This document shows, piece after piece, positions 1 through 64,000 of a stretch of 64,000 nucleotides of DNA. The DNA comes from Escherichia phage RB69. The stretch lies in the sequence record NC_004928.1; one strand, given 5' to 3'. A model generated the notes under the pieces. It was given only the letters and a program-made list of their open reading frames with translations, searched no databases and was not told where the DNA came from. The translations under genes were made by a program, and so were the position numbers. Each line of letters opens with the position of its first letter. Positions within the stretch are counted from its first letter, which is position 1.

Positions 1-1
1 T

Positions 2-259
2 CATAGTATTCGTCAGAAATTCGTTGATTGGCAAGGTATTGCAGCAGGACAAGGTAATGAAATTACCGGTGGTAAACCTGCTGAATATAAAAAGTCTGCT
101 ATCGTTCGTCAATTTGCTCGTGATGCTAAAACTGTCACTAAAGAAGTTGAAATTGTTGGCTTGTGGCCTACTAACGTTGGCGAAGTATCTCTTGACTGGG
201 ACAGCAATAACGAGATTGAAACGTTCGAAGTAACTCTTGCTCTTGATTGGTGGGAATAA
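2..259 (+). CDS. 19: tail tube protein gp19, C-terminal part (5' end outside window)
   Basis: Open frame from window edge to TAA at 257-259; hand translation ends ...FEVTLALDWWE, recalled T4 gp19 C-terminus. Confidence 0.8.
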   Translation, partial: HSIRQKFVDWQGIAAGQGNEITGGKPAEYKKSAIVRQFARDAKTVTKEVEIVGLWPTNVGEVSLDWDSNNEIETFEVTLALDWWE

Positions 260-307
260 TCTGGTTGGGGAGAAATCCCCAGCTTCCCGTGATGACGGAG
301 AAGTCCA

Positions 308-315
308 TATAAATA
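308..315 (+). promoter_or_regulatory. late promoter TATAAATA upstream of gene 20
   Basis: Exact TATAAATA about 30 nt upstream of ATG. Confidence 0.6.
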
Positions 316-343
316 TAACTATAATTCCCATTTGGAGAATACA

Positions 344-1915
344 ATGAAATTTAATATCTTAAGTTTGTTTGCTCCATGGGCAAAAATGGACGAACGTGAT
401 TACAAAGACCAAGAAAAAGAAAATTTAGAATCGATCACCTCACCAAAATTAGACGACGGCGCTAAAGAATACGAAGTATCTGAAAATGAAGCACAGCAAA
501 CATATAATGCTATGTTTCAGAGAATGTTCGGTAGCCAAGAACCAGGGCTCAAATCAACGCGTGAATTAATCGATACGTATCGAAATTTGATGACGAACTA
601 TGAAGTGGATAATGCAGTCTCTGAAATAGTTTCCGATGCTATCGTATATGAAGATGATACAGAAGTCGTTTCTATAAATTTAGACAACACAAAATTTAGT
701 CCAAATATCAAATCAATGATGTTGGATGAATTTAACGAAGTGTTAAATCATTTATCTTTCCAACGTAAAGGTTCAGATCATTTTAGACGTTGGTATGTGG
801 ATTCTCGAATTTTCTTCCATAAAATTATTGACCCTAAACGCCCTAAAGAAGGTATTAAAGAGCTTCGTCGTTTAGACCCACGTCAAGTTCAATATGTCCG
901 TGAAGTTATTACAACCACTGAAGCCGGTGTTAAAATAGTCAAGGGTTATAAAGAATATTTCATTTATGACACATCACACGAATCTTATGCTTGTGATGGT
1001 CGCATATATGAAGCTGGCACAAAAATAAAAATCCCTAAAGCCGCGATTGTTTATGCCCATTCTGGTTTAGTTGATTGTTGTGGTAAAAATATCATTGGTT
1101 ATTTGCATCGGGCTATTAAGCCGGCGAACCAATTAAAACTTCTTGAAGATGCCGTCGTAATTTATCGTATTACTCGTGCTCCTGATCGTCGTGTATGGTA
1201 TGTTGATACAGGTAATATGCCTTCAAGAAAAGCAGCAGAACATATGCAACATGTTATGAATACGATGAAAAACCGTATTGCATATGATGCTACCACAGGC
1301 AAGATTAAAAACCAACAGCATATTATGTCGATGACCGAAGATTATTGGTTACAACGACGTGATGGTAAAGCAGTAACAGAAGTTGATACATTACCAGGTG
1401 CAGATAATACTGGAAATATGGAAGATGTACGTTGGTTCCGTAATGCGCTTTATATGGCTTTACGTATTCCTATTACCCGTATTCCAAGTGACCAAGGTGG
1501 TATACAGTTTGATGCTGGTACTTCTATTACACGAGATGAATTGTCATTTGGTAAATTTATTCGTGAGCTGCAACATAAATTTGAAGAGATATTCCTAGAC
1601 CCGCTTAAAACTAATTTAATTCTTAAAGGAATTATTACAGAAGATGAGTGGAACGATGAAATAAATAATATTAAGATAAAATTTCATCGGGATAGTTATT
1701 TCTCGGAATTAAAGGATGCTGAGATTCTGGAGCGTCGAATTAATATGCTTCAGATGGCCGAACCATTTATTGGTAAATATATTTCTCACAGAACAGCTAT
1801 GAAAGATATTCTTCAGATGTCTGACGAGGAAATTGAACAAGAGGCTAAGCAAATTGAAGAAGAGTCGAAAGAGGCTCGTTTCCAAGACCCCGACCAAGAA
1901 CAAGAGGATTTTTAA
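344..1915 (+). CDS. 20: portal vertex protein gp20
   Basis: Track ORF 332..1915; near-identical to recalled T4 gp20; ATG at 344 (MKFNIL) follows GGAG at 334-337, track start at 332 is TTG. Confidence 0.95.
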
Positions 1916-2151
1916 TGGACGATTTAATTCAAGCTATTAAATCAAACGACCTCGTTGCTACTCGAAAGTTTTTTGAAAGTGCAATGGCAGAAAAAACGGT
2001 TCGTTTGATTGAAGCACGCAAAGCAGAAATCGCTTCTCAATTTTTGATTGAAGGCGAAGAACCTGAAGAAGAAAAGAAAGCTAAAGCTTCGGAAGACGAC
2101 GCTGATGAAGGCGATGACGACGAAGACGAAGATGATGAGGACGATGAATAA
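1915..2151 (+). CDS. 67: prohead core protein gp67 (acidic C-terminus)
   Basis: 78 aa ORF, start overlaps gp20 stop (TAATG); position and acidic tail as in T4. Confidence 0.85.
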
Positions 2152-2576
2152 TGTATCTTATCCCTGAATCTTATGAATTGGTACTCGAAAATGTCGAAGC
2201 ACTTATTCCTGAAGCACAGGGCCGAATCGATGCATTGTCTTCTGCTCTCGATATTGACGATATAAATACTATTATCGAGAACATGCTTGAAACTGAAACG
2301 GATTTAGCTGTTGCAATGGCTTCCATTATTAATGAAGAACAGTTAAATGAGTTTATCGTTAAACATGTTTCTTCTCGTGGTGAAGTCACCCGCACTAAAG
2401 ACCGTAAAACTCGTGAACGTAACGCGTTCCAAACAACCGGTCTTTCTAAAGCAAAACGTAGACAAATCGCTCGTAAGGTCGTTAAAGCTAAAAAAGCTAA
2501 CCCTTCAGGCCAAGTTAAAGGCTTGCGTAAGCGTAAAAAGGCTCTTAAACGTCGTAAAGCATTAGGATTAAGCTAA
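2151..2576 (+). CDS. 68: prohead core protein gp68
   Basis: 141 aa ORF, ATG overlaps upstream stop; basic C-terminus; T4 position. Confidence 0.85.
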
Positions 2577-3217
2577 TGAATAAACCCGAGTTACTTATTG
2601 AAACTTGGGGTCAACCCGGTGAGATTATTGATGGCGTTCCAATGTTGGAATCTCATGATGGAAAAGATTCTGGCTTAAAACCAGGGCTTTATATAGAAGG
2701 TATTTTTCTTCAGGCAGAGGTTGTTAACCGAAATAAACGTTTATATCCTAAACGCGTTTTGGAAAAAGCAGTAAGTGACTATATTAAAGAACAAGTCGCA
2801 ACCAAACAAGCCCTTGGAGAATTAAACCATCCACCTCGCGCAAATGTTGACCCTATGCAAGCCGCTATCATTATTGAAGATATGTGGTGGAAAGGAAACG
2901 ATGTATATGGACGCGCTAGAATTATTGAAGGCGACCATGGTCCCGGCGATAAATTAGCTGCTAATATACGAGCTGGTTGGATTCCAGGTGTTTCCTCTCG
3001 TGGTCTTGGTTCTTTAACCGACACCAATAAAGGGTACCGTATCGTGAACGAAGGATTTAAATTAACCGTCGGCGTAGATGCCGTATGGGGACCTTCTGCT
3101 CCAGATGCTTGGGTTACTCCTAAACAAATATCAGAATCAGAAAATTCGGTGGAAATCACCAAAAACAGTGCTGACGAAGCATTTAAAGCTCTCGCAGAGA
3201 GTTTAAAAGCATTATAA
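2576..3217 (+). CDS. 21: prohead core protease gp21
   Basis: 213 aa ORF; T4 gp21 similarity and gene order. Confidence 0.92.
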   Translation: MNKPELLIETWGQPGEIIDGVPMLESHDGKDSGLKPGLYIEGIFLQAEVVNRNKRLYPKRVLEKAVSDYIKEQVATKQALGELNHPPRANVDPMQAAIIIEDMWWKGNDVYGRARIIEGDHGPGDKLAANIRAGWIPGVSSRGLGSLTDTNKGYRIVNEGFKLTVGVDAVWGPSAPDAWVTPKQISESENSVEITKNSADEAFKALAESLKAL

Positions 3218-3220
3218 ATA
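3213..3220 (+). promoter_or_regulatory. late promoter TATAAATA upstream of gene 22
   Basis: Exact TATAAATA. Confidence 0.6.
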
Positions 3221-3250
3221 ATAATGTAATCTAAACCACAGGACACTAAA

Positions 3251-4063
3251 ATGATCAAAAGAACAATTTTGAAAGAAGCTCAGAATATCGAGACTTCAGT
3301 TGCTCTTAATAGTGTTTTCGAATCAGTAGAACTGTCTCCGGACGTTAAAGCTAATTTCAGCACTGTATTCGAAGCCACCGTTAAGCAGGAAGCAGTCAAA
3401 CTGGCTGAATCTCATATCAAAGCCATCGCCGAAAAAGCCGAAGAAGAAGTTGAAAAGGCTAAAGAAGATGCTGAAGAGAAAGCTGATAAAAAATTGGCTG
3501 AACAAGCTTCTAAATTCCTGGACCATCTTGCAAAAGAATGGCTCGCAGAAAACCAAATCGCAGTTGATAAAGGCATTAAAGCTGATTTGTTCGAATCCAT
3601 GCTTGGTGGTCTGAAAGAACTGTTTGTTGAACATAACGTTGTTGTTCCAGAAGAATCTGTAGATGTTGTAGCAGAAATGGAAGAAGAGCTGGCCGAACAT
3701 AAAGAAGAAACCGCTCGTTTGTTCGAAGAAGTTACCAAACGTGATGCATATATCAATTACGTTCAGCGTGAAACCGCTATTAATGAAAGCGTGAAAGACC
3801 TGACTGAATCTCAGAAAGAAAAAGTTATTGGCCTGGTTGAAGGTATGGATTATTCTGACGCATTTGGTACTAAGTTAACTGCTATTGTAGAAATGGTTAA
3901 AGGTTCTACTAAAGAAGAAGCCGCTATTACCGAAAGTATAAATACAGTTGACAATGACGCTGCCGGTCTTAATTTTGTTGCCGAAGCAGTTGACACTACC
4001 ACAACTCAGGTAGAACAGAATTCTAATGTAAGTTTATATGCGAAAGTCGCATCTCGTTTCTAA
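3251..4063 (+). CDS. 22: prohead scaffolding core protein gp22
   Basis: 270 aa, acidic coiled-coil-like; TATAAATA late promoter at 3213-3220. Confidence 0.92.
   Translation: MIKRTILKEAQNIETSVALNSVFESVELSPDVKANFSTVFEATVKQEAVKLAESHIKAIAEKAEEEVEKAKEDAEEKADKKLAEQASKFLDHLAKEWLAENQIAVDKGIKADLFESMLGGLKELFVEHNVVVPEESVDVVAEMEEELAEHKEETARLFEEVTKRDAYINYVQRETAINESVKDLTESQKEKVIGLVEGMDYSDAFGTKLTAIVEMVKGSTKEEAAITESINTVDNDAAGLNFVAEAVDTTTTQVEQNSNVSLYAKVASRF
3937..3944 (+). promoter_or_regulatory. possible late promoter for gene 23, inside 3' end of gene 22
   Basis: Exact TATAAATA about 140 nt upstream of gene 23 start. Confidence 0.4.
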
Positions 4064-4080
4064 TTTAAAGGTTAACACAA

Positions 4081-5649
4081 ATGACTACTATCAAAACTAA
4101 AGCTCAGCTCGTAGACAAATGGAAAGAACTGCTGGAAGGTGAAGGCCTGCCGGAAATCGCTAATAGCAAGCAGGCTATTATCGCTAAAATCTTCGAAAAC
4201 CAGGAAAAAGATTTCGAAGTATCCCCTGAATATAAAGACGAGAAAATCGCTCAGGCATTTGGTTCTTTCTTGACCGAAGCTGAAATTGGTGGTGACCACG
4301 GTTATAATGCTCAGAACATCGCAGCAGGTCAAACCTCTGGTGCAGTAACCCAGATTGGGCCGGCAGTTATGGGTATGGTTCGTCGTGCTATTCCTAATCT
4401 GATCGCTTTTGATATTTGTGGTGTTCAGCCTATGAACAGCCCTACCGGTCAGGTATTTGCTCTCCGTGCAGTATATGGTAAAGACCCTATCGCTGCTGGC
4501 GCTAAAGAAGCTTTCCATCCGATGTATGCTCCGGATGCAATGTTCTCTGGTCAGGGCGCTGCTAAGAAATTCCCAGCGCTGGCTGCTAGCACACAAACTA
4601 AAGTAGGTGATATCTATACTCACTTCTTCCAGGAAACTGGTACTGTATATCTGCAAGCTTCTGCTCAAGTAACAATTAGTTCAAGTGCTGATGATGCAGC
4701 TAAATTAGATGCAGAAATTATCAAACAAATGGAAGCTGGCGCACTGGTAGAAATCGCTGAAGGTATGGCTACTTCTATCGCTGAACTTCAGGAAGGCTTC
4801 AATGGTTCTACCGACAACCCGTGGAACGAAATGGGCTTCCGTATCGACAAACAAGTTATTGAAGCTAAATCTCGTCAGCTGAAAGCAGCTTACTCCATCG
4901 AATTGGCACAAGACCTCCGTGCAGTACACGGTATGGATGCTGATGCTGAACTGAGCGGTATTCTTGCTACTGAAATTATGCTGGAAATCAACCGTGAAGT
5001 TGTTGACTGGATTAACTACTCCGCTCAGGTTGGTAAATCTGGTATGACTAATATCGTTGGTTCTAAAGCTGGTGTATTTGACTTCCAAGACCCGATTGAT
5101 ATTCGTGGTGCTCGTTGGGCCGGTGAAAGCTTTAAAGCTCTGTTGTTCCAGATTGATAAAGAAGCAGTTGAAATTGCTCGTCAAACCGGTCGTGGTGAAG
5201 GCAACTTTATTATCGCTTCCCGTAACGTAGTTAACGTACTGGCATCAGTCGATACTGGTATTTCTTACGCTGCACAGGGTCTGGCTTCTGGTTTTAATAC
5301 CGACACTACTAAGTCTGTATTTGCCGGTGTACTTGGTGGTAAATACCGCGTATACATCGACCAGTATGCTAAACAGGATTACTTCACTGTTGGTTATAAA
5401 GGCGCTAACGAAATGGATGCAGGTATTTACTACGCTCCTTACGTTGCACTTACCCCACTGCGTGGTTCCGATCCTAAGAACTTCCAGCCGGTAATGGGCT
5501 TTAAAACTCGTTATGGTATCGGTGTTAACCCGTTTGCTGAAAGTTCCCTGCAGGCTCCAGGTGCTCGCATCCAGTCCGGTATGCCGTCTATCCTGAACAG
5601 CCTTGGTAAGAACGCTTACTTCCGCCGTGTATATGTAAAAGGCATCTAA
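4081..5649 (+). CDS. 23: major capsid protein gp23
   Basis: 522 aa, near-identical to recalled T4 gp23 along whole length. Confidence 0.98.
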   Translation: MTTIKTKAQLVDKWKELLEGEGLPEIANSKQAIIAKIFENQEKDFEVSPEYKDEKIAQAFGSFLTEAEIGGDHGYNAQNIAAGQTSGAVTQIGPAVMGMVRRAIPNLIAFDICGVQPMNSPTGQVFALRAVYGKDPIAAGAKEAFHPMYAPDAMFSGQGAAKKFPALAASTQTKVGDIYTHFFQETGTVYLQASAQVTISSSADDAAKLDAEIIKQMEAGALVEIAEGMATSIAELQEGFNGSTDNPWNEMGFRIDKQVIEAKSRQLKAAYSIELAQDLRAVHGMDADAELSGILATEIMLEINREVVDWINYSAQVGKSGMTNIVGSKAGVFDFQDPIDIRGARWAGESFKALLFQIDKEAVEIARQTGRGEGNFIIASRNVVNVLASVDTGISYAAQGLASGFNTDTTKSVFAGVLGGKYRVYIDQYAKQDYFTVGYKGANEMDAGIYYAPYVALTPLRGSDPKNFQPVMGFKTRYGIGVNPFAESSLQAPGARIQSGMPSILNSLGKNAYFRRVYVKGI

Positions 5650-5673
5650 TCTTAATTGATTAAATCTTATTTT

Positions 5674-5699
5674 GGGAGACTTCGGTCTCCCATTTTTGG
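5674..5699 (+). terminator. rho-independent terminator after gene 23, C(UUCG)G hairpin plus T-run
   Basis: gggagac-ttcg-gtctccc followed by ttttt. Confidence 0.75.
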
Positions 5700-5730
5700 T
5701 TTTATTTCTGCGCAATTTCGATGTAAGTTT

Positions 5731-5971
5731 TCAAAATATTTTGCCAATTAGGCATACCTTCTGAACATATGCCGGAGAACCGTCTTTATTTTTGAATGAT
5801 GCAAGTTTATCAGTGGCCCAATAACCTTTAGTTCGAGCTTCAGAATCAACTTTCATCCATACTTTGTTGAAGGCATTACCATTAACTTTTGCACCATATT
5901 TTTGTACTTTCGGTTACAGATCCAGCTTCCAGAACTTTTACAGTATCTCGTAAGAAACGTGCTTTAGTCAT
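5731..5971 (-). pseudogene. small ORF interrupted by a 1-nt frameshift at an A5 run (about 79 codons if corrected)
   Basis: Hand translation of minus strand: MTKARFLRDTVKVLEAGSVTESTK then stop; adjacent frame continues ...YGAKVNGNAFNKVWMKVDSEARTKGYWATDKLASFKNKDGSPAYVQKVCLIGKIF*. Confidence 0.45.
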
Positions 5972-6037
5972 TTTGTTTACTCCTCTGCAGCTGATAAGTC
6001 GATAGTATCACATACCAAATACGTTGTAAACAATCTT

Positions 6038-6045
6038 TATAAATA
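6038..6045 (+). promoter_or_regulatory. late promoter TATAAATA upstream of gene 24
   Basis: Exact TATAAATA. Confidence 0.6.
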
Positions 6046-6072
6046 ATCTATATCACATAAGGGAAAAATGCA

Positions 6073-7356
6073 ATGAGTAAAATCCAAAAATTATCGCGTG
6101 AATCTACAACGTCTACCAGCAACTCAATTGGTCGCCCAAATCTCGTTGCTTTGACTCGCGCTACGACTAAATTAATATATTCTGACATCGTAGCAACACA
6201 AAGAACTAATCAACCTGTTGCTGCTTTTTATGGTATCAAATATCTTAACCCAGATAACGAATTCACATTTAAAACTGGTGCTACTTATGCTGGCGAAGCT
6301 GGATATGTAGACCGAGAAAAAATTACTGAGCTCACAGAAGAATCAAAAGCCACACTAAATAAAGGCGATTTTTTCAAATATAATAATATCGTCTATAAAG
6401 TGTTAGAAGATACACCATTTGCAGATATTCAAGAAAGTGATCTAGAATTAGCTCTTCAGATTGCAGTCGTTCATTTAAAGGTACGGTTGTTTTCAGATGC
6501 AGCGGTAACAAGCAAATTTGAAAGCTCTGGTAGCGAAATTTCTGATGCAAGATTCCAGATTAATAAATGGCAAACTTCAGTCAAATCTCGTAAACTTAAA
6601 ACCGGCCTCACGGTTGAATTAGCGCAAGATTTGGAAGCGAATGGATTTGATGCCCCTAACTTCTTAGAAGATTTGCTTGCAACTGAAATGGCTGATGAAA
6701 TTAATAAAGATATTCTTCAGTCTTTAATTACTGTATCGAAACGTTATAAAGTTACTGGAATTACTGACACCGGATTTATTGACTTGAGCTATGCATCCGC
6801 TCCAGAAGCAGGTCGTTCGTTATATCGAATGGTGTGTGAAATGGTATCACACATTCAAAAAGAGTCAACTTATACTGCGACGTTTTGTGTAGCTTCAGCT
6901 CGTGCAGCTGCTATTCTTGCTGCTTCCGGTTGGTTAAAACATAAACCAGAAGATGATAAGTATCTTTCACAAAATGCTTACGGGTTCTTAGCTAATGGTT
7001 TACCGCTTTATTGCGATACTAACAGTCCATTAGATTATGTGATCGTTGGCGTAGTAGAAAATATCGGTGAAAAAGAAATTGTTGGATCAATTTTCTATGC
7101 TCCGTATACAGAAGGTCTCGACTTAGATGACCCGGAACATGTTGGTGCATTTAAAGTTGTAGTTGATCCAGAAAGCTTGCAACCGTCTATTGGTTTATTG
7201 GTTAGATACGCTTTATCAGCAAATCCTTACACAGTAGCAAAAGACGAAAAAGAAGCGAGAATAATTGATGGCGGGGACATGGATAAAATGGCAGGACGTT
7301 CAGACTTGTCTGTTTTACTCGGTGTTAAATTGCCTAAAATTATTATAGATGAATAA
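6073..7356 (+). CDS. 24: capsid vertex protein gp24
   Basis: 427 aa, near-identical to recalled T4 gp24; TATAAATA at 6038-6045. Confidence 0.97.
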   Translation: MSKIQKLSRESTTSTSNSIGRPNLVALTRATTKLIYSDIVATQRTNQPVAAFYGIKYLNPDNEFTFKTGATYAGEAGYVDREKITELTEESKATLNKGDFFKYNNIVYKVLEDTPFADIQESDLELALQIAVVHLKVRLFSDAAVTSKFESSGSEISDARFQINKWQTSVKSRKLKTGLTVELAQDLEANGFDAPNFLEDLLATEMADEINKDILQSLITVSKRYKVTGITDTGFIDLSYASAPEAGRSLYRMVCEMVSHIQKESTYTATFCVASARAAAILAASGWLKHKPEDDKYLSQNAYGFLANGLPLYCDTNSPLDYVIVGVVENIGEKEIVGSIFYAPYTEGLDLDDPEHVGAFKVVVDPESLQPSIGLLVRYALSANPYTVAKDEKEARIIDGGDMDKMAGRSDLSVLLGVKLPKIIIDE

Positions 7357-7359
7357 ACA

Positions 7360-7388
7360 AAAAAAGGGACCTTACGGTCCCTTTTTTC
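7360..7388. terminator. bidirectional terminator between gene 24 and rnlB
   Basis: aaaaaa-gggacc-ttac-ggtccc-tttttt between convergent genes. Confidence 0.75.
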
Positions 7389-7389
7389 G

Positions 7390-8388
7390 TTATGATACTA
7401 ATTCAATCCATGCAGGACGCAGAACATCTTGCACCATTCGGACTAATTCTTTCTTAACAAGATTCGGATTATCAGATGTTGTTAATACAATACCTTCACG
7501 AGAAGTTTCTTCCAGAATATCTTGAACAGTCAATCCCATCACTTTGCCAAAATCTTTTGGCGTTACAGTCCCAATCTTAGAAATAACATTATTAACACGA
7601 TTTAATGTAACATAACAAGCTAGAACATCAAGCAAGTTTTTGTCAATTTCGGTTAATGGAACCTGAGTTTTAATAGGCTTATCAGACTTTTTCTTTTCAC
7701 TGAATTTAGAGTTCTTGCACTTAATCGCTACACGAGTACCGTTTGGCAGCCATTTAGGGAAACAAGGCTTCAGAACATAACCTTCTGCAGTATTATCACC
7801 AATAACATTAGCATCAAATACACAATTATTTGCTTCTACAAGGTCTTCTGACGCAGTAGCATTATAAGCGGCTAAAACGGAATCAAGGTCATTTGGAATC
7901 ATGATAAGAGAATCAAATGTTCCACGACCAAGCATTGGTGCCATTTTAAAACCGAATTCATTACAGAAATCTTGCATTTCGTAATCGGTCAAATACGTAT
8001 TATCACCACTTTCTGTATTGATAAGGATATCGAACACATAAAAATCTTTTTCACCGTAGTCAACACCTTTCTGGATTCCACCACCAGCGAATTCACCGAA
8101 TACTTGATATGATACGGCTCGAGCTGTGTACATGAATTTCTGAACGGTTTTAATAGCTTTATCATACTTCTTGAGTACGATTTCATAACCATAAAAATCT
8201 TCTGCTGGAAGAATAGGGCCTGTGCGCTTGGCGCATGTGACGTTGTCACGTTCAATTATTAACGAGAAGTTGGTCCCATGGATTTTCTCACGTGCTACCC
8301 AAACACCAGTAGTCAAACCATTAGTGTAGAGTTTTTCAATAAACTTAGAGTTGTAGTGGTTTTCAAGACTGCTGTATTTCTTAAACAT
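7390..8388 (-). CDS. rnlB: RNA ligase 2
   Basis: 332 aa; N-terminus [16 protein letters not shown] and KIHGTN ligase motif I as in T4 Rnl2. Confidence 0.93.
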
Positions 8389-8507
8389 AAATCACCATTA
8401 TAAATAATAATATCAAAATAATTAGCAGAGACTCTATCTCCGACCCGATGTTTAATTTGAATGGATAGAACCTAGATTCATTATACCATCAAAAAATGTA
8501 AAGCATA

Positions 8508-8759
8508 TTAGAACTTGATTTCTATCCAATGACCATCACGTTGGTCGTGATTAATTTTGTACTGAAAGCCGTTATCACGAAGCCATTGACCGACTTGTTC
8601 AGTTATAGTTAAATCGTTCTTTGACGGGTAGTACGTGAATTGTGTCTGACCTTTGTCAGCGGCTTTCTCTGCCATCGCAGAGAAGTTAGTAATAAAATCA
8701 CTCAACAAATTAGCTTTAGTGGCCAGAGCCCTTTCTCTTAATTCCTGTGCAAAACTCAT
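8508..8759 (-). CDS. hypothetical protein (24.2-like by position)
   Basis: 83 aa ORF, overlaps upstream stop, T4-like position. Confidence 0.6.
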   Translation of the reverse strand: MSFAQELRERALATKANLLSDFITNFSAMAEKAADKGQTQFTYYPSKNDLTITEQVGQWLRDNGFQYKINHDQRDGHWIEIKF

Positions 8760-8956
8760 TTCTTCACCTTTTTGTTAATCAAACGTTTACGGTATACAAC
8801 TTTTTCTTTTGCTTTAAACTTTGACCGAGCTGTCTCGGCTTTAGTCCATAGTAATCCAACTTCTTTAGGTTGTAAACCGATTTTTTGAGCAATTTCTACG
8901 AATGAAAATCCCGCCTCATGTAATGTATAAACTTCAACTTCAGCTCTCATAATCAA
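8756..8956 (-). CDS. hypothetical protein (24.3-like by position)
   Basis: 66 aa ORF between hoc and 24.2. Confidence 0.55.
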   Translation of the reverse strand: MIMRAEVEVYTLHEAGFSFVEIAQKIGLQPKEVGLLWTKAETARSKFKAKEKVVYRKRLINKKVKK

Positions 8957-9010
8957 TCCCGTATTATTTGGTTTGTGCCATTATATACATCAATCTCACG
9001 TTGTGTTTTG

Positions 9011-9046
9011 TATGCTTTAAAAACGAAGAAAGGGGCCGAAGCCCCT
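9011..9046 (-). terminator. terminator hairpin downstream of hoc
   Basis: ggggc-ttcg-gcccc on minus strand followed by T-rich tract. Confidence 0.6.
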
Positions 9047-9051
9047 TACGA

Positions 9052-10467
9052 TTATGGATATGTATAGATGATACCAGTTTCCAAAGCAGTTTTATGGATG
9101 ATGTATCCATTACGTGATTCTTGAACATCAACTTCTGGATAGTCTTTCATCATCTTCTGAAGAGTGTAACGATGCAGGTAGTATTTACTATCTGGATCTT
9201 CAGTTTTCCAATCTTTACCTTCTTCAGTCATTTTTTGGATTTCATCCATAACCCACCAACCGCACCAGATGTAAGCTGAAGTACGATGTGGAAGAGGATG
9301 AACATAAGGTAGTTCACCTTCTGGCTCAATTGGAGTCTGTTCAGTAATAACAACTTCAGCGGTTGAACTAATTGTCTTTGAAGTATAGTTATCTTTAGTT
9401 AATACTGCTTCAACTTTAATTGTATGAGTACCAGCTGAGGAGGTATCAATACTGTAAGTATTAGTAGAATTACTTTCTGCTACATTGTCTTTCTTCCAAG
9501 AATACACAATATTAGTATCACCTGGAGCACCAGTAACAGATGCTGTTAAAGTTGCAGTTCCGCCAACAGTAGTATTAACTGATGGCGGAGATAAAGAAAT
9601 GGTGGCACTATTAAATGTAGCATTATTAGTTACTACTGTTGCTTCTGCTGAAATTTCTTTTGTAACATAATTTGTTGCAGAAACAGATACGGTGCATTTA
9701 AGAGTTTTACTTCCGACCTCGGTTGGAGTGAATTTATACGTAGCAGAAGTTGCATCCAGAATATTACTGTCATCCATTGACCATTGGAATGATGTAGTAG
9801 CACCTGAAGGTGCACCAGAGACATTTGCAGTTAAAGTAATAGGAACACCAAAGACCGTAGTCGGAGACTCAGGCGTAATTTTTAGTGTTGAAGAATTAGC
9901 CTTTTTATTTACAGTCAAAGAAACCGCTGATGATTCTACTGTTTTATCAACGTAATCAGTTGCAGTCACTGTGACAGAACAAGTTATAGACTTAGTTCCT
10001 TCAGATGTTGGTGTATATTCAAAGGTTGATTGCTTTTGACCATCAACAGCGACCCCGTCAACTTTCCATGTATAAGCAATAGCAGCACCACTAGGTTGAT
10101 TGCTTACATTAGCAGTGAATGTTGTTGCTGTTCCAATTTCTACTGCCGCCGGAGAAGCCGGAGTAACAGCGACGGTAGAATTATTTTCTTTCTTATTAAC
10201 AGTGATAGTTGTTGACGCTTCAGCTATTTCCGGATCTCCTGCGGAAAGTGTATTGGTTGCAACCACTTTAATTTTTTTTGTTCCTGCCGGAGAAGCAAGA
10301 GTATAATCCATTGTAGCAGCCGTAGACTCCTGTGCTATATCATCTACAGTCCAGACGTATGTAATAGTACCATCTGGAGTTTCACCTGCAGGTGTAGCAG
10401 TGAATGTTTGTGAACCTCCAATAACCCCTGTAGGAGTTAAAGGAGATAACGTGACAGTGAATGCCAT
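9052..10467 (-). CDS. hoc: highly immunogenic outer capsid protein Hoc with expanded Ig-like repeat array
   Basis: 471 aa; four tandem Thr/Ser-rich Ig-like repeats plus W-rich C-terminal capsid-binding region; position between 24.3 and inh. Confidence 0.85.
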   Translation of the reverse strand: MAFTVTLSPLTPTGVIGGSQTFTATPAGETPDGTITYVWTVDDIAQESTAATMDYTLASPAGTKKIKVVATNTLSAGDPEIAEASTTITVNKKENNSTVAVTPASPAAVEIGTATTFTANVSNQPSGAAIAYTWKVDGVAVDGQKQSTFEYTPTSEGTKSITCSVTVTATDYVDKTVESSAVSLTVNKKANSSTLKITPESPTTVFGVPITLTANVSGAPSGATTSFQWSMDDSNILDATSATYKFTPTEVGSKTLKCTVSVSATNYVTKEISAEATVVTNNATFNSATISLSPPSVNTTVGGTATLTASVTGAPGDTNIVYSWKKDNVAESNSTNTYSIDTSSAGTHTIKVEAVLTKDNYTSKTISSTAEVVITEQTPIEPEGELPYVHPLPHRTSAYIWCGWWVMDEIQKMTEEGKDWKTEDPDSKYYLHRYTLQKMMKDYPEVDVQESRNGYIIHKTALETGIIYTYP

Positions 10468-10476
10468 AAGTTATCC

Positions 10477-11145
10477 TTATTTTAATGTTACGAAAGAAGA
10501 ATTACGAGTTTCACGAATTAGAACTGATCCATCGCGATTAATATAATAAATTAAGCTAAATAATGTTTGGTGAGCAGAAGCATGCACAAAACTCGTTGGG
10601 TGAGATTTCCAATCTGGGGTTTCGGCTATCCATTGATAAATCCACCAAGGAACAGTAACATATCCTGGGCCTTTGCCTAATTTAATGAGTGTAGGACTAA
10701 AATTTTCAGGCAGAACAAAATTTACTTCTTTATTTACTTCTGGCTCAGGCTCTTTTTCAGATTCAACAACCTGAGTAATTGCTTCTTCGAATTTATCATG
10801 GTCGAATTCTTTTTCTTGTTCGACAACTTCTAATACTTCAACTTGTTCTGTTGGAGAATCAAACAACAGAATAGCTTCTTCTTTAACTTCTTCGTTGGTG
10901 AAATTAACACCGTCCACATCATCTGCGGCAGTAATTAAATCAGTAATAGATAATCCATCAGTTTCAGGTAATGGTTCATCAGCCAGTGCGTTAAGAGCTT
11001 CTTCGATATCAATAACAATATTATCGAACGATTTTGTTTTCTTAACACTAATGCCAAATTGTTCTGCATATTCAAACAGTTTAGCTTTAGCTTCCTTTTT
11101 ATCAGAAAGAGCACGTAACTCTTCAATATAGTCTTTATCGATCAT
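10477..11145 (-). CDS. inh: prohead protease inhibitor Inh-like protein
   Basis: 222 aa acidic protein at T4 inh position. Confidence 0.7.
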   Translation of the reverse strand: MIDKDYIEELRALSDKKEAKAKLFEYAEQFGISVKKTKSFDNIVIDIEEALNALADEPLPETDGLSITDLITAADDVDGVNFTNEEVKEEAILLFDSPTEQVEVLEVVEQEKEFDHDKFEEAITQVVESEKEPEPEVNKEVNFVLPENFSPTLIKLGKGPGYVTVPWWIYQWIAETPDWKSHPTSFVHASAHQTLFSLIYYINRDGSVLIRETRNSSFVTLK

Positions 11146-11158
11146 GGTATTTCCTCAT

Positions 11159-11166
11159 TATAAATA
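11159..11166 (+). promoter_or_regulatory. late promoter-like TATAAATA upstream of uvsW
   Basis: Exact TATAAATA. Confidence 0.5.
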
Positions 11167-11195
11167 TAACTATATTTATTACATGGTAATTTGAC

Positions 11196-12710
11196 ATGAC
11201 TGACATTAAAGTACATTTTTATGATTTTAGTCACGTGCGCATTGAATGCGACGAAAGTACGTTTTACGAACTTCGTGACTTTTTTAGCTTTGAAGCTGAC
11301 GGGTATAAATTTAACCCAAAATATCGCTATGGGCAATGGGATGGTAGAATTCGACTTTTAGATTACAATCGTTTGTTACCATATGGACTTGTAGGACAAA
11401 TAAAAAAGTTCTGTAACAATATGAGTTATTCTGTATGGATTGACCCTAAAATCTTTGAGACCGAAGACCTTACCAGGGAAGATTTTGACGCGTGGCTTTC
11501 TAAACAAGAAATTTATTCAGGCAACGCCAAAATCGAACCACATTGGTATCAAAAAGATGCCGTATATGAAGGTCTGGTTAATCGTCGTCGAATTTTAAAC
11601 CTTCCGACATCAGCAGGTAAATCACTAATCCAAGCACTTTTAGCTCGATATTATCTAGAGAACTATGAAGGTAAAATTCTCATTATCGTCCCTACAACAG
11701 CATTGACAACCCAAATGGCTAATGATTTTGTTGATTATCGCTTGTTTAGTCATTCGATGATTAAGAAAATTGGCGGTGGTGCTGATAAAGCGGACAAATC
11801 TAAAAACGACGCTCCAATTATTGTTGGCACATGGCAAACGGTAGTTAAGCAGCCTAAAGAATGGTTCTCTCAGTTCGGTATGATGATGAACGATGAATGC
11901 CACTTAGCAACAGGCAAAAGTATTTCTTCAATCATCTCAGGATTAAATAATTGCATGTTTAAATTCGGTTTATCTGGCTCATTAAGAGACGGAAAAGCCA
12001 ATGTAATGCAGTACGTAGGTATGTTCGGCGAAATCTTCCGTCCTGTTAGCACGTCTAAATTAATGGAAGACGGACAGGTAACTGAGCTTAAGATTAATAG
12101 TATTTTCCTTCGTTATCCAGACGAATTCGCCACCAAATTAAAAGGTAAAACATACCAAGAAGAAGTTAAAATTATTACCGGACTAAAACGTCGTACAAAG
12201 TGGATTGCTCAACTTTCGGTAAAATTGGCTAAGAAAGACGAGAACGCCTTTGTAATGTTTAAACACGTTACACACGGTAAAGAAATATTTGAAGCTATTA
12301 AAGAGCTTGGATACGAAAAAGTTTATTACGTATCAGGTGAAGTTGATACTGAAACACGTAACGCTCTTAAAGTCATGGCAGAAAATGGTAAAGGCATTAT
12401 TATTGTCGCATCATATGGAGTATTCTCTACCGGTATTTCAGTCAAGAATCTTCATCATGTTATTTTTGCTCATGGTGTTAAATCAAAAATTATCGTACTT
12501 CAAACCGTAGGTCGTGTGCTTCGTAAGCACGGTTCTAAAGCTGTTGCTACAGTTTGGGATCTCATCGATGACGCAGGTGTAAAACCTAAATCATTAAATA
12601 CTAAAAAGAAGTATACTCATCTTAATTACTTGTTAAAACACGGTATTGATCGTATCCAACGTTACGCTGATGAGAAATTTAACTATGTAATGAAAACAAT
12701 TAATTTATAA
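11196..12710 (+). CDS. uvsW: UvsW helicase (SF2 ATPase)
   Basis: 504 aa; Walker A-like PTSAGKS, DECH box; TATAAATA at 11159-11166. Confidence 0.93.
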   Translation: MTDIKVHFYDFSHVRIECDESTFYELRDFFSFEADGYKFNPKYRYGQWDGRIRLLDYNRLLPYGLVGQIKKFCNNMSYSVWIDPKIFETEDLTREDFDAWLSKQEIYSGNAKIEPHWYQKDAVYEGLVNRRRILNLPTSAGKSLIQALLARYYLENYEGKILIIVPTTALTTQMANDFVDYRLFSHSMIKKIGGGADKADKSKNDAPIIVGTWQTVVKQPKEWFSQFGMMMNDECHLATGKSISSIISGLNNCMFKFGLSGSLRDGKANVMQYVGMFGEIFRPVSTSKLMEDGQVTELKINSIFLRYPDEFATKLKGKTYQEEVKIITGLKRRTKWIAQLSVKLAKKDENAFVMFKHVTHGKEIFEAIKELGYEKVYYVSGEVDTETRNALKVMAENGKGIIIVASYGVFSTGISVKNLHHVIFAHGVKSKIIVLQTVGRVLRKHGSKAVATVWDLIDDAGVKPKSLNTKKKYTHLNYLLKHGIDRIQRYADEKFNYVMKTINL

Positions 12711-12735
12711 GGGCTTCGGCCCTTAGGAGATAAAA

Positions 12736-12966
12736 ATGGTACTTGAATTTAAACAATTTTTATACGAAGCATCTATTGACGAATTCATGGGTAAAATTGC
12801 TAGTTGTCATACCTTAGAAGGGCTTGAAGAATTGGAAGCTTATTATAAGAAACGTATAAAAGAAACGGAATTAAAAGATACAGATGATATTTCTGTCAGG
12901 GATGCCTTAGCAGGTAAGCGTGCCGAACTTGAAGGCGACGATGAGGATGCGGAAGAAGATTTCTAA
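12736..12966 (+). CDS. uvsW.1: UvsW.1-like small acidic protein
   Basis: 76 aa ORF with RBS AGGAGA, directly after uvsW. Confidence 0.75.
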   Translation: MVLEFKQFLYEASIDEFMGKIASCHTLEGLEELEAYYKKRIKETELKDTDDISVRDALAGKRAELEGDDEDAEEDF

Positions 12967-13023
12967 TTAAAAAAAGGCCCGACCTTTTTGGAAGGGCCAA
13001 AAACCATAGGCAAAAAGGTAACA

Positions 13024-13191
13024 CTATAGTAAAAGTTGGGTTTCGTTCAATTGCTCTTCTGAACTTTCTGAAACCGGCAATTGTTGTACATAATTATAAC
13101 AAGGACCAGGATGTGCTGGACCTTTGTCTGTTTCAACAACCAATGCAGAATCGATTGGAGTTTTACAGACAACACAAATCTTATCTGACAT
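13024..13191 (-). CDS. small Cys-containing protein (55 aa, CxxC..C)
   Basis: Hand-translated minus-strand ORF MSDKICVVCKTPIDS...; below the 60-aa track cutoff. Confidence 0.35.
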   Translation of the reverse strand: MSDKICVVCKTPIDSALVVETDKGPAHPGPCYNYVQQLPVSESSEEQLNETQLLL

Positions 13192-13316
13192 GATTGTCTC
13201 CTCTGAATTATATATATCTATTTATAACCCCATCTTAAAGCGCATTTCTTGTACACGCTTTAAACATGCTTCCATTTCTGCTAAAAGTCTAAATACTTCT
13301 TTATAATTTGTCATAT

Positions 13317-13544
13317 TTACCCCATATCTCTCATATGCATATCAATGCCCATATCTTTAGAATAAAAATATTCATCAAGATATCCGGCAAATTTTCCTTT
13401 AATATAAAGGACATCTTCACCACACGGGTGGTTCGTCAGAATACGAATATCCTGACGTCGTAGACGATACTTTTCCATTAAGAATTTAATTTCTGTTTCA
13501 AATTCTTCATCATTATTAAAGGCATCTTCAATTGAATAACGCAT
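13317..13544 (-). CDS. hypothetical protein downstream of uvsY
   Basis: 75 aa ORF, stop/start adjacent to uvsY. Confidence 0.6.
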   Translation of the reverse strand: MRYSIEDAFNNDEEFETEIKFLMEKYRLRRQDIRILTNHPCGEDVLYIKGKFAGYLDEYFYSKDMGIDMHMRDMG

Positions 13545-13957
13545 TATTGCCCCGCTTCAAATTCTCGCATATCTTGAATATGTTTAAGTGCAAAACTACG
13601 AGACTTAACCGCATCAAGTGCACCACTACAGAACTCAAGTAAAATTCCCCAGTATTGTAAAGTAGTCTCTATTTTAAGCACATCTTTATCTGCGGCCAGG
13701 ACAGTTTTCATTTCAGATTTCTCGTATCGGTCCATACTGAATTCATCACCATCACCTCGTCCCGAGTAGTAGTCTAATCTTGCTTTTAGAGCAGTTTTCT
13801 TCTGAGTCTCTATACGCAACATTTCTTTACGAATAAATGAGTGCTTACGTAGCCATTTGCTGTATAACTTAACATTATTCGCCGTCTCATATTGCAACTT
13901 TGTCGTATCAATAGCTAAGTCTGCGTCTAACTCTTCCTGTAAATCTTCCAGCTTCAT
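13544..13957 (-). CDS. uvsY: recombination mediator UvsY
   Basis: Track ORF 13544..14038; from internal Met (MKLEDLQEEL) 137 aa matching T4 UvsY length and sequence. Confidence 0.9.
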   Translation of the reverse strand: MKLEDLQEELDADLAIDTTKLQYETANNVKLYSKWLRKHSFIRKEMLRIETQKKTALKARLDYYSGRGDGDEFSMDRYEKSEMKTVLAADKDVLKIETTLQYWGILLEFCSGALDAVKSRSFALKHIQDMREFEAGQ

Positions 13958-14037
13958 AATATTCTCTCTTTTAACTAATAATCTCCCGGCTGTATCGGAA
14001 GGACCTAAAACCATTATACATAGGTTGCCTTGAAGCA

Positions 14038-14436
14038 TTACACTCTATTGCTTGACGCTAACTGAAGTTTAATTTGTTCAATATCGTCAGGGTTGTCTAC
14101 GACCGAAAATCTAATCTCTACTATAACCGTATAGTCGTCATATACCGGCGTTACACTTACAGAAAGTTTGTCGATGCGTGGCTCATAGTTACGAACAGCT
14201 GCCTGGATATTACGCTCAATCGTATCGGCTGTAAGTGGTGTCATATTCTCGAAAAGTTCATCAACCAAATCGCATCCAAATTCAGGGTCGAAGGGGCGTG
14301 AGCCTTTTCTAGTTGTCACTATGCCAAGAAGACTATTTTTAATAGAACGAAGTCCTACAGAACGAGCAACGTCCTTGTTCCAATCCATACGCATTTCTGG
14401 GTCGATATCTGAATAAAGTTTATTGATATTAGACAT
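14038..14436 (-). CDS. 25: baseplate wedge protein gp25
   Basis: 132 aa, near-identical to recalled T4 gp25. Confidence 0.95.
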   Translation of the reverse strand: MSNINKLYSDIDPEMRMDWNKDVARSVGLRSIKNSLLGIVTTRKGSRPFDPEFGCDLVDELFENMTPLTADTIERNIQAAVRNYEPRIDKLSVSVTPVYDDYTVIVEIRFSVVDNPDDIEQIKLQLASSNRV

Positions 14437-15062
14437 TATAGTAACTCAAAGAATTCTTTGAGGCCTCGTATTGTGTGAACGTGTGACGCCCCACATTTGG
14501 GACATTTAATAGGGGTTGCCAGATAAATTGATGGCGACACCAAAAGATTTTTAATATTGATCATGTCATCTTCTGTTATAAGGCCGTAAAGGTCGTTTAT
14601 TTCTGCTTCAGTTAAATCTTCAACAGGGATGGACTCTCCATTGACAAAAACAGCCTCAATACATGAAGCAATCATTAATGCGATATTTTTATCATCAAAT
14701 AATTTAGGTTGACGGAACTTAATTTTAATACCGCTGAACGAATACCAGGGATCGGCCTGTTCATCTAATTGAGTGTGCAATAAATTCATATAGACTTGAA
14801 ATGAATGCCCACAGGAACAATTCCAGGTGTGTTCTTGATTCACTTCACCTAATGAATGTGCCCACAGATTTACCAACAATAACTCGGCTTCTTGTTTAGT
14901 CAAGTTTTTAGCGTTAGAGCAATTAGTGATAATATTGTTCACTGCTGATTCAATAGTACCGGTAGCCCGCGCACCTATGAGTCCTAAATATTCTTTTAAA
15001 GTAAAGGCTCTACAATTCACTTCTTTATCGCCTAAACGTACGGTAAACGTATATTTGTACAT
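14436..15062 (-). CDS. 26: baseplate hub protein gp26
   Basis: 208 aa; position and T4 similarity. Confidence 0.88.
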   Translation of the reverse strand: MYKYTFTVRLGDKEVNCRAFTLKEYLGLIGARATGTIESAVNNIITNCSNAKNLTKQEAELLLVNLWAHSLGEVNQEHTWNCSCGHSFQVYMNLLHTQLDEQADPWYSFSGIKIKFRQPKLFDDKNIALMIASCIEAVFVNGESIPVEDLTEAEINDLYGLITEDDMINIKNLLVSPSIYLATPIKCPKCGASHVHTIRGLKEFFELL

Positions 15063-15080
15063 GTTAACTCCTTTATTGTG

Positions 15081-15092
15081 TATTTATAAATA
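15081..15092. promoter_or_regulatory. overlapping divergent late promoters for gp26 (minus) and gp51 (plus)
   Basis: TATTTATAAATA gives TATAAATA on both strands between divergent genes. Confidence 0.55.
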
Positions 15093-15109
15093 ATAGAAAA
15101 GGAGTAATT

Positions 15110-15865
15110 ATGGCTAATATAATTCGTTGTAAATTACCGGATGGTGTTCATCGTTTTAAGCCGTTCACTGTGGCGGATTATAGAGACTTTTTACTAGTTA
15201 GAAATGATATCGAACATCGTTCGCCGCAAGAACAAAAAGAAATAATTGCCGATCTGATTGATGATGATTATTTTGGCGAGTACCCTAAAACATGGCAACC
15301 ATTTATATTCCTGCAAGTTTTTGCAGGCTCTATAGGCAAAACAAAAGTTCCCGTTATTTTCACTTGCCCTAAATGCTCTAAAGAAAAAACTGCACCATTT
15401 GAGATATATCAAAAAGAACTAGTCGAACCTGAACTTGATGTTGCTGGTATAAAAATACGTTTTTCTTTCCCTGAAAAGTTTTATGACAATAAAGCATTAA
15501 TGATAAGTGAAAACATAAAAGAAATATATTATAATGATGAATGGTACCCATGGAATGATTTGACTGAAGAGAACCAAATCCAAGTAATAGAAGCAATAGA
15601 CATTGACTCGCTCGAGAAGGTTATTGCTTCTATGAATCCTATTAATTTGACCCTTAGATTAGGTTGTTGTGAACGTCATGTTAAAACATATACTGATATC
15701 TTAGAGGTTTTTAAATTGTTAGTTAACCCTGATGAGATTTTTACATTTTATCAGATAAACCATTCACTAGTAAAGAGTCAATACACATTGGATTCTATTA
15801 TGCAAATGATTCCTGTTGAACGTGGTATTGCTTTAACATTAGTAGAAAAGGACCATAAAAAATGA
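15110..15865 (+). CDS. 51: baseplate hub assembly protein gp51
   Basis: 251 aa; divergent from gp26 across a late-promoter region. Confidence 0.88.
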
Positions 15866-17034
15866 CAGTATTCCAACGTCCAGGATATCCTAACTTAAGC
15901 GTTAAATTATATCAAGATTATTCGGCTTGGCAAGAAAATAGATACGTTGAACTCGCGGCAACAATAACAACTTTAACCATGCGAGATTCGCTATATGGAA
16001 GAAATGAAGGGATTCTTCAATTTTATGACACTAAAAACATCCACACTAAAATGGATGGTAGACAGATAGTCCAAATCTCTGTTTCAAATTCAAACACACC
16101 TCTCCAAGTTAGAACTCGAATTTATGGATGTAGACATTATTCTGTGTCTGTAGACTCAAAAGGTGACAATATTATTGCAATTGAGCTTGGAACAATACAT
16201 TCTATAGAGAACCTTAAATTTGGACGGCCATTCTTCCCAGACGCAGGAGAATCTATACGTGAAATGTTAGGTGTCATATACAAAGACCGTACGTTAATTA
16301 CTCCGCCAATAAACACTATTAATGCTTATGTTCCTGATATTCCTTGGACAAGCACATTTGATGATTATTTGGCATATGTCAGAGAATTAGGACTTGCTAC
16401 AGCGAGTGATAAGTTCGTATTCGTATGGCAAGATATTTTAGGCGTAAACATGATTGACTACGATACTCTTATTGGCCAGGAAGGCATTAAGATGGTTGTA
16501 GGCGAGCCAAATACCGTAGGTCAGTATATTCAAGAGCTTGAGTATCCATTAGTATGGGATTTTACCTGGATGACTAAAGCTAACCAATTTACAAGAGACC
16601 CTATTAAAAACGCCACGGTATTCGCCCATTCATTTTTAGATACATCTATTCCGGTTATTGTTACAGGTGATGGTGATAACGCTATTGTTGTGTCAAGATC
16701 CGGTGGATATTCCGAAATGACCTATCGTAATGGATTTGAAGAAGCAAGTCGTCTTCAGACAATGGCTCAATATGACGGATATGCTAAATGCACTACTACA
16801 GGTAATTTTAACATAACGCCTGCTACTAAAATTATATTTGTTGACCAAAAGAACCAATTCAAATCTGAATTTTACGTAGATGAAGTTATTCATGAGTTAT
16901 CAAATAACAACTCACAAACTCATCTGTACATGTTTACCAACTCAATGGTGTTAGAACCTGTTAACCCAGTTAAGGTTAAAAATGAACTTAAATCTGATTC
17001 TACCTCTAAAGAAAATAATTCTACCACAGTCTAA
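15862..17034 (+). CDS. 27: baseplate hub protein gp27
   Basis: 390 aa; T4 gp27 similarity. Confidence 0.93.
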
Positions 17035-17515
17035 TAAAAAGGTAATGATTCCCAAATTAGGGCTCAAACATTATAATCTTTTAAAGGACGTTAAAGGTCC
17101 TGACGAAAACATGAAAATCTTAGCTGATTCTATTTGTAAAAATATGAGTCCCGCAGATTTTGATTTTGCATGTCTACACATATTGGAATTTAATAACAAA
17201 CTTAAGTCTGAAGTTGAAAAAGACGGATTCACATATAAACTAGATGACGTCTATGTATGCCAACGAACAGAATTCCAATTCCAAGGCAATACTTTTTATT
17301 TTAGACCCCCAGGCAAATTTGAACAATTCGCTACAATCAGTGAAATGCTATCAAATTGCTTAATAAAAGTTAATGACGAAGAGAAAGAAATTTCTTTCCT
17401 TGAGATGCCTGCTTTTGTAATCAAATGGGCAGAAGACCTTTCGACAACTATTGCTATTCCAGGCCCTAATGGCCCTATTAAGGGTATAGCAGAAATTATT
17501 GGATTGCTTGAATGA
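16982..17515 (+). CDS. 28: baseplate hub distal subunit gp28
   Basis: 177 aa, overlaps gp27 3' end. Confidence 0.8.
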
Positions 17516-19284
17516 AACCTGAAGAAATGAAATCCATGCGTAGAAATAAGGTCATTGCCGATAATAAACCACAAAAAGTAGCTGCAACAGCAGCTACCGA
17601 TTCATTAGAAGCATTGAATAACATTTCATCAAAACTAGACGATGTCCAAGCTGCGTCTGAACTCACATCACAAAGTGTAGAAGATAAAGGCAATGGAATT
17701 ATTGAATCAATTGGAGACTTAAAGAATTCGACAGATAATACTGCTGAAGGCACAGAGCTTATCGCAGAAGTTATTGAAAAACAAACTGAAGTCACTAAAA
17801 GTATAAACGAAGTTTCTAGTGCAATAAGCTCTAAGTTAGACCGATTAGCTACATTATTAGAGCAAAAATTACAAACATCTACCGCTATTCAAAATACAGG
17901 AGGCACCTCTCTTGAAGTAATTGAGAATGCAATACCTGTTAAAGTGGTTGAGAATGAAACTTCTGATGAGTTGTTTAAAGCATTCCCTACACCTGAAAAG
18001 ATCGATAATAAGCCAGACGAAGATTTCTTCCCAACGCCGGTTCAAGAAAGTGCTAATTCTACTTCCGATTCTAAAGGCGGGATTAGCTTTAAATTGAGCG
18101 ATAAAATTGCAATGCTCACCAAAACAGTTCAAACCGGGTTTAATAAATCAATATCAATTTCAGACAGAATTGCTGGAATGCTTTTCAAATACACTATAAC
18201 GGCTGCTATTGAAGCAGCAAAAATGGCCGCACTTATTCTTGGTATTGTTATCGGTATTGATTTATTGATAGTCCATTTCAAATATTGGACAGACAAGTTC
18301 ACTTCTGCCTGGGATTTATTTGATGAAAACTTTACTAAATTCTCCGATGAAGCTAAAGAGTGGGGTAAATTCTTAAGTGATATATTCACTTCTATTGACT
18401 CGATAAAACAATTGTGGGAAGCTGGAGACTGGGGTGGTTTAACCGTTGCTATTGTCAAAGGTGTAGGAACAGCATTAATGAACTTAGGTGAACTAATTCA
18501 ATTAGGAATGGCTAAACTCTCCGCATCTATATTGCGTGCTATAGGTTTTGGTGATACCGCGGACGAAATAGAAGGACGTGCTTTAGAAGGATTCCAAGAA
18601 ACTACTGGGAACAAATTAAAGAAAGAAGACCAAGAGAAAGTCGCCAAATATCAAATGAAGCGTGACGACGGGGAATTAGGAACCGTTTCTAAAGGTCTTG
18701 ATATGTTACAACGCGGCAAAACATTCGTTACTAACTGGGTTCGTGGTAATGATAATAAAGAAGAGTTTAGTACAAGCGATGAGCGTGCTGCGGAATCGGC
18801 AAAATTAAAAGAGTTACCTGAAGAGGAACGTAAAGAGGCATATATAAAAGCTAATGAAACTCGGGCAGCCTTAGTTAGATTTGAGGATTATATCGATAAA
18901 ATCGATATGACTAATCCGGAAAATGCTAAAAACGTTGAGAAGTCTTATGCCGATTTAAGTAAACTTATTAAAGACCCTGAACTTAATAAAACTCCTGTTG
19001 TTAAAAAGGAATTAGATGCTAGATTTGAAAAGCTAAATAATAAAATGGCTGAAGCCAAAAAGGCTCAGACAACAGTTAAGCCTGAATCTTCGTCTAAATC
19101 TCCGGAAGCAAAACAAGTTCAGTCAATAGAGAAAGGACGTGCTTCTGAATCTAAACAACAGCAACCGGTAGCGACGATTAGTAATACAAATAATGTCGTC
19201 AAAAAGAATACCGTAGTCCAGAATATGACCCCTGTAACAAGTACAACGGCTCCTGGAATTTTCCATGCCACCGGTGTTAATTAA
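17512..19284 (+). CDS. 29: tail tape measure / baseplate hub protein gp29
   Basis: 590 aa, same length as T4 gp29; central hydrophobic segment. Confidence 0.9.
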   Translation: MKPEEMKSMRRNKVIADNKPQKVAATAATDSLEALNNISSKLDDVQAASELTSQSVEDKGNGIIESIGDLKNSTDNTAEGTELIAEVIEKQTEVTKSINEVSSAISSKLDRLATLLEQKLQTSTAIQNTGGTSLEVIENAIPVKVVENETSDELFKAFPTPEKIDNKPDEDFFPTPVQESANSTSDSKGGISFKLSDKIAMLTKTVQTGFNKSISISDRIAGMLFKYTITAAIEAAKMAALILGIVIGIDLLIVHFKYWTDKFTSAWDLFDENFTKFSDEAKEWGKFLSDIFTSIDSIKQLWEAGDWGGLTVAIVKGVGTALMNLGELIQLGMAKLSASILRAIGFGDTADEIEGRALEGFQETTGNKLKKEDQEKVAKYQMKRDDGELGTVSKGLDMLQRGKTFVTNWVRGNDNKEEFSTSDERAAESAKLKELPEEERKEAYIKANETRAALVRFEDYIDKIDMTNPENAKNVEKSYADLSKLIKDPELNKTPVVKKELDARFEKLNNKMAEAKKAQTTVKPESSSKSPEAKQVQSIEKGRASESKQQQPVATISNTNNVVKKNTVVQNMTPVTSTTAPGIFHATGVN

Positions 19285-19292
19285 GGATTATT

Positions 19293-20402
19293 ATGATTAG
19301 TGTAAAAGAAATAGTAGTAGATGCAAAGGATTTAAATAAAGCAATCCCAGTCTCAGAAAGTGCTGGGCAAAGCACTAAAACCGAAACAACTACTAAAACT
19401 TATGTTGCTCAATTTCCTACAGGAAGAGCAGCCGGAAATGACTCCACAGGAGACTTCCAGGTAACAGACCTTTATAAGAATGGATTATTATTTACCGCGT
19501 ACAATATGTCTGCACGCGATTCAGGATCCCTAAGAAATTTACGTCCGGCATACGCCGGGACTTCATCTAATGGTATCATATCAGATTTAACTGATAATGT
19601 GAAAGATGCAGTGACTAAATTCTCAAATGGATTGCTTCCTGCCGGAGCTAATAAATCTACTATAAATAAAACTCCTGTTGCTAATATACTTTTGCCACGT
19701 TCCAAATCTGACGTTGATACAACTTCACATCGTTTTAATGATATCGGTGATAGCCTTATTACTAAAGGTGGAGGTACTGCTACGGGCGTTTTAAGTAACA
19801 TTGCTTCTACTGCAGTTTTTGGTGCATTAGATTCTATTACTCAAGGGCTTATGGCTGATAATAACGAACAGATTTATACGACTTCTCGTAGTATGTATGG
19901 CGGTGCTGAGAACCGTACTAAAGTCTTTACATGGGATTTAACTCCACGTTCAACTGAAGACCTTATGGCTATTATAAACATTTACCAGTATTTTAACTAT
20001 TTCTCATATGGTGAGACCGGTAAATCACAATACGCCCAAGAGATTAAAAGTTATTTAGACGAATGGTACCGTTCAACGTTTATTGAGCCTATGACACCAG
20101 ACGATGCTGTAAAAAATAAGACATTGTTTGAAAAGATTACTGCGTCATTAACAAACGTATTAGTTGTAAGCAACCCTACGATTTGGATGGTTAAAAACTT
20201 TGGACACACATCTAAATTTGACGGGTTAACTGATGTATTTGGCCCATGTCAAATTCAAAGCGTACGTTTTGATAAAACTCCAAATGGACAATTTAATGGT
20301 CTTGCTGTTGCTCCTAACTTACCGTCAACATTTACGTTAGAGATAACAATGCGAGAAATTATTACATTAAACCGTTCTTCACTTTATGCGGGGACTTTCT
20401 AA
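19293..20402 (+). CDS. 48: baseplate tail tube cap gp48
   Basis: 369 aa; T4 order. Confidence 0.88.
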   Translation: MISVKEIVVDAKDLNKAIPVSESAGQSTKTETTTKTYVAQFPTGRAAGNDSTGDFQVTDLYKNGLLFTAYNMSARDSGSLRNLRPAYAGTSSNGIISDLTDNVKDAVTKFSNGLLPAGANKSTINKTPVANILLPRSKSDVDTTSHRFNDIGDSLITKGGGTATGVLSNIASTAVFGALDSITQGLMADNNEQIYTTSRSMYGGAENRTKVFTWDLTPRSTEDLMAIINIYQYFNYFSYGETGKSQYAQEIKSYLDEWYRSTFIEPMTPDDAVKNKTLFEKITASLTNVLVVSNPTIWMVKNFGHTSKFDGLTDVFGPCQIQSVRFDKTPNGQFNGLAVAPNLPSTFTLEITMREIITLNRSSLYAGTF

Positions 20403-21364
20403 TGTACTCTTTAGAAGAATTTAATAACCAAGCTATAAATGCAGATTTCCAACGAAACAATATGTTTAGTTGTGTATTTGCTACTACACCGTCGACCAAA
20501 TCGTCTTCACTAATTTCGTCAATTGGTAGTTTTGCTTATAATAACTTAGGGTTGGATTCAGATTGGCTAGGATTGACTCAAGGTGATATCAATCAGGGCG
20601 TAACAACCCTGATTACAGCAGGAACACAGAAATTAATTCGAAAATCAGGTGTAAGTAAATATCTGATTGGAGCAATGAGCCAACGTACGGTACAAAGCTT
20701 GTTAGGTGAGTTCACAGTAGGAGCTTATCTGATAGACTTCTTCAATATGGCATATAATAATACAGGTTTAATGATTTATTCTGTAAAAATGCCTGAGAAC
20801 CGATTATCTTATGAAACGGATTTCAACTATAACTCCCCGAACATCCGAATTACCGGTCGAGAAATGGACCCGTTAGTAATAAGCTTTAGAATGGATTCCG
20901 AAGCATCTAACTTTAGAGCAATGCAGGACTGGGTAAACTCAGTCCAAGACCCTGTAACAGGTCTTCGCGCTTTACCACAAGACGTCGAAGCAGATATTCA
21001 GGTTAATTTACATGCGCGAAATGGTTTACCACATACCGCTGTCATGTTCACTGGATGTATTCCTGTTAGCGTCTCTTCTCCTGAGTTAACGTATGATGGT
21101 GATAACCAAATAACAGTTTTTGACGTAACATTTGCTTATCGCGTTATGCAATCAGGTGCTGTAAATAGACAGGCTGCTTTAGAATGGCTGGAATCAGGAC
21201 TTATTAGTAGTGTTTCAGGAATGTTTGGAAATAATCAGAATGATTCTGGACTAGGAAGTGCAGTATCAAGACTTTCTAGATTAGGTGGGACTGCTGGTGG
21301 TGTGTCTAATATAAACACATTGACAGGTGTGGTGAATTCTGCGTCAAGAGTTTTAGGACTATAA
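20402..21364 (+). CDS. 54: baseplate tail tube initiator gp54
   Basis: 320 aa as in T4 gp54. Confidence 0.9.
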   Translation: MYSLEEFNNQAINADFQRNNMFSCVFATTPSTKSSSLISSIGSFAYNNLGLDSDWLGLTQGDINQGVTTLITAGTQKLIRKSGVSKYLIGAMSQRTVQSLLGEFTVGAYLIDFFNMAYNNTGLMIYSVKMPENRLSYETDFNYNSPNIRITGREMDPLVISFRMDSEASNFRAMQDWVNSVQDPVTGLRALPQDVEADIQVNLHARNGLPHTAVMFTGCIPVSVSSPELTYDGDNQITVFDVTFAYRVMQSGAVNRQAALEWLESGLISSVSGMFGNNQNDSGLGSAVSRLSRLGGTAGGVSNINTLTGVVNSASRVLGL

Positions 21365-21369
21365 GAAAA

Positions 21370-21392
21370 AGGGAGACAACGTCTCCCTTTAG
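21370..21392. terminator. hairpin between convergent gene 54 and alt-downstream ORF
   Basis: gggagac-aacg-tctccc with flanking A/T runs. Confidence 0.6.
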
Positions 21393-21396
21393 GGGT

Positions 21397-21690
21397 TTAT
21401 TTACGGAATGAAAGGAATGCTGGTGCTCGGAATGGAGTATCATCTTTAGAGTATTTAACTAATACGACCATTGGTACCTCTGTTTCTAAATGACCTGTCA
21501 CTACACCTATAAAAATTTGGTCGGTGTGCTCAGGGTCACGAAAGTTTTTAAGAGGTTCCATAGCAATATGGAATGCACCTGGGAATACTCGATTCAATTC
21601 GTCAATCACAGCTTCGTTAAAAACATCATCTGCTGGAATAACATTTTCAACTACTAGTTCTTGACCATTAAAGCGAAGCATAGATTTCAT
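21397..21690 (-). CDS. hypothetical protein downstream of alt
   Basis: Track ORF 21397..21762; internal Met at 21690 follows GAGGAA RBS and an early promoter-like element. Confidence 0.55.
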   Translation of the reverse strand: MKSMLRFNGQELVVENVIPADDVFNEAVIDELNRVFPGAFHIAMEPLKNFRDPEHTDQIFIGVVTGHLETEVPMVVLVKYSKDDTPFRAPAFLSFRK

Positions 21691-21719
21691 AACGGTTTCC
21701 TCATGTTGTTGATGGGATG

Positions 21720-21749
21720 ATAGTATAACACATCCATGTGCTTGTAAAC
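21720..21749 (-). promoter_or_regulatory. early promoter-like element (GTTTAC -35, TACTAT -10)
   Basis: Hexamers on minus strand in the alt intergenic region. Confidence 0.4.
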
Positions 21750-23836
21750 TATCCTTGGACAAATTTAAACGGAACTGATTCTAAATCCATTAAAGATGCT
21801 AACAATTTCAAACCTTTAGGTGCGCTAGTTTTTTCTACAAATGAAGAGAACGATACCGGCTCATCTGATTCGATTTCACCTGTCATAGCAACCACCTCAC
21901 CTGTTTCCATGAGAACATCACCATCATAAATGACAGCTTCATCTAACTGGTCTGAGGACATGACTTCAGCTTGAATAAATTTAAGGTTGGATTCTAAACC
22001 TGCACCAGTGTCAGATGACGCATCTGTAATTTTATTTATCTGCAAGAGAATGCCTCTAGGCAAAATAATTTCTTGCTCATTAGGGTGATTACTCAACTGT
22101 CCTGGATAAATCACGTTAACTTTATGAGCACCATCAATAGCCCATCCAACGTTAACACGGATTTGTTCTGGTGCATGCATAGCTGTTCTTACTTGACTAG
22201 GAGAAATAGTAACACCTTCGTCATTATTGTCAATGTTAAGCTCTTTGCGAACGTTCTTCAGGAGCAAGTCCAAGGGCAACGTTCTCTTTAAACCCACCGA
22301 AAATAATAGGAGCTTGTGAAGTGGAAACATAGTTTCTGAAGTAGAATACCTTATTTTTAACCATTGCTTCGTAAATAGGCATTCTGATAGACTGAGCTCT
22401 ATATAACGTTTGTCCTTCAGGTAACGGTCTCCATTTAAAAACGCCGAATCAAGACCATCAATAGCGCGTTTAACTTCATCTTCATCTGCAACATCGTAAA
22501 AATCTGGTTTATAACGACCTAACAACATATTATTGATATCGGTATACGCAGAAGAGGCATATTCACGAATAGCTCGTTTTTCAGCAACAGAGTATTGTTT
22601 AGGGTCCCGATTCATTGTTATATTAAAGGTGCCTCTAGCCGATTCTCGTGCATAAGTATACATCACATTAGACAAGAACGCTGATTTACGTTGTTTCCAA
22701 GTTTTTTCAGATACTTCAGCTAAAACGTCGTCGGCCAGTTGGAAATTATCACGTCTAAAATCTTCAAACCATTCGTCTTTAATAGAGTCTGCAATCTCAT
22801 TTGCAGCTTCAACAAAAGCAGCTAATGCTTTAACAGATGTTGTTTTTTCAGTTTTAATTTTCTTAGCAAACTTTTCTAAAGTTGGCTTAATAACACCACC
22901 ATAAGAAACTTCATCAGCAAATTTAAAGGATTCATCAATACGATTATAAATCTTATTTTCGATATCAGCAACTAAAGTGCCTTTTGCTGTGGACGATGCT
23001 TGGGCTAGTACTATTTCATATGCTTCAGGAAGTAATTCGGCTGTAGCCGGGCCACTAACTTCTTTAGCAGAATTTTCGTATTTCTGGAATAACTCACCTT
23101 CTTGGCGGTCCGCTTCTAAAGATTGACTTGCTGCAATAGCACGACGAGAAATTTTAGTACGAGCAATAACAGGCTTATCTTTACGTTTTTCTTCTACAGC
23201 AGCAATAGAACCAGCGATAGCCGTTTCTTTGGTGACCTTTTCGCCAGTCTTTTTACTCACATAAACTTCGCCAACATCAGAATCTACTTTCGTGTACAAC
23301 TCTGTGTTAATGTTAGGGATGCCTTTAATATCTTCAATGTTGGCATTTTTACGAACCATCATCACATAGGTGTGTTTACCTGTGAATTGATACATTGCCG
23401 ACAATACTTTAAAACGACCACCGGTTTTAGTAGAAACTAAACGAGCAAGAAGAGTTTGAAGCTGCTGTCCACGTCCTTTCAATTTCTTGGTAGGGAATCG
23501 GAACAGAACTGCATCCATACGAAGAGCTTTAACCTGTTCATATACTGTATTGAAAATGGTGTTGATTGCATCAATAGGAGCAGGACCAAGGCCATTTTTC
23601 AATTCAGCGAGATTACCCTTTTCAGATAGACTCATAATAACAACATGAGCGTATTTGTCGCCAAGTTTAACTTGTTTTACAGCATCACCTTCGGAAAGGT
23701 AAGAGAATAAGCGAACTACGATGTTTGTATCGATATCACCAATTTTCCAGACTTGTGGAACTTTAGCTTTAGGGTTCAAATTGACGACAGGAAGACTGCC
23801 TTCAGATTCAAACACTTCATTTAATTGTTCAGACAT
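21749..23836 (-). CDS. alt: Alt-like ADP-ribosyltransferase (packaged); ORF open but an internal segment appears frame-shifted
   Basis: 695 aa; T4 Alt position; ART-type helix motif YTDINNMLLGR and EQEIILPRG in ORF frame, but YRA and STS motif region reads in another frame (see findings). Confidence 0.8.
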   Translation of the reverse strand: MSEQLNEVFESEGSLPVVNLNPKAKVPQVWKIGDIDTNIVVRLFSYLSEGDAVKQVKLGDKYAHVVIMSLSEKGNLAELKNGLGPAPIDAINTIFNTVYEQVKALRMDAVLFRFPTKKLKGRGQQLQTLLARLVSTKTGGRFKVLSAMYQFTGKHTYVMMVRKNANIEDIKGIPNINTELYTKVDSDVGEVYVSKKTGEKVTKETAIAGSIAAVEEKRKDKPVIARTKISRRAIAASQSLEADRQEGELFQKYENSAKEVSGPATAELLPEAYEIVLAQASSTAKGTLVADIENKIYNRIDESFKFADEVSYGGVIKPTLEKFAKKIKTEKTTSVKALAAFVEAANEIADSIKDEWFEDFRRDNFQLADDVLAEVSEKTWKQRKSAFLSNVMYTYARESARGTFNITMNRDPKQYSVAEKRAIREYASSAYTDINNMLLGRYKPDFYDVADEDEVKRAIDGLDSAFLNGDRYLKDKRYIELSLSECLFTKQWLKIRYSTSETMFPLHKLLLFSVGLKRTLPLDLLLKNVRKELNIDNNDEGVTISPSQVRTAMHAPEQIRVNVGWAIDGAHKVNVIYPGQLSNHPNEQEIILPRGILLQINKITDASSDTGAGLESNLKFIQAEVMSSDQLDEAVIYDGDVLMETGEVVAMTGEIESDEPVSFSSFVEKTSAPKGLKLLASLMDLESVPFKFVQG

Positions 23837-23891
23837 AGTGTTTTCCTTTTAGTAATAATTTATATTTATGCCAAAAAGAGCCCGAAGGCTC

Positions 23892-24080
23892 TTAATCCAC
23901 AATCTGGAGCAAAGTACGATAAACTTCAAAATTAGGGCCTTTTTCGTACTTATCAAAATTGTCCATAAAAATATGATAGGAATCGTTATTAGGAAAATCT
24001 AATACAATTTGGGAACAAGAGGTGGAAACATCACCACCATCTTTATTAGCGACAACTACTGTTTCTAAATAAGCTTTCAT
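23892..24080 (-). CDS. hypothetical small protein
   Basis: 62 aa ORF between DNA ligase and alt, followed by hairpin. Confidence 0.55.
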   Translation of the reverse strand: MKAYLETVVVANKDGGDVSTSCSQIVLDFPNNDSYHIFMDNFDKYEKGPNFEVYRTLLQIVD

Positions 24081-25573
24081 TATACACCCGTCTGGTCCCA
24101 GGACCCAAATACGTCTTCAAACGAATCCGCTTCTGTTTTATCAAAACGGAACCCTTTAATAATTGGAAGGAAAATACCTACAGTACCTTCACGGCCTTTA
24201 GAATGAACCCAACCATTACATTCACAATCAGCGATACGTCCAATCAATTTACCTTCACGAGCTTCGGACATTAATCGTTCACGGTCCAAATCATGACGCT
24301 CGTCTAAAGGAATAAGAACCTTTACACCGTCAACTGTTTTATGAGTTGTATCTTTAAAACCTGAACCACAATCGGTTGTAATACGACGACAACGTGATAC
24401 GAGTTCGACACCACCCAATTTGTTAGGGTCTTTAGAGTGTTCATAGTATCCTACAACTTCTAAAGCTATATCAATAACTTCTTTAAATTTAATTAGGTTC
24501 TTAGAGCGTTTGTTTTCCCAATATGAATCACGGTTTTTAAGGATAATACCTTCAAGACCTTGGTCAACATATTTTTTATAAACCACTTTAGCTTCGTCAA
24601 GATTACGAACTAACTGATTTTCAATTGGCTCAATTCGTTTAAAGCCTTCAGCCATATTTTCAAGAGCAGCAAAACGAACATCGTATTTCTGACCTTTAAT
24701 TTTGCCATCAGAATAGACTTCATCTAAAGGAACATAGTCCCAGGCTTGAAGAACCATACCTTCAGCTTCTTTAGGAGAAATAGTCCCTTGAAGAGATTTA
24801 TTTGCTAAACCGTTTGAAGTGCTACGGTCTGCAACTTGTACTTCTTCGGATTCTTCATTATCACCAAATAAGAACGACAGGTCATTTCCTGAGCTCACAG
24901 CCTTTTTAATATCAAATGAATGATAAACTAATTCGCCGTCGATTAAAACCCCATTAGGGTGTCTTTCACGAGCTTCTTTAGTCATTTCCATTAGTTCATC
25001 TGCTAATAGGGTAAGACCATGGTATTCATTACCAGCACGAGAAAAGAATTGAACACCATCATCGCGAACTTCAGCGAAACAACGAGCACCATCTGCTTTT
25101 AATTGAGCAAATGCAGGCCATTTAATATTTTTAGTAATCAATTTCTCATCATATGCAGATGCTAACATCTGTGGTTGCAATTGAATAAGTCCTGGCCACA
25201 CCTTATTCGCGATAGACACTGAAGCACCTACTTCAAGGTCGCGCATCATTACACGACGAAGGACTTCTACATCATCAGGTTTACCGTCAGCGATATAACC
25301 CATGAGCTCTTTAATTGCAGCATTACCAGTGAGTTTACGAGTGGCTAATGTGAACTCAATAAAATCCAACATGTCATCTAATTCAAGAAGACCATATGCC
25401 TGAGACCTTTCACCTGGCCCAGGCCATTTCTTAATATAATACTGAATGCCACGTGCATATGTTAAACGATACACGCGTTCAAGTAATTTGTTGTCCTTAT
25501 TTTTCTTAAGGATTTCCTGTTTTGTTTTAGTAGAACCGATCGCAGCTATTTGGTTTAAAATATCTAAAATCAT
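24080..25573 (-). CDS. 30: ATP-dependent DNA ligase gp30
   Basis: 497 aa; adenylation motif KADGAR; T4 ligase similarity. Confidence 0.95.
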   Translation of the reverse strand: MILDILNQIAAIGSTKTKQEILKKNKDNKLLERVYRLTYARGIQYYIKKWPGPGERSQAYGLLELDDMLDFIEFTLATRKLTGNAAIKELMGYIADGKPDDVEVLRRVMMRDLEVGASVSIANKVWPGLIQLQPQMLASAYDEKLITKNIKWPAFAQLKADGARCFAEVRDDGVQFFSRAGNEYHGLTLLADELMEMTKEARERHPNGVLIDGELVYHSFDIKKAVSSGNDLSFLFGDNEESEEVQVADRSTSNGLANKSLQGTISPKEAEGMVLQAWDYVPLDEVYSDGKIKGQKYDVRFAALENMAEGFKRIEPIENQLVRNLDEAKVVYKKYVDQGLEGIILKNRDSYWENKRSKNLIKFKEVIDIALEVVGYYEHSKDPNKLGGVELVSRCRRITTDCGSGFKDTTHKTVDGVKVLIPLDERHDLDRERLMSEAREGKLIGRIADCECNGWVHSKGREGTVGIFLPIIKGFRFDKTEADSFEDVFGSWDQTGV

Positions 25574-25839
25574 TTGATATCCTCGATTTTGGTTACGGTT
25601 CTATTATAAGCCACTTCATCTAGAAGCGATTTCAGCGTTTTCTGATAAGTGGTAATCCGTTTACCGAGTCCTTCAACATAATATTCTGAAATGTAGATGA
25701 ACCCTTGTTCAACACACTCTTTAAATATTTCTGCGTCTTTTACTGAACGAAACAATGGCCGGTCTCGAAAGAACATGTTAACGTGACCGTAGTCACGCGT
25801 TGTGTTTTTGCCATCTGTAATATCATGAACTACAAACAT
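25570..25839 (-). CDS. hypothetical protein (30.1-like)
   Basis: 89 aa ORF overlapping ligase start. Confidence 0.6.
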   Translation of the reverse strand: MFVVHDITDGKNTTRDYGHVNMFFRDRPLFRSVKDAEIFKECVEQGFIYISEYYVEGLGKRITTYQKTLKSLLDEVAYNRTVTKIEDIK

Positions 25840-25848
25840 AATTAACCC

Positions 25849-26664
25849 TTAACAATTTATAGACCAAGTCCATTTAGACGAATCTAAAGGAAAGTTTTGA
25901 ATCGTCCACCACGGCTGCATATCGGTTGGTCCTGGAGTTCGCCAGGTGTACGGATTTGACGGAGCGCCAATTTGATTAGGCCATGCGCCTGGACTTGTTG
26001 CACCAGATTCTTTAAGCAAATCCGCCAATCGTTTTAAAAGGTCTTCACGATCTGAATCTGAATTATGCTCGGGCGGAACCAAACGAGATTCAATATCATC
26101 CCACGTGTGTACACGTTGTGCAGTGCGAGGAATATCATCACGTTCACCACGAGCCAACCAATAAATCGGTACATTAAGAATTTCTGCCGCATGGTCACAG
26201 TGATGAGCTAAATCGTCAACGTAACAAATCACGTTATATTTTGTTTTAGCTAGTTCGAATAATTGTTCCTTTGAAGAATCATGACCACACATCATTACTT
26301 CAGAGAAAGCGCCTGGGAACAAAGCATTCAAATTAAATTGTCTATTCAATCGAGCATCAATTGAATCACCTAGCGCCGTCACGGCTACAAAATTATAGTC
26401 TTCTTTTAGTTTATTGATAACTCGAAGAGCATCCGAATAAGGCGCTAAGTAACGAATAAAATCAGAGCGATTATATTTTTCTATTAATTGTTTACCAAGG
26501 TTATCGTCGGTATTGAACAGTTTACCAGGAGAAATAAATTTTTCGTCCTGAATCATTTTTAAAATATGTTCTAATGGAAGATTATATTTTTGGGCAAAAT
26601 AAGGAAGACCAGATTGCCAGCTTAAACATACACCATCAATATCAGTCAAAATAGTAGGCTTCAT
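25849..26664 (-). CDS. HAD-superfamily hydrolase-like protein with Trp/Pro-rich C-terminal tail
   Basis: 271 aa; N-terminal DIDGV motif typical of HAD phosphatases. Confidence 0.6.
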   Translation of the reverse strand: MKPTILTDIDGVCLSWQSGLPYFAQKYNLPLEHILKMIQDEKFISPGKLFNTDDNLGKQLIEKYNRSDFIRYLAPYSDALRVINKLKEDYNFVAVTALGDSIDARLNRQFNLNALFPGAFSEVMMCGHDSSKEQLFELAKTKYNVICYVDDLAHHCDHAAEILNVPIYWLARGERDDIPRTAQRVHTWDDIESRLVPPEHNSDSDREDLLKRLADLLKESGATSPGAWPNQIGAPSNPYTWRTPGPTDMQPWWTIQNFPLDSSKWTWSINC

Positions 26665-26706
26665 AAAGAGTCTCTTAATAGGTTTAACACATCAATAAAT
26701 TCAGCT

Positions 26707-27129
26707 TCAAGTTAGTATTGTATCATCTTTTGTTAGACCACTAGCCATGCTGTGCTTCAAAATTTTTCCTTTAGAGGCTTGTAAGGCATCACGAAACCCC
26801 TTGTTTTGGATCGCGGCTTCAAAATATGCATTTGTGTATAATTCTTTCCACGCTTCGGAGTATCTTGAAAATGGAACTCCTAACCAGAAGAGAGTCCCAC
26901 GGTCCTGAGCTCTTGCATAAGACCTTCCTGCTTGCTGTGCAGCCAATCCAGACAACCCAAATATACTATGTTGTTGTTCAACATTTTTCACCTTACATCC
27001 TTGGAGAAATCCTTCAAGACCTCCGAATTGAATACCATCCATAACAAAAGGCCATTGAGCAAAGTTACTTAATGCACATGACGGCCACTTGAAATTACTT
27101 CTAATCTCTAACTCAGGCATCTTTAACAC
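26707..27129 (-). CDS. NADAR / YbiA-like (DUF1768) domain protein
   Basis: 140 aa; SNFAQWPF...DG...EGFLQGCK resembles the YbiA/NADAR N-terminal signature (recalled). Confidence 0.55.
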   Translation of the reverse strand: MLKMPELEIRSNFKWPSCALSNFAQWPFVMDGIQFGGLEGFLQGCKVKNVEQQHSIFGLSGLAAQQAGRSYARAQDRGTLFWLGVPFSRYSEAWKELYTNAYFEAAIQNKGFRDALQASKGKILKHSMASGLTKDDTILT

Positions 27130-27328
27130 TTATAATTTCAACATCAGCCCAATGACCATAACCAGGTATACGGTCTTCGATAGATAAATTTCCGTCATTT
27201 TTAGGCATTTTAATTGACGTAACGTATGGTTCTAAACGATTTTCTGCGTGTGGAGAAACATCTGTCACACGATAAGTAACTTCAATCGTTTCCATACCAA
27301 ACAATTTCTGGATTAATTTTTTAAGCAT
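27113..27328 (-). CDS. hypothetical protein
   Basis: 71 aa ORF in operon-like array. Confidence 0.5.
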   Translation of the reverse strand: MLKKLIQKLFGMETIEVTYRVTDVSPHAENRLEPYVTSIKMPKNDGNLSIEDRIPGYGHWADVEIISVKDA

Positions 27329-27332
27329 TTTA

Positions 27333-27677
27333 TTAGAACCTCATCTGAAAGCCATGTGATTTAACATTACCGCCGCCAATATCAGAAATGTTAATTTCAC
27401 TTGCAATCGAAGGATCGATGTCAATTTCACGATTAAGTTTAGTGATAGCCAAAGTATCATGCCCATTTACTGTACGAAACTCCAAAGGACATACTACGTT
27501 GACATAGTGTTTAATTGACTCGCTAGTAGGTTGCAAATGGACCGGAAGGTTTTTAGGTGCTTTAGAGAAAACAACTTCACAAAAGTTTTTGCGGGTATCA
27601 AAATAAGTGGTCATAAACATAATATTTTCCTCAATTGGGAAGCCGAAGCTCCCAGTTAAATTAGATATCGAATTCAT
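27333..27677 (-). CDS. hypothetical protein
   Basis: 114 aa ORF. Confidence 0.5.
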   Translation of the reverse strand: MNSISNLTGSFGFPIEENIMFMTTYFDTRKNFCEVVFSKAPKNLPVHLQPTSESIKHYVNVVCPLEFRTVNGHDTLAITKLNREIDIDPSIASEINISDIGGGNVKSHGFQMRF

Positions 27678-28026
27678 TAAGAACTACATCAAAGATTGCT
27701 TCGAGATGTTCAGGTTTAGCTCGGTTACTCAGGATATGACGAATCCAAGTTTTAACCAAAAGTTTACGATTAACACCGTTCCAGCAAGGATGAGTACCTA
27801 AATCACGCTGACGGAAATCATCATCTAATGCAATTTTGAAGTTGGAACCTTCCATCGTGATTGAAACCGTGATGCCATTTTCAAATCGCATATAAACGTA
27901 ATTAGGAGTCATGCACTGTTCGATTTCACAAACTGTACCGTTTTTGTGTTTCCATAAGCAAATAACTTCAGAAGAACCAGCGATACCGTTAGAAACATAT
28001 TTACGTTCGAAGTTGATGTAGTTCAT
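27661..28026 (-). CDS. hypothetical protein
   Basis: 121 aa ORF preceded by early promoter-like element. Confidence 0.55.
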   Translation of the reverse strand: MNYINFERKYVSNGIAGSSEVICLWKHKNGTVCEIEQCMTPNYVYMRFENGITVSITMEGSNFKIALDDDFRQRDLGTHPCWNGVNRKLLVKTWIRHILSNRAKPEHLEAIFDVVLNEFDI

Positions 28027-28067
28027 TTTATTCTCCAGATGTTTAAGTTGTTTGTTGGTACAGGTCT

Positions 28068-28096
28068 ATAATAACATATCCTGTACCAAAGTAAAC
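28068..28096 (-). promoter_or_regulatory. early promoter-like element (GTTTAC, 17 nt, TATTAT) within dyad symmetry
   Basis: Minus-strand hexamers; 8-bp inverted repeat ggtacagg/cctgtacc brackets the -10. Confidence 0.45.
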
Positions 28097-28101
28097 ATTT
28101 T

Positions 28102-28473
28102 TTATTTGATTTTTGTCCACTTAGCTGAATCAATAACACCTTTTGCTTTAATCTTCTCGATTAATGACTCTGCGCGATTTCTGGCATTTTCGTACCATAC
28201 AACGTCTTCAGAGTAACCAGTTTCTTCATCTTCGTAAGTTTTAGAACGAATACAGCCATAAACTGTAGAATTCAGACGGTAAATTTCACCAGTGAAAAAG
28301 TTTTCGATTTCGATATGATAACAAAAATCGTCTGAAGGGCCATCAGGAGTTGTACAATAAACCACATCACCTTGAACTGAACGAACCATCCACTGTAACT
28401 CGTTAACAACTTGAGATTTATATCCATCATGGTCACGGCATTTAATTGTAGCATTTAAATTGATAGTGTTCAT
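28102..28473 (-). CDS. hypothetical protein
   Basis: 123 aa ORF preceded by early promoter-like element. Confidence 0.55.
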   Translation of the reverse strand: MNTINLNATIKCRDHDGYKSQVVNELQWMVRSVQGDVVYCTTPDGPSDDFCYHIEIENFFTGEIYRLNSTVYGCIRSKTYEDEETGYSEDVVWYENARNRAESLIEKIKAKGVIDSAKWTKIK

Positions 28474-28514
28474 TTTATTCTCCGGTTGTTTTATTGATTA
28501 GGTGGTACAAGTCT

Positions 28515-28543
28515 ATAGAAACACATCCTACAGGAGAGTAAAC
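28515..28543 (-). promoter_or_regulatory. early promoter-like element (GTTTAC -35, weak -10)
   Basis: Similar in sequence to the 28068-28096 element. Confidence 0.35.
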
Positions 28544-28602
28544 ATCTTTTTAAACTTTTTCTGCCCTAAACGCACAAAAGGGAGACCGAAGTCTCCCTAA
28601 AA

Positions 28603-28782
28603 TTATGCAACAACCTTTCCAAAACGAGAAGCATCATCTCGAAGAACTGCACGTGCTCTGCGCATGATCTTCTCAACGGTTTGATTAATACGAGAGTTCG
28701 ACCCACGCTTGTATCCAGCGCGTTTAGAGGTACCATCAACTTTCTTTTCAACTGCTTTCTTTGCTTTAGCTTGTTTTGCCAT
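28603..28782 (-). CDS. small basic protein (59 aa)
   Basis: Hand translation MAKQAKAKKAVEKKVDGTSKRAGYKRG...; followed by C(UUCG)G hairpin; below track cutoff. Confidence 0.45.
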   Translation of the reverse strand: MAKQAKAKKAVEKKVDGTSKRAGYKRGSNSRINQTVEKIMRRARAVLRDDASRFGKVVA

Positions 28783-29045
28783 TATAAATTCTCTTTAAAT
28801 GAAAATGCAGGACTTATTGGCGTTGCCTGCGCAAGCCCTCAACGGGAACATAGGTTTTGGATATTTAACGACAGGATAACCATAAACCTCGTCATCATAC
28901 CAACCACGACTTAGACAGATAACCTTTTTCTGACGCGTGATAGTACAAAATACATTCAAGAGGTACACCGTAAAACTGCCGGGGTCTTAAAACTATAATG
29001 ATTCGCAAATCATTAATCAGACAGTTCGACGGCTCCTCGATTTAC

Positions 29046-29294
29046 TTACTTCAGGGTAATAACAAAATGACGTACTGCTTTACGAGCCGCAGAAGCCAGA
29101 GGCTTAGCAAATTTCAGTTCATCTTTAGCTTCCAGTTCAGCAGCCAGAGTAGCCTGAGCAGGATTCAGATGTTTGAAATAACGCAGGATTTCCAGTGCTT
29201 CGGCTTCAACATCAATAGATGCGCCGTAATTGTCATGGCCGTTATTCCATGCATGGCGTTGCAGTTCAAGAGCGTGTTGTAATTGTTTAATCAT
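29046..29294 (-). CDS. rIII: rIII lysis inhibition accessory protein
   Basis: 82 aa, MIKQLQHALELQR... as recalled for T4 rIII; position upstream of 31. Confidence 0.85.
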   Translation of the reverse strand: MIKQLQHALELQRHAWNNGHDNYGASIDVEAEALEILRYFKHLNPAQATLAAELEAKDELKFAKPLASAARKAVRHFVITLK

Positions 29295-29418
29295 TTTAAA
29301 TTCTCAATTCGAGATAATATTTAGTAGCCACGTTCTTCTGAATTTCACCTTCTTTCGACAAGTCTCTCAGTTGTAGGCTACCGCTTAGAAGAGTGTTCTC
29401 TTCATATAGTTATTTATA

Positions 29419-29751
29419 TCACTTATAAAGACACGGAATAGCTTTATAGTGGCATGTTACGAATTTCTGTTTAATTTCTTTAGGTTGTTTAAGTCCCAAA
29501 GCCACAAATGGATGTGGAACATTTCGAATTTGTCCAACCGGTAGTGGAGTCAAATCACCGACTTCAACAAAACCTTCAGGAACATCAGGACCTACAGAAT
29601 GAACTACACATAGTTCAGGAACTTCACCTTGAACACGTTTACCAATCACAAGTCCTGATTCAGTAACTTCTTCATCACCTGCTTGAGCGGGTTCAGAAAC
29701 CAGAATGACATATTCACCAACAGCACGAATTGGGAGTTGTACTTCAGACAT
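29419..29751 (-). CDS. 31: co-chaperonin gp31 (GroES analogue)
   Basis: 110 aa, near-identical to recalled T4 gp31. Confidence 0.93.
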
Positions 29752-29808
29752 CTTATTTCCTTGTTGTTTGACGATAGATTAATAATACCATACTATTCGT
29801 AAAGCATA

Positions 29809-30117
29809 TTACATAAGAAGCAAACGTTCGACCGGAGTACCATCAACCGAAATTACTTTATCAAGGCGGAAAGAACGCCACTGACCTAACTTGGTATCGA
29901 ATGCTCGAACTGATTCACGAGGTTCAGAACGAACTTCTGTTGCCGGATTGTTATTTTCATATTTGACTTCAAGTTCATCGCGCGAGGCAAACATCGTACG
30001 AATATCACCGTTAGCCTTTTCAAATACAACACAATGAACGCCTACAGACAGAATAGTTTTAATACGTTCACGAAGAACCATAGTTTCTTGTTCAGTTAAA
30101 ATCATATTATTCACCAC
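29809..30117 (-). CDS. hypothetical protein (31.1-like)
   Basis: 102 aa ORF. Confidence 0.55.
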   Translation of the reverse strand: MVNNMILTEQETMVLRERIKTILSVGVHCVVFEKANGDIRTMFASRDELEVKYENNNPATEVRSEPRESVRAFDTKLGQWRSFRLDKVISVDGTPVERLLLM

Positions 30118-30181
30118 AAAAGTTTCGGATTTGTTCCCAATTCAGAGAACGAAGATTATTACCGAGAAGTACTGAATTACT

Positions 30182-30691
30182 TCAATACCAGCTTGGTTTT
30201 AGAATGTCTGCCCAATTTTCAGGAGATCGGTTGTATAATTCTGCGTATACAACCTTTTTAATACCTGACTGCGTAATAGCTTTAGTGCAATCAGGACACG
30301 GAGAAAGCGTAGTATATAACGTAGCGCCTTCAATAGAATTACCTTTACGAGCTGCAAACAAAATTGCATTCAATTCCGCATGGATTTCGTTATTAGCAGA
30401 CCATGCACTATGAGCGGCCCGATGTTCTTTAGCCAAAACAAAATTATCTGCCCGTCCAAATGCTGTAGTGCCTTCTTTATGTCCAGCAACGATGGCCGGG
30501 CTTGATTTATTCTTCAACCAACCATTTTCGGATGCATGTTCGCAACAGTTAACGCCACCTGCGGGTGAACCATTATATCCAGTAGAGATAATGCGTCCAT
30601 CTTTTTCAATGACCGCACCAACTTTCCATGAACAACATTTTGATTCTTGAGAAATCAAATAAGCAATTTGAAGATATGTGCTAGCTTTCAT
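30182..30691 (-). CDS. cd: dCMP deaminase, C-terminally truncated by local frame disruption
   Basis: 169 aa ORF with HAE and PCPDC zinc motifs; conserved C-terminus (LNWEQIRNFCGE) lies downstream after an in-frame TGA (see findings). Confidence 0.85.
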   Translation of the reverse strand: MKASTYLQIAYLISQESKCCSWKVGAVIEKDGRIISTGYNGSPAGGVNCCEHASENGWLKNKSSPAIVAGHKEGTTAFGRADNFVLAKEHRAAHSAWSANNEIHAELNAILFAARKGNSIEGATLYTTLSPCPDCTKAITQSGIKKVVYAELYNRSPENWADILKPSWY

Positions 30692-30942
30692 TATAGTGTT
30701 CCGTATACGCGAGTTGCTTCAACTAAACCGTCACTGCCTAATTTAAGGCTAGTAATCTGGTCACCATCTTTAGGATTAACGATTATGAGAAAAGAACGTG
30801 GAGATTCTTGAATAACTCGTAATGTTGCATCTTGGAAACGTTCAGACACCTTATTGATGAGTGCTTGAGCAAATTCTTGTACTTTAATCTGAAATTCGTG
30901 TACTGTAATTGGGGTTTCACTTAGCCTTTCGATTTCCCTCAT
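30691..30942 (-). CDS. hypothetical protein
   Basis: 83 aa ORF abutting cd. Confidence 0.5.
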   Translation of the reverse strand: MREIERLSETPITVHEFQIKVQEFAQALINKVSERFQDATLRVIQESPRSFLIIVNPKDGDQITSLKLGSDGLVEATRVYGTL

Positions 30943-30989
30943 TGTGTTGGTAGAGTTATAGTATCACAACTCCACCATGTTGTAAACCA

Positions 30990-31265
30990 TTAAATTGCTT
31001 TGCATTCAATTTTTTGTGTACCGAAATTGATATCACATTGGATAACTAAATCACCGTCAAGATCAAATACCACTATGACGTGTGCAGACCCAGGGAGAAG
31101 AGTAATAGCAATAGAATCTACTTGGTCTGGGAGCAAAGCATTGAGTACATGAGTTAGTTGAGCATGAACTCTGAGTTCGGCTGCATTATCAAGCACTTCA
31201 AACATATTATTAGCAATAATCTGACTGAAGACTACCTTTACAATTTCAGAATAAGTTGGGAACAT
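30990..31265 (-). CDS. hypothetical protein
   Basis: 91 aa ORF. Confidence 0.5.
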   Translation of the reverse strand: MFPTYSEIVKVVFSQIIANNMFEVLDNAAELRVHAQLTHVLNALLPDQVDSIAITLLPGSAHVIVVFDLDGDLVIQCDINFGTQKIECKAI

Positions 31266-31272
31266 AATTACC

Positions 31273-31497
31273 TCAGTGTACAGTATTTACTTTAACTCGA
31301 ACAACAAATCGCTCGGTCGGTTCACCTACAGGAACAAACTCTACATGATATTCGCCTTTGTAACGAGTATTCAGATCATTACGAATTCCTGCGAGTTTGT
31401 TGATTAATGTAGGACTCATATTAAGTCCCACTAGTTTACGAAGCATTTTGTATGCTTCATCTTCGATTTCATGATGTTTATCGTACATAGTTTTCAT
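31273..31497 (-). CDS. hypothetical protein
   Basis: 74 aa ORF. Confidence 0.5.
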   Translation of the reverse strand: MKTMYDKHHEIEDEAYKMLRKLVGLNMSPTLINKLAGIRNDLNTRYKGEYHVEFVPVGEPTERFVVRVKVNTVH

Positions 31498-31668
31498 TTA
31501 ACCATTCAATTGCCTGGTCGACGTTATCAAATATACCGCCGTCCAAACGTTCTTCATGCTCATAGTCCAGCACATCAATACCGAACTGTCCATTTACTAA
31601 AGGCCAGGCTACAAACAAATATTCTTTATGCTGTTCGATGGCCTCAATCACTTCATATAATCGTTTCA

Positions 31669-31669
<1 letters not shown>
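31478..31669 (-). CDS. hypothetical protein
   Basis: 63 aa ORF. Confidence 0.45.
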
Positions 31670-32755
<1,086 letters not shown>

Positions 32756-32756
<1 letters not shown>

Positions 32757-33055
32757 TATTTTATTCCTAAGAAAGTTTCAAGAATACGAATGTTATGCTC
32801 GCGTCGGTCTTTATTAATTTCAGCAACGTTTTTATTAATTGACGTACTTCTAACGTTTGAAGAAATAAATTTAATCATATGACTTTTGAGTTGTTGCAAA
32901 TCCAAACCTTTTTCTTTAGCAGCTTTACGAAGAGCTTTACCTGCTTCATCTAGGGCCTTTGCTGCATCTTTATCATAATTGACAAGTGACATTCCACGGC
33001 AGATATCAATATACTCATCCGACCATTTGATGTAATTTTCTAGTAATATTTTCAT
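32756..33055 (-). CDS. hypothetical protein
   Basis: 99 aa ORF with early promoter-like element upstream. Confidence 0.55.
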
Positions 33056-33083
33056 TTAGATTTCCTCAATTATCCATAGGAGC

Positions 33084-33113
33084 ATTATACTCTGCTCCCG
33101 AGAGTTTGTAAAC
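33084..33113 (-). promoter_or_regulatory. early promoter-like element (GTTTACA -35, TATAAT -10) with dyad symmetry
   Basis: Minus-strand hexamers; ggagca/tgctcc inverted repeat around the -10. Confidence 0.5.
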
Positions 33114-33337
33114 TATTTTACTAAAGATTCGATATACTCATGAAGAGCTTTAGTCGCTACTGCCCACTTGTTCTGATATTCATTTTTCAGATTAGCACGA
33201 GACTGAACTAACAAGCGGTCATTAGTCGGAGGCAAAGATTCTAATCGTTGAATCTGACGGCCATAAATCATAGCCGCCATTTCAGATTCATAGATAAGCC
33301 CTTTAATGTATTCATGCTGTTCTTTAGTCATTGGCAT
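33113..33337 (-). CDS. hypothetical protein
   Basis: 74 aa ORF. Confidence 0.5.
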   Translation of the reverse strand: MPMTKEQHEYIKGLIYESEMAAMIYGRQIQRLESLPPTNDRLLVQSRANLKNEYQNKWAVATKALHEYIESLVK

Positions 33338-33618
33338 TTTTCCTCTTTTAAACCACTACGATAATAACATAACATAGTCTTCTGGTCATGTACATATCTT
33401 TTTACGTCGTTTAACCAGATACGAAATTCTTGAGAGTCTTCAAATGGCATTCCAACCCATGGATTACCATCAATAACCTTTACTTGCCATTTCTGGTTAT
33501 ATTCAACAATAGATTCAGGCCATTGCGGATGTAAAGTTTCTTTAGGGCTTAAGGGCACATCCTGGGCACATCCAGCCAAAATGCCAATAGATAATACAAC
33601 TGCGGTTAATTTAATCAT
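33328..33618 (-). CDS. outer-membrane lipoprotein, probable o-spanin
   Basis: 96 aa; signal peptide with lipobox LAGC; overlaps upstream gene. Confidence 0.7.
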   Translation of the reverse strand: MIKLTAVVLSIGILAGCAQDVPLSPKETLHPQWPESIVEYNQKWQVKVIDGNPWVGMPFEDSQEFRIWLNDVKRYVHDQKTMLCYYRSGLKEEKCQ

Positions 33619-33971
33619 TCTGAGAGCTTCCTGAGGTCTTCTGCAAAGGAATCGAAGGACCTGTTGATTTGTTTTTCGACCAATCCTGGTTTACTTGCCA
33701 CCACGTTCTTCTTCTTCGAATCCTTACGGAGCTTTTCATTTTCGGCCTTAAGTTGGTCAACTAAAACACGGTTCTTATAAGTCATTTCTTCGATTGACTG
33801 ATATTGAACCTTGAAGTCGTCTAATACTTTAGCATTGTTTTTAGCGGTCTCTTTGACAGAAGCTAATTCAGTATTCAACGAATCAACTTTGTTGTTTAAG
33901 ACAACTATTGTTACCGTAGAAACTAGAGCAAAAGCTGCTACTATAGCATAAATCGGATTTACTTTAAGCAT
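33615..33971 (-). CDS. membrane-anchored coiled-coil protein, probable i-spanin
   Basis: 118 aa; N-terminal TM helix then charged coiled coil; precedes the lipoprotein gene. Confidence 0.7.
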   Translation of the reverse strand: MLKVNPIYAIVAAFALVSTVTIVVLNNKVDSLNTELASVKETAKNNAKVLDDFKVQYQSIEEMTYKNRVLVDQLKAENEKLRKDSKKKNVVASKPGLVEKQINRSFDSFAEDLRKLSE

Positions 33972-34459
33972 GTTTTAATAATCTCAATGATTTCATCTCG
34001 GGATAATCCATTGATAAGAACGGTTTTCAAACCATCACACTGGATTTTGTACGATTCAAACAATACACACAACTCTTCTGCTGTATGATACGGGCTTGAA
34101 ATTCCGAGGCGGTTGAATTTGTCGGTAAGAGGGTCGCAAATGATGTAGAATTTTATACCTGCGATATGTACGTTTGGTTGACTAATATTAATGAACACAT
34201 TAGCGTCGTATTTAGTCAAATTATTTTGAAGAAATTCTACCATGGCATTAACTGCTTCCGGCATCGCTTCGCGTTTCTCTTCAGCGTATCGGGTGGAATA
34301 CTCTTTTTGTTTTACTTTCTTTTTAAGATTTTTGGCCAGTGTAACACGGAGGTCAGTAAGATAACCAACTGGACGTCCTTTCTTAAAGACTCGGATTCCG
34401 TCAGTTGTGTCTCCAAAAGCGGTTACGACCATATCGTTAGTAATCAATTGCATATTCAT
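33959..34459 (-). CDS. hypothetical protein (position and size consistent with T4 Alc)
   Basis: Track ORF 33959..34522; Met at 34459 preceded by GAGGAG RBS gives 166 aa. Confidence 0.45.
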   Translation of the reverse strand: MNMQLITNDMVVTAFGDTTDGIRVFKKGRPVGYLTDLRVTLAKNLKKKVKQKEYSTRYAEEKREAMPEAVNAMVEFLQNNLTKYDANVFINISQPNVHIAGIKFYIICDPLTDKFNRLGISSPYHTAEELCVLFESYKIQCDGLKTVLINGLSRDEIIEIIKTCLK

Positions 34460-34521
34460 AATTTTCTCCTCGTGTTGTTGATAAAAGCCATAGTAACACC
34501 TTCCTTGGTGTTTGTAAACCA

Positions 34522-35655
<1,134 letters not shown>

Positions 35656-35702
35656 TCAGTTAGTTTTTTTTAAATTGTACCACAATCCTTGTGGTATGTA
35701 AA

Positions 35703-36113
35703 CTACTTTTTCTTATGTTGGATATTCCAAGGCGGGTTGAACTTTTTGATAAAAAGTGGTTCTTCAAGGTCCATTGTTGCGATGGTCATTGAACCAAGTT
35801 CGTTGGTGACTGAAAGGTCAAAACATTGGCGGGCCCAGAATTCAACCTTTTTGCCTTGCATTAAGGCATCCAAAATCATAAGTGATTTTCTTGAATCTGA
35901 AGTCTGGTCTTTTCGATTTATGGCTGTTCGATAATAGTTAATGCGTTTCTTTAAATTCTTGGTTTTACCAATATACACAAGTTCGTCATCTATAGCAATA
36001 GCATATATAACATTTTTCTTATTAGGGGCATCAATGGTTTTAATTGTTGCATCTTCTAATAGCTCCAATTCTATATATTTAATAAAGGAATATTCGGCGG
36101 CAATATCTTTCAT
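35703..36113 (-). CDS. denA: endonuclease II (GIY-YIG-like)
   Basis: 136 aa as in T4 DenA; position upstream of nrdB. Confidence 0.85.
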   Translation of the reverse strand: MKDIAAEYSFIKYIELELLEDATIKTIDAPNKKNVIYAIAIDDELVYIGKTKNLKKRINYYRTAINRKDQTSDSRKSLMILDALMQGKKVEFWARQCFDLSVTNELGSMTIATMDLEEPLFIKKFNPPWNIQHKKK

Positions 36114-36139
36114 AATAAAGTGGGACCGAAGTCCCGTCC

Positions 36140-37312
36140 TTAGAAATATTTTTTGTATGAATTGATTACATTTTGGTCTACATCATTATCAATTTGTGCG
36201 ACAAGATAAGAACTGATTTCAACTTCCTGAGGAGCTGCTTGAACTAAATCAGAGTTCAGATATTCACGAATCCAAGGATACGGATGCTTGGTCGGAGCAT
36301 CAGTAATTGGACATGGCAAACCGCACTGTTTCATACGAGACACAGTCAAGTAATCAACAAAAGCACACATACTCTGTGTATTGATACCTGGACATGTACC
36401 GTCTTTAAAGAGGTGTGCAGCCCATTCCTTGTACTTGACTATTAACTTCCATAAAAATGTCAACTGCTTCTTGTTCACATTCTTTAGCAATTTGAACCCA
36501 CTCATCGCCATCAGTACCAGATTGAAGTTGACGGATAATGTACTGAGTACCCTGAGATGGAGTTGTTCGTCACGAGCAATGAACTTCATAATCTTTGCAT
36601 TACCTTCCATAATTTCCATATTTTTATGGAAGTTGAAAGTACATGCAAATGATACGTAAAAACGAATAGCTTCTAAGGCGTTGATAACATGCAAACAGAG
36701 ATAAAGAGACTTCATTAAATCGCGCTTGGCGTTAAACATTATTTCTTCGTACATCTCAATATCATTCTGCTGGCATGAGCCTATTGAACACTCATAAACT
36801 TCCTTAGCATTTTCCCAATTACGAGTCTTGACTAGAACATCGTCATAATATTTACCTATTGATTCAGCTCGTTTCATGATTGCTTCGTCTAATACAATCT
36901 CATCAAATACTTTGGATGGATCGGTATAAAGATTTCGCATAATATGAGTATATGAACGAGAGTGAATAGTTTCACTGAATGTCCATGTTGCAACCCACGT
37001 ATCTAATGAAGGGTCGGAAATCAGTGCCATAAGTACCGCAGATGGGGCCCTGCCTTGGATAGAATCCAATAATGATTGATACTTAAGATTGTTTGTACAG
37101 ATGTCCTGTTGGAACTGAGGAAGCTTATTGAACTGTGCAGAGTCCAACATCAAGTTTACCTCTTCGGGGCGCCAGAAAAATGACAGGATTTCTATAAGTT
37201 CTTCAAAAACTTTATGACGCTGAATATCATACCGTGCAAGACCAAGACCAGAACCAAAGAACATCGGTTCGTTCAAAACATCGACTTGTTGTGTATTAAA
37301 AACTGTACTCAT
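36140..37312 (-). CDS. nrdB: ribonucleotide reductase small subunit NrdB; intronless, with internal out-of-frame segment
   Basis: 390 aa ORF; N- and C-terminal parts match class Ia NrdB; about 50 codons in the middle are read out of the conserved frame (see findings). Confidence 0.9.
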   Translation of the reverse strand: MSTVFNTQQVDVLNEPMFFGSGLGLARYDIQRHKVFEELIEILSFFWRPEEVNLMLDSAQFNKLPQFQQDICTNNLKYQSLLDSIQGRAPSAVLMALISDPSLDTWVATWTFSETIHSRSYTHIMRNLYTDPSKVFDEIVLDEAIMKRAESIGKYYDDVLVKTRNWENAKEVYECSIGSCQQNDIEMYEEIMFNAKRDLMKSLYLCLHVINALEAIRFYVSFACTFNFHKNMEIMEGNAKIMKFIARDEQLHLRVLSTLSVNFNLVLMAMSGFKLLKNVNKKQLTFLWKLIVKYKEWAAHLFKDGTCPGINTQSMCAFVDYLTVSRMKQCGLPCPITDAPTKHPYPWIREYLNSDLVQAAPQEVEISSYLVAQIDNDVDQNVINSYKKYF

Positions 37313-37367
37313 TATATTTTCTCACTTAGTTATTAACTCATCCATGAGTAAATTATAATCAAAAGTC

Positions 37368-39623
37368 TTAAAGCTTACAAGCAGAGCAATCTTCAGCTTT
37401 AGGTGTTTCTAATTCATAGTCATCTGTACCTGACCCATCACGAGTGTTATGATAGTAGAGATTTTTTCCGCCAAAGTACCAGAAGTAAAGCAGATCGTCA
37501 AGCATTACCGACATTGGCACTTTACCTTTCTCAAATACAGCAGGGTCATAATAAGTATTAGCAGAAGCAGATTGGCACACCCATTTCAACATGATAGCAA
37601 CTTGGGTCAAATAAGGTTTATTACCTTTCTTAGCAAGTTTCCACGCGTAGTCGTAAAGACTCATGTTATGTTCGATATTAGGAACAACCTGTCGGAAGTT
37701 GCCTTCTTTAGATTCTTTAATACTTACAGGTCCACGAGGTGGTTCTATACCATTTGTGCTATTTGAGACTTGACTGCTTGATTCACATGGCATGAGAGCA
37801 CTAAGTGTACTGTTACGAATTCCATGTTCTTTTGAGTTCAGCTCGAAGTTCTTCCAGTCACAGACGTAGTTCGGGGCTGCGATTTGGTCAATCTTTTTAT
37901 TGTACCAGTCGATAGGTAATTCGCCTCTAGACCATTTAGTGTCTGAATAATACTCACAAGGTCCTTTTTCTTTGGCGAGTTTGATTGAAGCTTTGATAAG
38001 GCCATATTGCAATCTCTCGAACAATTCATGAGTCAAATAGTTAGCGTCTTCATATGAAGCAAAGTTAGAAGCTAACCATGCAGCATAGTTCGTCACACCG
38101 ACACCGAGATTTCGACGCTTTTTAGCTTTTAAAGCTTCTGGAACCGGATAATCTTGATAGTCTAACAGGTTATCAAGTGCACGTACTTGTACTTCAGCAA
38201 GTTCATTAATTTTATCTTGGTCTTGCCAATCAAATTTATCTAATACAAAAGCAGATAACGTGCATAAACCAATTTCAGCATCAGGACCATTCACATCATT
38301 AGTTGGAATAGCGATTTCACAACATAAGTTACTCTGACGAATTGGAGCTTTTTCACGAATAAACGGAGTGTAGTTATTCGTGTTATCAACAAACTGTGGA
38401 TAAATTCGAGCAGTACCAGAACGTTCAGTCATGAACAATTCAAAGAGTTCTAGTGCTTTGATTCTTTTCTTTCTGATTGTTGGGTCTTTTTCAGCTTTCT
38501 CATAAAGCTCACGGAATTTATCTTGATCTTCAAAGAATGAGTAATATAGTTCGCCTGACATTTCGTGAGGGCTAAATAAAGTAATATAATCATTTTTACC
38601 AAGGCGTTCCATCATGAGGTCATTAATCTGAATTCCGTAGTCCATATGTCGAATACGGTTTTCATCCACGCCTTTGTTATTTTTCAGAACTAATAGGTTC
38701 TCTACTTCTAAGTGCCACATTGGATAATACGCTGTAGCAGCACCACCACGAATACCACCTTGAGAACAAGATTTTACTGCAGTTTGGAAATGTTTCCAGA
38801 ATGGAATAACACCCGTATGTCGAACTTCACCCATACCGATCTTAGAACCTTCTGCACGAAGCATACCAACGTTGATACCGATACCAGCTCGTTTAGAAAT
38901 ATATTCAATAATTGATGCTGAAGTTTTGTTAATAGATTTTAACGAATCACCGGCTTCAATAACTACACAACTAGAGAACTGGCGAGTTGGAGTACGAGCA
39001 CCTGCCATAATTGGGGTTGGCAATGAAACTTGATGAGTAGAAACGGCATCATAAAAACGAATAATATGTTTCAAACGGTCATGAGTTTCGTCTTGGTGTA
39101 AGGCCATGCCAATAGCCATGATAGCAAACTGGGGAGTTTCATAAATCTTACCAGTTGTTTTATCTTTAACCAGGTATTTTTCTTTAAGCTGCATAGCACC
39201 AGCATAAGTCAGATCAAAATCTCGCTCATGTTTAATCCGAGAATCAAGATAAATGATTTCTTCTGCAGAATATCTAGACAACAACTCAGGATCATATTTG
39301 CCTTCATTAACACAATAAGAAATATGGTCGATAAAAGCAGGCGGTTCAAACTGCCCATATACATCTTTACGAAGTGCAAACATTAGCCCTTTGGCGGCGA
39401 CATACTGATAATCAGGTTCTTCGACAGAAATCGAGTTAGCTGCAACTTTAATACAAATCTTCTGGATATCTTTGGTGCTCATCCCGTCGACAAGATGGGT
39501 CTTAATTTCTTCGTACAATTCATATGGGTCGATTTGTGTTCCTTCACATTGCCAAGTTAAGACTTGAATAATTTTCTGTGCATCAAAATTTTGGGATACA
39601 CCACTGCTCTTAGTTACTTGCAT
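37368..39623 (-). CDS. nrdA: ribonucleotide reductase large subunit NrdA
   Basis: 751 aa; active-site NLCCE and C-terminal CSACKL cysteines. Confidence 0.95.
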   Translation of the reverse strand: MQVTKSSGVSQNFDAQKIIQVLTWQCEGTQIDPYELYEEIKTHLVDGMSTKDIQKICIKVAANSISVEEPDYQYVAAKGLMFALRKDVYGQFEPPAFIDHISYCVNEGKYDPELLSRYSAEEIIYLDSRIKHERDFDLTYAGAMQLKEKYLVKDKTTGKIYETPQFAIMAIGMALHQDETHDRLKHIIRFYDAVSTHQVSLPTPIMAGARTPTRQFSSCVVIEAGDSLKSINKTSASIIEYISKRAGIGINVGMLRAEGSKIGMGEVRHTGVIPFWKHFQTAVKSCSQGGIRGGAATAYYPMWHLEVENLLVLKNNKGVDENRIRHMDYGIQINDLMMERLGKNDYITLFSPHEMSGELYYSFFEDQDKFRELYEKAEKDPTIRKKRIKALELFELFMTERSGTARIYPQFVDNTNNYTPFIREKAPIRQSNLCCEIAIPTNDVNGPDAEIGLCTLSAFVLDKFDWQDQDKINELAEVQVRALDNLLDYQDYPVPEALKAKKRRNLGVGVTNYAAWLASNFASYEDANYLTHELFERLQYGLIKASIKLAKEKGPCEYYSDTKWSRGELPIDWYNKKIDQIAAPNYVCDWKNFELNSKEHGIRNSTLSALMPCESSSQVSNSTNGIEPPRGPVSIKESKEGNFRQVVPNIEHNMSLYDYAWKLAKKGNKPYLTQVAIMLKWVCQSASANTYYDPAVFEKGKVPMSVMLDDLLYFWYFGGKNLYYHNTRDGSGTDDYELETPKAEDCSACKL

Positions 39624-39710
39624 ATATTCCTCAGTATAGGTTGATAGACATTACTCCAAACGGGATAGTATTTATCCCGTTAATTTATTATACACTTTTA
39701 AACTGAAGCG

Positions 39711-39965
39711 TTAATTATTCTTAGCAATAATTTCTTTGTATTCTTTAGGTGTCAAGACTGTGATATCGAAATAAACCAATGGTTCTTTTTCCATACCGTA
39801 ACCACCACAAAATTCACGATATTCATAAATTCGTTCATGTGAATAACAAATGAATCGTTCACCTTTAACTGTGATTTCACTATTCGGTGAAGGGATATCT
39901 AGTTCGGTAGGATTTTTCATTTCAAAAATTGTGGTGCCATATGAATTAATAAAACGTAAAATCAT
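39711..39965 (-). CDS. hypothetical protein
   Basis: 84 aa ORF between nrdA and td. Confidence 0.55.
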   Translation of the reverse strand: MILRFINSYGTTIFEMKNPTELDIPSPNSEITVKGERFICYSHERIYEYREFCGGYGMEKEPLVYFDITVLTPKEYKEIIAKNN

Positions 39966-40826
39966 TTATACCGCCATTTTAGCTTTGATAGTTGGATGAG
40001 ATTCGTAATTTTTAAGAACGAAATCAGAATGTGTCATCGTTCCAGTAACCCAGTCCATTTGGATTTTTGTAGGCCAATTCTCAAAATTACTAGGCCAATT
40101 AATTTCAAGAGAACACAACTCTTTAGGTTCACGACGAAGAACTTCTTTGCATTGTTCTACATGATTGCTGTAGATATGCGTGTTGCCGCCTGAGAACACT
40201 AAATCACCCGGGATAAGGTTACACATCTTCGCTACAATATGCGTCAAGGCAGCGTACGAGGCGATGTTGAACGGCAGGCCCAAGAAAACATCTACACTGC
40301 GTTGATACCATTGTAAATCAAGATGTCCATTACGCACATTAAATTGATAGAACATATGACAAGGAGGAAGAGCCATTTGGTCAATTTCGGCAGGGTTCCA
40401 TGCAGAAACTATTTGTCGACGATCATTAGGAAGAGCTTTAATACGGTCGATAGTTTTGACCAATTGGTCTACACCACCAAAATCACGCCATTGCTTACCA
40501 TAAATAGGACCAAGTTCGCCGCTATGATATCCAAGGTCTTTTGCCTGATTTTCATAGTTGTCGTCCCAAATAGTTTTACCTTCAATTAGACTACCATGAG
40601 TACGAATACGCAAATCATTAACATTGGTAGAACCAGACATGAACCACAGTAGTTCGGCAATACAAGCTTTCCATGCAAGCTTCTTGGTTGTTACTGCAGG
40701 GAATCCTTTAGTCAGGTCCCATCGCAATTTAGTTCCGAACAGGGCAATAGTGCCTGTGCCTGTACGGTCGTCTGTTTCGTAGCCATTTTCTAGGATATCA
40801 TTAATCAGGTATTGGTATTGTTTCAT
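39966..40826 (-). CDS. td: thymidylate synthase (intronless)
   Basis: 286 aa continuous ORF; catalytic PPCH motif. Confidence 0.95.
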   Translation of the reverse strand: MKQYQYLINDILENGYETDDRTGTGTIALFGTKLRWDLTKGFPAVTTKKLAWKACIAELLWFMSGSTNVNDLRIRTHGSLIEGKTIWDDNYENQAKDLGYHSGELGPIYGKQWRDFGGVDQLVKTIDRIKALPNDRRQIVSAWNPAEIDQMALPPCHMFYQFNVRNGHLDLQWYQRSVDVFLGLPFNIASYAALTHIVAKMCNLIPGDLVFSGGNTHIYSNHVEQCKEVLRREPKELCSLEINWPSNFENWPTKIQMDWVTGTMTHSDFVLKNYESHPTIKAKMAV

Positions 40827-41410
40827 TTATACACGCTCTCAGTAATTTCGGTGAGTTCATCGATTCTGTAGTAATGAGATTCTACCATAGAACGTTGAAG
40901 CATAATATCTTGGACGAAATCTTTATCAAGTTGAACATCGGAATTAACACGACATTTCTTAATGATTTTAGTCATCACGATTTCATCGGCATAAGGCAGT
41001 GCTTGTTTTAATAATGCAGGACCACCAATAACCGAGACATCAACATGTTCAGTAGAAAGTTTAAACGGTACGTCGGTTGAAGGGCTAAACAGGTTAATTT
41101 CACCACCCATTACCAAGGTAATAAATTCTGCTTGGGTGATATAGAACCGTGCAAGTTCATCAGTTTTAGTCCTAGGCAGTTTTCTGGCCATATCAGTGAC
41201 AACCATATGAGTACGATCTGGTAGTAGACGAGGTAATGATGCAAAAGTCTTAGCACCCATAACCATTACAGTGTTTTTAGTGCGAGCAACAAAGTTACTC
41301 ATATCTTGTTTGATATGCTTCCATGGAAGTCCATCACCTAATCCAAAAGCATATTCCAGTTTATCATCAACTGTTTTAGACGGTGCGCATGCGAATACTA
41401 ATTTAAGCAT
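40823..41410 (-). CDS. frd: dihydrofolate reductase
   Basis: 195 aa; overlaps td start; T4 Frd similarity. Confidence 0.9.
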   Translation of the reverse strand: MLKLVFACAPSKTVDDKLEYAFGLGDGLPWKHIKQDMSNFVARTKNTVMVMGAKTFASLPRLLPDRTHMVVTDMARKLPRTKTDELARFYITQAEFITLVMGGEINLFSPSTDVPFKLSTEHVDVSVIGGPALLKQALPYADEIVMTKIIKKCRVNSDVQLDKDFVQDIMLQRSMVESHYYRIDELTEITESVYK

Positions 41411-41413
41411 TTT

Positions 41414-41662
41414 TTATTTCCTCAGATTTTTCTTAATAACTTTCCAATCAGCTTTGAACATTTCAACGTCGGAGTGGTGAATCCAGAATCCTGCGCTTTC
41501 ACCGTCTTCGTAGAGTGGACATCCATCACATTCTTCGTTCCAACCCATTTCACGTAAAGCTTCTTCAGCTTGTTCAAGGAGTTCAGCGTCTTTACCGACG
41601 ATGTTGAAGTACCATTTACCTCTAACTTCTGAATCTTTGATGCTCTGGCGTTGCAATCTCAT
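41414..41662 (-). CDS. hypothetical protein (frd.1-like)
   Basis: 82 aa ORF. Confidence 0.55.
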   Translation of the reverse strand: MRLQRQSIKDSEVRGKWYFNIVGKDAELLEQAEEALREMGWNEECDGCPLYEDGESAGFWIHHSDVEMFKADWKVIKKNLRK

Positions 41663-41725
41663 TTTATTCTCCTCTTCACTTTTATTTGATAGGGCTACTA
41701 TAAAATAGCCCTATCTTGTTATAAA

Positions 41726-42118
41726 CTACTTTTTAAAAGTTTTTTGCAAAAGTTTGATGATTTCGTCGACGTTGGTTTCATCTACGATACAATGGATTTT
41801 TGTTACACCTAAAGTTATACCTTCGTTAGTAGGTTGAGGCTTTACTAAATCTACCTCAGTAAAGTATTTGAACTCATCATAATAAATCTCAAAATAAGTT
41901 TCAATTTCACCACCGGCAGAACATACAGTACCATCTTCCATAGTTACACTTACTACGTTTGACGTATCGCTATCATAATCAGGTTCCATTCCGTTTACAA
42001 CAAAACTAGGCCCGTGGAGTTCAATCAATTTTAACATCTTAGCGTTACTGTGTGGTGCTTCTTGAACAAAGTCGTCTTTAAATAAAGGGTTAATGATATA
42101 AGATTTTCCAATTTCCAT
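41726..42118 (-). CDS. hypothetical protein (frd.2-like)
   Basis: Track ORF to 42217; Met at 42118 preceded by GAGGAA RBS. Confidence 0.5.
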   Translation of the reverse strand: MEIGKSYIINPLFKDDFVQEAPHSNAKMLKLIELHGPSFVVNGMEPDYDSDTSNVVSVTMEDGTVCSAGGEIETYFEIYYDEFKYFTEVDLVKPQPTNEGITLGVTKIHCIVDETNVDEIIKLLQKTFKK

Positions 42119-42128
42119 TTTGATTTCC

Positions 42129-42380
42129 TCATTTGTTGATGTGTTGTAATAAAGATTCTGCAAACGTCTCATATGATTCCAGGTGTTCTTCTTTAATGCG
42201 AACTGCATGATTATCACCCGAAGAATAGAACATCTGTACGATAAGAGCTTCGTAATCAGACGAAATACATGCTACGTTTTCCGGCTTCAGGCATTCATTG
42301 TATGTCGCAACTGGGTCAGTGAAAGCTGCAACGTTTTTGCTACCGCAGTAATCCATACTTCTTTGAATAATAAAAATCAT
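42129..42380 (-). CDS. hypothetical protein (frd.3-like)
   Basis: 83 aa ORF. Confidence 0.5.
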   Translation of the reverse strand: MIFIIQRSMDYCGSKNVAAFTDPVATYNECLKPENVACISSDYEALIVQMFYSSGDNHAVRIKEEHLESYETFAESLLQHINK

Positions 42381-42471
42381 TTTATTTTCCTCTCATTTGT
42401 TGATAAGTCTATAGTATCATGTTTAAAGGAAAAGTAAACAACTTTTTTTGGCAATTTACAGATACTCAAAA

Positions 42472-42489
42472 GGGAGACCGAAGTCTCCC
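42472..42489 (-). terminator. C(UUCG)G hairpin downstream of gene 32
   Basis: gggagac-cgaa-gtctccc (UUCG loop on minus strand), T-run follows. Confidence 0.6.
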
Positions 42490-42496
42490 TAATTTA

Positions 42497-43396
42497 TTAT
42501 AGACCAGCTAACAGGTCATCGAGGTCGCCATCGTCAGAAGACGAGGAACTCATGAAGTCATCTTCAGTTTTTGCAGAACTAAAGGCTTCCATGTCTTTAT
42601 CAAAATCGTCGAGGTCAGAAGCAACTTTATCTGCAACAGAAGCTGCTGCGGCTGCTGCACCACCCAGAGCGGCAGTACCAAGAACTTGATTAAATTTAGT
42701 ATTCAATTCTTCAAACGATTTGAACTTATCTTTAGAAGTCATTTCAGAAAGGTCAACCATTTGTTCGAACAATTCTTTCTGGAAAGATTCATCATCAATG
42801 TTTGGAATCGCAGATTGATTCAGGAATTTAGATTCGTCATAGTTACTGAAACCAGAAACCTGTTTAACTTTCAGCACAAAGTTAGCACCTTCCCATGGAC
42901 AAGTTACATCAACAGGAGTTTCACCCATTTCAGTATCAACTGCAATCATTGCATTGATTTTGTCCCAAATCTTTTTACCAAAACGGTATTTGAATACCTT
43001 ACCTTCATTATCTGGAGCTTGTGGGTCTTTAACAACCAGAATATTAGCCCAATAAGAAGTTTTACGTTTCAGTTGAGAATATTCAGTTTTGTTGGTATTG
43101 TACAGGTCATTTTTACTAATGTACTGACATACAGGACAAGAGTCATAATCGCCGTGTGTAGATGAACAGGTTTCAATATACCATTTGCCATTTTTCTTGA
43201 ACCCGTGGTTAACAAGAATTGCAAACGGAAGTGCGTCATCTGTTTTTGCCGGCAGGAAACGAATTACCGCTTGACCATTACCGGATGCATCGAGTTTCAG
43301 CTTCCATTCACCTTTATCTTCTGAAGAGAAACCTTTGTTACCATTCAGTTTAGCCATCTGAGCTGCGAGGTCTGCGGTACTTTTACGTTTAAACAT
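42497..43396 (-). CDS. 32: single-stranded DNA-binding protein gp32
   Basis: 299 aa; zinc ligands [11 protein letters not shown]; acidic C-terminus; T4 gp32 similarity. Confidence 0.97.
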
Positions 43397-43512
43397 TATA
43401 TTTACCTTTATTTAGATTATTTAATTTATTTACAGTTGGTTGCTACGACACTTATACCTCGTAGCTGGTATGATTTATTTATAAAGTAATTTTAACACAG
43501 ATAAAATAAAGC

Positions 43513-44166
43513 TTAATACTTACATGATTTTATTGTTTCTATGAACAATTTCTTAGCAGCATTTACATCGATTTGAAGTATTTTTCGATATGCCTTTAAT
43601 TTGGTAGAATAATTTTGCCAGACTAAATTGTCAGTAAGTTCGTCATGCTTATCTATAATATTCAAGAATGAATCCAACAACAAGAAGGTTTCAAACGAAA
43701 TTATATTGCTTTGTAGCAATTTAAATATGTAGCTCGACTGAACTTTATTATTATAATCAAATATCTCTTGAAGCGCACTAACTTCCACTTTCTTACTGAA
43801 ATAGTAGATGTTACGTACATCTTCAGCAAACGTCTCCTTGGCTTGTTTGAGACGTCCAATATATTCCCTATAGAAAACTAATGCATCAGCGTCTGATATC
43901 TCACCAATCCATGCATCTTGGTTAGCAACTAAGTTACTGATGAATATCAAAGTGAGTTCCTTTAACTTATATTTCTCTGCTAGTTTCTCAAAGAAATATT
44001 TATCTCGGCGTTTTTGATATGCATTATCCGAAACACGCATGCACCAGTTATATTTGATTACGTCATACCGACCATTAAAATGTTGTTTGCACATCAAGTA
44101 TAGTTTGTATACCGATTTTCCATTAATATAACGTTCTCCGTCGGGAGGCATGCGTATTTTAATCAT
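43513..44166 (-). CDS. 59: helicase loader gp59
   Basis: 217 aa as in T4 gp59. Confidence 0.92.
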   Translation of the reverse strand: MIKIRMPPDGERYINGKSVYKLYLMCKQHFNGRYDVIKYNWCMRVSDNAYQKRRDKYFFEKLAEKYKLKELTLIFISNLVANQDAWIGEISDADALVFYREYIGRLKQAKETFAEDVRNIYYFSKKVEVSALQEIFDYNNKVQSSYIFKLLQSNIISFETFLLLDSFLNIIDKHDELTDNLVWQNYSTKLKAYRKILQIDVNAAKKLFIETIKSCKY

Positions 44167-44501
44167 AATAAGAAATCTAACGTATTAGTTTTTTCACCAC
44201 GAGCAACTGATGGGCGAAGCATGTTTTCGTCAATTGCTTCGCTTGTAATTTTTTCAACAATTCCTGTAGGAATAAATTTAGCAAATTGTGTTTCTGGAAT
44301 AGAATTTTCTTCCAAGAAAGCAGTTGTTGCTTCTAAATAAGACATACCAAATTGTTCAACCATGGATTCGATAATGAATCCGTTTTCTTGACGGTCAAGC
44401 AATTTAGCGATATCATCTTTATCATGTTTTACTGCTAATTCTTGTTCAGATAAACCGGTCTCATCAACCGGTTTAATATCACTTAGTGAAAACTGTGTCA
44501 T
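44163..44501 (-). CDS. 33: late transcription co-activator gp33
   Basis: 112 aa as in T4 gp33. Confidence 0.9.
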   Translation of the reverse strand: MTQFSLSDIKPVDETGLSEQELAVKHDKDDIAKLLDRQENGFIIESMVEQFGMSYLEATTAFLEENSIPETQFAKFIPTGIVEKITSEAIDENMLRPSVARGEKTNTLDFLL

Positions 44502-44748
44502 AAAGCTCGACTACCTCTTCGTTTTCAGCTTCAAATTGGTCACGAGCATCTTTATGATAAAGAGCTAACAAACGATTAAACATTTTTCCATCAACGCCAA
44601 GCTCTTCTTTAGCACGAGTACGAATGTCTTTAATCAGTTCATTATAACCAGAAATTTTAAGTTTGTTATCGGAAGCTTCCTTGACTAGTTTAGCCAGTTC
44701 TTCACCATGCACATCTTGATTAAATTCAACTGCTTCTTTCTTAGCCAT
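44479..44748 (-). CDS. dsbA: dsDNA-binding protein DsbA
   Basis: Track ORF to 44766; Met at 44748 (MAKKEAVEF) matches recalled T4 DsbA start and follows AGGT RBS. Confidence 0.85.
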   Translation of the reverse strand: MAKKEAVEFNQDVHGEELAKLVKEASDNKLKISGYNELIKDIRTRAKEELGVDGKMFNRLLALYHKDARDQFEAENEEVVELYDTVFTK

Positions 44749-44799
44749 GTTTACCTCAGAATTCATTAATTACACTTGTTAATTTAGAAAGACCGGATT

Positions 44800-45672
44800 T
44801 TACAAGTATGAATAAATCTTGCCTTTAGGTTGTGGTTGATATGAGTTATAATACTCTATAATGGTTGAAGCAATATTATCAGGGATATAATCAAAATCAA
44901 TGAGAACCAAATTTTCTTGGTACCGTTTATATTCTTCTGCACTTAATAATACTTCAGCTTGAGAACGATCATTGGCAAGTGCTTCAATGATCGTTGTTTT
45001 CATGCTTGGAGTTCGTTCGCCTTCGACTCGAGTAAACCAGAAATCACCACGAACTCGAACAGACGCAACACCATCTTTACGGTCGCCTTTAAGAATTTTA
45101 GTCATGCAATCAATTTCGGCAGAACCATTCTTAATTTTAACCCATTTTTTCTGCGGTGGCGACCACTGTTTAACGTTAGGGTATTTGTGTAATTGTGTAA
45201 AGTCACCATCTGATGCAACAATACACACCTTATGACCAGCTAATGACAAATATTTAGTTAATACGCCGATATGGTCATCCGCTTCGTATTTGTCAATATC
45301 CATTACAACGTATGGCATATATTTCTTAATCTCATCAACGACTTGATGAAGTGCAGTAAAATATCCTTCCCAATCCCACTTTGAAGCTTCACGATCAGTT
45401 TTACGATTTTTCTTGTAGTAGTAAGCAAAGTCGCGTCGCCAATACCCAGAAGTAGCGTTATCCATGCACAATACAAATTTTGTATAACCTTGCTTACGGA
45501 ACATCACTACGTTTTTACGAATTGAATTCAAGACTACATGACGAACCATCGGAACGGTAATTTTATCACCATCTTCAAAGTTGTTTAATGCAGCTGCCAA
45601 TGCAATGTTACTAAAGTCTGCAAGCGCAATACCTTCTTTGTAATCTTCATCCAACATCATTTCTAAATCCAT
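44800..45672 (-). CDS. rnh: RNase H (5'-3' exonuclease), 3' end disrupted by apparent 1-nt deletion
   Basis: 290 aa ORF; conserved C-terminus LVKSGLSKLTSVINEF* continues in the +2 frame to 44756. Confidence 0.88.
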   Translation of the reverse strand: MDLEMMLDEDYKEGIALADFSNIALAAALNNFEDGDKITVPMVRHVVLNSIRKNVVMFRKQGYTKFVLCMDNATSGYWRRDFAYYYKKNRKTDREASKWDWEGYFTALHQVVDEIKKYMPYVVMDIDKYEADDHIGVLTKYLSLAGHKVCIVASDGDFTQLHKYPNVKQWSPPQKKWVKIKNGSAEIDCMTKILKGDRKDGVASVRVRGDFWFTRVEGERTPSMKTTIIEALANDRSQAEVLLSAEEYKRYQENLVLIDFDYIPDNIASTIIEYYNSYQPQPKGKIYSYL

Positions 45673-45750
45673 ATGAACCTCTTGTTCAGTTAGTCAACTT
45701 AGACCATAGTAACATACTAGTTCGAAAGCGTAAATAGTCTTTTACTCATT

Positions 45751-45758
45751 TATAAATA
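45751..45758 (+). promoter_or_regulatory. late promoter TATAAATA upstream of gene 34
   Basis: Exact TATAAATA. Confidence 0.6.
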
Positions 45759-45792
45759 GTAAAATAGAACACATAATGATAAGAGGACTACC

Positions 45793-48700
45793 ATGGTTGA
45801 CATCAAACGTAAGTTCAGGGCCGAAGATGGTCTTGACGCAGGCGGTGATAAGATAGTTAACGTTGCGCTTGCTGACCGCACAGTTGGCACCGATGGCGTG
45901 AACGTTGACTTTTTGGTGCAAGAAAACACCGTACAGAATTATGACGAGACGCGCGCGTATACAAAAGATTTTATTGTTCTTTATGATAATCGTTTTTATC
46001 AAGCTTTAAGCGATATTCCAGCTCCGGCAGGCCCTTTCTCTTTGGCTAAATGGAAGGCAACTCGTACAGATGCAGAATGGATTACAGTTCAAGGCGGAGA
46101 TTTCCAATTATCAGTAGGTAACTCTATTGCGGTTGATACTTCAGCTGGCATTGATATTAATTTCACTTTGCCTCAAAATCCTTTAGATGGCGATACAGTT
46201 ATTTTGTCTGATATTGGCGGTAGAGTAGGCTATGTAAAAGTTCAAATTACTGCAGAGGCTCAAAGTATTGTAAACTTTAGAGGACAACAGGTTCGTTCAG
46301 TTTTAATGACGCACCCAAAATCTAAAATAGTATTCATTTTTAGCAACCGCCTATGGCAAATGTATGTTTCTGATTATGAACGTAATGCAGTCACAGTAAC
46401 TCCTGCTAAGCCATATCAGGCGCAACCTAACGATTTTATCATTCGACGTTTTACATCAGCCGCTCCTATTAATATTACATTGCCTCGCAATGCTAATAAT
46501 GGCGATATTATTAATTTAGTTGATTTAGACAAATTAAACCCGTTATATCACACAATTGTCAAAACTTACGATGATACAACTTCTATACGAGAAGCCGGTG
46601 TTCATGTAGCAGAAGGACGTAATACTGCAGAAGCGTTCTTTGTTTATGATTCTGCTAATAGCTTATGGCGTGTTTGGGAAGGTGACCAGAAATCTCGTTT
46701 ACGTATAGTTCGTAATGATACTGATTTACGCCCTAATGAAGAAGTTCTTGTTTTTGGAACTAATAATGATACAATCTCGACGGTAAATCTTACTTTGCCT
46801 ACAGATATTTTGTCTGGTGATACTGTTAAAATATCGTTGAATTATATGCGTAAAGGGCAAACTGTAAAAATTAAAGCTGCTGAAGGCGATACAATTGCTA
46901 GCAGTATTTCTTTATTACAGTTCCCAAAACGTTCAGAGTATCCACCTGATGCACAATGGGTTTCTGTTAGTGAGCTGGAATTTAATGGCGATACTTCGTA
47001 TGTCCCTGTACTTGAGTTGGCTTATATAGAAGATTATTCATCTGAAACAAAATATTGGGTAGTTCAACAAAACACTGTAACCGTCGAACGAGTCGATGCA
47101 TCGAGCAATACAACTCGAGCTCGTTTAGGTGTTATTGCTCTTGCTTCTCAAGCACAAGCAAATGTTGATTTAGAAAATGCTCCTGGTAAAGAACTGGCTA
47201 TTACTCCGGAAACATTAGCAAATCGTACAGCAACTGAAACTCGTCGCGGTATTGCTCGTATTGCAACAACTGCACAAGTTAACCAGAATACCGATTTTGC
47301 ATTCCAGGACGATTTGATTATTTCTCCTAAGAAATTGAACGAACGTACAGCAACTGAAACCCGTAGAGGTGTTGCTGAAGTTGCAACTCAGGCTGAAACT
47401 AATGCTGGAACAGATGATACCACTATTATTACTCCTAAGAAATTGGATGCCCGTCAAGGTTCTGAAGTTTTATCTGGTATTGTAAAATACACATCTACGA
47501 CTGGTACTACAGCTGCTACTGTTCGTGGTAATGCTGGGACTAACGTTTATAACAAAGCCGTAGATAATTTAACTATTTCTCCAAAGGCTCTTGACCAGTA
47601 TAAAGCTACCCATACTCAACAGGGCGCAGTAATTCTTGCTATTGAAAGTGAAGTTATCGCTGGCGAATCACAAGCCGGTTGGGCTAATGCTGTAGTGACC
47701 CCTGAAACTCTGCATAAGAAAACTTCTACTGATGGACGTATTGGTTTAATTGAAATTGCTACGCAAGCAGAAACTAACACTGGAACTGATTATACTAGAG
47801 CAGTAACGCCTAAGACGTTAAATGATAGGAAAGCTACGGAAGGATTATCCGGCATAGCCGAAATTGCTACGCAAGTTGAATTTGATACTGGAACTGACGA
47901 TACTCGTATCTCGTCTCCACTGAAAATTAAAACTCATTTTGATTCTTCTGACCGTACCAGTGTTAATTCTGATTCCGGACTTATTGAAGAAGGAACCTTG
48001 TGGAACCATTATACTCTTGATATTTCTAAAGCAAATGAAACACAACGCGGTACACTTCGCGTAGCGACCCAGGCAGAATCTAATGCAGGAACTTTAGATG
48101 ATGTTCTTATTACTCCTAAAAAGCTTTTAGGGACTAAGTCCACTGAAACGTCTGAAGGCGTGATTAAGGTTGCTACTCAGGCTGAAACTGTAACAGGAAC
48201 TTCTGCTAATACTGCTGTATCACCTAAGAATTTAAAATGGATTGTTCAATCAGAACCATCATGGACTGCTACTACGGCAATTCGTGGATTCGTTAAAACT
48301 TCATCTGGTTCTATTACATTTGTCGGTGACGATACTCAAGGTAATACCCAGGATTTGAATCTTTATGAGAAAAATAGTTATGCTATTTCTCCATATGAAT
48401 TAAACCGTGTACTTGCTAACTACTTACCGTTGAAAGCTAAAGCAGCTGATAGTAATTTGTTAGATGGTCTAGATTCTCTTCAGTTCATCCGTAGAGACAT
48501 CGACCAGACGGTTAATGGTTCTTTAAGTCTTACTAAACAGACCAACCTGAGTGCTCCTTTAGTATCTACAAGCACCGCTTCTTTTGGTTCCGAAGCATCT
48601 GTTACTCGTAGATTAACTCTTAATGACTCTAGCGGTTCCGAAATAGTTTTCACTAAAGGAACCCAATCTCTTAGTAATAAAGAGAATTTCGTTGTTAGAG

Positions 48701-49626
48701 CATGGGGTAATAGCGCTACAGCTGGTGACCGTGATACAGTATTTGAAGCGGGTGACGAAACCGGATACCATTTCTATTCTCAGCGCGCTGCTGATAATAA
48801 AGTATCATTTAATATTAATGGAACACTTTATTCAACAGGTATTGTTTCTACAAATGGATTAAATGTTACAGGTGTTTCTACCTTTACCGGGCCTATTAGT
48901 GCTACAGGCGAAATTGTTTCTAGTTCTCCTATTGCATTCAGAGCTATTAACGGTAACTATGGTGTTATGCTTTATAACGCTGGTAACAGTTCTTATATTG
49001 CATTAACTAACTCAGGTGACCAGACCGGGACGTTTAATAACTTACGCCCGATCACGATTAACAATGCCACAGGATTAGTTCGTCTTGACAACGGTGTTCA
49101 AATCACAAGTGGTGCAACAATAACTACCGGTGGGTTAACTGTAAATAACAGGATTATTTCTAACGGCGTTAAAACTGCCACGGTTTATACCGATAAACCA
49201 ACAGCTTCTACTGTAGGTTTTTGGTCTATTGACATTAACGATTCTGCTGTATATAGCCAATTCCCTGGATACTGGACGCGTGATAACAAAGGTAACCGTG
49301 ACCAAGAAATTAAATATCCTGGTACTTTGACTCAATTCGGCAATAGCTTAGATTCGCTTTATCAGGATTGGATTTGTTATCCTACAGGTGCAAATGGTGG
49401 TAGTATTCGATATACTCGTACCTGGCAGAAAAATAAAGACGCTTGGACCTCATTTGCAATGGTATTTGATAGTGGCAACCCACCTTCACCTAGCGATGTC
49501 GGTGCTATCCCATCCGATAATGCTGTGATTGGAAACCTTACTGTTCGAGACTTCTTACAATTAGGAAATGTGAGAATTGTTCCAGACCCGGTTAACAAAA
49601 CCGTTAAATTTATATGGGTTGAATAA
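45793..49626 (+). CDS. 34: long tail fibre proximal subunit gp34
   Basis: 1277 aa; repeated ATETRRG...ATQAETNxGTDDT...ITPKKL motifs; TATAAATA at 45751-45758. Confidence 0.95.
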   Translation: MVDIKRKFRAEDGLDAGGDKIVNVALADRTVGTDGVNVDFLVQENTVQNYDETRAYTKDFIVLYDNRFYQALSDIPAPAGPFSLAKWKATRTDAEWITVQGGDFQLSVGNSIAVDTSAGIDINFTLPQNPLDGDTVILSDIGGRVGYVKVQITAEAQSIVNFRGQQVRSVLMTHPKSKIVFIFSNRLWQMYVSDYERNAVTVTPAKPYQAQPNDFIIRRFTSAAPINITLPRNANNGDIINLVDLDKLNPLYHTIVKTYDDTTSIREAGVHVAEGRNTAEAFFVYDSANSLWRVWEGDQKSRLRIVRNDTDLRPNEEVLVFGTNNDTISTVNLTLPTDILSGDTVKISLNYMRKGQTVKIKAAEGDTIASSISLLQFPKRSEYPPDAQWVSVSELEFNGDTSYVPVLELAYIEDYSSETKYWVVQQNTVTVERVDASSNTTRARLGVIALASQAQANVDLENAPGKELAITPETLANRTATETRRGIARIATTAQVNQNTDFAFQDDLIISPKKLNERTATETRRGVAEVATQAETNAGTDDTTIITPKKLDARQGSEVLSGIVKYTSTTGTTAATVRGNAGTNVYNKAVDNLTISPKALDQYKATHTQQGAVILAIESEVIAGESQAGWANAVVTPETLHKKTSTDGRIGLIEIATQAETNTGTDYTRAVTPKTLNDRKATEGLSGIAEIATQVEFDTGTDDTRISSPLKIKTHFDSSDRTSVNSDSGLIEEGTLWNHYTLDISKANETQRGTLRVATQAESNAGTLDDVLITPKKLLGTKSTETSEGVIKVATQAETVTGTSANTAVSPKNLKWIVQSEPSWTATTAIRGFVKTSSGSITFVGDDTQGNTQDLNLYEKNSYAISPYELNRVLANYLPLKAKAADSNLLDGLDSLQFIRRDIDQTVNGSLSLTKQTNLSAPLVSTSTASFGSEASVTRRLTLNDSSGSEIVFTKGTQSLSNKENFVVRAWGNSATAGDRDTVFEAGDETGYHFYSQRAADNKVSFNINGTLYSTGIVSTNGLNVTGVSTFTGPISATGEIVSSSPIAFRAINGNYGVMLYNAGNSSYIALTNSGDQTGTFNNLRPITINNATGLVRLDNGVQITSGATITTGGLTVNNRIISNGVKTATVYTDKPTASTVGFWSIDINDSAVYSQFPGYWTRDNKGNRDQEIKYPGTLTQFGNSLDSLYQDWICYPTGANGGSIRYTRTWQKNKDAWTSFAMVFDSGNPPSPSDVGAIPSDNAVIGNLTVRDFLQLGNVRIVPDPVNKTVKFIWVE

Positions 49627-49634
49627 GAGGTTAT

Positions 49635-50759
49635 ATGGAAAAATTTATGGCAAGGTTTGGACAGGGATACGTCCAAACGCCGTTTTTATCGGAAAGCAAT
49701 TCAGTTAGATTTAAGCTAAGTATAGCGGGTTCATGCCCGCTTTCAACAACTAATCCGTATATTTTGTTCCAAAACGAGCCTTTAGGGTTGCAGTCTTTTG
49801 GTATTGGACTAAATGTTAGGGTGATAAATCCGGAAAATGGAACTATAGTTGATAGTAAATTATACAATTTTGCGCCTACAAATAATGCAACTTCAGCTGC
49901 ATTTATTTCGTTTGTTAATACATACGCAGATAATTTCATTTTCGCATTTATTTCTAATAACAAATTTAATTTGCCGCCAGAAATAATTGAATGGTTTAAA
50001 GCTGCTGGGAGTTCAGTTATACCGTCAATTGAAGTTGCTAGTCTTGTTGATATTTCATATTCAGCGTTTTATGTTTCAGGTAAAAATACTATTGCATTAG
50101 AACACATAAAATACAGTAATAAGAAAACAATTTCTGATTACGCAACTCCATTAGATATTGTATATGACTCTATTGCTGATATAGGTGCTACCGGCTATCC
50201 TAGACGTACATATGAAGCTCTAGAAACGTTTTTATCTCCTGTTGGAGGAACTAACAATGAAATAAAAAGGGTGCCTACATCATCCCTTGTTACTCCTATC
50301 GCAAACTATGGATTAAAGCCTACAGATTTTCTTTATTTGAAATTTCAATTAATGGCTGATGAAGAATTATTAGAGGAAGGAACCACAAGACTTTCAATTC
50401 GTTTCTTTAAGTCTCCATCTAGCTCTCCTATATCATCTAAAGATATAAACTTTGATGGAACTGCCGGGGAGTGGAAGCTATATGAAGAATACGTTGAAAT
50501 ACCAGCTGAAGCTGATGGCTTTACAGTATATTGTTACCGTACGGCCTCAGTCGGTCAAGGTGGACTAAGAAATGTTATTTTCACTGAAGTATCATGTAAC
50601 GGAAGTATAGCAAAACCCGCCGAGTTTGGTATAAACGGTATTCGTGTTAATTACATTGATGAATCATTAACCGGTAATGATATAATGGACTTGCCTACTC
50701 AGTTATCTAACGACACAGGTAAGGTATTTGGGCAGGAATTTAAAGAGTACACAGAATAA
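49635..50759 (+). CDS. 35: long tail fibre hinge protein gp35
   Basis: 374 aa, MEKFMARFGQGYVQTP as recalled for T4 gp35. Confidence 0.92.
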   Translation: MEKFMARFGQGYVQTPFLSESNSVRFKLSIAGSCPLSTTNPYILFQNEPLGLQSFGIGLNVRVINPENGTIVDSKLYNFAPTNNATSAAFISFVNTYADNFIFAFISNNKFNLPPEIIEWFKAAGSSVIPSIEVASLVDISYSAFYVSGKNTIALEHIKYSNKKTISDYATPLDIVYDSIADIGATGYPRRTYEALETFLSPVGGTNNEIKRVPTSSLVTPIANYGLKPTDFLYLKFQLMADEELLEEGTTRLSIRFFKSPSSSPISSKDINFDGTAGEWKLYEEYVEIPAEADGFTVYCYRTASVGQGGLRNVIFTEVSCNGSIAKPAEFGINGIRVNYIDESLTGNDIMDLPTQLSNDTGKVFGQEFKEYTE

Positions 50760-50760
50760 A

Positions 50761-50780
50761 GGAGACTTCGGTCTCCTTTT
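50761..50780 (+). terminator. C(UUCG)G hairpin plus T-run after gene 35
   Basis: ggagac-ttcg-gtctcc-tttt. Confidence 0.7.
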
Positions 50781-50784
50781 CGCG

Positions 50785-50792
50785 TATAAATA
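50785..50792 (+). promoter_or_regulatory. late promoter TATAAATA upstream of gene 36
   Basis: Exact TATAAATA. Confidence 0.6.
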
Positions 50793-50818
50793 CTTTAATA
50801 TTAATAAGGAGACACGAA

Positions 50819-51475
50819 ATGGCCGATTTAAAAGCCGGAAGTACAGTTGGTGGTTCCGTCATATGGCATCAAGGCAATTTTCCTTTAATGCCAGCTGGCG
50901 ACGACATCCTATATAAAACATTTAAATTATACACTGAATATAACAAGCCAAAAGCGGCTGATAACGATTTCGTATCTAAAGCAAATGGTGGGACATATCT
51001 CAAAAAGGTAATCTTTAACGAAGGTGTTGCAGTCAAAACAGCAGATGACCAAACGAATGGTATTTTTTCTGGTGGTGGTGACGCCGCGACATTCGACCAA
51101 ACAAACATGGATATTGTTTCGTGGTATGGTATTGGGTTTAAATCATCTCAAGGTACAGGTGAAAGAACTGTTGTAATTGATACTCGCACCGGTAATATAA
51201 GTTCTAAAGGCGTTATTGAAGCATCTCAATTCAGAGCCACAACGTTAGCACCTTTAAATAATTACGACCTTACTCGCAAAGATTATGTTGATAGTCAAAT
51301 AAATACAGTTAATGCTAATGCAAACAGTCGTGTACTCCGTTCAGGAGATACGATGACCGGCGCGCTAACCGCCCCAAACTTTTTCTCACAGAATCCTGCA
51401 TCTCAACCCTCGCATGTTCCACGATTTGATCAAATTGTTATTAAGGATTCTGTTCAAGATTTCGGCTATTATTAA
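50819..51475 (+). CDS. 36: long tail fibre distal connector gp36
   Basis: 218 aa; TATAAATA at 50785-50792. Confidence 0.92.
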   Translation: MADLKAGSTVGGSVIWHQGNFPLMPAGDDILYKTFKLYTEYNKPKAADNDFVSKANGGTYLKKVIFNEGVAVKTADDQTNGIFSGGGDAATFDQTNMDIVSWYGIGFKSSQGTGERTVVIDTRTGNISSKGVIEASQFRATTLAPLNNYDLTRKDYVDSQINTVNANANSRVLRSGDTMTGALTAPNFFSQNPASQPSHVPRFDQIVIKDSVQDFGYY

Positions 51476-51483
51476 GAGGACTT

Positions 51484-54400
51484 ATGGCTACTTTAAAACA
51501 AATACAATTTAAAAGAAGCAAAACTGCAGGAGCACGTCCTGCCGCTTCAGTATTAGCCGAAGGTGAATTGGCTATAAACTTAAAAGACCGTGTACTTTTT
51601 ACTAAAGATGACCAAGGAAATATTATTGATCTGGGTTTTGCTAAAGGTGGTAGTATTGACGGGAATGTTATTCATACTGGCAATTATAACCAAACTGGCG
51701 ATTATACTTTAAATGGCACCTTCACTCAGACAGGTAATTTTAATTTAACCGGTATTGCTCGAGTAACTCGTGATATTATTGCCGCTGGGCAGATTATGAC
51801 TGAAGGCGGTGAACTTATTACAAAAAGTTCAGGTACAGCACATGTTCGTTTTCATGATTCGGCTGATCGTGAACGTGGCATTATTTATGCACCGGCTAAT
51901 GATGGATTAACTACGCAAGTAGTTAATATCCGCGTTAAAGACTACGCCGCTGGTGATGAAAGCACCTATGCATTTTCGGGCAGTGGACTATTTACTTCAC
52001 CTGAAGTGTCAGCATGGAAATCTATGTCAACTCCTCAGATTTTGACAAATAGAGTTATTACTAATAATAAATCTACGAGCGATTATGACATTTATTCTAT
52101 GGCAGACAACGTTCCATTGTCTGAAAGCACTACTGCTATTAATCATCTCCGTGTTATGCGCAATGCTGTAGGCGCTGGTGTATTCCATGAAGTTAAAGAT
52201 AATGATGGAATAACTTGGTATACTGGAGATGGCTTAGACACTTATCTTTGGTCGTTTACCTGGTCCGGTGGATTGAAAGCAGGCCATTCTATTTCTGTTG
52301 GTACTCCTGGTGGCAATAAAGGATACTCTGAATTAGGGACTGCTTCAATTTCTCTTGGCGATAATGATACAGGCTTAAAATGGCATCAAGATGGATATTA
52401 TTTCAGCGTTAATAATGGAATAAAAACGTTTTTATTTAGTCCCAACGAAACAACTAGCCTAAGAAAATTTGTAGCTGGATATTCTACCACCGGAACCGAT
52501 TTAACTACTCCTCCAACTGAAAACTATGCTTTGGCCACTGTTGTTACTTACCATGATAATAACGCGTTTGGAGACGGTCAGACTCTTTTAGGATATTATC
52601 AAGGCGGTAACTATCATCATTATTTTCGCGGTAAGGGTACTACAAACATTAATACTCACGGCGGTTTGTTAGTTACTCCAGGTAATATTGATGTTATTGG
52701 CGGTTCTGTTAATATCGATGGTAGAAATAATTCTTCTACACTGATGTTTAGAGGTAACACGACCGGAGCTAGTTCAGTTGATAATATGACAATTTCCGTT
52801 TGGGGCAATACGTTTACTAATCCTAATGTAGGTAATCGTAAAAACGTCATGGAAATTTCTGATGCAACTAGCTGGATGAGCTATATTCAAAGACTTACTA
52901 CTGGTGAAGTAGAAATGAACGTTAATGGTTCATTTGAATCATCTGGTGTTACTGCTGGAGATAGGGGAGTTCACACAACAGGCGAAATTTCATCTGGGGC
53001 TGTGAATGCGCTTCGTATTTGGAATAATGATTATGGAGCCATTTTTAGACGTTCAGAAGGCAGTCTTCATATTATTCCAACTGCTTATGGTGAAGGTAAA
53101 CATGGTGATATCGGTCCACTTCGCCCGTTTAGTATGGCTTTAGATACCGGTAAAGTTACTATTCCAGATTTACAATCAAGTTACAATACGTTCGCTGCGA
53201 ACGGCTATATTAAATTTGTTGGTCATGGCGCTGGCGCTGGTGGTTATGATATTCAATATGTTCAAGCGGCTCCTATTTTCCAGGAAATCGATGATGATGC
53301 TGTAAGTAAATATTATCCTATTGTTAAGCAGAAGTTTTTAAACGGTAAAGCAGTTTGGTCTTTAGGTACTGAAATTAATTCGGGTACATTTGTTTTACAC
53401 CATATCAAAGAAGATGGATCACAAGGCCATACATCTCGTTTTAATCAAGACGGCACAGTTAATTTCCCTGATAATGTTCAGGTTGGTGGTGGTGAAGCTA
53501 CTATTGCTCGCAACGGTAACATCTGGTCTGATATCTGGAAAACGTTTACTTCTGCCGGTGATGTAACTAATATCCATGACGCTATTGCTACTCGTGTTGC
53601 CAAAGAAGGTGATACGATGACAGGCCGCTTAACTCTTAATGCAAACTCGGATGTTATTGTTATTAACAGTGCTGCAACCGAATCTGGCTATTTGAAAGGA
53701 CAAAAAGCCGGCGTTGATAACTGGTATGTAGGTAATGGTGGGGCTGATAATGCCATATCGTTTTATAGTTTCCGAAATAATTCAGGCATAAATGTTAATA
53801 ATGGTGGCGATATTGCTTTAAACCCAGAAGGGTCCGCCACTTTTAATTTTAATAAGGACCGACTTTATATAAATGGTTCGGTTTGGACCTCACACCAGGC
53901 CGGCGATTGGGGAAATCAATGGCGCCAGGAAGCTCCTGTATTTGTGGATTTTGGCTACGTCGGTAATGATAGTTATTATCCAATTATCAAAGGAAAATCT
54001 GGTATTACTAACGAAGGATATTTTTCAGGCGTTGATTTTGGTATGCGACGCATTCCTAATAACTGGGCACAAGGTATTATTCGTGTTGGTAACCAGGAAA
54101 ATGCTAGCGATCCGCAAGCTATCTTCGAATTCCACCATAATGGAAACATGTACGTTCCTGACATGGTTAAAGCTGGAGTAAGATTATCAGCTGGTGGAGG
54201 TGACCCTGCATGGACAGGCGCATGTGTTGTTATTGGTGATAATGACACTGGGTTAGTTCATGGCGGTGACGGTCGTATTAACATGGTTGCAAATGGAGTG
54301 CATATTGCTTCGTGGTCAGCTGCTTATCAGATCCATGAAGGTCTTTGGGATTCAACTGGTGCTTTATGGACTGAAACAGGAAGAGCTATTATTTCTTATG

Positions 54401-54795
54401 GGCATTTAGTCCAACAAAGTGATGCCTATTCCACATATGTCCGCGATGTTTATGTCCGCTCTGATATTCGTGTTAAAAAGAACCTCGTTAAATTTGAAAA
54501 TGCTTCTGAGAAGCTTTCTAAAATTAACGGTTACACTTATATGCAGAAGCGAGGCCTAGATGAAGAAGGCAATCAGAAATGGGAACCTAACGCCGGTTTA
54601 ATTGCTCAAGAAGTTCAAGCTATTTTACCAGAATTAGTTGAAGGCGACCCGGATGGTGAAGCTTTACTTCGTTTGAACTATAACGGTGTAATTGGTTTAA
54701 ATACAGCTGCAATCAATGAGCATACTGCAGAAATTGCAGAACTTAAGTCAGAGATTGAAGAGCTTAAAAAATTAGTTAAATCATTGTTAAAATAA
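51484..54795 (+). CDS. 37: long tail fibre distal subunit gp37 with C-terminal intramolecular-chaperone-like domain
   Basis: 1103 aa; C-terminal SDIRVKKNL...coiled coil resembles S74-type chaperone domain. Confidence 0.93.
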
Positions 54796-54800
54796 TAAGA

Positions 54801-54814
54801 GGGGCTTCGGCCCC
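54801..54814 (+). terminator. intercistronic C(UUCG)G hairpin between 37 and 38 (attenuator or stabiliser)
   Basis: ggggc-ttcg-gcccc immediately followed by the gp38 RBS, no T-run. Confidence 0.45.
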
Positions 54815-54826
54815 TTGGAGGTGTAT

Positions 54827-55600
54827 ATGGCAGTTGAAGGACCGTGGGTAGGATGGTCTGCAAGGGTACAGACTGGAGATCCTTGGATGGGTGGTGCCGC
54901 ACAGAGATTGAGAATGGGAATTCCGTTTTGGATGAGTAATATGATAGGTCGATCTGTTGAAGTAATTCACACGCTTGGAGCAGACCATAACTTCAATGGT
55001 CAATGGTTCCGAGATAGATGTTTTGAGGCAGGTAGTGCACCTATAGTGTTTAATATCACCGGAAATTTGGTATCATATAGTAAAGATGTTCCATTATTCT
55101 TTATGTATGGCGATACACCAAATGAATATGTTACTTTGAATATTCATGGTGGAGTTCATATGTGGGGACGAGGTGGTAACGGTACTGTAAACGGAAACCC
55201 AGGCACAAATGGCGGCGATGTAATCCAAAATGATATCGGCGGAAGACTTCGTATTTGGAACTATGGCGTTATTGCATCAGGCGGCGGTGGTGGTGGTGCA
55301 GTGTCATTACAGAATAGCTGGGCGCCAAATGCTACAGCAGGCGGCGGTGGTGGTAGACCATTTGGCATCGGCGGAGGCGGCGTTAATTGGCCGGGTGGTA
55401 ATGCTAGTTATGACGCCCCGGGCGGTGCCGGTTACACTTCCCAATTCGGCGGAGGCAATGGCGGTGATGCTGGAGGTCGGGGCGGAGATGGATGGGGTAA
55501 TCACTTATCTAGATCTGGCGGTGGTGCTCCTGGCAGAGCAGTATTCGGAAGTTCACCGTCATGGGGTGCTACAGGCACAATCTACGGCTCCTGGATTTAA
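54827..55600 (+). CDS. 38: receptor-recognising tail fibre tip adhesin gp38 (T2/T6 type, glycine-rich motifs)
   Basis: Track ORF 54815 is TTG; ATG at 54827 (MAVEGPW) follows GGAGG; several poly-Gly motifs. Confidence 0.9.
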
Positions 55601-55618
55601 ACGATAATACCTCTCAAT

Positions 55619-55626
55619 TATAAATA
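55619..55626 (+). promoter_or_regulatory. late promoter TATAAATA upstream of t
   Basis: Exact TATAAATA. Confidence 0.6.
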
Positions 55627-55645
55627 TTGATAAATGGGAGGTAAT

Positions 55646-56305
55646 ATGGCAGCACCAAAAGTATCATTTTCGCCTAGTGATATTTTATTTGGGTTGCTAG
55701 ACCGCATTTTCAAAGATAACGCCTCTGGAAATATTCTTATTTCAAGAGTTGCTGTTGTAGTTCTTTTGTTCCTAATGGCACTAATATGGTACAAAGGGAA
55801 TATTTTTATGGATTATTACGTGAGGTCGAAATATGATACTTACACAGAAGTAATTCAAAAAGAAAGAAATACACGATTTGAATCTGCGGCTTTAGAACAA
55901 CTACAAATAGTCCACGTCACATCAAGGGCGGATTTTAGTTCGGTGTATTCTTTCAGACCTAAAAATCTAAATTATTTCGTCGACCTTATTGCGTATGAAG
56001 GTAAGTTACCTAGCACAGTAACTGAAAAATCTATGGGAGGATTTCCTGTCGATAAAACGACAGCAGAATATTCGGTCCATTTAAGTGGACTTCACTTTAC
56101 TTCTAAAACAGATTTTGCTTTCTTACCTACCAAATCAAAAACTCCGGAACTGGCATATATGTATAGTTGTCCTTACTTCAATTTGGATAACATATATGCG
56201 GGAACTGTTTCTATGTATTGGTATAAGGGGTCGGATGTGTTAAATGAAGAACGCTTGGCTGCAATATGCAACCAAGCAGCAAGGATATTAGGGCGGGCTA
56301 AATAA
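55646..56305 (+). CDS. t: holin T
   Basis: Track ORF 55634; ATG at 55646 (MAAPKVSF) follows GGAGG; N-terminal TM helix; T4 T similarity. Confidence 0.93.
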   Translation: MAAPKVSFSPSDILFGLLDRIFKDNASGNILISRVAVVVLLFLMALIWYKGNIFMDYYVRSKYDTYTEVIQKERNTRFESAALEQLQIVHVTSRADFSSVYSFRPKNLNYFVDLIAYEGKLPSTVTEKSMGGFPVDKTTAEYSVHLSGLHFTSKTDFAFLPTKSKTPELAYMYSCPYFNLDNIYAGTVSMYWYKGSDVLNEERLAAICNQAARILGRAK

Positions 56306-56578
56306 TTAGTTGTTAGAATACATCGTCAAATGGCGATAAATATTTTCAAAACCTTCATTGAATTCACTAATCAGTGTTTTCTTTTCTTCGGCAGTTAAAT
56401 TTGTAATTAGTTTTCTGAACGAATTCTGATTTAGCTGCCGACCATCTTTTTTAATTCCAATCTCATTCAAGAATCCGATGAAATTTGCTCGGTCTTCAAC
56501 AATATCTTCCCTAGAGAATTTAATCAAAATAGAAGCAATAGTAATAATTTCACGTACGATTTCAATGTCTTTATTCAT
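56306..56578 (-). CDS. asiA: anti-sigma70 factor AsiA
   Basis: 90 aa, near-identical to recalled T4 AsiA. Confidence 0.95.
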   Translation of the reverse strand: MNKDIEIVREIITIASILIKFSREDIVEDRANFIGFLNEIGIKKDGRQLNQNSFRKLITNLTAEEKKTLISEFNEGFENIYRHLTMYSNN

Positions 56579-56625
56579 AACGTTTTATTCATTCCATTTG
56601 GTTCGATATGAGTATAGTACCATTA

Positions 56626-56787
56626 TCAGTGTTGATTGTAAACAGCTTTTTCTACACTTTTAACGTAATCAGTGTAGTCTTCCTGTTCATACGAGTGTAA
56701 GGCCAAGAACGTGGCTAATAGTTCATTATAGACTAAAGCCTCACGCTCACGTTCGGCCTCTACTACGTTCTGAAGATTATGACTCAT
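56626..56787 (-). CDS. hypothetical small protein
   Basis: Track ORF to 56841; Met at 56787 preceded by AAGGAA RBS. Confidence 0.45.
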   Translation of the reverse strand: MSHNLQNVVEAEREREALVYNELLATFLALHSYEQEDYTDYVKSVEKAVYNQH

Positions 56788-57076
56788 ATTGTTCCTTATA
56801 ACTATCAATGTAGTCCTGTATGTCGAAGAATGACATTTCATATTCTAGGACATTAAGAGCCCGTTCTTCAGTATAGTCAGAACCAAATACGATAGTGATT
56901 TCACCAGGCTTCATACGATCGAAATCAACACTAAAATGAATACGAGAACATACTTCGTCTGCCATATCTGCAACAACACTACGATACACTTCTCGGTTAA
57001 CCTGATAAAGCTCTGCAAGTTCTTCACATCGAATAACAAGTTCAGTGGCAGGATTTTCTTTTATTTTAGTAAGCAT
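56777..57076 (-). CDS. acidic small protein, possibly Arn-like anti-restriction protein (positional guess)
   Basis: Track ORF to 57163; Met at 57076 gives about 99 aa, net acidic; T4 arn lies between asiA and motA. Confidence 0.4.
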   Translation of the reverse strand: MLTKIKENPATELVIRCEELAELYQVNREVYRSVVADMADEVCSRIHFSVDFDRMKPGEITIVFGSDYTEERALNVLEYEMSFFDIQDYIDSYKEQYES

Positions 57077-57159
57077 AGTCTTTACCCTTATGTTTTTGTT
57101 TGCGTTTAGATTGAAGTTCCGATTTCTTCTTGTCCTTATGGACGGAAGCCTTATTGAAA

Positions 57160-57378
57160 TCATGTTTTGCTACAAGATTGTTCATAATGATTTATAACCT
57201 CATTTAAACATTTATCGGTAAAAGAAAACTTTTTAGCCACAGAACATTCGATAATGTGTTCTTTCAAATCTTTAGAGTCAGTATAACCCATCTCAGTAAT
57301 AAAGTGGCGAATTAAAGCTTTATTCTTATCATTAACAGAATTAAAATAATCTGCTTTAGAATCAATTATTCTCATCAT
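57160..57378 (-). CDS. hypothetical protein
   Basis: 72 aa ORF. Confidence 0.5.
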   Translation of the reverse strand: MMRIIDSKADYFNSVNDKNKALIRHFITEMGYTDSKDLKEHIIECSVAKKFSFTDKCLNEVINHYEQSCSKT

Positions 57379-57643
57379 CTAATTTCCTTAATTGATATTG
57401 CAACGAGCTAATAATTTCTTCGTTCATTTTAATATACATGTCACGCAAGAAAGGTTTTAACCCTTCACGAATAATTGCTAATGTATCACCTTTACATAAA
57501 TTAACCAAATACGGATGATCTAAAGCGTCCCAACCAGGCTGATTAGCATACATGCCATAGTTTTCTTCCATCATATGATTAAGACGTTTGATATCTTGGA
57601 TACGTGATTCAATAGCATCTTTCTGGAGTTGTTTAATATTCAT
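57362..57643 (-). CDS. hypothetical protein
   Basis: 93 aa ORF. Confidence 0.5.
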   Translation of the reverse strand: MNIKQLQKDAIESRIQDIKRLNHMMEENYGMYANQPGWDALDHPYLVNLCKGDTLAIIREGLKPFLRDMYIKMNEEIISSLQYQLRKLDDENN

Positions 57644-58104
57644 TAATAAAGGTCCTCTGAATAAAGTTCTTTCTCACTTCCACCACGTTCAATACGTACC
57701 TGTCCAGCATACGTTGCAATAATCATTGCTTCTTCACGCGTCCAGTAATTAGAGTATTGGTCAATAAAGCCTTGGTCGTCACCACAAACTTGTTGCGAGA
57801 CTAATTGAGGACCAACTATATCAAGTACTTCAGCCATATCTTTAGAGTAATGACGAACTCCAGGAATAATCAGAGTTCCGCCGCTCTTCAATTTAAATCT
57901 ATTAGCTGCACATACTATAACACGTTGAACTTTTTGGTCATTGTTCCAATAGCACGTTTGCCAACAGATTTCAGGAACTTCATTCATTATATCATCAGCA
58001 GAATAATTATAACCGTAGGACTGGAATTTTTCTGCTAGACTTTCAGGAGTCTCACGAGACAAGGCCAAATCTAATAGCTCTAAACGTTCTTTAAATGATT
58101 TCAT
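57643..58104 (-). CDS. hypothetical protein
   Basis: 153 aa ORF. Confidence 0.55.
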
Positions 58105-58430
58105 TTAAGCCATTCCTTAATACGTTGCCAAATAGATTTTTGTGATTGTTTATTTACACCAATCGAACGAATAACCGGTTGTGACTGCTGATATTCTTTA
58201 TAATCTTCTTTATAGATTTCGTAAGCTGCATCAACAAATGAACTGATCGCTGCCATGTAGTTTTTACGAAGGCCAAATGGCGCGTCATTATTTTCACGAA
58301 TAACCGTATATTGGCCTGCTTTAATCTTTACAATTGTCCCTAAATAAGCCCCGTGGTACCAAATATCCCATCCTTCCTGAGTAGGTTCTGCACATTTACG
58401 AAGTTCGTTAATAATATTCAGCTTATTCAT
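58101..58430 (-). CDS. hypothetical protein
   Basis: 109 aa ORF. Confidence 0.55.
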
Positions 58431-58440
58431 TATGTATTCC

Positions 58441-59073
58441 TCACAGTACGTTAGTTACAAGGGTAATGATTTCTTTGGACACATTAGGGAAGTCAATGTA
58501 AGTATATTTACCACCGATCTTAATCTTAACATCATTTTCAAGAGAAGTAAACAGCTTTGATTCAGTTTCTGACATGTTGTATGCAAAGATTCTAAGAGCG
58601 CCATCTCGTCGAATTTCAATTTGGCGAATGCCTAGAACTCGTTTAGCGAATCGAACTTCTAAGTTACTACGGTTTTCACCAATTTCTTTAACTTCAACTT
58701 TATCTTTAATATTTTCAAAAACAAAGTTTGCTAATTCATGCATTTCAGGAGTAACTCCACGTGCTTTTCTGGTGTTACGTTTCTGAAGAAGTTCTGGAGC
58801 ATTTTCTTGGGCAAAGAGGTCTGCAGCTTTTTGGATAATATCCATTGCTTCGCCGGTTGCCACAAGTCCATCACCAGATTTTTCGACTAAACCTTTCTTA
58901 ATCAATACACCAATGTTAGAGTTAACAACTGATGCATTGTATTCTGCTTCCAGAGCTTCACGGACATTGGCAGCAGTGGTGAAGTTGTTCTTAATGATAT
59001 AAACCATTATTGCAGCAGTTTTTTCATTCAGAGCGTTTTCAGAAGCTTTGATGATGTAAGTAACTTTAGACAT
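58441..59073 (-). CDS. motA: middle-promoter transcription activator MotA
   Basis: 210 aa; N-terminus MSKVTYIIKAS as in T4 MotA; early promoter-like element upstream. Confidence 0.9.
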   Translation of the reverse strand: MSKVTYIIKASENALNEKTAAIMVYIIKNNFTTAANVREALEAEYNASVVNSNIGVLIKKGLVEKSGDGLVATGEAMDIIQKAADLFAQENAPELLQKRNTRKARGVTPEMHELANFVFENIKDKVEVKEIGENRSNLEVRFAKRVLGIRQIEIRRDGALRIFAYNMSETESKLFTSLENDVKIKIGGKYTYIDFPNVSKEIITLVTNVL

Positions 59074-59100
59074 TTTATTTCTCCAAATTAGTATTTGTTT

Positions 59101-59129
59101 TGATAGGTCTATAATATCATGTTTGAAGC
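59101..59129 (-). promoter_or_regulatory. early promoter-like element upstream of motA (GTTTAC, 17 nt, TATTAT)
   Basis: Minus-strand hexamers upstream of motA. Confidence 0.5.
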
Positions 59130-59145
59130 ATATGTAAACTGTTTT

Positions 59146-59182
59146 GTGAGAAAAAAATGCACAAAAGGGAGCTTCGGCTCCC
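59146..59182 (-). terminator. terminator downstream of gene 52
   Basis: gggagc-cgaa-gctccc with T-run on minus strand. Confidence 0.6.
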
Positions 59183-59258
59183 TAATCATGTTTGTCCAAC
59201 CAATACAGCCAAATCACTAATGCAGCTATTGCACCGAGAAATCCTAAGGCTAGGGCAC

Positions 59259-60584
59259 TCAAAGTGCCTCCAAGTCTTTAGTGTACTCTGTCACAACATC
59301 AGTAGACTTCCAATACTCATTTTCTTCTTTCTTAGCTTTAGCTTCTTCTGCCAGTTTACGTGATTCATCGGAAGTGATATGGAAGATGTTAAGACCTACC
59401 AGTTTATCGACATGTTCTTTATACATTTCGATTTGTGCTAGCTCTTCAGTCAAAGCTTTACGAGTCTTGCCCTGAATCACAATTTCGCCACTGATAACTT
59501 TTTTGATGAAGTGGGCCTTAGCAAAAGCAAGTTTAAATGCTTTTTCAGATTCAAGGATTTTGTTGTCAATACGTTTCTGAACGTAAGTCTTACGGACTTC
59601 AACAAAATCTTTGATTAAGTCCACTACGTTATCGTAGACAGCTAATTTACCCTTTTCATTAATCACTGTGATGTTTTGTGAACGACGTTCGATGAGACTA
59701 AAATCTTTCATGATTTTTTCATGACGTAGCTCTTCATCATCAGGAAGCGAGTACTCTTTACGGAACTTCACCTTAAACCCAAAGCCGTGTTCACCGCAAT
59801 CATCTTCCCATGAGATTAGACCTTTGTCTTCCAACGGGTCAAGAACCTTACTCACATACGTTTCACGGTCGAATTTATATGGGATTTCAGTTATCTGCAT
59901 TTGAGTGCGAGATGTGAACTTATATGTTCCGTGAATCTCATAACGCCCATCAACTTCATGTACTTCACCACGGAATTCCGGGAATTCAACTTTTGGCTTA
60001 GTGACATTTTTACCTTGAAGAGCTTGTAATACGGCCTTTTTGACCGATTTAAAACTATGAGGCAGAATATTTGTTGCGTAACCGGTTGCAATACCGGAGA
60101 CACCATTCAAAAGAACTGTTGGAATAATAGGAAGATAGAATTTTGGCGGAATGTGTTCTTTATCTTCATGAGCTGGAGCATATTCAGTATCTTTATATAC
60201 GTTATAGAAATTTTTACTTACACGAGCAAAAATATAACGAGATGCTGCAGCCTTTTGGACTGTTCTAGAGCCAAAGTTGCCTTGGCCATCTAACAGTGGA
60301 TAGTTGTTATTCCATGTGTTAGCCATCAATGCACCTGCATCTTGTGCAGAAGATTCACCATGGTGATAACCTAAATCTGCAACACCGCCTGCAATTGACG
60401 CAAGTTTATGAAATTTTTCTTTATTACCACGAGCCAAATCTAACGCACGATGAACCACAAAACGTTGAACCGGCTTAAATCCATCAATCATGTTCGGGAT
60501 TGCACGGTTTTCAACGGTGTACATCGCATATGCTAAGGCTTCGTTATCAATAATACTTTTTAGATTACGAGAATTCAATTGCAT
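59259..60584 (-). CDS. 52: DNA topoisomerase II medium subunit gp52
   Basis: 441 aa, near-identical to recalled T4 gp52. Confidence 0.95.
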   Translation of the reverse strand: MQLNSRNLKSIIDNEALAYAMYTVENRAIPNMIDGFKPVQRFVVHRALDLARGNKEKFHKLASIAGGVADLGYHHGESSAQDAGALMANTWNNNYPLLDGQGNFGSRTVQKAAASRYIFARVSKNFYNVYKDTEYAPAHEDKEHIPPKFYLPIIPTVLLNGVSGIATGYATNILPHSFKSVKKAVLQALQGKNVTKPKVEFPEFRGEVHEVDGRYEIHGTYKFTSRTQMQITEIPYKFDRETYVSKVLDPLEDKGLISWEDDCGEHGFGFKVKFRKEYSLPDDEELRHEKIMKDFSLIERRSQNITVINEKGKLAVYDNVVDLIKDFVEVRKTYVQKRIDNKILESEKAFKLAFAKAHFIKKVISGEIVIQGKTRKALTEELAQIEMYKEHVDKLVGLNIFHITSDESRKLAEEAKAKKEENEYWKSTDVVTEYTKDLEAL

Positions 60585-60588
60585 ATTT

Positions 60589-60729
60589 TCACCATATTAA
60601 TGAATGAATAACCATTATAACATCTGAAATGAAAAGCACTACTTGGACTAGTCCAAACATCACACCATAGTACAGAACCGTAAGCAACAACAAGAGCCCT
60701 AAGGCTCCTGCTAAGATTTTCTTAATCAT
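60589..60729 (-). CDS. small hydrophobic membrane peptide (46 aa)
   Basis: Hand translation MIKKILAGALGLLLLLTVLYYGVMF...; start overlaps upstream stop (TAATG). Confidence 0.45.
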   Translation of the reverse strand: MIKKILAGALGLLLLLTVLYYGVMFGLVQVVLFISDVIMVIHSLIW

Positions 60730-60875
60730 TACTCGCCTTTTAATACGTTAAGAAGAGCTAAGACTGCTAAGGTACCTTGTGATACTGCTTGTTGAAATAC
60801 TGTTGTTTCGCCTGTAACTAAAGTGTTAACGAATAAAAACGACCAACACAGCAATGCAATAATCCATGCTACCAT
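60729..60875 (-). CDS. small hydrophobic membrane peptide (48 aa)
   Basis: Hand translation MVAWIIALLCWSFLFVNTLVTGETTVF...; between ndd and gene 52. Confidence 0.45.
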   Translation of the reverse strand: MVAWIIALLCWSFLFVNTLVTGETTVFQQAVSQGTLAVLALLNVLKGE

Positions 60876-60927
60876 TTTAATTACCTCACAAATAAATTAA
60901 AGGCCTATTAAGCTAGGCCTATATAAA

Positions 60928-61374
60928 TTAGTAACTCTGCAGAATGAATCTGAAATTATCTGCCAGAAGACGGTTCATTTCAGTGAGTGTTTGATATTCT
61001 GATGAATGATTGCGAGTGAACGCCAGAGCCAATTGACCTTTACCGTAACCAGTAGTCAGAGGTTTCATGTTCTTAGCTGAAACAAAGATTACATCATATT
61101 CAATATTGTTAGTGCCCATGGTACGGGCTAGTTGCGAACGGCCTTGACGAATGTGAGAAAGAATTGCATCCAACCCTTGTTTAGAACGTTGACGTCCTAC
61201 AAAGAATCGTGCTGCTACTTGTCGCCAATCAGATGAACCTTTAACAAAGAAGTAAAAACCTTCACGAGAACGAAACTCTTTAGAAACTTCAGAACCGTAT
61301 TCGCCATTACGAACTACTGCAACAACTTCACCGCCAACTGCCAGAAGGTCTTTACGAGTTAAATATTTGGACAT
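60928..61374 (-). CDS. ndd: nucleoid disruption protein Ndd
   Basis: 148 aa; T4 position and size; early promoter-like element upstream. Confidence 0.75.
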
Positions 61375-61418
61375 GCTAATTTCCTCAATTGATTAATGTT
61401 TTTGTAATCCATGAGAGC

Positions 61419-61448
61419 ATTATACTCTGCTCTCAAGAGTTTGTACAA
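61419..61448 (-). promoter_or_regulatory. early promoter-like element upstream of ndd (TTGTAC -35, TATAAT -10)
   Basis: Near-copy of the element at 33084-33113. Confidence 0.5.
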
Positions 61449-61450
61449 TT

Positions 61451-61651
61451 TTATTCGGTCATATCAGAACGTTCAAAAAGCTCTTCAACAGTTAAACATT
61501 CGGTGTCATCCTCAATAAAGAATCGGGTCCAACACGTTGGGGCGATGCAGTTATGAGTTTGTCCGGCTATAGAAGCTACACGAATAAGCTGCTGACCATT
61601 ATTCAGGACAAATTTTTCACCAATTTCAACATCTTTAAAAAGCTTAGCCAT
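61451..61651 (-). CDS. hypothetical protein
   Basis: 66 aa ORF. Confidence 0.5.
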   Translation of the reverse strand: MAKLFKDVEIGEKFVLNNGQQLIRVASIAGQTHNCIAPTCWTRFFIEDDTECLTVEELFERSDMTE

Positions 61652-61711
61652 TTTGTATTCCTCGTGTTTTGATAGGACTACTATACCATAATCCTACCTT
61701 GATGTAAACAA

Positions 61712-61822
61712 TTAAATTACATTAAAATATGTTAAAGCCAACCATGTTCCGGTGAACGAACATGCGATGTAAAAACCTGTATCGCAAATTGTTCTTAGTA
61801 CAATAAGAAGTGCATTTTTCAT
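61712..61822 (-). CDS. tiny hydrophobic peptide (36 aa)
   Basis: ATGA start/stop overlap with upstream mini-ORF. Confidence 0.3.
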   Translation of the reverse strand: MKNALLIVLRTICDTGFYIACSFTGTWLALTYFNVI

Positions 61823-61905
61823 AAGTACCTCAATACAATTGAAAATATTATACAAATCATAGGGATACTAAGCAACCATATTCCGATCCACATTTTAGAG
61901 CTCAT
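61819..61905 (-). CDS. tiny hydrophobic peptide (28 aa)
   Basis: ATGA overlap with stop of the 87-aa ORF upstream. Confidence 0.3.
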   Translation of the reverse strand: MSSKMWIGIWLLSIPMICIIFSIVLRYL

Positions 61906-62165
61906 ATCTCAACTTCCGCGAGTTCCATATATCCTTTGTTGATAACCTCTTTAAGGTCTTTAGAAAGAATAACACTAAAATGGTCGTTCATATGTCCATT
62001 AACTAAACGAGTTATTTCGGCTTCAGATGACATATAAGGCACGTCTGAGTCCCAATGAGATAGACCTAAATGGGTATAAATCATCCCTTCGTCGTCTGCA
62101 GTGTTGTACATTGAAACAAATTCGCCTGTTACTTTATGTTTTGCGTAGAAAAATTTAAATTTCAT
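61902..62165 (-). CDS. hypothetical protein
   Basis: 87 aa ORF. Confidence 0.5.
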   Translation of the reverse strand: MKFKFFYAKHKVTGEFVSMYNTADDEGMIYTHLGLSHWDSDVPYMSSEAEITRLVNGHMNDHFSVILSKDLKEVINKGYMELAEVEI

Positions 62166-62190
62166 GATGTTATCCTCTTTTAGATAGGAC

Positions 62191-62221
62191 TACTATATCA
62201 TAGTCCTACTTAGTTGTAAAC
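62191..62221 (-). promoter_or_regulatory. early promoter-like element (GTTTACA -35) with dyad symmetry
   Basis: taggacta/tagtccta inverted repeat around AT-rich -10. Confidence 0.35.
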
Positions 62222-62233
62222 ACTTTTATGAAA

Positions 62234-62791
62234 TTAAAGATGAAGATACCACCCGTTGTAGTTGCTCTTGCGGACGATTTTCTTTAGGTCTTCATGGTCT
62301 CCCACGAACTTTATAGAATAAGAGAAGACGTCAGGTGAGGTTTCTTTGACATCTAATATAATAATGCAATCTGCGACTCGATGGTTCAAGAAGGGCCCTA
62401 TATTGATTCCATTACCACCAGGATAATCACCCCTGTATCCTGTGGTAACCGAAATCCATTTACAATCTATCTGGTGCGTTTTGACTTCGACACGCAACCC
62501 GCAGTATTTAGGATGAGCTAACACGTCCCATGCATACGTGTACGGGTCTTCTACGTCTTCATTACCTTTATTAACATATCCGTCTAGCCAATTTGCTACT
62601 ACATACTCTGCAAAGACTGCAACCTTACAACGTCGAACAACGTCTTCTTTTATTTGACCTGGATCTTGTTTCAACGAGTACCGAGCAGTATCAGCGATCT
62701 TAACCTTCATTTCGCTAGTCAAAAACTCATTCGACAGGATAAATGTCGGAAGACTCTTCAGCCTCAACAGTCCCAAGTTCGTCTTTACCAT
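62234..62791 (-). CDS. denB: probable endonuclease IV (DenB) by size and position
   Basis: Track ORF to 62854; Met at 62791 gives 185 aa, the T4 DenB length; adjacent to rIIB. Confidence 0.45.
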   Translation of the reverse strand: MVKTNLGLLRLKSLPTFILSNEFLTSEMKVKIADTARYSLKQDPGQIKEDVVRRCKVAVFAEYVVANWLDGYVNKGNEDVEDPYTYAWDVLAHPKYCGLRVEVKTHQIDCKWISVTTGYRGDYPGGNGINIGPFLNHRVADCIIILDVKETSPDVFSYSIKFVGDHEDLKKIVRKSNYNGWYLHL

Positions 62792-63014
62792 AGATACCTC
62801 TGATGTGTAGTTCACCAAAATAAATGCGGTCACCTTCTTCAAGATATTCTGCATCTACAGGCGGAATTTCAATAACAACTTCGTCGCATTCTAACCAGCC
62901 GTAGTGTGCATCGCCAGGATGTTTTACCAATTTAGCACAATAAACTGATTTACACTTATGATGACCACGAAGATTAGCAATTTTGGATTCTGATACGTCA
63001 AATGGATGAATCAT
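62727..63014 (-). CDS. hypothetical protein (denB.1-like)
   Basis: 95 aa ORF overlapping the proposed denB start. Confidence 0.4.
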   Translation of the reverse strand: MIHPFDVSESKIANLRGHHKCKSVYCAKLVKHPGDAHYGWLECDEVVIEIPPVDAEYLEEGDRIYFGELHIRGIYGKDELGTVEAEESSDIYPVE

Positions 63015-63021
63015 AATTACC

Positions 63022-63051
63022 CCTAAAGAAAAAAGGGGACCGAAGTCCCCA
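63022..63051 (-). terminator. terminator downstream of rIIB
   Basis: ggggac-cgaa-gtcccc followed by T-run on minus strand. Confidence 0.65.
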
Positions 63052-63055
63052 ATTA

Positions 63056-63991
63056 TTATTCTGCAAATAATTCAGTAACGTCTGAAATTACTTCATAACG
63101 ACAAGTACGGGTCGTAGCATCGCCATAGTCAACTGGGATGGATACAACATCACGTGGATGAACTTTAACCTTAACAACTTTATCTGAGCTAGAACCAAAG
63201 TAACGAATATATGATTTAGCGCAAACATGTAGACCACGGGAGCAGGTTTGTGTATCATCATCGTTAACACGAGTACGAGGCATTGAAACAACTTTACCAG
63301 GCGAGTTATCAAATGTGCCACTATAGCAATCTAAATAGTCTTTACGAACTACTTTCCACGCATAGAAATGTCCGTCTTCAGTGATTTCAATATCGTTTGC
63401 AACCAAGAAGTCGAATAAACGTTGTACAGCTTTTTCGCTTGGGTTTTCTAACAGGTTTTCAAGGAACGGCAGATAGAATTTAAAGTCTTCGCCTTTTTCC
63501 ATAGAATCAATAATACGATTAACCAGTCCTGAACGAATTTCTATACCTTGATAAAATAAACTACCACCTTCAATAGTAACATTACCGTCAACAAACTTAG
63601 TAATAGCTTTCTTGATGTTAATAAGTTCGACAGCTTTACTAAGGTTTCCTGCGACCAAATTAGCTTTAATTTCTTCAAAATTTGCATGACTTGATGGGGT
63701 CGCATTGTATGCTACGCGTCCTTCAATGATTGAAATAAATTTAGATGATGCGTTCCATACGATTTCTGGACGATGACCTGTAATAATAGGTTCATTATTT
63801 TCTGGGACCTGTTCTTCGTCTTCAAATTCAGCTGCTTTCTCTTCAGCTTTAAAATTCTTAACAATCTTACGAAGAGTATCTGTTGAAATGTCGAAGTAAT
63901 CGGCAATTTCTTTACGAGTCCATTTGCCTGATTCAACCAGGCCGTAAGCTTCTAACTGTTCTTCTTGGGACAAGCATTTAATATTGTACAT
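63056..63991 (-). CDS. rIIB: rIIB protein
   Basis: 311 aa; MYNIKCL start and conserved C-terminal half as recalled for T4 rIIB. Confidence 0.93.
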   Translation of the reverse strand: MYNIKCLSQEEQLEAYGLVESGKWTRKEIADYFDISTDTLRKIVKNFKAEEKAAEFEDEEQVPENNEPIITGHRPEIVWNASSKFISIIEGRVAYNATPSSHANFEEIKANLVAGNLSKAVELINIKKAITKFVDGNVTIEGGSLFYQGIEIRSGLVNRIIDSMEKGEDFKFYLPFLENLLENPSEKAVQRLFDFLVANDIEITEDGHFYAWKVVRKDYLDCYSGTFDNSPGKVVSMPRTRVNDDDTQTCSRGLHVCAKSYIRYFGSSSDKVVKVKVHPRDVVSIPVDYGDATTRTCRYEVISDVTELFAE

Positions 63992-64000
63992 AATGTTTCC

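What the first reader, a model, noticed from the sequence alone, without database searches (positions are those of the whole stretch)
44756..44812. rnh 3' end: 1-nt deletion in a T-run removes the conserved C-terminal 16 residues from the ORF
The ORF ends ...KGKIYSYL* at 44800. The +2 frame continues LVKSGLSKLTSVINEF*, matching the recalled T4 RNase H C-terminus (...YFVKAGLSKLTNSINEF), and ends 8 nt before the dsbA start with its RBS in between. This is consistent with loss of one T from tacTTTgta.
Basis: partly seen in the sequence, partly recalled or inferred. Interest (0 to 1): 0.5.

Follow-up and report, generated by a model that had tools for sequence, protein, structure and literature searches.

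The report
Missing base in RB69 reference rnh
The shortened RNase H gene is real in this sequence, but it is almost certainly a one-base error in the 2003 phage RB69 reference genome, because independent assemblies of the same phage and all relatives encode the normal 305-residue protein.

Summary
The rnh ORF (minus strand, 44800..45672) ends at ...KGKIYSYL*, and the -1 frame continues LVKSGLSKLTSVINEF* up to a TGA that overlaps the dsbA ribosome-binding site. Alignment shows TAC-TTG in the window where relatives have TACTTTG, so one T is missing (window 44804-44805).

The 290-aa product is exactly AAP76149.1/NP_861940.1 of phage RB69, so the window is the RB69 reference genome. That truncated allele was found nowhere else.

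- All 120 listed homologue clusters are 299-393 aa, and all but one anomalous sequence keep the tail motif.
- The 305-aa protein, identical to the window's at residues 1-289, lies on 9 contigs assembled from public sequencing runs. Four of these contigs, from four runs, are 100% identical to the window over 1,084-1,100 nt around rnh except that they read TTT.
- Over 34.4 kb, the window differs from two such assemblies at 34 sites, about half of them small indels. No relative supports the window's version at any of them.
- A single-base error in this same GenBank record has already been proven experimentally (Thomas et al. 2018).

Verdict: a deposit-specific artefact, most likely a Sanger base-calling error. 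A private mutation of the sequenced stock is less likely. The true gene is an ordinary 305-aa T4-type RNase H. Interest is low, and the value is in database correction.

The parts
44800..45672 (-). rnh ORF as it stands in the window: 290 aa, ending ...KGKIYSYL, stop TAA at 44802-44800. It is identical to the annotated RB69 protein AAP76149.1/NP_861940.1.
   Evidence: Gapless alignment to T4 RNase H 1-289 of 305 (PDB 1TFR), E=8e-151. Pfam PF02739 plus PF09293 positions 1-109 of 124.
44804..44805 (-). Site of the missing base: a TT run where all relatives and the independent RB69-identical assemblies have TTT (codon TTT = Phe290).
   Evidence: gap at about 44806; 44805; 13 of 13 covering relatives support the TTT version and none the window version.
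44756..44806 (-). Out-of-frame continuation (-1 frame): LVKSGLSKLTSVINEF plus TGA. These are the true last 16 codons and stop of rnh, once one T is restored so that the first codon reads TTT (Phe).
   Evidence: The restored translation ends ...GKIYSYFVKSGLSKLTSVINEF. The restored protein equals P0135, found on 9 contigs.
44754..44757 (-). GAGG Shine-Dalgarno of dsbA, overlapping the true rnh stop codon TGA (44758-44756).
   Evidence: Read directly. Invariant in alignment A1.
44479..44748 (-). dsbA (89 aa from ATG 44748), the downstream neighbour. It is intact and 100% identical to the LF82-1 protein.
   Evidence: q1-89, 100% identity. Annotated as 270 nt.

Best explanation
The window is the 2003 Sanger-era reference genome of phage RB69. 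In that deposit one T of a TTT run (Phe290 codon) at the 3' end of rnh is missing. The annotated RNase H therefore stops at residue 290, and the last 16 codons sit unread in the -1 frame. The phage itself most likely carries TTT and makes an ordinary 305-residue T4-type RNase H. This enzyme is a FEN-1-family 5' nuclease that removes Okazaki primers, and its C-terminal domain contacts gp32. Its TGA stop overlaps the dsbA ribosome-binding site, as in all relatives. Shown here: the deletion, its uniqueness to the deposit, the TTT reading in independent assemblies, and the general pattern of indel discrepancies in the deposit. Inferred: that the cause is a base-calling or editing error rather than a mutation in the particular stock that was sequenced.
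For: (1) The 290-aa product is exactly AAP76149.1/NP_861940.1 of RB69, seen on 1 contig of 167,560 bp. Every other listed full-length member of its 90% cluster is 305 aa; the only other listed member is a 128-aa partial. (2) The 305-aa protein, identical to the window's at residues 1-289, is on 9 Logan contigs. Contigs from SRR16634598, SRR16629527, SRR29299746 and SRR29299747 have 0 mismatches to the window over 1,084-1,100 nt and a single gap, where they read TACTTTG. (3) The deleted-allele 22/23-mer is absent from viral contigs. Its four hits in metagenome and genome contigs are chance matches in unrelated AT-rich DNA, while the undeleted 24-mer is found. (4) Over 34.4 kb, the window differs from assemblies L023 and L024 at 34 sites, about half of them 1-3-nt indels and several clustered. 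At none does a relative share the window's version. Relatives share the assembly's version at 26; at the other 8 no relative had an exact flanking match to either version. (5) All 120 listed homologue clusters are 299-393 aa, and all but one anomalous sequence keep the tail YFVKxGLxKL....[ND][ED]F down to about 40% identity. The truncation removes positions 110-124 of Pfam PF09293. (6) The 16 orphaned codons carry no further damage. (7) Precedent: Thomas et al. 2018 (PMC6024577) re-sequenced a cloned RB69 fragment and showed that an extra C-29116 in NC_004928.1 falsely split one gene. They attributed it to Sanger sequencing.
Against: I could not read the original traces or raw reads, and I could not identify what the SRA runs are. 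They could therefore be a different laboratory lineage of RB69. rnh is dispensable in polA+ hosts (review PMC3012046), so a real truncating mutation could persist in a stock. A TTT run is short for a classic homopolymer miscall. One other C-terminal frameshift in the window (the gene 30.3 homologue) is confirmed by an independent assembly, so not every oddity of the deposit is an error.
Confidence: 0.85

Rival explanations
1. This is a genuine private mutation. The RB69 stock sequenced in 2003 had really lost one T, so it makes a 290-residue RNase H without the last helix-forming tail. That would probably weaken stimulation by gp32 while keeping nuclease activity. The change would be tolerated because host DNA polymerase I can substitute.
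For: rnh-minus T4 is viable because Pol I 5'-3' exonuclease substitutes, and mutations in the RNase H C-terminal domain abrogate the gp32 interaction (review PMC3012046, citing Gangisetty et al. 2005 and Hobbs & Nossal 1996). The catalytic region 1-289 is intact. A different C-terminal frameshift in the same genome (gene 30.3) is real.
Against: The allele is seen only in the single deposit. Four otherwise identical assemblies read TTT. The deposit shows about 1 discrepancy per kb, biased to indels, and is the outlier at every one, including compensated frameshift pairs inside alt, nrdA and probably nrdB, which are hard to explain as mutations. One such discrepancy elsewhere in the record is a proven error. 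The orphaned tail shows no decay.
Confidence: 0.12
2. This is programmed recoding or a phase-variable (contingency) site. Ribosomes or polymerases would slip at the T-run, so that both a short and a full-length RNase H are made.
For: The downstream frame is perfectly preserved and ends at the normal stop. Phage contingency loci have been reported (bioRxiv 10.1101/2025.10.21.683753).
Against: There is no X XXY YYZ slippery heptamer in ...AAG ATT TAT TCA TAC TTG TAA (read). tRNA-Tyr or tRNA-Leu cannot re-pair in the -1 frame (inference). The run is only 2-3 T, whereas the preprint's criterion is at least 6 bp. No relative and no independent assembly has the split arrangement, and all are simply in frame, so there is nothing conserved to program.
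Confidence: 0.01
3. The reference is right and the short-read assemblies are wrong at this position, or they belong to a different phage.
For: The assemblies are automatic and I could not inspect the reads or run metadata.
Against: Four runs from two accession series agree. Thirteen of 13 relatives covering the site, from many laboratories, have TTT. The assemblies are 99.87-99.93% identical to the window, and at the 26 of 34 differences where relatives can be compared they agree with the relatives.
Confidence: 0.02

Closest known systems
Bacteriophage T4 RNase H (rnh product, 305 aa; PDB 1TFR, 2IHN), a FEN-1/Rad2-family 5' nuclease
   Same: Gapless alignment of residues 1-289, E=8e-151. Same two Pfam domains. 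Same gene order 32-59-33-dsbA-rnh-34. With one T restored, the same length (305 aa) and the same C-terminal motif YFVKxGLSKLTxxINEF.
   Different: As deposited, the ORF stops at residue 290 (F290L, then stop) and lacks the last 15 positions of the RNaseH_C model. About 75% identical to T4 in the rest.
The ORF053c/ORF052c split in the RB69 GenBank entry NC_004928.1 (Thomas et al. 2018, Viruses 10:313, PMC6024577)
   Same: Same GenBank record and the same kind of lesion: a single-base indel that breaks a gene whose homologues are intact. That case was shown by re-sequencing to be an error of the deposit.
   Different: That case is an extra C that splits a gene in two, at genome position 29116, which is probably outside this window by my estimate. 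This one is a missing T that clips 16 C-terminal residues. This one rests on independent assemblies, not on targeted re-sequencing of the stock.
Engineered C-terminal deletion of T4 RNase H (Gangisetty, Jones, Bhagwat & Nossal 2005, J Biol Chem 280:12876)
   Same: If the truncation were real, it would be a natural counterpart: loss of C-terminal residues in the domain that contacts gp32, with the nuclease core intact (review PMC3012046).
   Different: The primary paper is not held in the library. Its exact deletion boundaries are only my recollection (about residues 278-305, larger than the 16 lost here). No phenotype is known for a 290-residue form.

Membership tests
T4-type RNase H (FEN-1-family 5' nuclease; Pfam PF02739 + PF09293) | N-terminal 5'-3' exonuclease domain above Pfam's curated cut-off | tested here: met
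   PF02739: 50.2 bits against a cut-off of 34.3, residues 52-175.
T4-type RNase H (FEN-1-family 5' nuclease; Pfam PF02739 + PF09293) | Complete T4 RNase H C-terminal domain (PF09293, 124 positions) | tested here: not met
   As deposited, positions 1-109 of 124 (175 bits). With the T restored (P0135), 1-124 of 124 (198.6 bits). The shortfall is the artefact itself, not a different family.
T4-type RNase H (FEN-1-family 5' nuclease; Pfam PF02739 + PF09293) | Metal-binding aspartates D19, D71, D132, D155, D157, D200 (listed in review PMC3012046) | tested here: met
   The gapless alignment to 1TFR shows identical residues in the motifs ...LxDFS, CxDNA, YEADDH, SDGDF and KGDxKD.
T4-type RNase H (FEN-1-family 5' nuclease; Pfam PF02739 + PF09293) | Conserved position between gene 34 and dsbA in T4-like genomes | tested here: met
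T4-type RNase H (FEN-1-family 5' nuclease; Pfam PF02739 + PF09293) | 5' nuclease activity and stimulation by gp32 | not testable with these tools
   Biochemical property, known for T4 only.
Programmed -1 ribosomal frameshift site | Slippery heptamer X XXY YYZ in the zero frame at the shift point | tested here: not met
   The zero-frame codons AAG ATT TAT TCA TAC TTG TAA contain no such heptamer (read).
Programmed -1 ribosomal frameshift site | Two-frame arrangement conserved in relatives | tested here: not met
   All relatives and all independent assemblies encode one continuous 305-aa ORF.
Phage contingency locus (hypermutable homopolymer) | Homopolymer tract of at least 6 bp | tested here: not met
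   The tract is TT (TTT when intact). The criterion is from bioRxiv 10.1101/2025.10.21.683753.
Sequencing error in a reference deposit | Independent sequencing of the same organism disagrees with the deposit at the site and agrees elsewhere | tested here: met
   Four run assemblies: 0 mismatches and 1 gap over 1,084-1,100 nt.
Sequencing error in a reference deposit | The deposit is the outlier against relatives at its discrepancies, and the discrepancies are indel-rich and clustered | tested here: met
   At 34 of 34 differences no relative supports the window's version, and about half are indels.
Sequencing error in a reference deposit | Original traces, or the archived stock, show the corrected base | not testable with these tools
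   No access to traces, reads or the stock.

The most novel reading that the evidence does not exclude
The RB69 stock that was sequenced in 2003, which is the source of much RB69 replication biochemistry, really carried a naturally truncated RNase H lacking the conserved 16-residue tail. It would then be a spontaneous separation-of-function allele: nuclease kept, gp32 coupling weakened, and tolerated thanks to host Pol I.
Probability: 0.1. Interest if true: 0.25.

Novelty: not a real feature. Interest (0 to 1): 0.1.

Why it matters
Biologically it matters little, because the real gene is an ordinary T4-type RNase H. The practical value is curation. RefSeq NP_861940.1, GenBank AAP76149.1 and UniProt Q7Y4R2 give RB69 RNase H as 290 aa, when the phage almost certainly makes 305 aa. 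The same comparison shows that the RB69 reference, a widely used model genome for replication studies, differs from independent assemblies at about one position per kilobase in the 34 kb examined. That includes compensated frameshift pairs inside alt and nrdA, and probably nrdB. Anyone using RB69 protein sequences from this record for structure, phylogeny or benchmarking should check them against a modern assembly.

Tried and rejected
- The exact-protein look-up of the 290-aa product in the contig index found nothing. The cluster look-up did find it, as the RB69 GenBank protein.
- I searched for the deleted allele by exact DNA pattern. There were none in viral contigs. Three metagenome hits and one genome hit turned out to be chance matches in unrelated AT-rich DNA with no rnh homologue.
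- The phage collection searched by BLAST does not hold RB69 itself. The best hits are 96.5-97.6% identical, so it could not identify the window directly.
- Gangisetty et al. 2005 is not held, so the boundaries of the engineered C-terminal deletion are from memory only.
- A search for the SRA run accessions in papers found nothing, so the origin of the independent assemblies is unknown.
- Programmed frameshifting and a contingency locus were considered and rejected: no slippery heptamer, a tract of 2-3 T, and no conservation of the split.
- The promoter/terminator scan around the site showed nothing above the shuffled expectation.
- I did not run structure prediction. It would only have described the lost tail and could not bear on error versus mutation.

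Full report
**What is in the sequence.** The finding lies at the 3' end of a minus-strand ORF, 44800..45672, of 290 codons. On the minus strand the sequence reads ...GGC AAG ATT TAT TCA TAC TTG TAA, giving ...GKIYSYL* with the stop at 44802-44800. The frame that begins one base earlier reads CTT GTA AAA TCC GGT CTT TCT AAA TTA ACA AGT GTA ATT AAT GAA TTC TGA. That is LVKSGLSKLTSVINEF*, with the TGA at 44758-44756. Seven bases later comes the ATG of the next gene at 44748. A GAGG Shine-Dalgarno (44757-44754) overlaps the TGA.

**Identity of the gene and its neighbourhood.** The product aligns without a gap to residues 1-289 of the 305-residue T4 RNase H (PDB 1TFR/2IHN, E=8e-151). It carries Pfam PF02739 and PF09293. 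The surrounding genes are gp32, gp59, gp33, dsbA, rnh and gp34, in T4 order. The closest annotated phages are Mosigvirus (RB69-like) genomes at 96-97.6% identity, and each annotates rnh as 918 nt, or 305 aa.

**The lesion.** A base-level alignment of the 3' end with five relatives shows one gap in this stretch. The window has TAC-TTG where the others have TACTTTG (TATTTTG in PhAPEC2), and everything downstream to dsbA is collinear. In all 40 listed hits, 1001 query bases align to 1002 subject bases.

**Is a short C-terminus ever natural?** A search of 5.8 billion protein clusters returned 120 listed homologue clusters of 299-393 aa, and none near 290. When aligned, all but one odd chimeric sequence keep the tail motif Y-F-V-K-x-G-L-x-K-L-(4)-[ND]-[ED]-F at the very C-terminus, down to about 40% identity. 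The truncation removes positions 110-124 of the curated RNaseH_C model. [quoted passage not shown] The tail is therefore under strong selection, although its loss would probably not be lethal.

**Where the window comes from.** An exact-sequence look-up shows that the 290-aa product is AAP76149.1/NP_861940.1, 'RNaseH ribonuclease [Escherichia phage RB69]', seen on a single 167,560-bp contig. Every other listed full-length member of the same 90% cluster is 305 aa; the remaining listed member is a 128-aa partial. The window is therefore the RB69 reference genome, and the truncation is how that record is annotated. The BLAST phage collection used here happens not to contain RB69 itself.

**Independent sequencing.** I used the window's gp32 protein as an exact-match probe and recovered ten contigs. 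All encode a 305-aa rnh. One of them, a Logan assembly of run SRR16634598 (L023), is 99.93% identical to the window over 12.9 kb. It differs by one substitution and seven small indel events, and the rnh T is one of these. The 305-aa protein of that contig is identical to the window's at residues 1-289 and occurs on 9 contigs. Contigs from four runs (SRR16634598, SRR16629527, SRR29299746, SRR29299747) have zero mismatches to the window across 1,084-1,100 nt around rnh, including the RB69-specific TCC codon, and a single gap where they read TACTTTG. Conversely, the deleted allele was not found anywhere else. There were no hits in viral contigs, and the four hits in metagenome and genome contigs are chance matches in unrelated AT-rich DNA.

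**Context: the quality of the deposit.** I checked 100 annotated proteins of a relative (LF82-1) against the window. Only two conserved genes have their C-terminal tail displaced into another frame: rnh and a gene 30.3 homologue. Comparison with two RB69-identical assemblies over 34.4 kb gives 34 differences, about half of them 1-3-nt indels, often clustered:

- Compensated frameshift pairs inside alt (22253/22424) and nrdA (37833/37855).
- Probably a compensated pair inside nrdB (36433/36553).
- Three single-base insertions within 34 nt of cd.

At all 34 sites no relative shares the window's version, and relatives share the assembly's version at 26 of them. This indel-rich, clustered, always-the-outlier pattern is what low-coverage Sanger errors look like, and it is not what divergence looks like. 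There is also a published precedent. Thomas et al. 2018 re-sequenced a cloned RB69 fragment and showed that an extra C at 29116 in NC_004928.1 had falsely split one gene into ORF053c and ORF052c. They noted that the genome was Sanger-sequenced before high-coverage methods existed.

**An internal control.** The gene 30.3 frameshift behaves differently. The independent assembly L024 also has an extra T relative to other Mosigviruses and also gives a 137-aa product. So the method can confirm a real strain-specific truncation, and at rnh it does not.

**Rivals.**

- A genuine private mutation in the stock sequenced in 2003 cannot be excluded without that stock or its traces. rnh is dispensable in polA+ hosts. 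I give this about 0.12.
- Programmed frameshifting or a contingency locus is not supported. There is no slippery heptamer, the tract is only 2-3 T against a criterion of at least 6 bp, and no relative conserves a split arrangement.
- An error in the short-read assemblies is very unlikely, given four runs and 13 of 13 relatives in agreement.

**Verdict.** What it reveals is an artefact of the RB69 reference record, not biology. The corrected gene spans 44756..45672 plus one base and encodes a standard 305-aa T4-type RNase H, whose stop overlaps the dsbA ribosome-binding site. Interest is low, and the useful outcome is a correction to NP_861940.1/Q7Y4R2 and a warning about the error density of this reference.

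Noticed in passing
window 26707-27120 (minus strand): The gene 30.3 homologue (Pfam PF08010) is 137 aa, ending ...DDTILT*, against 152 aa in LF82-1. An extra T puts the last 15 codons in another frame. Unlike rnh, an independent RB69-like assembly (L024, SRR16629527) also has a +1 T and a 137-aa product, with the T placed 4 nt upstream (CTTAACTGA versus window CTAACTTGA). This truncation therefore looks genuine for the strain.
   Followed up: partly
L025 (SRR29299748), matching window 23150-30147: This contig is identical to RB69 except for 28519, 29044 and a patch of about 260 bp (window 26709-26970) holding all other differences. The patch carries the full-length 152-aa gene 30.3 allele, which suggests a small recombinant (mosaic) patch in an otherwise RB69 genome.
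   Followed up: no
window 22253-22424 (alt gene, minus strand): The window has +G at 22253 and -A at 22424 relative to the independent assembly and to LF82-1, with two T/A substitutions in between. This is a compensated 170-nt frameshift that would rewrite about 57 residues of the Alt ADP-ribosyltransferase. It is probably a low-quality stretch of the reference.
   Followed up: partly
window 36433-36553 (nrdB), 37185-37188, 37833-37855 (nrdA): There are further compensated indel pairs in the ribonucleotide reductase genes. nrdB is only 81.7% identical to LF82-1 at protein level, while its neighbours are above 97%. At 36553, 37185/37188, 37833 and 37855 the independent assembly agrees with relatives, not with the window. 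Position 36433 was not covered by an independent contig.
   Followed up: partly
window 30163-30232 (cd), 30850-30938, 32149-32389 (pseT), 15266 (gp51), 42490: These are other clustered discrepancies between the window and the independent assemblies: three 1-nt insertions in dCMP deaminase, six substitutions within 240 nt of pseT, an in-frame extra GAT in gp51, and an extra T just downstream of the gene 32 stop. At none does a relative support the window's version.
   Followed up: partly
window 44746-44766 (minus strand): The mechanical ORF for dsbA starts at an upstream ATG (44766, MNSEVNMAKKE..., 95 aa). Some relatives' records annotate that 288-nt form and others the 270-nt/89-aa form starting at 44748. 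With rnh in its true frame, the longer form would overlap the last 11 nt of rnh. The GAGG 7 nt before 44748 favours the 89-aa start. This is an annotation inconsistency among Mosigvirus records.
   Followed up: no
window about 5650-5980, 37313-37375 and other gaps relative to LF82-1 (L008/L009): Two homing-endonuclease genes of LF82-1 (one just downstream of the major head protein gene, one between nrdA and nrdB), an aldolase-like gene and a few small ORFs have no counterpart in the window. Other relatives carry I-TevI-like inserts near gene 59 and td (L015, L020). This is the usual mobile-endonuclease presence/absence variation of T4-like phages.
   Followed up: no

Follow-up and report, generated by a model that had tools for sequence, protein, structure and literature searches.

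The long tail fibre distal subunit of Escherichia phage RB69, gp37, ends in an intramolecular chaperone of the Peptidase_S74 type, as seen in its domain identity, its dyad residues and its fold. The domain makes up the last 111 of the 1103 residues of the precursor, at the extreme C-terminus, and is followed at once by the gene for gp38. Very probably, RB69 gp37 is a precursor whose S74 chaperone cleaves itself off, with gp38 docked on the tip that this exposes. The feature is an already known and widespread module, which has been described for T2, T6 and S16.

We analysed a window of 64,000 nucleotides from the RB69 genome (NC_004928.1), which represents the late-gene region of a Tequatrovirus, a T4-like coliphage. 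E. coli O157 typing phage 3 and phiC120 share 97.7% identity with the first 25 kb of this window, and 639 phage records match the g37-g38 stretch, the top match being vB_EcoM_PTE-Eco05 (93.7%). The genes run in the order g34 (45793-49626), g35, which encodes the hinge protein (49635-50759), g36 (50819-51475), g37 (51484-54795, + strand), g38 (54827-55600, + strand) and the holin gene t (55634-56305, + strand; Pfam Phage_holin_T, 298 bits), which ends the g34-g38-t block. Two minus-strand open reading frames (54678-54902 and 54776-55003) fall within strongly supported genes. The window contains 16 matches to the T4-type late promoter motif TATAAATA, an enrichment over the 7.4 expected, with + strand copies before g34 (45751), g36 (50785-50792) and t (55619). 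Because a motif scan of the window found no TATAAATA copy directly before g37 or g38, g36, g37 and g38 probably form a single late transcription unit. Residues 58-131 of gp35 match the Pfam family ILEI (PF15711; 30.2 bits, cut-off 27), an interleukin-like EMT inducer or FAM3-type domain; since gp35 of T4 (35.9 bits) and of T2 (36.7 bits) match as well, this is a general property of gp35.

The open reading frame of g37 closes with two stop codons in tandem (TAA TAA), and its product, with a computed mass of 119.1 kDa, matches the PHROG 1699 family, ‘long tail fiber protein distal subunit’, over residues 1-1102 (1346 bits). Within the shaft, a Gp34_trimer domain scores above threshold (31.9 bits) and a gp37_trimer match falls just short of it (20.2 bits versus 21.7); these internal matches, which concern residues 449-550 and 724-774, fit a shaft made up of repeated modules.

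The initial annotation had proposed that the tail of gp37 resembles an S74-type chaperone, and had named a Peptidase_S74 profile search as the way to check this. A search with PF13884, described in Pfam as ‘chaperone of endosialidase’, bore the proposal out: the whole protein scores 48.9 bits and the tail alone 54.6 bits (E 1.4e-14), far above chance and well over the curated gathering score of 22 bits, with the alignment spanning profile positions 1-57 of 58. The peptide singled out in that annotation does lie at the C-terminus of gp37, but its start and length had to be revised. A start at 54440 is out of frame and meets stop codons on translation, whereas the in-frame start, at SDIRVKK, is nucleotide 54460 (S993), which gives a C-terminal piece of 111 residues rather than 110.

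All the parts of this region lie on the + strand. The distal tip of mature gp37, as placed by alignment to 6F45_A, would span about residues 912-992 (54217-54459) and end in the beta-strand DVYVR. The predicted autocleavage site R992/S993 (54457-54462) is located by the S16, fPS and 3GUD alignments. The Peptidase_S74 core, residues 993-1052 (54460-54639), is delimited by PF13884 together with a 23-sequence alignment, and the long C-terminal alpha-helix of the chaperone, about residues 1066-1102 (54679-54789), by the AlphaFold model. The whole intramolecular chaperone domain, residues 993-1103 (54460-54792), has a mass of 12.4 kDa.

Catalytic dyad and predicted autocleavage site

Both residues of the Ser-Lys dyad are present in RB69 gp37, as S993 (codon 54460-54462) and K998 (codon 54475-54477), five residues apart. 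They align to A49 and K54 of the MyRF structure 7DC3 and to S1 and K6 of the released GA-1 domain 3GUD, the first residue of which is the aligned serine. Because alanine occupies the aligned serine position in 7DC3, we infer that A49 represents a serine-to-alanine substitution in a pre-cleavage MyRF crystal chain. The published dyads are S911/K916 in endoNF and S587/K592 in MyRF, and the same work describes the function of the dyad and the requirement of S74 cleavage for a trimer, the aid given to catalysis in endoNF by an upstream arginine, R897, and the role of helix alpha4, the equivalent C-terminal helix, in driving trimerisation in both MyRF and endoNF (PMC8326128).

Around the dyad, the gp37 sequence DVYVR/SDIRVKK (the slash marking the cut) is in register with the S16 cleavage site DLNVS/SDRRIKK. 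By the account given in PMC7917993, the last 113 residues of S16 gp37 are removed by autocleavage, exposing the surface onto which gp38 docks, and cleavage is predicted in the Tequatrovirus fPS phages at the nearly identical DVYIR/SDGRLKI (PMC7917993). A cut at the corresponding position in RB69 would be predicted to convert the 119.1 kDa precursor into a mature gp37 of 106.7 kDa and a fragment of 12.4 kDa. Across eight T-even-type gp37 tails from phages of six host genera (Escherichia, Salmonella, Proteus, Klebsiella, Serratia and Cronobacter), S-D-x-x-x-K is found in all, and each tail has a gene with a gp38-type N-terminus 29-37 nt downstream.

The suggestion in the initial annotation that RB69 follows T2-type processing gains from a comparison with T2 itself. 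The T2 gp37 (1341 aa) carries PF13884 at residues 1243-1300, with the motif RSDIRLK, and T2 gp38 has both adhesin domains. For T2 and T6, C-terminal cleavage of gp37 followed by capping with gp38 was reported by Drexler, Riede and Henning in 1986, as cited in PMC3157838; by analogy, cleavage would take place in RB69 too.

A domain of this kind might also stay in place uncleaved, as a cap or trimerisation tag, with gp38 bound elsewhere or transiently. Nothing specific speaks for this, apart from the residue that precedes the predicted cut, which is arginine in RB69 gp37 and serine in S16. We consider it very improbable, given that both dyad residues are intact at canonical spacing, that the near-identical fPS motif has been read as a cleavage site in other Tequatroviruses, that T2, with the same Pfam domain, is reported to be cleaved, and that gp38 keeps the attachment domain and the tryptophans seen in S16, where docking needs an exposed tip. 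Self-cleavage between R992 and S993 is accordingly the reading that we prefer.

The gp38 adhesin and the g37-g38 junction

As the initial annotation had it, a gp38 adhesin gene adjoins g37. Its ATG, at 54827, is separated from the g37 stop by 31 nt and is preceded by a GGAGG Shine-Dalgarno sequence (54817-54821). The product, of 257 aa and 26.2 kDa, matches GP38 (PF05268) with 278.4 bits and Gp38_N (PF21721) with 71.3 bits, and among solved structures it matches the adhesins of S16 (6F45_D, E 1.6e-47) and PP01 (9V85, E 4.7e-74), the latter an OmpC-binding gp38 closely related to that of RB69. Residues W7, W20 and W35 of RB69 gp38 align with W7, W20 and W36 of S16 gp38, and residues 111-257, the glycine-rich receptor-binding domain, contain 35% Gly. 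The protein is 99.6% identical to its counterpart in ECP52 and 97.3% identical to those of RB51 and RB68. On the other side of the junction, gp37 aligns from residue 912 on to 6F45_A, and its tip is homologous to the S16 gp37 tip that bears gp38. In S16, gp38 is described as docking onto the gp37 tip (PMC7917993, PMC6851490), with three tryptophans at the apices of its N-terminal helices plugging pockets of the gp37 trimer (PMC6851490). Judged by these matches, RB69 gp38 is a T2-type adhesin and not a T4-type assembly chaperone.

Several gp38 records, among them ON782582 (ECP52), EU863409 (JS10) and MK295203, carry the label ‘distal long tail fiber assembly catalyst’. The label was transferred from the unrelated T4 gp38, which the T4 RefSeq note acknowledges, and for T2-type phages it misleads.

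Were the label on such close homologues taken at face value, RB69 gp38 would act as a T4-type assembly chaperone outside the virion, and the gp37 tip would bind the receptor itself. This is extremely unlikely, since gp38 belongs to PF05268 and PF21721 and matches the S16 and PP01 adhesins, whereas T4 gp38 has neither adhesin domain and the C-terminus of T4 gp37 is different, being made of Collar and fibre-repeat domains; ‘catalyst’ is a name carried over from T4. We rejected it on the Pfam family assignment. In a control search of T4, no S74 domain was found in gp37, which has Collar and Phage_fiber instead, and no Pfam match was found for gp38. The C-terminus of T4 gp37 is the receptor-binding tip itself, and T4 gp38, a separate chaperone, is unrelated to the RB69 protein. 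A T4-type tip thus combines a gp37 with Collar and His-rich fibre-repeat domains with a non-adhesin gp38, and the RB69 pattern is the opposite. An adhesin gp38 of the T2 type remains our reading of the RB69 gene.

A GC-rich intercistronic RNA hairpin (54799-54816, + strand) abuts the g37 stop on one side and the g38 Shine-Dalgarno sequence on the other, and has a stem of 7 bp, a C(UUCG)G tetraloop and a calculated stability of -13 kcal/mol. The hairpin recurs, with compensatory changes in the stem, in T2 (L001, 9058-9075), AR1, JLBYU24, T4 (L009, about 7629-7648) and in Proteus, Klebsiella, Serratia and Cronobacter phages. Stable intercistronic hairpins have long been known in T4, and the g37 hairpin looks alike. 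At the junction no T-run follows the hairpin, and a role as terminator was rejected for this reason; a role as part of the chaperone and adhesin system was likewise discarded, as T4 has the hairpin with neither. Because T4 shares it and the T-run is missing, we class it as a general T-even intercistronic hairpin.

It has to be regarded as very unlikely that the chaperone tail, the hairpin and the gp38 attachment domain form a co-inherited ‘junction cassette’, and an equally slim chance attaches to the idea that, within such a cassette, the 3:1 ratio of gp37 to gp38, or the transfer of gp38 to the newly cut tip, is governed by the hairpin or by the chaperone trimer after its release. The T4 hairpin speaks against the cassette, as it is present despite the lack of a chaperone tail and an adhesin.

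Three phages show departures on the g38 side of the junction. In Klebsiella phage RCIP0032 (L005, 1820-2347), a short Gp38_N protein that lacks the glycine-rich GP38 domain follows an S74-ended gp37, and in Serratia phage X20 (L006, 1826-2341 and 2522-3028) there are two such proteins in tandem. PMC3157838 describes RB43-type alternative adhesins, and these Gp38_N-only proteins, of 168-175 aa, are probably of that kind. In Salmonella phage KM16 (L003, about 1050-1800), a record marked UNVERIFIED, the g38 frame is broken, apparently by frameshifts, and the gp37 chaperone tail is intact; the break is probably a sequencing error.

Comparison with AR1, one of the AR1/PP01/RB51-type O157 coliphages, separates the parts of the fibre by their conservation. 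The AR1 chaperone, at 98% identity to that of RB69, is the best-conserved segment, while the shaft is 50-89% identical (50% in residues 700-800), the gp38 attachment domain 80% and the receptor-loop region 53%. From these alignments, the fibre shaft and the gp38 loop region appear as a mosaic between the two phages. This pattern agrees with the report in PMC3157838 that subtypes of the gp37 tail and of the gp38 N-terminus occur as matched pairs, and with the published finding that PP01 gp38 is non-functional on T2 gp37.

Fold and relatives of the chaperone domain

The closest solved relative of the gp37 tail is the S16 gp37 construct 6F45_A, which aligns to the very end of the protein (E 8e-33). 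PF13884 was present in all 28 homologues found in a large protein database, a set of proteins shorter than 240 aa, mostly truncated or prophage tail-fibre ends, and not a survey of full-length fibres. An alignment of 23 homologues shows little or no variation in S-D-x-R-x-K, GLIAQ, PELV and LRLNYNG. Every homologue that spans the site retains S-D-x-R-x-K, and both GLIAQ and PELV, which lie within the S74 core of gp37, form invariant columns. By tblastn, the chaperone module was found in 1,242 phage records, with an identity of at least 95% in 177. Only the C-terminal piece is common to PHROG tail-fibre families of many lengths, as would be expected of a mobile module.

A single-sequence search of solved structures found S16, MyRF and one tail fibre, and did not reach GA-1. 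A profile built from the 23 homologues matched MyRF 7DC3 (E 1.3e-7) and the tail fibre 8JOV (E 1.5e-4), and gave a weak match to GA-1 3GUD (E 0.14), with the serine and the lysine in register in all three alignments; neither this profile nor the single sequence reached the endoNF and T5 structures. The links to endoNF, T5 and GA-1 therefore rest on the fold comparison and on Pfam.

In an AlphaFold single-chain (monomer) model, the gp37 tail was predicted with a pLDDT of 82.5, and a long helix (model residues 99-135) with a pLDDT of 91-97. The tail has the characteristic fold, in which a small beta/alpha core is followed by a long C-terminal helix. The predicted fold matched four solved intramolecular-chaperone structures, eukaryotic MyRF (7DC3; Foldseek probability 1.00), endoNF (3GW6; 0.93), the T5 L-shaped tail fibre (4UW8) and GA-1 gp12 (3GUD), and nothing else comparable, even though sequence identity to the four is only 13-26%. 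That the S74 resemblance arose by chance or from the composition of a coiled-coil-like C-terminal helix, to which weak Pfam matches of DivIC and FlaC to tail residues 84-111 (E about 0.1) might point, has a probability close to nil and is refuted by the Pfam match to the non-helical core (residues 993-1052), by the invariance of GLIAQ and PELV across the aligned homologues and by fold matches that span 87-110 residues of the four chaperone structures.

Proposed maturation of the fibre tip

With the tail assigned to the S74 chaperones, a course of maturation can be proposed by analogy. The C-terminal helices of three gp37 chains would form a coiled coil that nucleates trimerisation, and this coiled coil would set the register of the upstream trimeric, beta-helical fibre tip and nucleate its folding. 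In a correctly folded trimer, S993, activated by K998, would cut the R992-S993 bond, releasing the 12.4 kDa domain and leaving a mature gp37 of 106.7 kDa that ends in the DVYVR strand. The tip so exposed would provide docking for a single gp38 molecule, whose W7, W20 and W35 would enter the pockets of the gp37 trimer, so that its glycine-rich loops would be presented to an outer-membrane protein. For RB69, a cleavage that depends on the trimer, the departure of the cut domain and the attachment of gp38 are in this way extrapolated from T2, S16, endoNF and MyRF.

The nearest model is the gp37-gp38 tip of S16 (PDB 6F45), for which PMC7917993 and PMC6851490 cite Dunne et al. (2018). Its architecture is the same: a trimeric gp37 tip, a C-terminal chaperone and a gp38 gene. 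The two gp37 tails can be aligned over their full length, which brings the cleavage motifs into register; conserved too are the attachment domain of gp38 and its three tryptophans. RB69 differs from S16 in 11 residues inserted into the tip on the N-terminal side of the cut, in the length of the chaperone (111 residues versus 113) and in the receptor loops of gp38. T2 shares the gene order, the intercistronic hairpin and a PF05268 gp38 downstream, but represents a different subtype, with 42% identity in the chaperone core and 42.5% in the gp38 attachment domain. T4 is like RB69 in the positions of g37 and g38 and in having a hairpin after the g37 stop. In endoNF, T5 and GA-1 the function resides in the mature tip, whereas in RB69 removal of the chaperone would make room for a separate adhesin.

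No new biological question is raised by the module, and its value lies mainly in annotation and in phage engineering. The mature end of gp37 can be set at the predicted R992, and the gp38 records called ‘assembly catalyst’ are really those of adhesins. The chaperone tail and the gp38 N-terminus form a conserved junction, which any exchange of host-range modules must leave intact.

Follow-up and report, generated by a model that had tools for sequence, protein, structure and literature searches.

Gene 38 of the window (the whole 64,000-nucleotide stretch of DNA analysed here) lies at 54827..55600 on the plus strand and very probably encodes a tip adhesin of the long tail fibre, gp38, that docks on gp37, is likely to bind the porin OmpF and is carried on a mobile cassette made up of the gene 37 tip and gene 38. 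Judged by its sequence, the product is a member of the known gp38 tail-fibre adhesin family and belongs to the OmpF type. Family membership, gene context, the identity of the loops to those of phage RB51 and the mosaic pattern of the locus were computed directly. An initial annotation had called the protein a T2/T6-type adhesin; this description is right for the architecture but not for the allele, which is 47% identical to T2 gp38 and 62% identical to T6 gp38 and is instead that of RB51 and Bas47. The appropriate label for the gene is 'long tail fibre tip adhesin gp38 (RB51/OmpF type)'.

The open reading frame and its translation run from an ATG at 54827 to a TAA at 55598-55600 and comprise 257 amino acids plus the stop codon, with a GGAGG ribosome-binding site (54817-54821) positioned 5 nt 5' of the ATG. 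The mechanically generated ORF list places the start at a TTG at 54815; this candidate was rejected, as it adjoins the ribosome-binding site and all homologues start with MAV. Two ORFs in other frames across the gene, 55230-55607 on the plus strand (125 aa) and 55307-55504 on the minus strand (65 aa), were also rejected as genes; such overlapping frames arise because a stretch rich in glycine codons has few stop codons. The GC content of codons 111-257 is 56%, compared with 38% for the window. Between the gene 37 stop and the gene 38 ribosome-binding site, the sequence forms an intergenic C(UUCG)G hairpin on the plus strand (GGGGC-UUCG-GCCCC, 54801-54814), with a fold energy of -13 kcal/mol and a z-score of only -1.75. 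Each of the 13 relatives examined, among them T4 with its unrelated gene 38, has a hairpin in the same place between genes 37 and 38, and its stem and loop differ among them (T2, GAGGGC-TTCG-GCCCTC; T6, GGGGC-TTT-GCCCC; S16, GAGCC-TACG-GGCTC; CEV1, GGGGC-TGAA-GCCCC). The possibility of a terminator was rejected: because no T-run follows the hairpin, it is read as an mRNA element, and it looks like one with a putative function in mRNA stability or processing.

The adhesin assignment is carried by profile and structure matches. Pfam GP38 (PF05268) matches aa 45-257 of gp38 across profile positions 1-218 of 218 (6e-83, 278 bits, cut-off 25), and Pfam Gp38_N (PF21721) matches aa 1-40 (6e-20, 71 bits, cut-off 25). 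The protein is also a match to PHROG 2056, 'tail fiber protein; host specificity' (1e-106), and to two solved adhesin structures, namely the receptor-binding domain of PP01 gp38 (PDB 9V85; E=5e-74, aa 37-256) and full-length S16 gp38 complexed with the gp37 tip (PDB 6F45 chain D; E=2e-47, gp38 aa 1-257). The surrounding gene order, with genes assigned by Pfam and PHROG, is g35-g36-g37-g38-t-asiA, in which g37 (51484-54795), g38 and the holin gene t (55646-56305) all lie on the plus strand. The same order, with g38 between g37 and t, is found in T2, T6, S16, PP01 and RB51.

T4 also carries a gene 38 in this position, and its product is of another kind. If the window protein were a T4-type assembly chaperone, it would aid the folding of gp37 from outside the virion and gp37 itself would bind the receptor, as in T4, where gp38 is not part of the virion and gp37 is the receptor binder (PMC6851490). 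The identical gene position speaks for this reading, as do the records of homologues, which are often labelled 'distal long tail fiber assembly catalyst' or 'assembly chaperone'; these labels, however, derive from T4 naming. The two proteins are alike in gene name and in location between g37 and t only: their sequences are unrelated, T4 gp38 (NP_049864) having no similarity to window gp38 (best BLASTP E-value 1.4, over 9 residues) and a length of 183 aa against 257 aa. Both Pfam adhesin families and both adhesin crystal structures match the window protein, and the window gp37 terminates with a self-cleaving chaperone domain and lacks a T4-type receptor-binding tip. In T6, moreover, gene 38 amber mutants produce virions of normal morphology that do not adsorb (Trojet 2011, PMC3157838), a defect that runs counter to a role in assembly. 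A T4-type chaperone is consequently a vanishingly improbable identity for this protein. The view of the initial annotation that gp38 is an adhesin and not the T4 chaperone holds, because there is no detectable likeness to T4 gp38: the check for an alignment with a T4-type chaperone came out negative, whereas the two Pfam families and the solved adhesins match. On many deposited adhesin homologues, 'assembly catalyst' and 'chaperone' are misnomers taken over from the unrelated T4 protein.

The anatomy of gp38 was delimited in an alignment of the window protein with 12 adhesins (13 sequences in all). The N-terminal attachment domain (aa 1-44, 54827..54958, plus strand) contains the Gp38_N match and is predicted to dock on the tip of the gp37 trimer. 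Residues W7, W20 and W35 are invariant in 13/13 of the aligned adhesins, and in S16 three conserved Trp residues of gp38 fit into pockets of gp37 (PMC6851490). The central segment (aa 45-113, 54959..55165, plus strand) corresponds in alignment to the beta-helical part of gp38 in PP01 and S16 and shares 68/69 residues with RB51, 60/69 with T6 and 24/69 with T2. It is followed by the specificity region (aa 114-239, 55166..55543, plus strand), in which five glycine-rich motifs (GRMs) alternate with four hypervariable segments (HVSs), a scheme that is that of Trojet 2011 (PMC3157838). On the plus strand, the motifs are GRM1 (aa 114-119, 55166-55183), GRM2 (aa 152-157, 55280-55297), GRM3 (aa 172-180, 55340-55366), GRM4 (aa 210-213, 55454-55465) and GRM5 (aa 232-239, 55520-55543), and the segments between them are HVS1 (55184-55279), HVS2 (55298-55339), HVS3 (55367-55453) and HVS4 (55466-55519). 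All five GRMs are invariant or nearly so, and in the same order, in each of the 13 aligned adhesins, while the identity of the HVSs with those of T2, T6, PP01 and S16 ranges from 1/14 to 20/32 residues. The alignment with T2, T6 and S16 gp38 that had been proposed as a check thus gives five constant glycine-rich motifs separated by segments that differ. The further claim that these segments specify the receptor agrees with published genetics, in which porin specificity is set there (Trojet 2011, PMC3157838; bioRxiv 10.64898/2026.04.02.716166).

The poly-Gly motifs that the initial annotation had reported in the C-terminal half are all present, as 4/4 of its quoted strings occur in the 257-aa ORF: GGGGGGAVS (aa 152-160, nt 55280-55306), a second string of 22 aa (aa 171-192, nt 55337-55402), a third of 18 aa (aa 208-225, nt 55448-55501) and SGGGAPGRA (aa 230-238, nt 55514-55540), all on the plus strand. 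Its list lacked GRGGNG (aa 114-119), which is conserved as well. Glycine makes up 65/257 residues of gp38 (25%), with 35% in aa 111-257 versus 13% in aa 1-110. Runs of at least four Gly number three in a six-frame translation of the whole window, all of them in gene 38, and the richest 147-aa stretch of gp38 contains 36% Gly versus 18% in gp37, the next-richest ORF. This enrichment is far above chance.

The solved structures of S16 and PP01 gp38 show the glycine motifs packed as a lattice of polyglycine-II helices and the variable segments folded into five loops at the distal end (PMC6851490, PMC12892980). Loops A-E of PP01 map on the window protein at aa 120-125, 161-170, 183-188, 203-207 and 220-229. 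With 71% and 48% identity to the two crystal structures, window gp38 is predicted to adopt the same fold, a beta-helix joined to a polyglycine-II sandwich. This assignment rests on identity to the solved structures because the AlphaFold2 model from the single gp38 sequence is unusable (mean pLDDT 30, pTM 0.17). At the DNA level, no excess of identical codons among identical residues is seen in the GRMs relative to the rest of the gene when the window is compared with PP01, T6, T2 and S16, and because this excess is lacking in all four comparisons, a role of GRM DNA as recombination sites is unsupported.

Gene 37 (51484..54795, plus strand) encodes the distal long-tail-fibre subunit of 1103 aa, identified by PHROG 1699 (E=0) and by Pfam gp37_trimer and Gp34_trimer. 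Its C-terminal portion (aa 993-1103, 54460..54795, plus strand) is assigned as an intramolecular chaperone by Pfam Peptidase_S74, whose match (8e-13, aa 993-1052) begins exactly at S993. The surrounding sequence, DVYVR^SDIRVKK, aligns with the cleavage site of S16, DLNVS^SDRRIKK, and with the predicted site of fPS phages, DVYIR^SDGRLKI. By this alignment, gp37 is predicted to be cleaved after R992 and to lose its last 111 residues.

The receptor of gp38 is most probably OmpF, because the loops of the window protein are identical to those of RB51. Over aa 45-257 the two proteins differ at one position (N80D), and HVS1 to HVS4 are identical at 32/32, 14/14, 29/29 and 18/18 residues, respectively. 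Near-identical domains occur in several other phages: relative to the window, the differences over aa 45-257 are S70G, I181L and R217W in Bas47 (I181L and R217W within HVSs), V46I, I181L and an ambiguous residue at 206 in fPS-2, and V46I, N80D and I181L in FL31, and fPS-90 is 98.6% identical over aa 111-257. RB69, the type phage of Mosigvirus, is said to need OmpF. For RB51, OmpF was identified as the receptor by RB-TnSeq in a preprint (bioRxiv 10.64898/2026.04.02.716166), and on a receptor-mutant panel the phage needed OmpF and also FhuA and a full LPS core (Trojet 2011, PMC3157838). Dependence of Bas47 on ompF has been published with complementation, and in Yersinia the receptors of fPS-2 and fPS-90 are OmpF and LPS. 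FL31 loses about 1 log on an ompF mutant and on a tolC mutant, the ompF drop being under its authors' own threshold. The initial annotation had regarded gp38 as the likely host-range determinant; this stands for the primary receptor, which gp38 sets, whereas the full host range also depends on the step involving the short tail fibres and LPS, and on host defences.

Prediction of a receptor from sequence identity is fragile here, because a single residue can change the receptor; N80D, for its part, would sit in the beta-helix. Codon 206 (55442..55444, plus strand) lies in the part of HVS3 equivalent to loop D and reads CAA (Gln), its middle position, gene nt 617, being the A at 55443 of the window. 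According to a preprint, Q206L (A617T) retargets RB51 from OmpF to OmpW, and L206Q returns RB68 to OmpF (bioRxiv 10.64898/2026.04.02.716166). The window protein thus carries Q206, the OmpF state. The sequence therefore also predicts possible retargeting to OmpW by one mutation.

The sources for RB68 are themselves divided at this residue. The GenBank record (KM607004) reads CAA (Gln206) at 4616-4618 and has a gene 38 identical to that of RB51, whereas the RB68 stock of the 2026 preprint has Leu206 and is an OmpW user (bioRxiv 10.64898/2026.04.02.716166), so that record and stock differ at the decisive position. In the fPS-2 record (LR215722), nt 623 of gene 38 (locus ~5623), equivalent to 55443 of the window, is ambiguous and the codon reads CNA; this base could stem from a phage population that was mixed at the switch position. 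A tentative and rather doubtful idea is that nt 617 repeatedly flips in nature between the OmpF and the OmpW state and is kept polymorphic within phage populations. If it is true, the phage would be one transversion away from a second receptor and could overcome ompF-based host resistance in one step. A pattern scan of IMG/VR for L206 (CTA) variants gave 0 matches for either state, and a megablast search with a 56-nt probe carrying the T matched 28 phage records, all of them below 99% identity and none with a Leu codon.

A different reading of these receptor data is that gp38 is an adhesin which, on its natural host, needs something other than just OmpF: OmpW, a porin variant, or a combination of OmpF and one of FhuA, TolC and the LPS core. 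OmpF may indeed not suffice, because RB51 also needs FhuA and the full LPS core in one study (Trojet 2011, PMC3157838), and the loss of merely 1 log by FL31 on ompF and tolC mutants alike points the same way, although LPS and TolC may exert their effects indirectly, via porin expression or the short tail fibres. The ability of Q206L alone to retarget this allele to OmpW, the ambiguous base of fPS-2 at exactly the switch nucleotide and the infection of O157:H7, LF82, Shigella and Yersinia by carriers of the allele also favour it. Against these stand the CAA codon of the window, the absence of an L206 codon from all 28 matched phage records, and the OmpF dependence reported by three independent laboratories for identical or near-identical binding domains, in two cases with complementation. 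A receptor other than OmpF alone is therefore unlikely, and OmpF is retained as the most probable one. O157:H7 or LF82 served as isolation host for many phages with this allele, and the OmpF loops of these strains may differ from those of K-12. With OmpF as the predicted primary receptor, resistant hosts would be expected to arise by mutations affecting ompF or ompR and the LPS core. Such a prediction is useful for phage cocktails, because phages with a common receptor should not be combined.

The backbone of the window is that of a PhAPEC2-like Mosigvirus, with about 95-96% identity over 24 kb to phiC120, SF and PhAPEC2. To resolve the mosaic structure, 51484-55600 was compared with its flanks at 49635-51475 and 55634-58430. 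The products of genes 35 and 36, t, asiA and the downstream genes are 96-99% identical to those of the Mosigviruses FL31, Bas46, CEV1 and LF82-1 and 64-78% identical to those of Tequatroviruses. The tip and chaperone part of g37, by contrast, is 94-97% identical to FL31, CEV1 and LF82-1 and about 96% identical to the Tequatroviruses RB51, RB68 and ECP52, with no detectable match to Bas46 in this part. Segment by segment, g38 is 83-99% identical to FL31, Bas46, CEV1 and LF82-1 (71% for the N-terminal segment of Bas46) and 88-97% identical to RB51, RB68 and ECP52, and the middle of g37 is merely 80-90% identical to any relative compared. Because the tip and g38 are near-identical to those of Tequatroviruses and the flanks only to those of Mosigviruses, the g37-tip/g38 cassette is common to both genera. 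As a unit, this cassette has 95-97% identity to that of RB51.

Within the cassette, two classes of gp37 tip occur. Class I (DVYVR^SDIRVKK) is found in the window, RB51, FL31, PP01, ECP52, CEV1 and LF82-1, and class II (DVYIR^SD.RLKI) in T6, fPS-2 and Bas46. The class of the gp38 attachment domain co-segregates with that of the gp37 tip and chaperone, and one receptor-binding domain occurs on both tip classes. The attachment domain with the gp37 tip on the one hand and the receptor-binding domain on the other can be told apart as two modules. The binding domain itself is widely distributed: 13 phage records match aa 111-257 at 100% identity, and 52 do so at 95% or more. Across codons 45-257, the window and RB51 differ by 22 synonymous changes and 1 non-synonymous change, so selection has preserved the gp38 protein. 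The HVSs differ between allele classes, and within the RB51-type class selection has held them constant. Both the mosaic across genera and the modular behaviour are of a known kind, described before.

In the proposed scheme, gp37 would trimerise with the aid of its own C-terminal chaperone domain, whose removal after R992 would expose a hydrophobic tip. The attachment domain of gp38 (aa 1-44) would then dock on this tip through the Trp prongs W7, W20 and W35, so that a monomeric gp38 caps the long tail fibre. Beyond aa 44, gp38 would continue as a beta-helix, with the glycine-rich motifs packed as a polyglycine-II lattice that displays the variable loops at the far end, where they would bind an outer-membrane porin, most probably OmpF. 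This reversible binding would constitute the first step of adsorption, after which the short tail fibres would engage the LPS core. The g37-tip/g38 module would serve as a cassette that recombines between genera of T-even phages, with an RB51-type cassette residing in a PhAPEC2-like Mosigvirus. For the fold, the cleavage of gp37, the docking and the binding to OmpF, this scheme draws by analogy on homologues.

Several features accompany the cassette. At its downstream edge, a T4-type late-promoter motif, TATAAATA (55619..55626, plus strand), lies upstream of the holin gene t, and a late promoter is annotated at the matching position in fPS-2. The start of t differs between the ORF list, which uses the ATG at 55634 (MGGNMAAPK...), and the GGGAGG site, which fits the ATG at 55646 (MAAPK...); homologues of the gene are 657-660 nt long. 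The long-tail-fibre hinge protein gp35 (49635-50759) matches Pfam ILEI (Interleukin-like EMT inducer, PF15711) at aa 58-131, with E=6e-7 and 30.2 bits against a cut-off of 27.

The family, fold and mechanism of gp38 and the receptor of this allele have already been published, and a protein with one different residue (that of ECP52) has already been deposited. What is added here is which allele the window carries, which receptor it probably uses, which residue acts as the switch and that the locus is of mosaic origin, none of it being new biology.

Among the relatives compared, the closest gp38 proteins are those of ECP52 (99.6% overall identity), CEV1 (98.8%) and RB51 (97.3%). The single difference of ECP52 (ON782582) is N80D, and CEV1 (KM389393) has three differences; both share with the window the N-terminal variant containing W10. 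The genes flanking the ECP52 cassette are Tequatrovirus-like and 72-78% identical to those of the window. RB51 (FJ839693 / NC_012635) has a gp38 of 257 aa, as in the window, with identical HVSs, GRMs and Q206, and its gp37 tip and chaperone belong to the same DVYVR^SDIRVKK class; from the window to RB51, the attachment domain shows six changes in aa 4-19 (E4T, W10S, R13V, Q15N, D18Q and P19N). RB51 is, however, a Tequatrovirus, unlike the Mosigvirus of the window, and its flanking genes are only 64-77% identical. Bas47 AlbertHofmann (Mosigvirus phapec2; MZ501047) shares the genus-level backbone of the window and has a gp38 that is 89% identical overall, but its attachment domain is T6-like (MAVVGIPGWIG...).

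More distant adhesins keep the architecture and change the loops. The gp38 of PP01 (9V85), which binds OmpC(O157), is 71% identical and has the GRMs, the attachment-domain class and the gp37-tip class in common with the window, with a fold that is probably alike, whereas its loops (4/14 residues identical in HVS2 and 4/21 in HVS4) and its receptor differ. The published receptors are FadL for T2, for which OmpF has also been classically reported, Tsx for T6 and OmpC for S16. The HVSs of these three phages are alleles other than that of the window, and the gp37 tips of T2 and T6 are of other classes; yet their gp38 proteins, at 47% (T2), 62% (T6) and 48% (S16) identity, share with it the same domain order, the five GRMs, the gene position and the partnership with gp37.

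Follow-up and report, generated by a model that had tools for sequence, protein, structure and literature searches.

Two intergenic regions of Escherichia phage RB69 carry an early promoter whose -10 hexamer lies inside an inverted repeat, which raises the question of what this repeat does there. The window, the whole stretch of DNA analyzed here, comprises 64,000 nt of sequence record NC_004928.1. An initial annotation described a recurrent early-promoter module with the -10 element inside a dyad and offered three readings: a shared operator, an RNA structural element, or a promoter cassette spread by recombination. The module exists as described, with both quoted sequences present and both dyads real. 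With good confidence, the two sites belong to a single family of immediate-early sigma-70 promoter cassettes of the T4 type that carry a hairpin, the kind known as PeSLs and their T-even analogues.

The PeSL (promoter-early stem-loop) is an early promoter combined with a stem-loop, with an AT-rich tract upstream and a Shine-Dalgarno sequence (SD) and ATG at its 3′ end. PeSLs are found in many copies in hyperplastic regions, and modular shuffling has been proposed as their role (PMC2839356, PMC4122927). The stem-loop most commonly lies between the -35 and -10 elements or overlaps the -10, and its stems include G-T pairs (PMC2839356). In T4 and PST, PeSLs follow the pattern TTTACW-N17-TAYWAT with AGNA-loop-TCNT stems, and the exchange at ndd.4/.5 is attributed to them (PMC4122927). 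The elements at T-even internal-protein loci have weaker, AT-rich stems and are considered analogues, not homologues, of the RB49 PeSLs (PMC2839356); the same paper cites Repoila et al. 1994 for PeSL-like elements at these loci. Neither PMC2839356 nor PMC4122927 mentions RB69-, JS09-, or JS98-type phages, covariation, compensatory changes, or wobble, and motB is not mentioned in the 2014 paper (PMC4122927).

Genomic context

A 1.4-kb segment surrounding the finding matches about 150 T4-like coliphages at 97-98% identity, most of them belonging to the JS09/RB69 type (Mosigvirus), and sequence comparison places the window in a T4-like coliphage with Mosigvirus as its nearest group. The minus strand is the coding strand at both module sites (Table 1). 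As first proposed, copy 1 lies upstream of ndd, and its neighborhood also contains more small ORFs and a DenB-like ORF. At copy 2, the gene order is pseT.3, pseT.2, pseT.1, a 99-aa RB69ORF231c-like ORF, a 63-aa ORF230c-like ORF, and pseT. A canonical intrinsic terminator, AGGCCTAGCTTAATAGGCCT then TTAATTTATT, is located 8 nt past the ndd stop codon at 60920-60901(-); it has a T-run, whereas the promoter-embedded hairpins do not.

Table 1. Coordinates of the module copies, the other stem-bearing early promoters, and the neighboring genes in the window
Feature	Coordinates	Strand	Remarks
Module copy 1	61375..61450	-	Entire intergenic gap, from the ndd.1-like stop (61451-61453) to the ndd ATG (61374-61372)
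Copy 1 -35, TGTACA	61442..61447	-	Consensus scan: 10/12 match, 17-nt spacer
Copy 1 -35, T4-type GTTTAC register, TTGTAC	61448-61443	-	18 nt to -10
Copy 1 5′ arm, TGAGAGCA	61428..61435	-	Within promoter spacer
Copy 1 -10, TATAAT	61419..61424	-	Most of the 8-nt loop GAGTATAA; final T opens the 3′ arm
Copy 1 3′ arm, TGCTCTCA	61412..61419	-	Between -10 and predicted +1
ndd Shine-Dalgarno, GAGGAAA	61380..61386	-	Inside block AATTGAGGAAAT common to copy 2
Module copy 2	33056..33115	-	From pseT.1 to the ATG (33055-33053) of the 99-aa RB69ORF231c-like ORF
Copy 2 -35, GTTTAC	33108..33113	-	18 nt to -10 (equivalent to TTTACA with 17 nt)
Copy 2 5′ arm, GGGAGCA	33093..33099	-	In spacer
Copy 2 -10, TATAAT	33084..33089	-	Promoter scan
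Copy 2 3′ arm, TGCTCCT	33078..33084	-	Outer pair G.T on sense strand
Early promoter, GTTTAC-N18-TATAGT	62180..62221	-	Stem TAGGACTA (62208-62201)/TAGTCCTA (62192-62185)
Early promoter	61668..61709	-	Stem TAGGATTA (61696-61689)/TAGTCCTA (61680-61673); upstream of the ndd.1-like ORF
Early promoter, GTTTAT-N18-TATAGT	41685..41726	-	Stem TAGGGCTA (41713-41706)/TAGCCCTA (41697-41690)
Early promoter, GTTTAC-N18-TACTAT	30946..30987	-	Stem GGTGGAGTT (30976-30968)/AACTCTACC (30957-30949)
Early promoter, GTTTAC-N17-TATTAT	28055..28096	-	Stem TTGGTACAGG (28089-28080)/CCTGTACCAA (28064-28055)
gp52 topoisomerase	59259-60584	-	Near copy 1
Ndd	60928-61374	-	ORF under features annotated Ndd in 97-98% identical relatives
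ndd.1-like ORF, 66 aa	61451-61651	-	Upstream neighbor of ndd
pseT.1	33113-33337	-	Copy 2 site
RB69ORF231c-like ORF, 99 aa	32756-33055	-	Downstream of copy 2
pseT	31669-32568	-	Copy 2 site

Anatomy of the two module copies

Both sites share the same minus-strand order: an AT-rich tract, GTTTAC or TTGTAC, 18 nt, TATAAT, SD, and ATG. The minus-strand sequence of copy 1 is aaaaTTGTACaaactcTTGAGAGCAgagTATAATGCTCTCAtggattacaaaaacattaatcAATTGAGGAAATtagcATG(ndd) and that of copy 2 is aaataGTTTACaaactctcGGGAGCAgagTATAATGCTCCTatggatAATTGAGGAAATctaaATG. The 18-nt core GAGCAGAGTATAATGCTC has exactly two matches in the window, 61415-61432(-) and 33080-33097(-), where 0.03 are expected. None of 100 shuffles reached two matches, and there is no further match in the window even at three mismatches. 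The positions first given for the two strings are accurate to within 1-4 nt, with true extents of 61409-61446 and 33074-33113. The two are near-identical as claimed, although they agree at 33/38 positions (87%) of the quoted string, and at 85% of 46 nt aligned without gaps, rather than at about 90%. The copies are alike from the AT-rich tract through the SD block AATTGAGGAAAT, broken by a 14-nt indel; the unit therefore runs about 60-75 bp, from the UP-like tract to the SD, and covers essentially the entire intergenic region, not the 45 bp initially assigned to it. Nor is the similarity limited to a generic -35/-10 consensus, since the flanking dyad is also shared.

Both copies score as sigma-70-like promoters with a 17-nt spacer in the consensus scan, and both have AT-rich (aaaa-rich) tracts upstream together with the -35/-10 pair of a PeSL-type cassette. 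The -10 of copy 1 is preceded by GAG and not by a TGn motif, and the pseT.1 TAG stop codon (33115-33113) overlaps the -35 of copy 2. Both cassettes are intergenic, in gaps of 57-76 nt, and each carries an SD and an ATG. A MotA box was sought by eye in AATGCTCTCA and rejected; downstream, TAnnnT is missing at the required distance, and TGCT is absent from other family members.

The stem has 7-8 bp, extendable to 11 bp, and folds at -12.2 and -14.6 kcal/mol in the two copies. In copy 1, the helix continues outward to 61438 past a 1-nt bulge, while the outer stem pair of copy 2, which is G.T here, is A-T in JS09. The 5′ arm lies in the spacer and the 3′ arm between the -10 and the predicted start. 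Initiation usually occurs about 7 nt past the -10 element. The predicted starts are the A at 61412, where the 3′ arm ends, and the A at 33077, one base past the arm.

Stems at other early promoters of the window

Fifteen minus-strand T4-early-type promoters were curated in the window by the pattern GTTTAC, 17-18 nt, TAnnnT, with an AT-rich tract upstream and SD-ATG downstream. A stem of at least 7 bp brackets the -10 in 7 of the 15, with the 5′ arm in the spacer and the 3′ arm after or overlapping the -10. Besides the two module copies, these are five early promoters with unrelated stems in the equivalent position (Table 1). The dyads reported earlier at four of them are all present on the minus strand, and the one at 30976-30968/30957-30949(-) is an addition to that list. 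Four arm types, mutually unrelated in sequence, can be distinguished: GAGAGCA/TGCTCTC at the ndd and 33-kb promoters, TAGGNCTA/TAGNCCTA at promoters 62197, 61685, and 41702, GGTGGAGTT/AACTCTACC at promoter 30963, and TTGGTACAGG/CCTGTACCAA at promoter 28073.

Folding energies of the sense strands at these sites range from -12 to -19 kcal/mol, and their z-scores from -3 to -5.7. The 41685..41726 stem differs from the 62-kb stems by compensatory changes (-19.1 kcal/mol, z -5.7), and the 28055..28096 stem encloses a 15-nt loop containing the -10 (-19.1 kcal/mol, z -5.0). The 62180..62221 promoter lies upstream of an 87-aa ORF (61902-62165). When arms are recombined between promoters, native pairs form longer and more stable helices than chimeric pairs (mean 7.5 vs. 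5.5 bp; -9.7 vs. -5.3 kcal/mol), and native arms beat all chimeric combinations (Mann-Whitney p ~0.002-0.003).

Bracketing stems are absent from roughly half of the window's early promoters (59116, 56619, 45711, 42416, 6007, and others), which indicates that promoter function does not depend on the hairpin. Among the 15 curated promoters, two (35679 and 34495) have a stem wholly inside the spacer and six have no stem. The spacer-internal stems are CCACAA/TTGTGG at 35680-35694(-) (-8.3 kcal/mol) and ACACC/GGTGT at 34496-34511(-) (-7.3 kcal/mol); stems wholly within the -35/-10 spacer correspond to another PeSL subclass named in Arbiol 2010.

The 28-kb cassette, 28010-28103(-), has a degraded tandem duplicate at 28457-28550(-) with 77% identity over 94 nt. 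The repeated stretch takes in the SD GGAGAATAAAATG and the initial codons; a 121-aa ORF (27661-28026) follows the intact copy and a 123-aa ORF (28102-28473) the degraded one. In the degraded duplicate, TCCTGTAGG, a sequence resembling a direct copy of the 3′ arm, stands in place of the 5′ arm TGGTACAGG, so that the dyad is broken; the -10 (TTCTAT/TATAGA) is degenerate too. This element resembles the "half/degraded PeSLs" of Comeau 2014. The SD regions GGAGAATAAAATG and GGAGAAATAAAATG, which follow several early promoters (~28013-28025, ~41650, and ~59065, all on the minus strand), fit the strong RegB cleavage consensus, GGAGRAYARAA (PMC3014915), whereas the two module copies use the SD region GAGGAAAT instead.

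Two further groups of repeats occur on the plus strand. The GGGCTTCGGCCC hairpins, with a UUCG tetraloop, lie directly upstream of the SD/ATG of plus-strand (late) genes at 12711-12747(+) and 54802-54838(+), with 78% identity over 37 nt. Diverged direct-repeat families at 47197-48230(+), inside a long plus-strand gene of the tail-fiber region, consist of 62-nt units at spacings of 108-375 nt with 65-73% identity and probably encode a repeated protein motif.

Covariation and strand asymmetry of the stem

Relatives of the module were collected by scanning IMG/VR with TACAAACTC-N9-GAGTATAAT, a pattern that leaves both arms unspecified. The matches, together with the window and JS09, amount to 42 copies, of which 36 are distinct over a 74-nt flank; they comprise 22 distinct 46-nt sequences. 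Across the 22 distinct copies, 96% of the cells in the 8-bp helix are paired, compared with 36-57% when the 3′ partners are shifted by 1-3 columns; these cell counts are inflated, as common descent and, in part, gene conversion link the copies. Both sides have changed in five of the eight pairs, and the observed covariation score was matched by none of 500 shuffles. The module family contains about 10 covarying arm variants across relatives, including GAGAGCA/TGCTCTC, AGGAGCA/TGCTCCT, GGGAGCA/TGCTCCC, GGGGTCA/TGACCCC, GGGACCA/TGGTCCC, GAGGACA/TGTCCTC, and GAGAGA/TCTCTC.

The exceptions to Watson-Crick pairing are strand-biased. Within the module family, whose variants form a stepwise series, the intermediates are six G.T pairs and no A.C pair, read on the sense strand. 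Across 46 distinct -10-bracketing stems from the T4-like loci examined, internal transition mismatches comprise 23 G.T and 4 A.C (one-sided binomial p ~1.6e-4, from copies that are not independent). On the antisense strand, wobble pairs become A.C, and the antisense folds are consequently much weaker: the 61668..61709 stem, whose internal U.G pair is confined to the sense strand, folds at -13.7 (sense) and -3.7 kcal/mol (antisense), and the 30946..30987 stem, with one G.U pair on the sense strand, folds at -16.9 and -8.1 kcal/mol. Covariation, the bias toward G.T and away from A.C, and the weaker antisense folds together argue that pairing is selected on the sense strand. The reading as an RNA structural element agrees with both the arm covariation and the sense-strand wobble pairs. 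Over the whole window, Rfam 15 gives no match at gathering score, and none at E<=1 in 61300-62300.

These data bear directly on the operator reading, in which a dimeric phage or host protein binds the palindrome at the -10 and represses or activates early promoters. A dyad overlapping the -10 is in the classic operator position, and PMC3014915 regards the abrupt shut-off of T4 early promoters as incompletely understood in its mechanism. An operator would have an identical half-site at all regulated promoters, whereas the arms are unrelated between promoters, with at least four unrelated sequences in the window and about 10 variants in relatives. What covariation keeps is pairing rather than sequence; several dyads fall short of perfect palindromes in DNA, being G.U-paired on one strand only; the arm-to-arm distance ranges from 8 to 15 nt; and half of the early promoters have no dyad. 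Selection on the sense strand therefore speaks decisively against a sequence-specific operator, a very unlikely explanation for these sites, and makes a symmetric cruciform unlikely.

A second possibility is that the hairpin acts in DNA, where a hairpin or cruciform would offer a pre-melted -10 to sigma-70 or serve as a recombination target, for example of T4 endonuclease VII. The antisense strand, with its A.C mismatches and far weaker folds, does not provide the pairing on both strands that a cruciform requires, and 23 G.T against 4 A.C indicates one-strand selection. Extrusion is inefficient for 7-10 bp stems with loops of 8-15 nt. Promoters without a stem look just as canonical. In favor of action in DNA, the -10, where a stem exists, is always in the loop or at its edge, DNA hairpins tolerate G.T pairs, the sense strand is the non-template strand, and the PeSL authors speculate that the stem is a target of recombination proteins, with one crossover mapped inside the loop (PMC2839356). 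Taken together, action at the DNA level is quite unlikely. The hairpin probably acts as RNA and would be present only in read-through transcripts; action in the non-template DNA strand is less likely, with the proviso that G.T pairs form in single-stranded DNA too.

It could also be argued that the dyad has no function and is a passenger of a recently duplicated promoter, the other dyads being due to chance. The two window copies are 85-87% identical, and their common features could be inherited. This account is extremely unlikely, given that both arms change with pairing kept across lineages, that unrelated arms occupy the same position at other promoters, and that the folds reach z-scores of -3 to -5.7.

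Relation of the hairpin to transcription

In the strict "composite promoter-terminator" reading, the hairpin is a Rho-independent terminator that ends upstream transcription, leaving each gene on its own cassette. The hairpins resemble such terminators in lying directly past a stop codon on the transcribed strand, and one RB49 PeSL stem-loop cut lacZ expression about as much as rrnB T1 (PMC2839356). They differ in having no U-tract (the tails are ATGGATTACAAAAAC, TATCAAAAC, and ATGGATAATTGAGG), in their stems of modest GC content, which are AT-richer and weaker than the polyG/polyC stems of RB49, and in their overlap with a promoter. The minus-strand terminator scan calls none of them, whereas it calls the canonical GC stem and T-run type of this phage right after ndd. 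Without a U-tract or a call by the scan, the hairpin is not a canonical terminator, and in this lineage the published "terminator" label lacks the backing of canonical features; the strict form of this reading is unlikely.

The preferred reading of the sites as hairpin-bearing promoter cassettes suggests the following arrangement. The promoter of each cassette would drive the gene just downstream, either ndd or the RB69ORF231c-like ORF. The hairpin would be superimposed on this promoter, its arms using the spacer and the interval between the -10 and +1, which are not read base-specifically by RNA polymerase, and the constrained -10 hexamer forming the loop. The -10 would end up in the loop because, in gaps of 57-76 nt, the arms fill the positions that sigma-70 ignores base-wise. 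With transcription predicted to begin where the 3′ arm ends, RNA made from the cassette itself would lack the hairpin, which would form only in read-through RNA from upstream early promoters (for ndd, those at 61.7 and 62.2 kb). In such RNA, it would sit 0-20 nt past the upstream stop codon and may form a 3′ boundary for the upstream message, through pausing or attenuation and/or as a barrier to 3′ exonucleases after processing, without being a full intrinsic terminator. The literature searched contains no T4-specific Term-seq or Cappable-seq mapping of 3′ ends or transcription start sites.

The hairpin could alternatively be a cis element of further early-promoter control, acting in shut-off through a structure-specific factor or read-through RNA, or in the response to Alt/Mod-modified polymerase. 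This role is improbable; the evidence extends as far as selection for sense-strand pairing at about half of the early promoters.

Distribution and possible mobility of the module

The module is found upstream of at least eight unrelated gene families, in 22 distinct copies. It precedes ndd orthologues in three lineages, the ORF231c-like gene, and motB in T4, T2, NBG2, and others, where it is labeled "promoter" in one record. Other genes preceded by the module start with MS/TLRDNSF..., MSQAIKNVLNSF.../MSTKIKNVVNSF..., MNTLKKLVEF..., MKILWYVEN..., and MSKVFFGNR.... Each Mosigvirus record matches the module in up to four places, of which two are in the window; the other two, before the genes that start with MNTLKKLVEF... 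and MSTKIKNVVNSF..., were placed on IMG/VR contigs and lie outside the window. Arm variants are common to the paralogous copies of a genome, while the promoters of ndd orthologues vary from lineage to lineage, a pattern that suggests exchange between copies or lineage-specific spread. In T2 (L050, 300-365), the motB module is separated from dexA by an additional early promoter (GTTTAC...TATTAT) and a tiny ORF; two cassettes therefore stand close together there, and the motB module is the second.

Between pseT.1 and pseT, T-even lineages show five different layouts, and the module is located at the boundary. Homology breaks are given here as BLAST segment boundaries, as global-alignment flank identity is inflated by AT-rich DNA and cheap gaps. 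In T4, pseT.1 abuts pseT, and in T2 pseT.1 is followed by an ORF231c homologue without a promoter. The window has the module, ORF231c, and ORF230c, while VR5-/JS98-like phages have the module, a 160- or 153-aa gene, and ORF231c. In a fifth layout (contig L023), the module is followed by ORF231c, and homology breaks, at a deletion junction, exactly at the ATG following the module. No junction between two modules was seen among the five layouts. In two IMG/VR sequences, 2706795356 and 641509422 (L007/L009), the 160-aa (VR5-like)/153-aa (JS98-like) gene occupies about 60-540 nt past the module. Its C-terminal half is conserved (...EKERIRELVKSFEYAAKRHGQMQ...) and its N-terminal half replaced, with homology resuming about 300 nt in, so that a mosaic junction falls within coding sequence adjoining the cassette.

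The comparative layout points to a role of the module in recombination. The roughly 60-75 bp conserved between copies would provide portable homology for the T4 recombination system; because cassettes offer such homology, a gene could travel with its own promoter, which would explain the module before unrelated genes. The original suggestion of a promoter cassette spread by recombination agrees with the PeSL concept (PMC2839356, PMC4122927), with the presence of the module before at least eight gene families, and with the variable junction.

Comparison with known elements

The window cassettes combine the features of PeSLs: a sigma-70 promoter, a stem-loop, an intergenic place, several copies, and a link to indels or replacements. 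Judged by these features, the module is a PeSL-type cassette already described in kind, here in a new lineage. The T4/PST PeSLs (Comeau, Arbiol & Krisch 2014, PMC4122927) share its promoter type, AT-rich upstream tract, and SD and ATG. Their stems are likewise AT-rich and of variable sequence, and AGNA-loop-TCNT fits TAGGACTA/TAGTCCTA. They, too, are intergenic, with small ORFs of unknown function beside them; the paper names the ndd region as a site of PeSL-linked gene exchange. Unlike the PST stems, which the 2014 legend puts "just upstream" of the promoter (PMC4122927), the arms here straddle the -10.

The RB49/phi1 PeSLs (Arbiol et al. 2010, PMC2839356) are similar in being composite promoter and stem-loop cassettes with G-T pairs and a stem most often between the -35 and -10 or overlapping the -10, in their repeated copies in hyperplastic regions, and in their proposed module-shuffling role. 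RB49 promoters are near-perfect TTGACA/TATAAT with polyG/polyC stems, unlike the window cassettes. Promoter and terminator (attenuator) activity and mini-circle formation are reported for RB49/phi1 PeSLs only (PMC2839356), whereas the window cassettes are known from their sequence.

The T4 motB early promoter is the same module, AGTTTACAAACTCTTGGGACCAGAGTATAATGGTCCCGTGGAGTATAAAA (L052), and differs from the window copies mainly by compensatory arm changes; it has another downstream gene, where the window lineage has ndd and the ORF231c-like gene. In the early hairpin promoters of coliphage N4 and in Frpo of the F plasmid, the hairpin itself is what a dedicated or host polymerase recognizes on single-stranded or extruded DNA. 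The cassettes described here differ from these in having a standard duplex sigma-70 promoter, and half of their relatives lack a hairpin.

Implications

Selection of the stem on the sense strand and the absence of terminator features are what this analysis adds to the PeSL picture, and they would hold little surprise for a T4 specialist. For annotation, the sites should be labeled early promoters with an overlapping conserved hairpin (PeSL-type), and not operators or novel RNAs. Covariation and sense-only wobble indicate that the stem-loops of T-even cassettes are selected as single-strand structures, most likely of RNA, which narrows their possible roles. The module family, with its members at ndd, motB, the ORF231c-like gene, and others, is a marker for gene shuffling among T4-like phages, therapeutic ones included.

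Follow-up and report, generated by a model that had tools for sequence, protein, structure and literature searches.

The window analysed here is a stretch of 64,000 nt from Escherichia phage RB69 (sequence record NC_004928.1). Its rIIB region carries, in order, rIIB, a hairpin, ORF95, denB and then the ndd-region open reading frames (ORFs), and the same order is found in PhAPEC2 and T4. denB lies downstream of rIIB and upstream of ndd, which is the position that characterizes the DenB family. The original prediction described a 65-nt overlap, in a different frame, between a 185-aa denB starting at position 62791 and a 95-aa ORF upstream of it (63014..62727). We re-derived the coordinates and the arithmetic of this overlap from the ORFs and the sequence, and both were correct (Table 1). 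denB is read in the +1 frame relative to ORF95, and its open frame (62854..62234) contains in-frame ATG codons at 62854 (206 aa), 62791 (185 aa) and 62710 (158 aa). At the upstream end of the overlap, the SD and the ATG of denB are written in the ORF95 codons Ile-Arg-Gly-Ile-Tyr-Gly (atc AGA GGt atc tAT Ggt); at the other end, the TGA stop of ORF95 is made from the denB codons Asn21-Glu22 (aaT GAg). It had been proposed that either one of the two starts was wrong or the overlap was genuine. Because the overlap is set by the stop of ORF95 and not by its start, only the start of denB could be wrong.

Table 1. Features of the rIIB-denB junction in the RB69 window (positions are those of the 64,000-nt window).
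Feature	Position	Strand	Basis or remark
rIIB (311 aa), upstream context gene	63056..63991	-	ORF; annotated as rIIB lysis inhibitor in the 98-99% identical PhAPEC2 and ST2
GC-rich UUCG-loop hairpin and T-run, terminator-like, between rIIB and ORF95	63035..63050	-	GGGGACTTCGGTCCCC then TTTTTTCTTT
ORF95 SD, AGGGG	63024..63020	-	Sequence
ORF95, DUF7418-family gene (RB69ORF272c / RB32ORF268c homologue)	62727..63014	-	ATG start, 95 aa
Rejected denB start, ATG (206 aa)	62852..62854	-	Without SD; not conserved
denB SD, AGAGG	62797..62801	-	5 nt upstream of ATG 62791; inside the ORF95 Ile-Arg-Gly codons
denB (endonuclease IV), 185 aa from ATG 62791	62234..62791	-	T4 DenB alignment, PHROG 1360
Dual-coding overlap, 65 nt	62727..62791	-	denB codons 1-21 plus 2 nt; ORF95 codons 75-95 plus stop
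ORF95 stop, TGA	62729..62727	-	Sequence
Rejected denB start, ATG (158 aa, internal Met28)	62708..62710	-	Weak SD; not conserved

A 1-kb query over the region matched 154 phage records at 93-99% identity and, where the taxonomy was inspected, these belonged to Mosigvirus, the RB69 group of T4-like phages. The record of ST2 (OM982647.1), a 171-kb T4-like sequence that is 99% identical to the window, bears the taxonomy Guernseyvirinae; Kagunavirus and looks mislabelled. The equivalent of the hairpin between rIIB and ORF95 is labelled as a putative terminator in the records of PhAPEC2 and ATK48. The loop of this hairpin is a C(UUCG)G tetraloop, and near-identical copies (GGGCTTCGGCCC or GGGACTTCGGTCCC) occur at gene boundaries in many genera. 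Such copies stand upstream of the DUF7418 gene or of denB in T4, RB32, Cronus, Ac42, Pm5461 and Acj9; in T4 and RB32, one of them follows denB.1 directly and stands a short distance upstream of where the DUF7418 gene starts. On the other side of denB, a strong sigma-70-like promoter sequence (62192..62220, minus strand; TTTACA, 17 nt, TG-TATAGT; 10/12 matches) sits in the 68 nt that separate denB from the following ORF (62165..61902, 87 aa, a homologue of RB69ORF270c). Its -10 half overlaps an inverted repeat, TAGGACTA...TAGTCCTA (62185..62208), and as a whole it looks like a typical early promoter of the T4 type.

Amino acid sequence comparison by BLASTP aligned the 185-aa product with T4 DenB (NP_049887) over 185/185 residues without gaps, at 71% identity (E = 1e-104). 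PHROG 1360, ‘DenB-like DNA endonuclease IV’, matched residues 1-184 (E = 8e-88), and a PDB sequence search with DenB gave no match. Trp88 and Ser176, which are functionally important for the activity or the specificity of T4 DenB (PMC2175332), are identical and carry the same numbers in the window protein (YAW88DV and RKS176NY in the gapless alignment). An endonuclease activity specific for dC in single-strand DNA is known for the T4 enzyme only (PMC1635256). Judged from these matches, the product of the window denB is a member of the endonuclease IV family, and its enzyme activity is predicted.

The start of denB differs among public records. A 185-aa form is annotated in PhAPEC2, ST2, Shf125875, ESh27, RB32 and T4, a 158-aa form in phiC120 and ATK48 (both of the same genus as RB69), JS98 and LHE83, a 146-aa form in Moon, and a 206-aa form in HX01, whose record also omits an intact DUF7418 gene. 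The question of the overlap reflects a real annotation inconsistency among these records. In the alignment with T4 DenB, which had been suggested as a check on the overlap, Met22 of the 206-aa long ORF (that is, ATG 62791) fell on Met1 of the T4 protein, with no gap in the 185 residues that followed; the N-terminus of the window protein from this position is (M)VKTNLGLLR. The T4 185-aa ORF expressed from the conserved ATG yields active enzyme in vitro (PMC1635256). The anti-SD duplex energy was -7.1 kcal/mol at 62791, compared with +0.4 at 62854 and -2.2 at 62710 (local background: mean -1.9, 1st percentile -7.3 kcal/mol), and an SD-like element with dG <= -4.9 was present at the aligned denB start in 18 of the 20 phages tabulated.

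Initiation at ATG 62854 would lengthen the overlap to 128 nt. This codon is the first ATG of the open denB frame and is the start used in the HX01 record, but it has no SD, it is missing in the 99%-identical ST2, and the 21 extra residues, from which peptides of the longer form would come (MQNILKKVTAFILVNYTSEVS), have no counterpart in any homologue. Furthermore, an in-frame TAA immediately precedes the conserved denB ATG in T4 and RB32, so that a longer form of DenB is impossible in those phages. We consider the 206-aa start extremely unlikely. Initiation at ATG 62710 (Met28) would instead abolish the overlap, and codons 1-27 would then be conserved only as the tail of the upstream gene. Such a start would agree with the 158-aa records listed above and would avoid an unusually long overlap; against it stand the weak anti-SD pairing at this position and the numbering of T4 DenB (Trp88 and Ser176; PMC2175332), which fits the 185-aa form. 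Codon 28 is Met in only 5/20 phages and is a different codon in the remaining 15. A further comparison is offered by Cronus (Erwinia), Pm5461 (Proteus) and Ac42, Acj9 and AM101 (Acinetobacter), in which rIIB and denB are not separated by any ORF. The aligned ATG of Cronus, Pm5461 and AM101 comes straight after the rIIB hairpin, behind a GAGG-type SD; the setting is the same in Acj9 and Ac42, where the denB ATG is displaced by one to three codons from the aligned position. All five phages keep, in the denB frame, the first ~27 residues of DenB (motif TNPG(L/W)xRL...(D)LT/S.E..K(I/V)), and the conservation of these residues therefore cannot be the shadow of the tail of an upstream gene. The 158-aa start is thus very unlikely, and we conclude with high confidence that the 185-aa start at 62791 is the correct denB start and that neither start is wrong. 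As regards the two possibilities raised by the original prediction, the homologue alignment shows the 185-aa start to be conserved and supports no downstream start, which speaks for a genuine overlap and not for a misplaced start.

ORF95 matched the Pfam family DUF7418 (PF24193) with 126.6 bits against a cutoff of 27, its residues 1-94 corresponding to profile positions 1-99 of 101; the Pfam gathering threshold was thus exceeded over the whole domain. ORF95 also matched PHROG 2237, and tblastn detected homologues in 683 phage records, comprising phages of Escherichia, Klebsiella, Enterobacter, Serratia, Yersinia, Salmonella and Citrobacter. In the core of ORF95 that lies outside the overlap, third codon positions account for 10 of the 13 variable sites among 11 Mosigvirus sequences, and nine variable codons are purely synonymous versus three with an amino acid change. 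These features argue that ORF95 is a real gene. T4 denB.1 (64 aa), which the original prediction had named for comparison, proved not to be its counterpart: BLASTP of ORF95 against T4 DenB.1 (NP_049888) gave no alignment at E <= 100. Moreover, RB32, JS98 and Marfa-like phages carry a denB.1-like gene and a DUF7418 gene side by side. By sequence similarity, the counterpart of ORF95 is RB69ORF272c / RB32ORF268c, of the Pfam family DUF7418. A literature search for ‘DUF7418’ found no paper. Residues 75-95 of ORF95 form an acidic tail, GKDELGTVEAEESSDIYPVE, which is encoded inside denB and contains 7 acidic residues and 1 basic residue in 20; a peptide that would reveal this tail is DELGTVEAEESSDIYPVE.

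The distribution of the overlap was followed in a panel of annotated GenBank phage records, because an IMG/VR scan for DenB relatives had given only 3 loci. Wherever a full-length DUF7418 gene adjoined denB (17/17 phages examined), it contained no stop before the denB ATG, and the two genes overlapped by 53-80 nt. The overlap was 65 nt in Mosigvirus, 68 nt in RB32, KaAlpha, phi1_146043, SEA1, Moon, JS98, LHE83 and RZH, 53 nt in Marfa and Clarke, and 77-80 nt in phiR1-RT and X20. An identical 65-nt overlap is already annotated in PhAPEC2 (RefSeq, 98% identical), ST2, Shf125875 and ESh27; the arrangement is thus already known from RefSeq records of the same genus. The DUF7418 stop in the relatives is usually a TGA composed of the end of a T-ending denB codon and the beginning of the conserved Asp/Glu codon of the ‘DLT’ motif. 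The SD and ATG of denB lie inside the conserved DUF7418 motif HIRGIYG in Mosigvirus, Karamvirus and Moonvirus, and inside KKESLN in Tequatrovirus. Outside the HIRGIYG group, the amino acids differ (KKESLN, IGGDY, EEGEY), yet the purine-rich SD remains, and this conservation of the SD argues for independent initiation of denB inside the upstream coding sequence. Since the same arrangement was found, and is often annotated, in many related phages, we hold with high confidence that the overlap is genuine, widespread in T4-like phages and ordinary, if unusually long.

Variants of the DUF7418 gene were observed in several phages. Serratia phage PS2 (locus 1095..1361) carries what amounts to a natural ‘uncoupled’ version, a homologue split from denB by two small ORFs; it matches ORF95 only in residues 2-74, which is exactly the part outside the overlap, and ends in a short unrelated tail, with no long acidic tail. 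T4 (NC_000866.4, locus 3094..3207, minus strand) contains an unannotated 37-codon ORF, MIYMNIGDSDIKESLNAENESWVTETISDSDIYPIEQ, between denB.1 and denB, with the start and RBS of the original gene and a 68-nt overlap with denB. This ORF is a remnant of the DUF7418 gene, intact in RB32, that arose by an in-frame internal deletion; about 213-216 nt were lost, and the deletion relative to RB32 is bounded by short AAAG(G)AAA repeats. A similar in-frame remnant is present in HY03; that of the Tequatrovirus 303Ecol101PP is out of frame, with its stop upstream of the denB start.

Taken together, we consider it highly probable from the sequence comparisons that two real genes have 65 nt in common, each reading them in its own frame, and that denB initiates independently at 62791. 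Ribosomes would start at ATG 62791 by means of the AGAGG located inside the ORF95 coding sequence. Ribosomes that translate ORF95 would read 21 more codons beyond this point, through the first 22 denB codons, to the TGA of Asn21-Glu22; by reading on, they would provide the small protein with its acidic tail, and we infer that this tail is made.

A different role for the overlap would be that of a translational-coupling device, by which denB, encoding a toxic nuclease, is translated only when ORF95 ribosomes open its RBS. Expression of DenB is lethal in E. coli (PMC1635256), the arrangement is conserved across many genera, and the short in-frame remnants of T4 and HY03 still read across the denB start, all of which would suit such a device. 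However, the RNA around the denB start folded with an MFE of -21.7 kcal/mol versus a shuffle mean of -23.7 kcal/mol (z = +0.70), which is no structure beyond that of the shuffles, and masking of the denB RBS by a hairpin was dropped as a candidate on this ground. A 5-bp terminator-like hairpin near the end of the overlap (62748..62732) is not conserved in T4 and was treated as chance. The stop of ORF95 lies 65 nt past the denB start, a distance too great for ordinary termination-reinitiation, which is implausible here for that reason. Neither of the sequence features expected of obligatory coupling, a masked RBS or a start close to the upstream stop, was found at the junction. In addition, five phage genera without the upstream ORF keep the SD and ATG (with the ATG one to three codons off in Acj9 and Ac42), and the remnant of 303Ecol101PP is out of frame and stops before denB begins. 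From these genera and from this remnant, we infer that denB expression probably does not depend on upstream translation, which would at most modulate it. Ribosome traffic across the denB site may have such a modulating effect, and we regard obligatory coupling as unlikely.

The frame relation also brings to mind a +1 ribosomal frameshift in the overlap that would fuse the DUF7418 protein to DenB, since denB is in the +1 frame relative to ORF95 and this frame is open from 62854. The probability of such a fusion is close to negligible. The sequence showed no known +1 shift signal, the TAA that immediately precedes the ATG closes the denB frame of T4 and RB32, denB is equipped with a conserved SD and ATG of its own, and the phages that lack the upstream gene manage without a fusion.

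In simulations in which the DenB protein was kept fixed and synonymous codons were drawn from the codon usage of the window, 9.8% of the runs left the second frame open over 65 nt or more (median, 14 nt). Judged from this phage alone, the open frame therefore exceeds the chance expectation somewhat but not strikingly. Among 12 phages with the overlap arrangement, a second frame open as long as observed occurred in 4-49% of the simulations, and the combined nominal p was 0.0024 with the overlapping gene versus 0.39 in six phages without it, values that ignore shared ancestry and are suggestive only. In 11 Mosigvirus sequences, denB third positions were variable at 2/21 sites in the overlap versus 58/164 elsewhere (Fisher p = 0.024), although constraints on the initiation region, rather than dual coding, can also lower the synonymous variation of codons close to a start. 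Of the four substitutions in the Mosigvirus overlap, three leave DenB unaltered and make conservative replacements in the tail (T/A/I), and the fourth leaves the tail unaltered and replaces a DenB residue (S13N). Over long distances, the frequency of an identical codon given an identical amino acid was 0.53 in the overlap versus 0.47, with controls at 0.41 versus 0.42; as this effect is small, no strong selection on the tail is claimed. Overall, selection on the tail has modest statistical support, which shared ancestry inflates.

A physically real overlap may carry a tail that is simply a neutral by-product of a missing stop, with no selected function, and we rate the chance of this at just short of even. 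The PS2 homologue, which is not adjacent to denB and has only a short unrelated tail, is in line with neutrality, as are the wide differences among the tails of different genera (except where ‘PTF’ in DenB imposes ‘DIYP’) and the Mosigvirus substitutions that alter the tail while remaining silent in DenB. However, every phage with the arrangement has a frame that stays open beyond expectation, synonymous variation of denB is reduced in the overlap, and the tails are consistently acidic. Weighing these patterns, we conclude that the overlap is real and probably under some double constraint. A stronger version, in which the DUF7418-denB junction is a co-evolved unit and no mere accident of close gene packing, with an acidic tail overprinted on the N-terminal codons of DenB and kept open by selection (through stop avoidance and reduced synonymous change) and with ribosome passage over the denB RBS tuning DenB synthesis, appears unlikely to us; if it held, the small protein might act on DenB itself.

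The main value of these results lies in annotation, because the comparative evidence favours the 185-aa start, and hence the overlap, over starts giving 158, 206 or 146 aa. They also correct the assumption that the ORF upstream of denB is T4 denB.1. DenB is reported to be a phage nuclease that triggers the retron Eco2 defence; in view of this current interest, a correct N-terminus would matter for the expression of DenB homologues. In other respects, the junction is an ordinary overlap, if an unusually long one, in a phage genome whose genes are densely packed.

Within 50 kb of PhAPEC2, we counted 23 overlapping same-strand gene pairs; the denB pair, with 65 nt, is a clear outlier, and the other 22 overlap by 1-23 nt. 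Other same-strand overlaps of T4-like phages include gp33/dsbA (23 nt) and many of the ATGA type (1-4 nt). The ORF95/denB overlap resembles them in that packed early genes are involved and the downstream start is located inside the upstream coding sequence, but it is nearly three times as long as the next longest, and its upstream stop is far from the downstream start. T4 denB shares with the window gene its length of 185 aa, its start position and its place downstream of rIIB. In T4, however, the annotated gene upstream of denB is denB.1, which is unrelated to ORF95 and ends 82 nt before denB, so that T4 has no annotated overlap. By contrast, the pairs formed by RB69ORF272c/RB32ORF268c and denB in other T4-like phages show the same frame relation and a similar overlap, and differ from the window only in sequence details.
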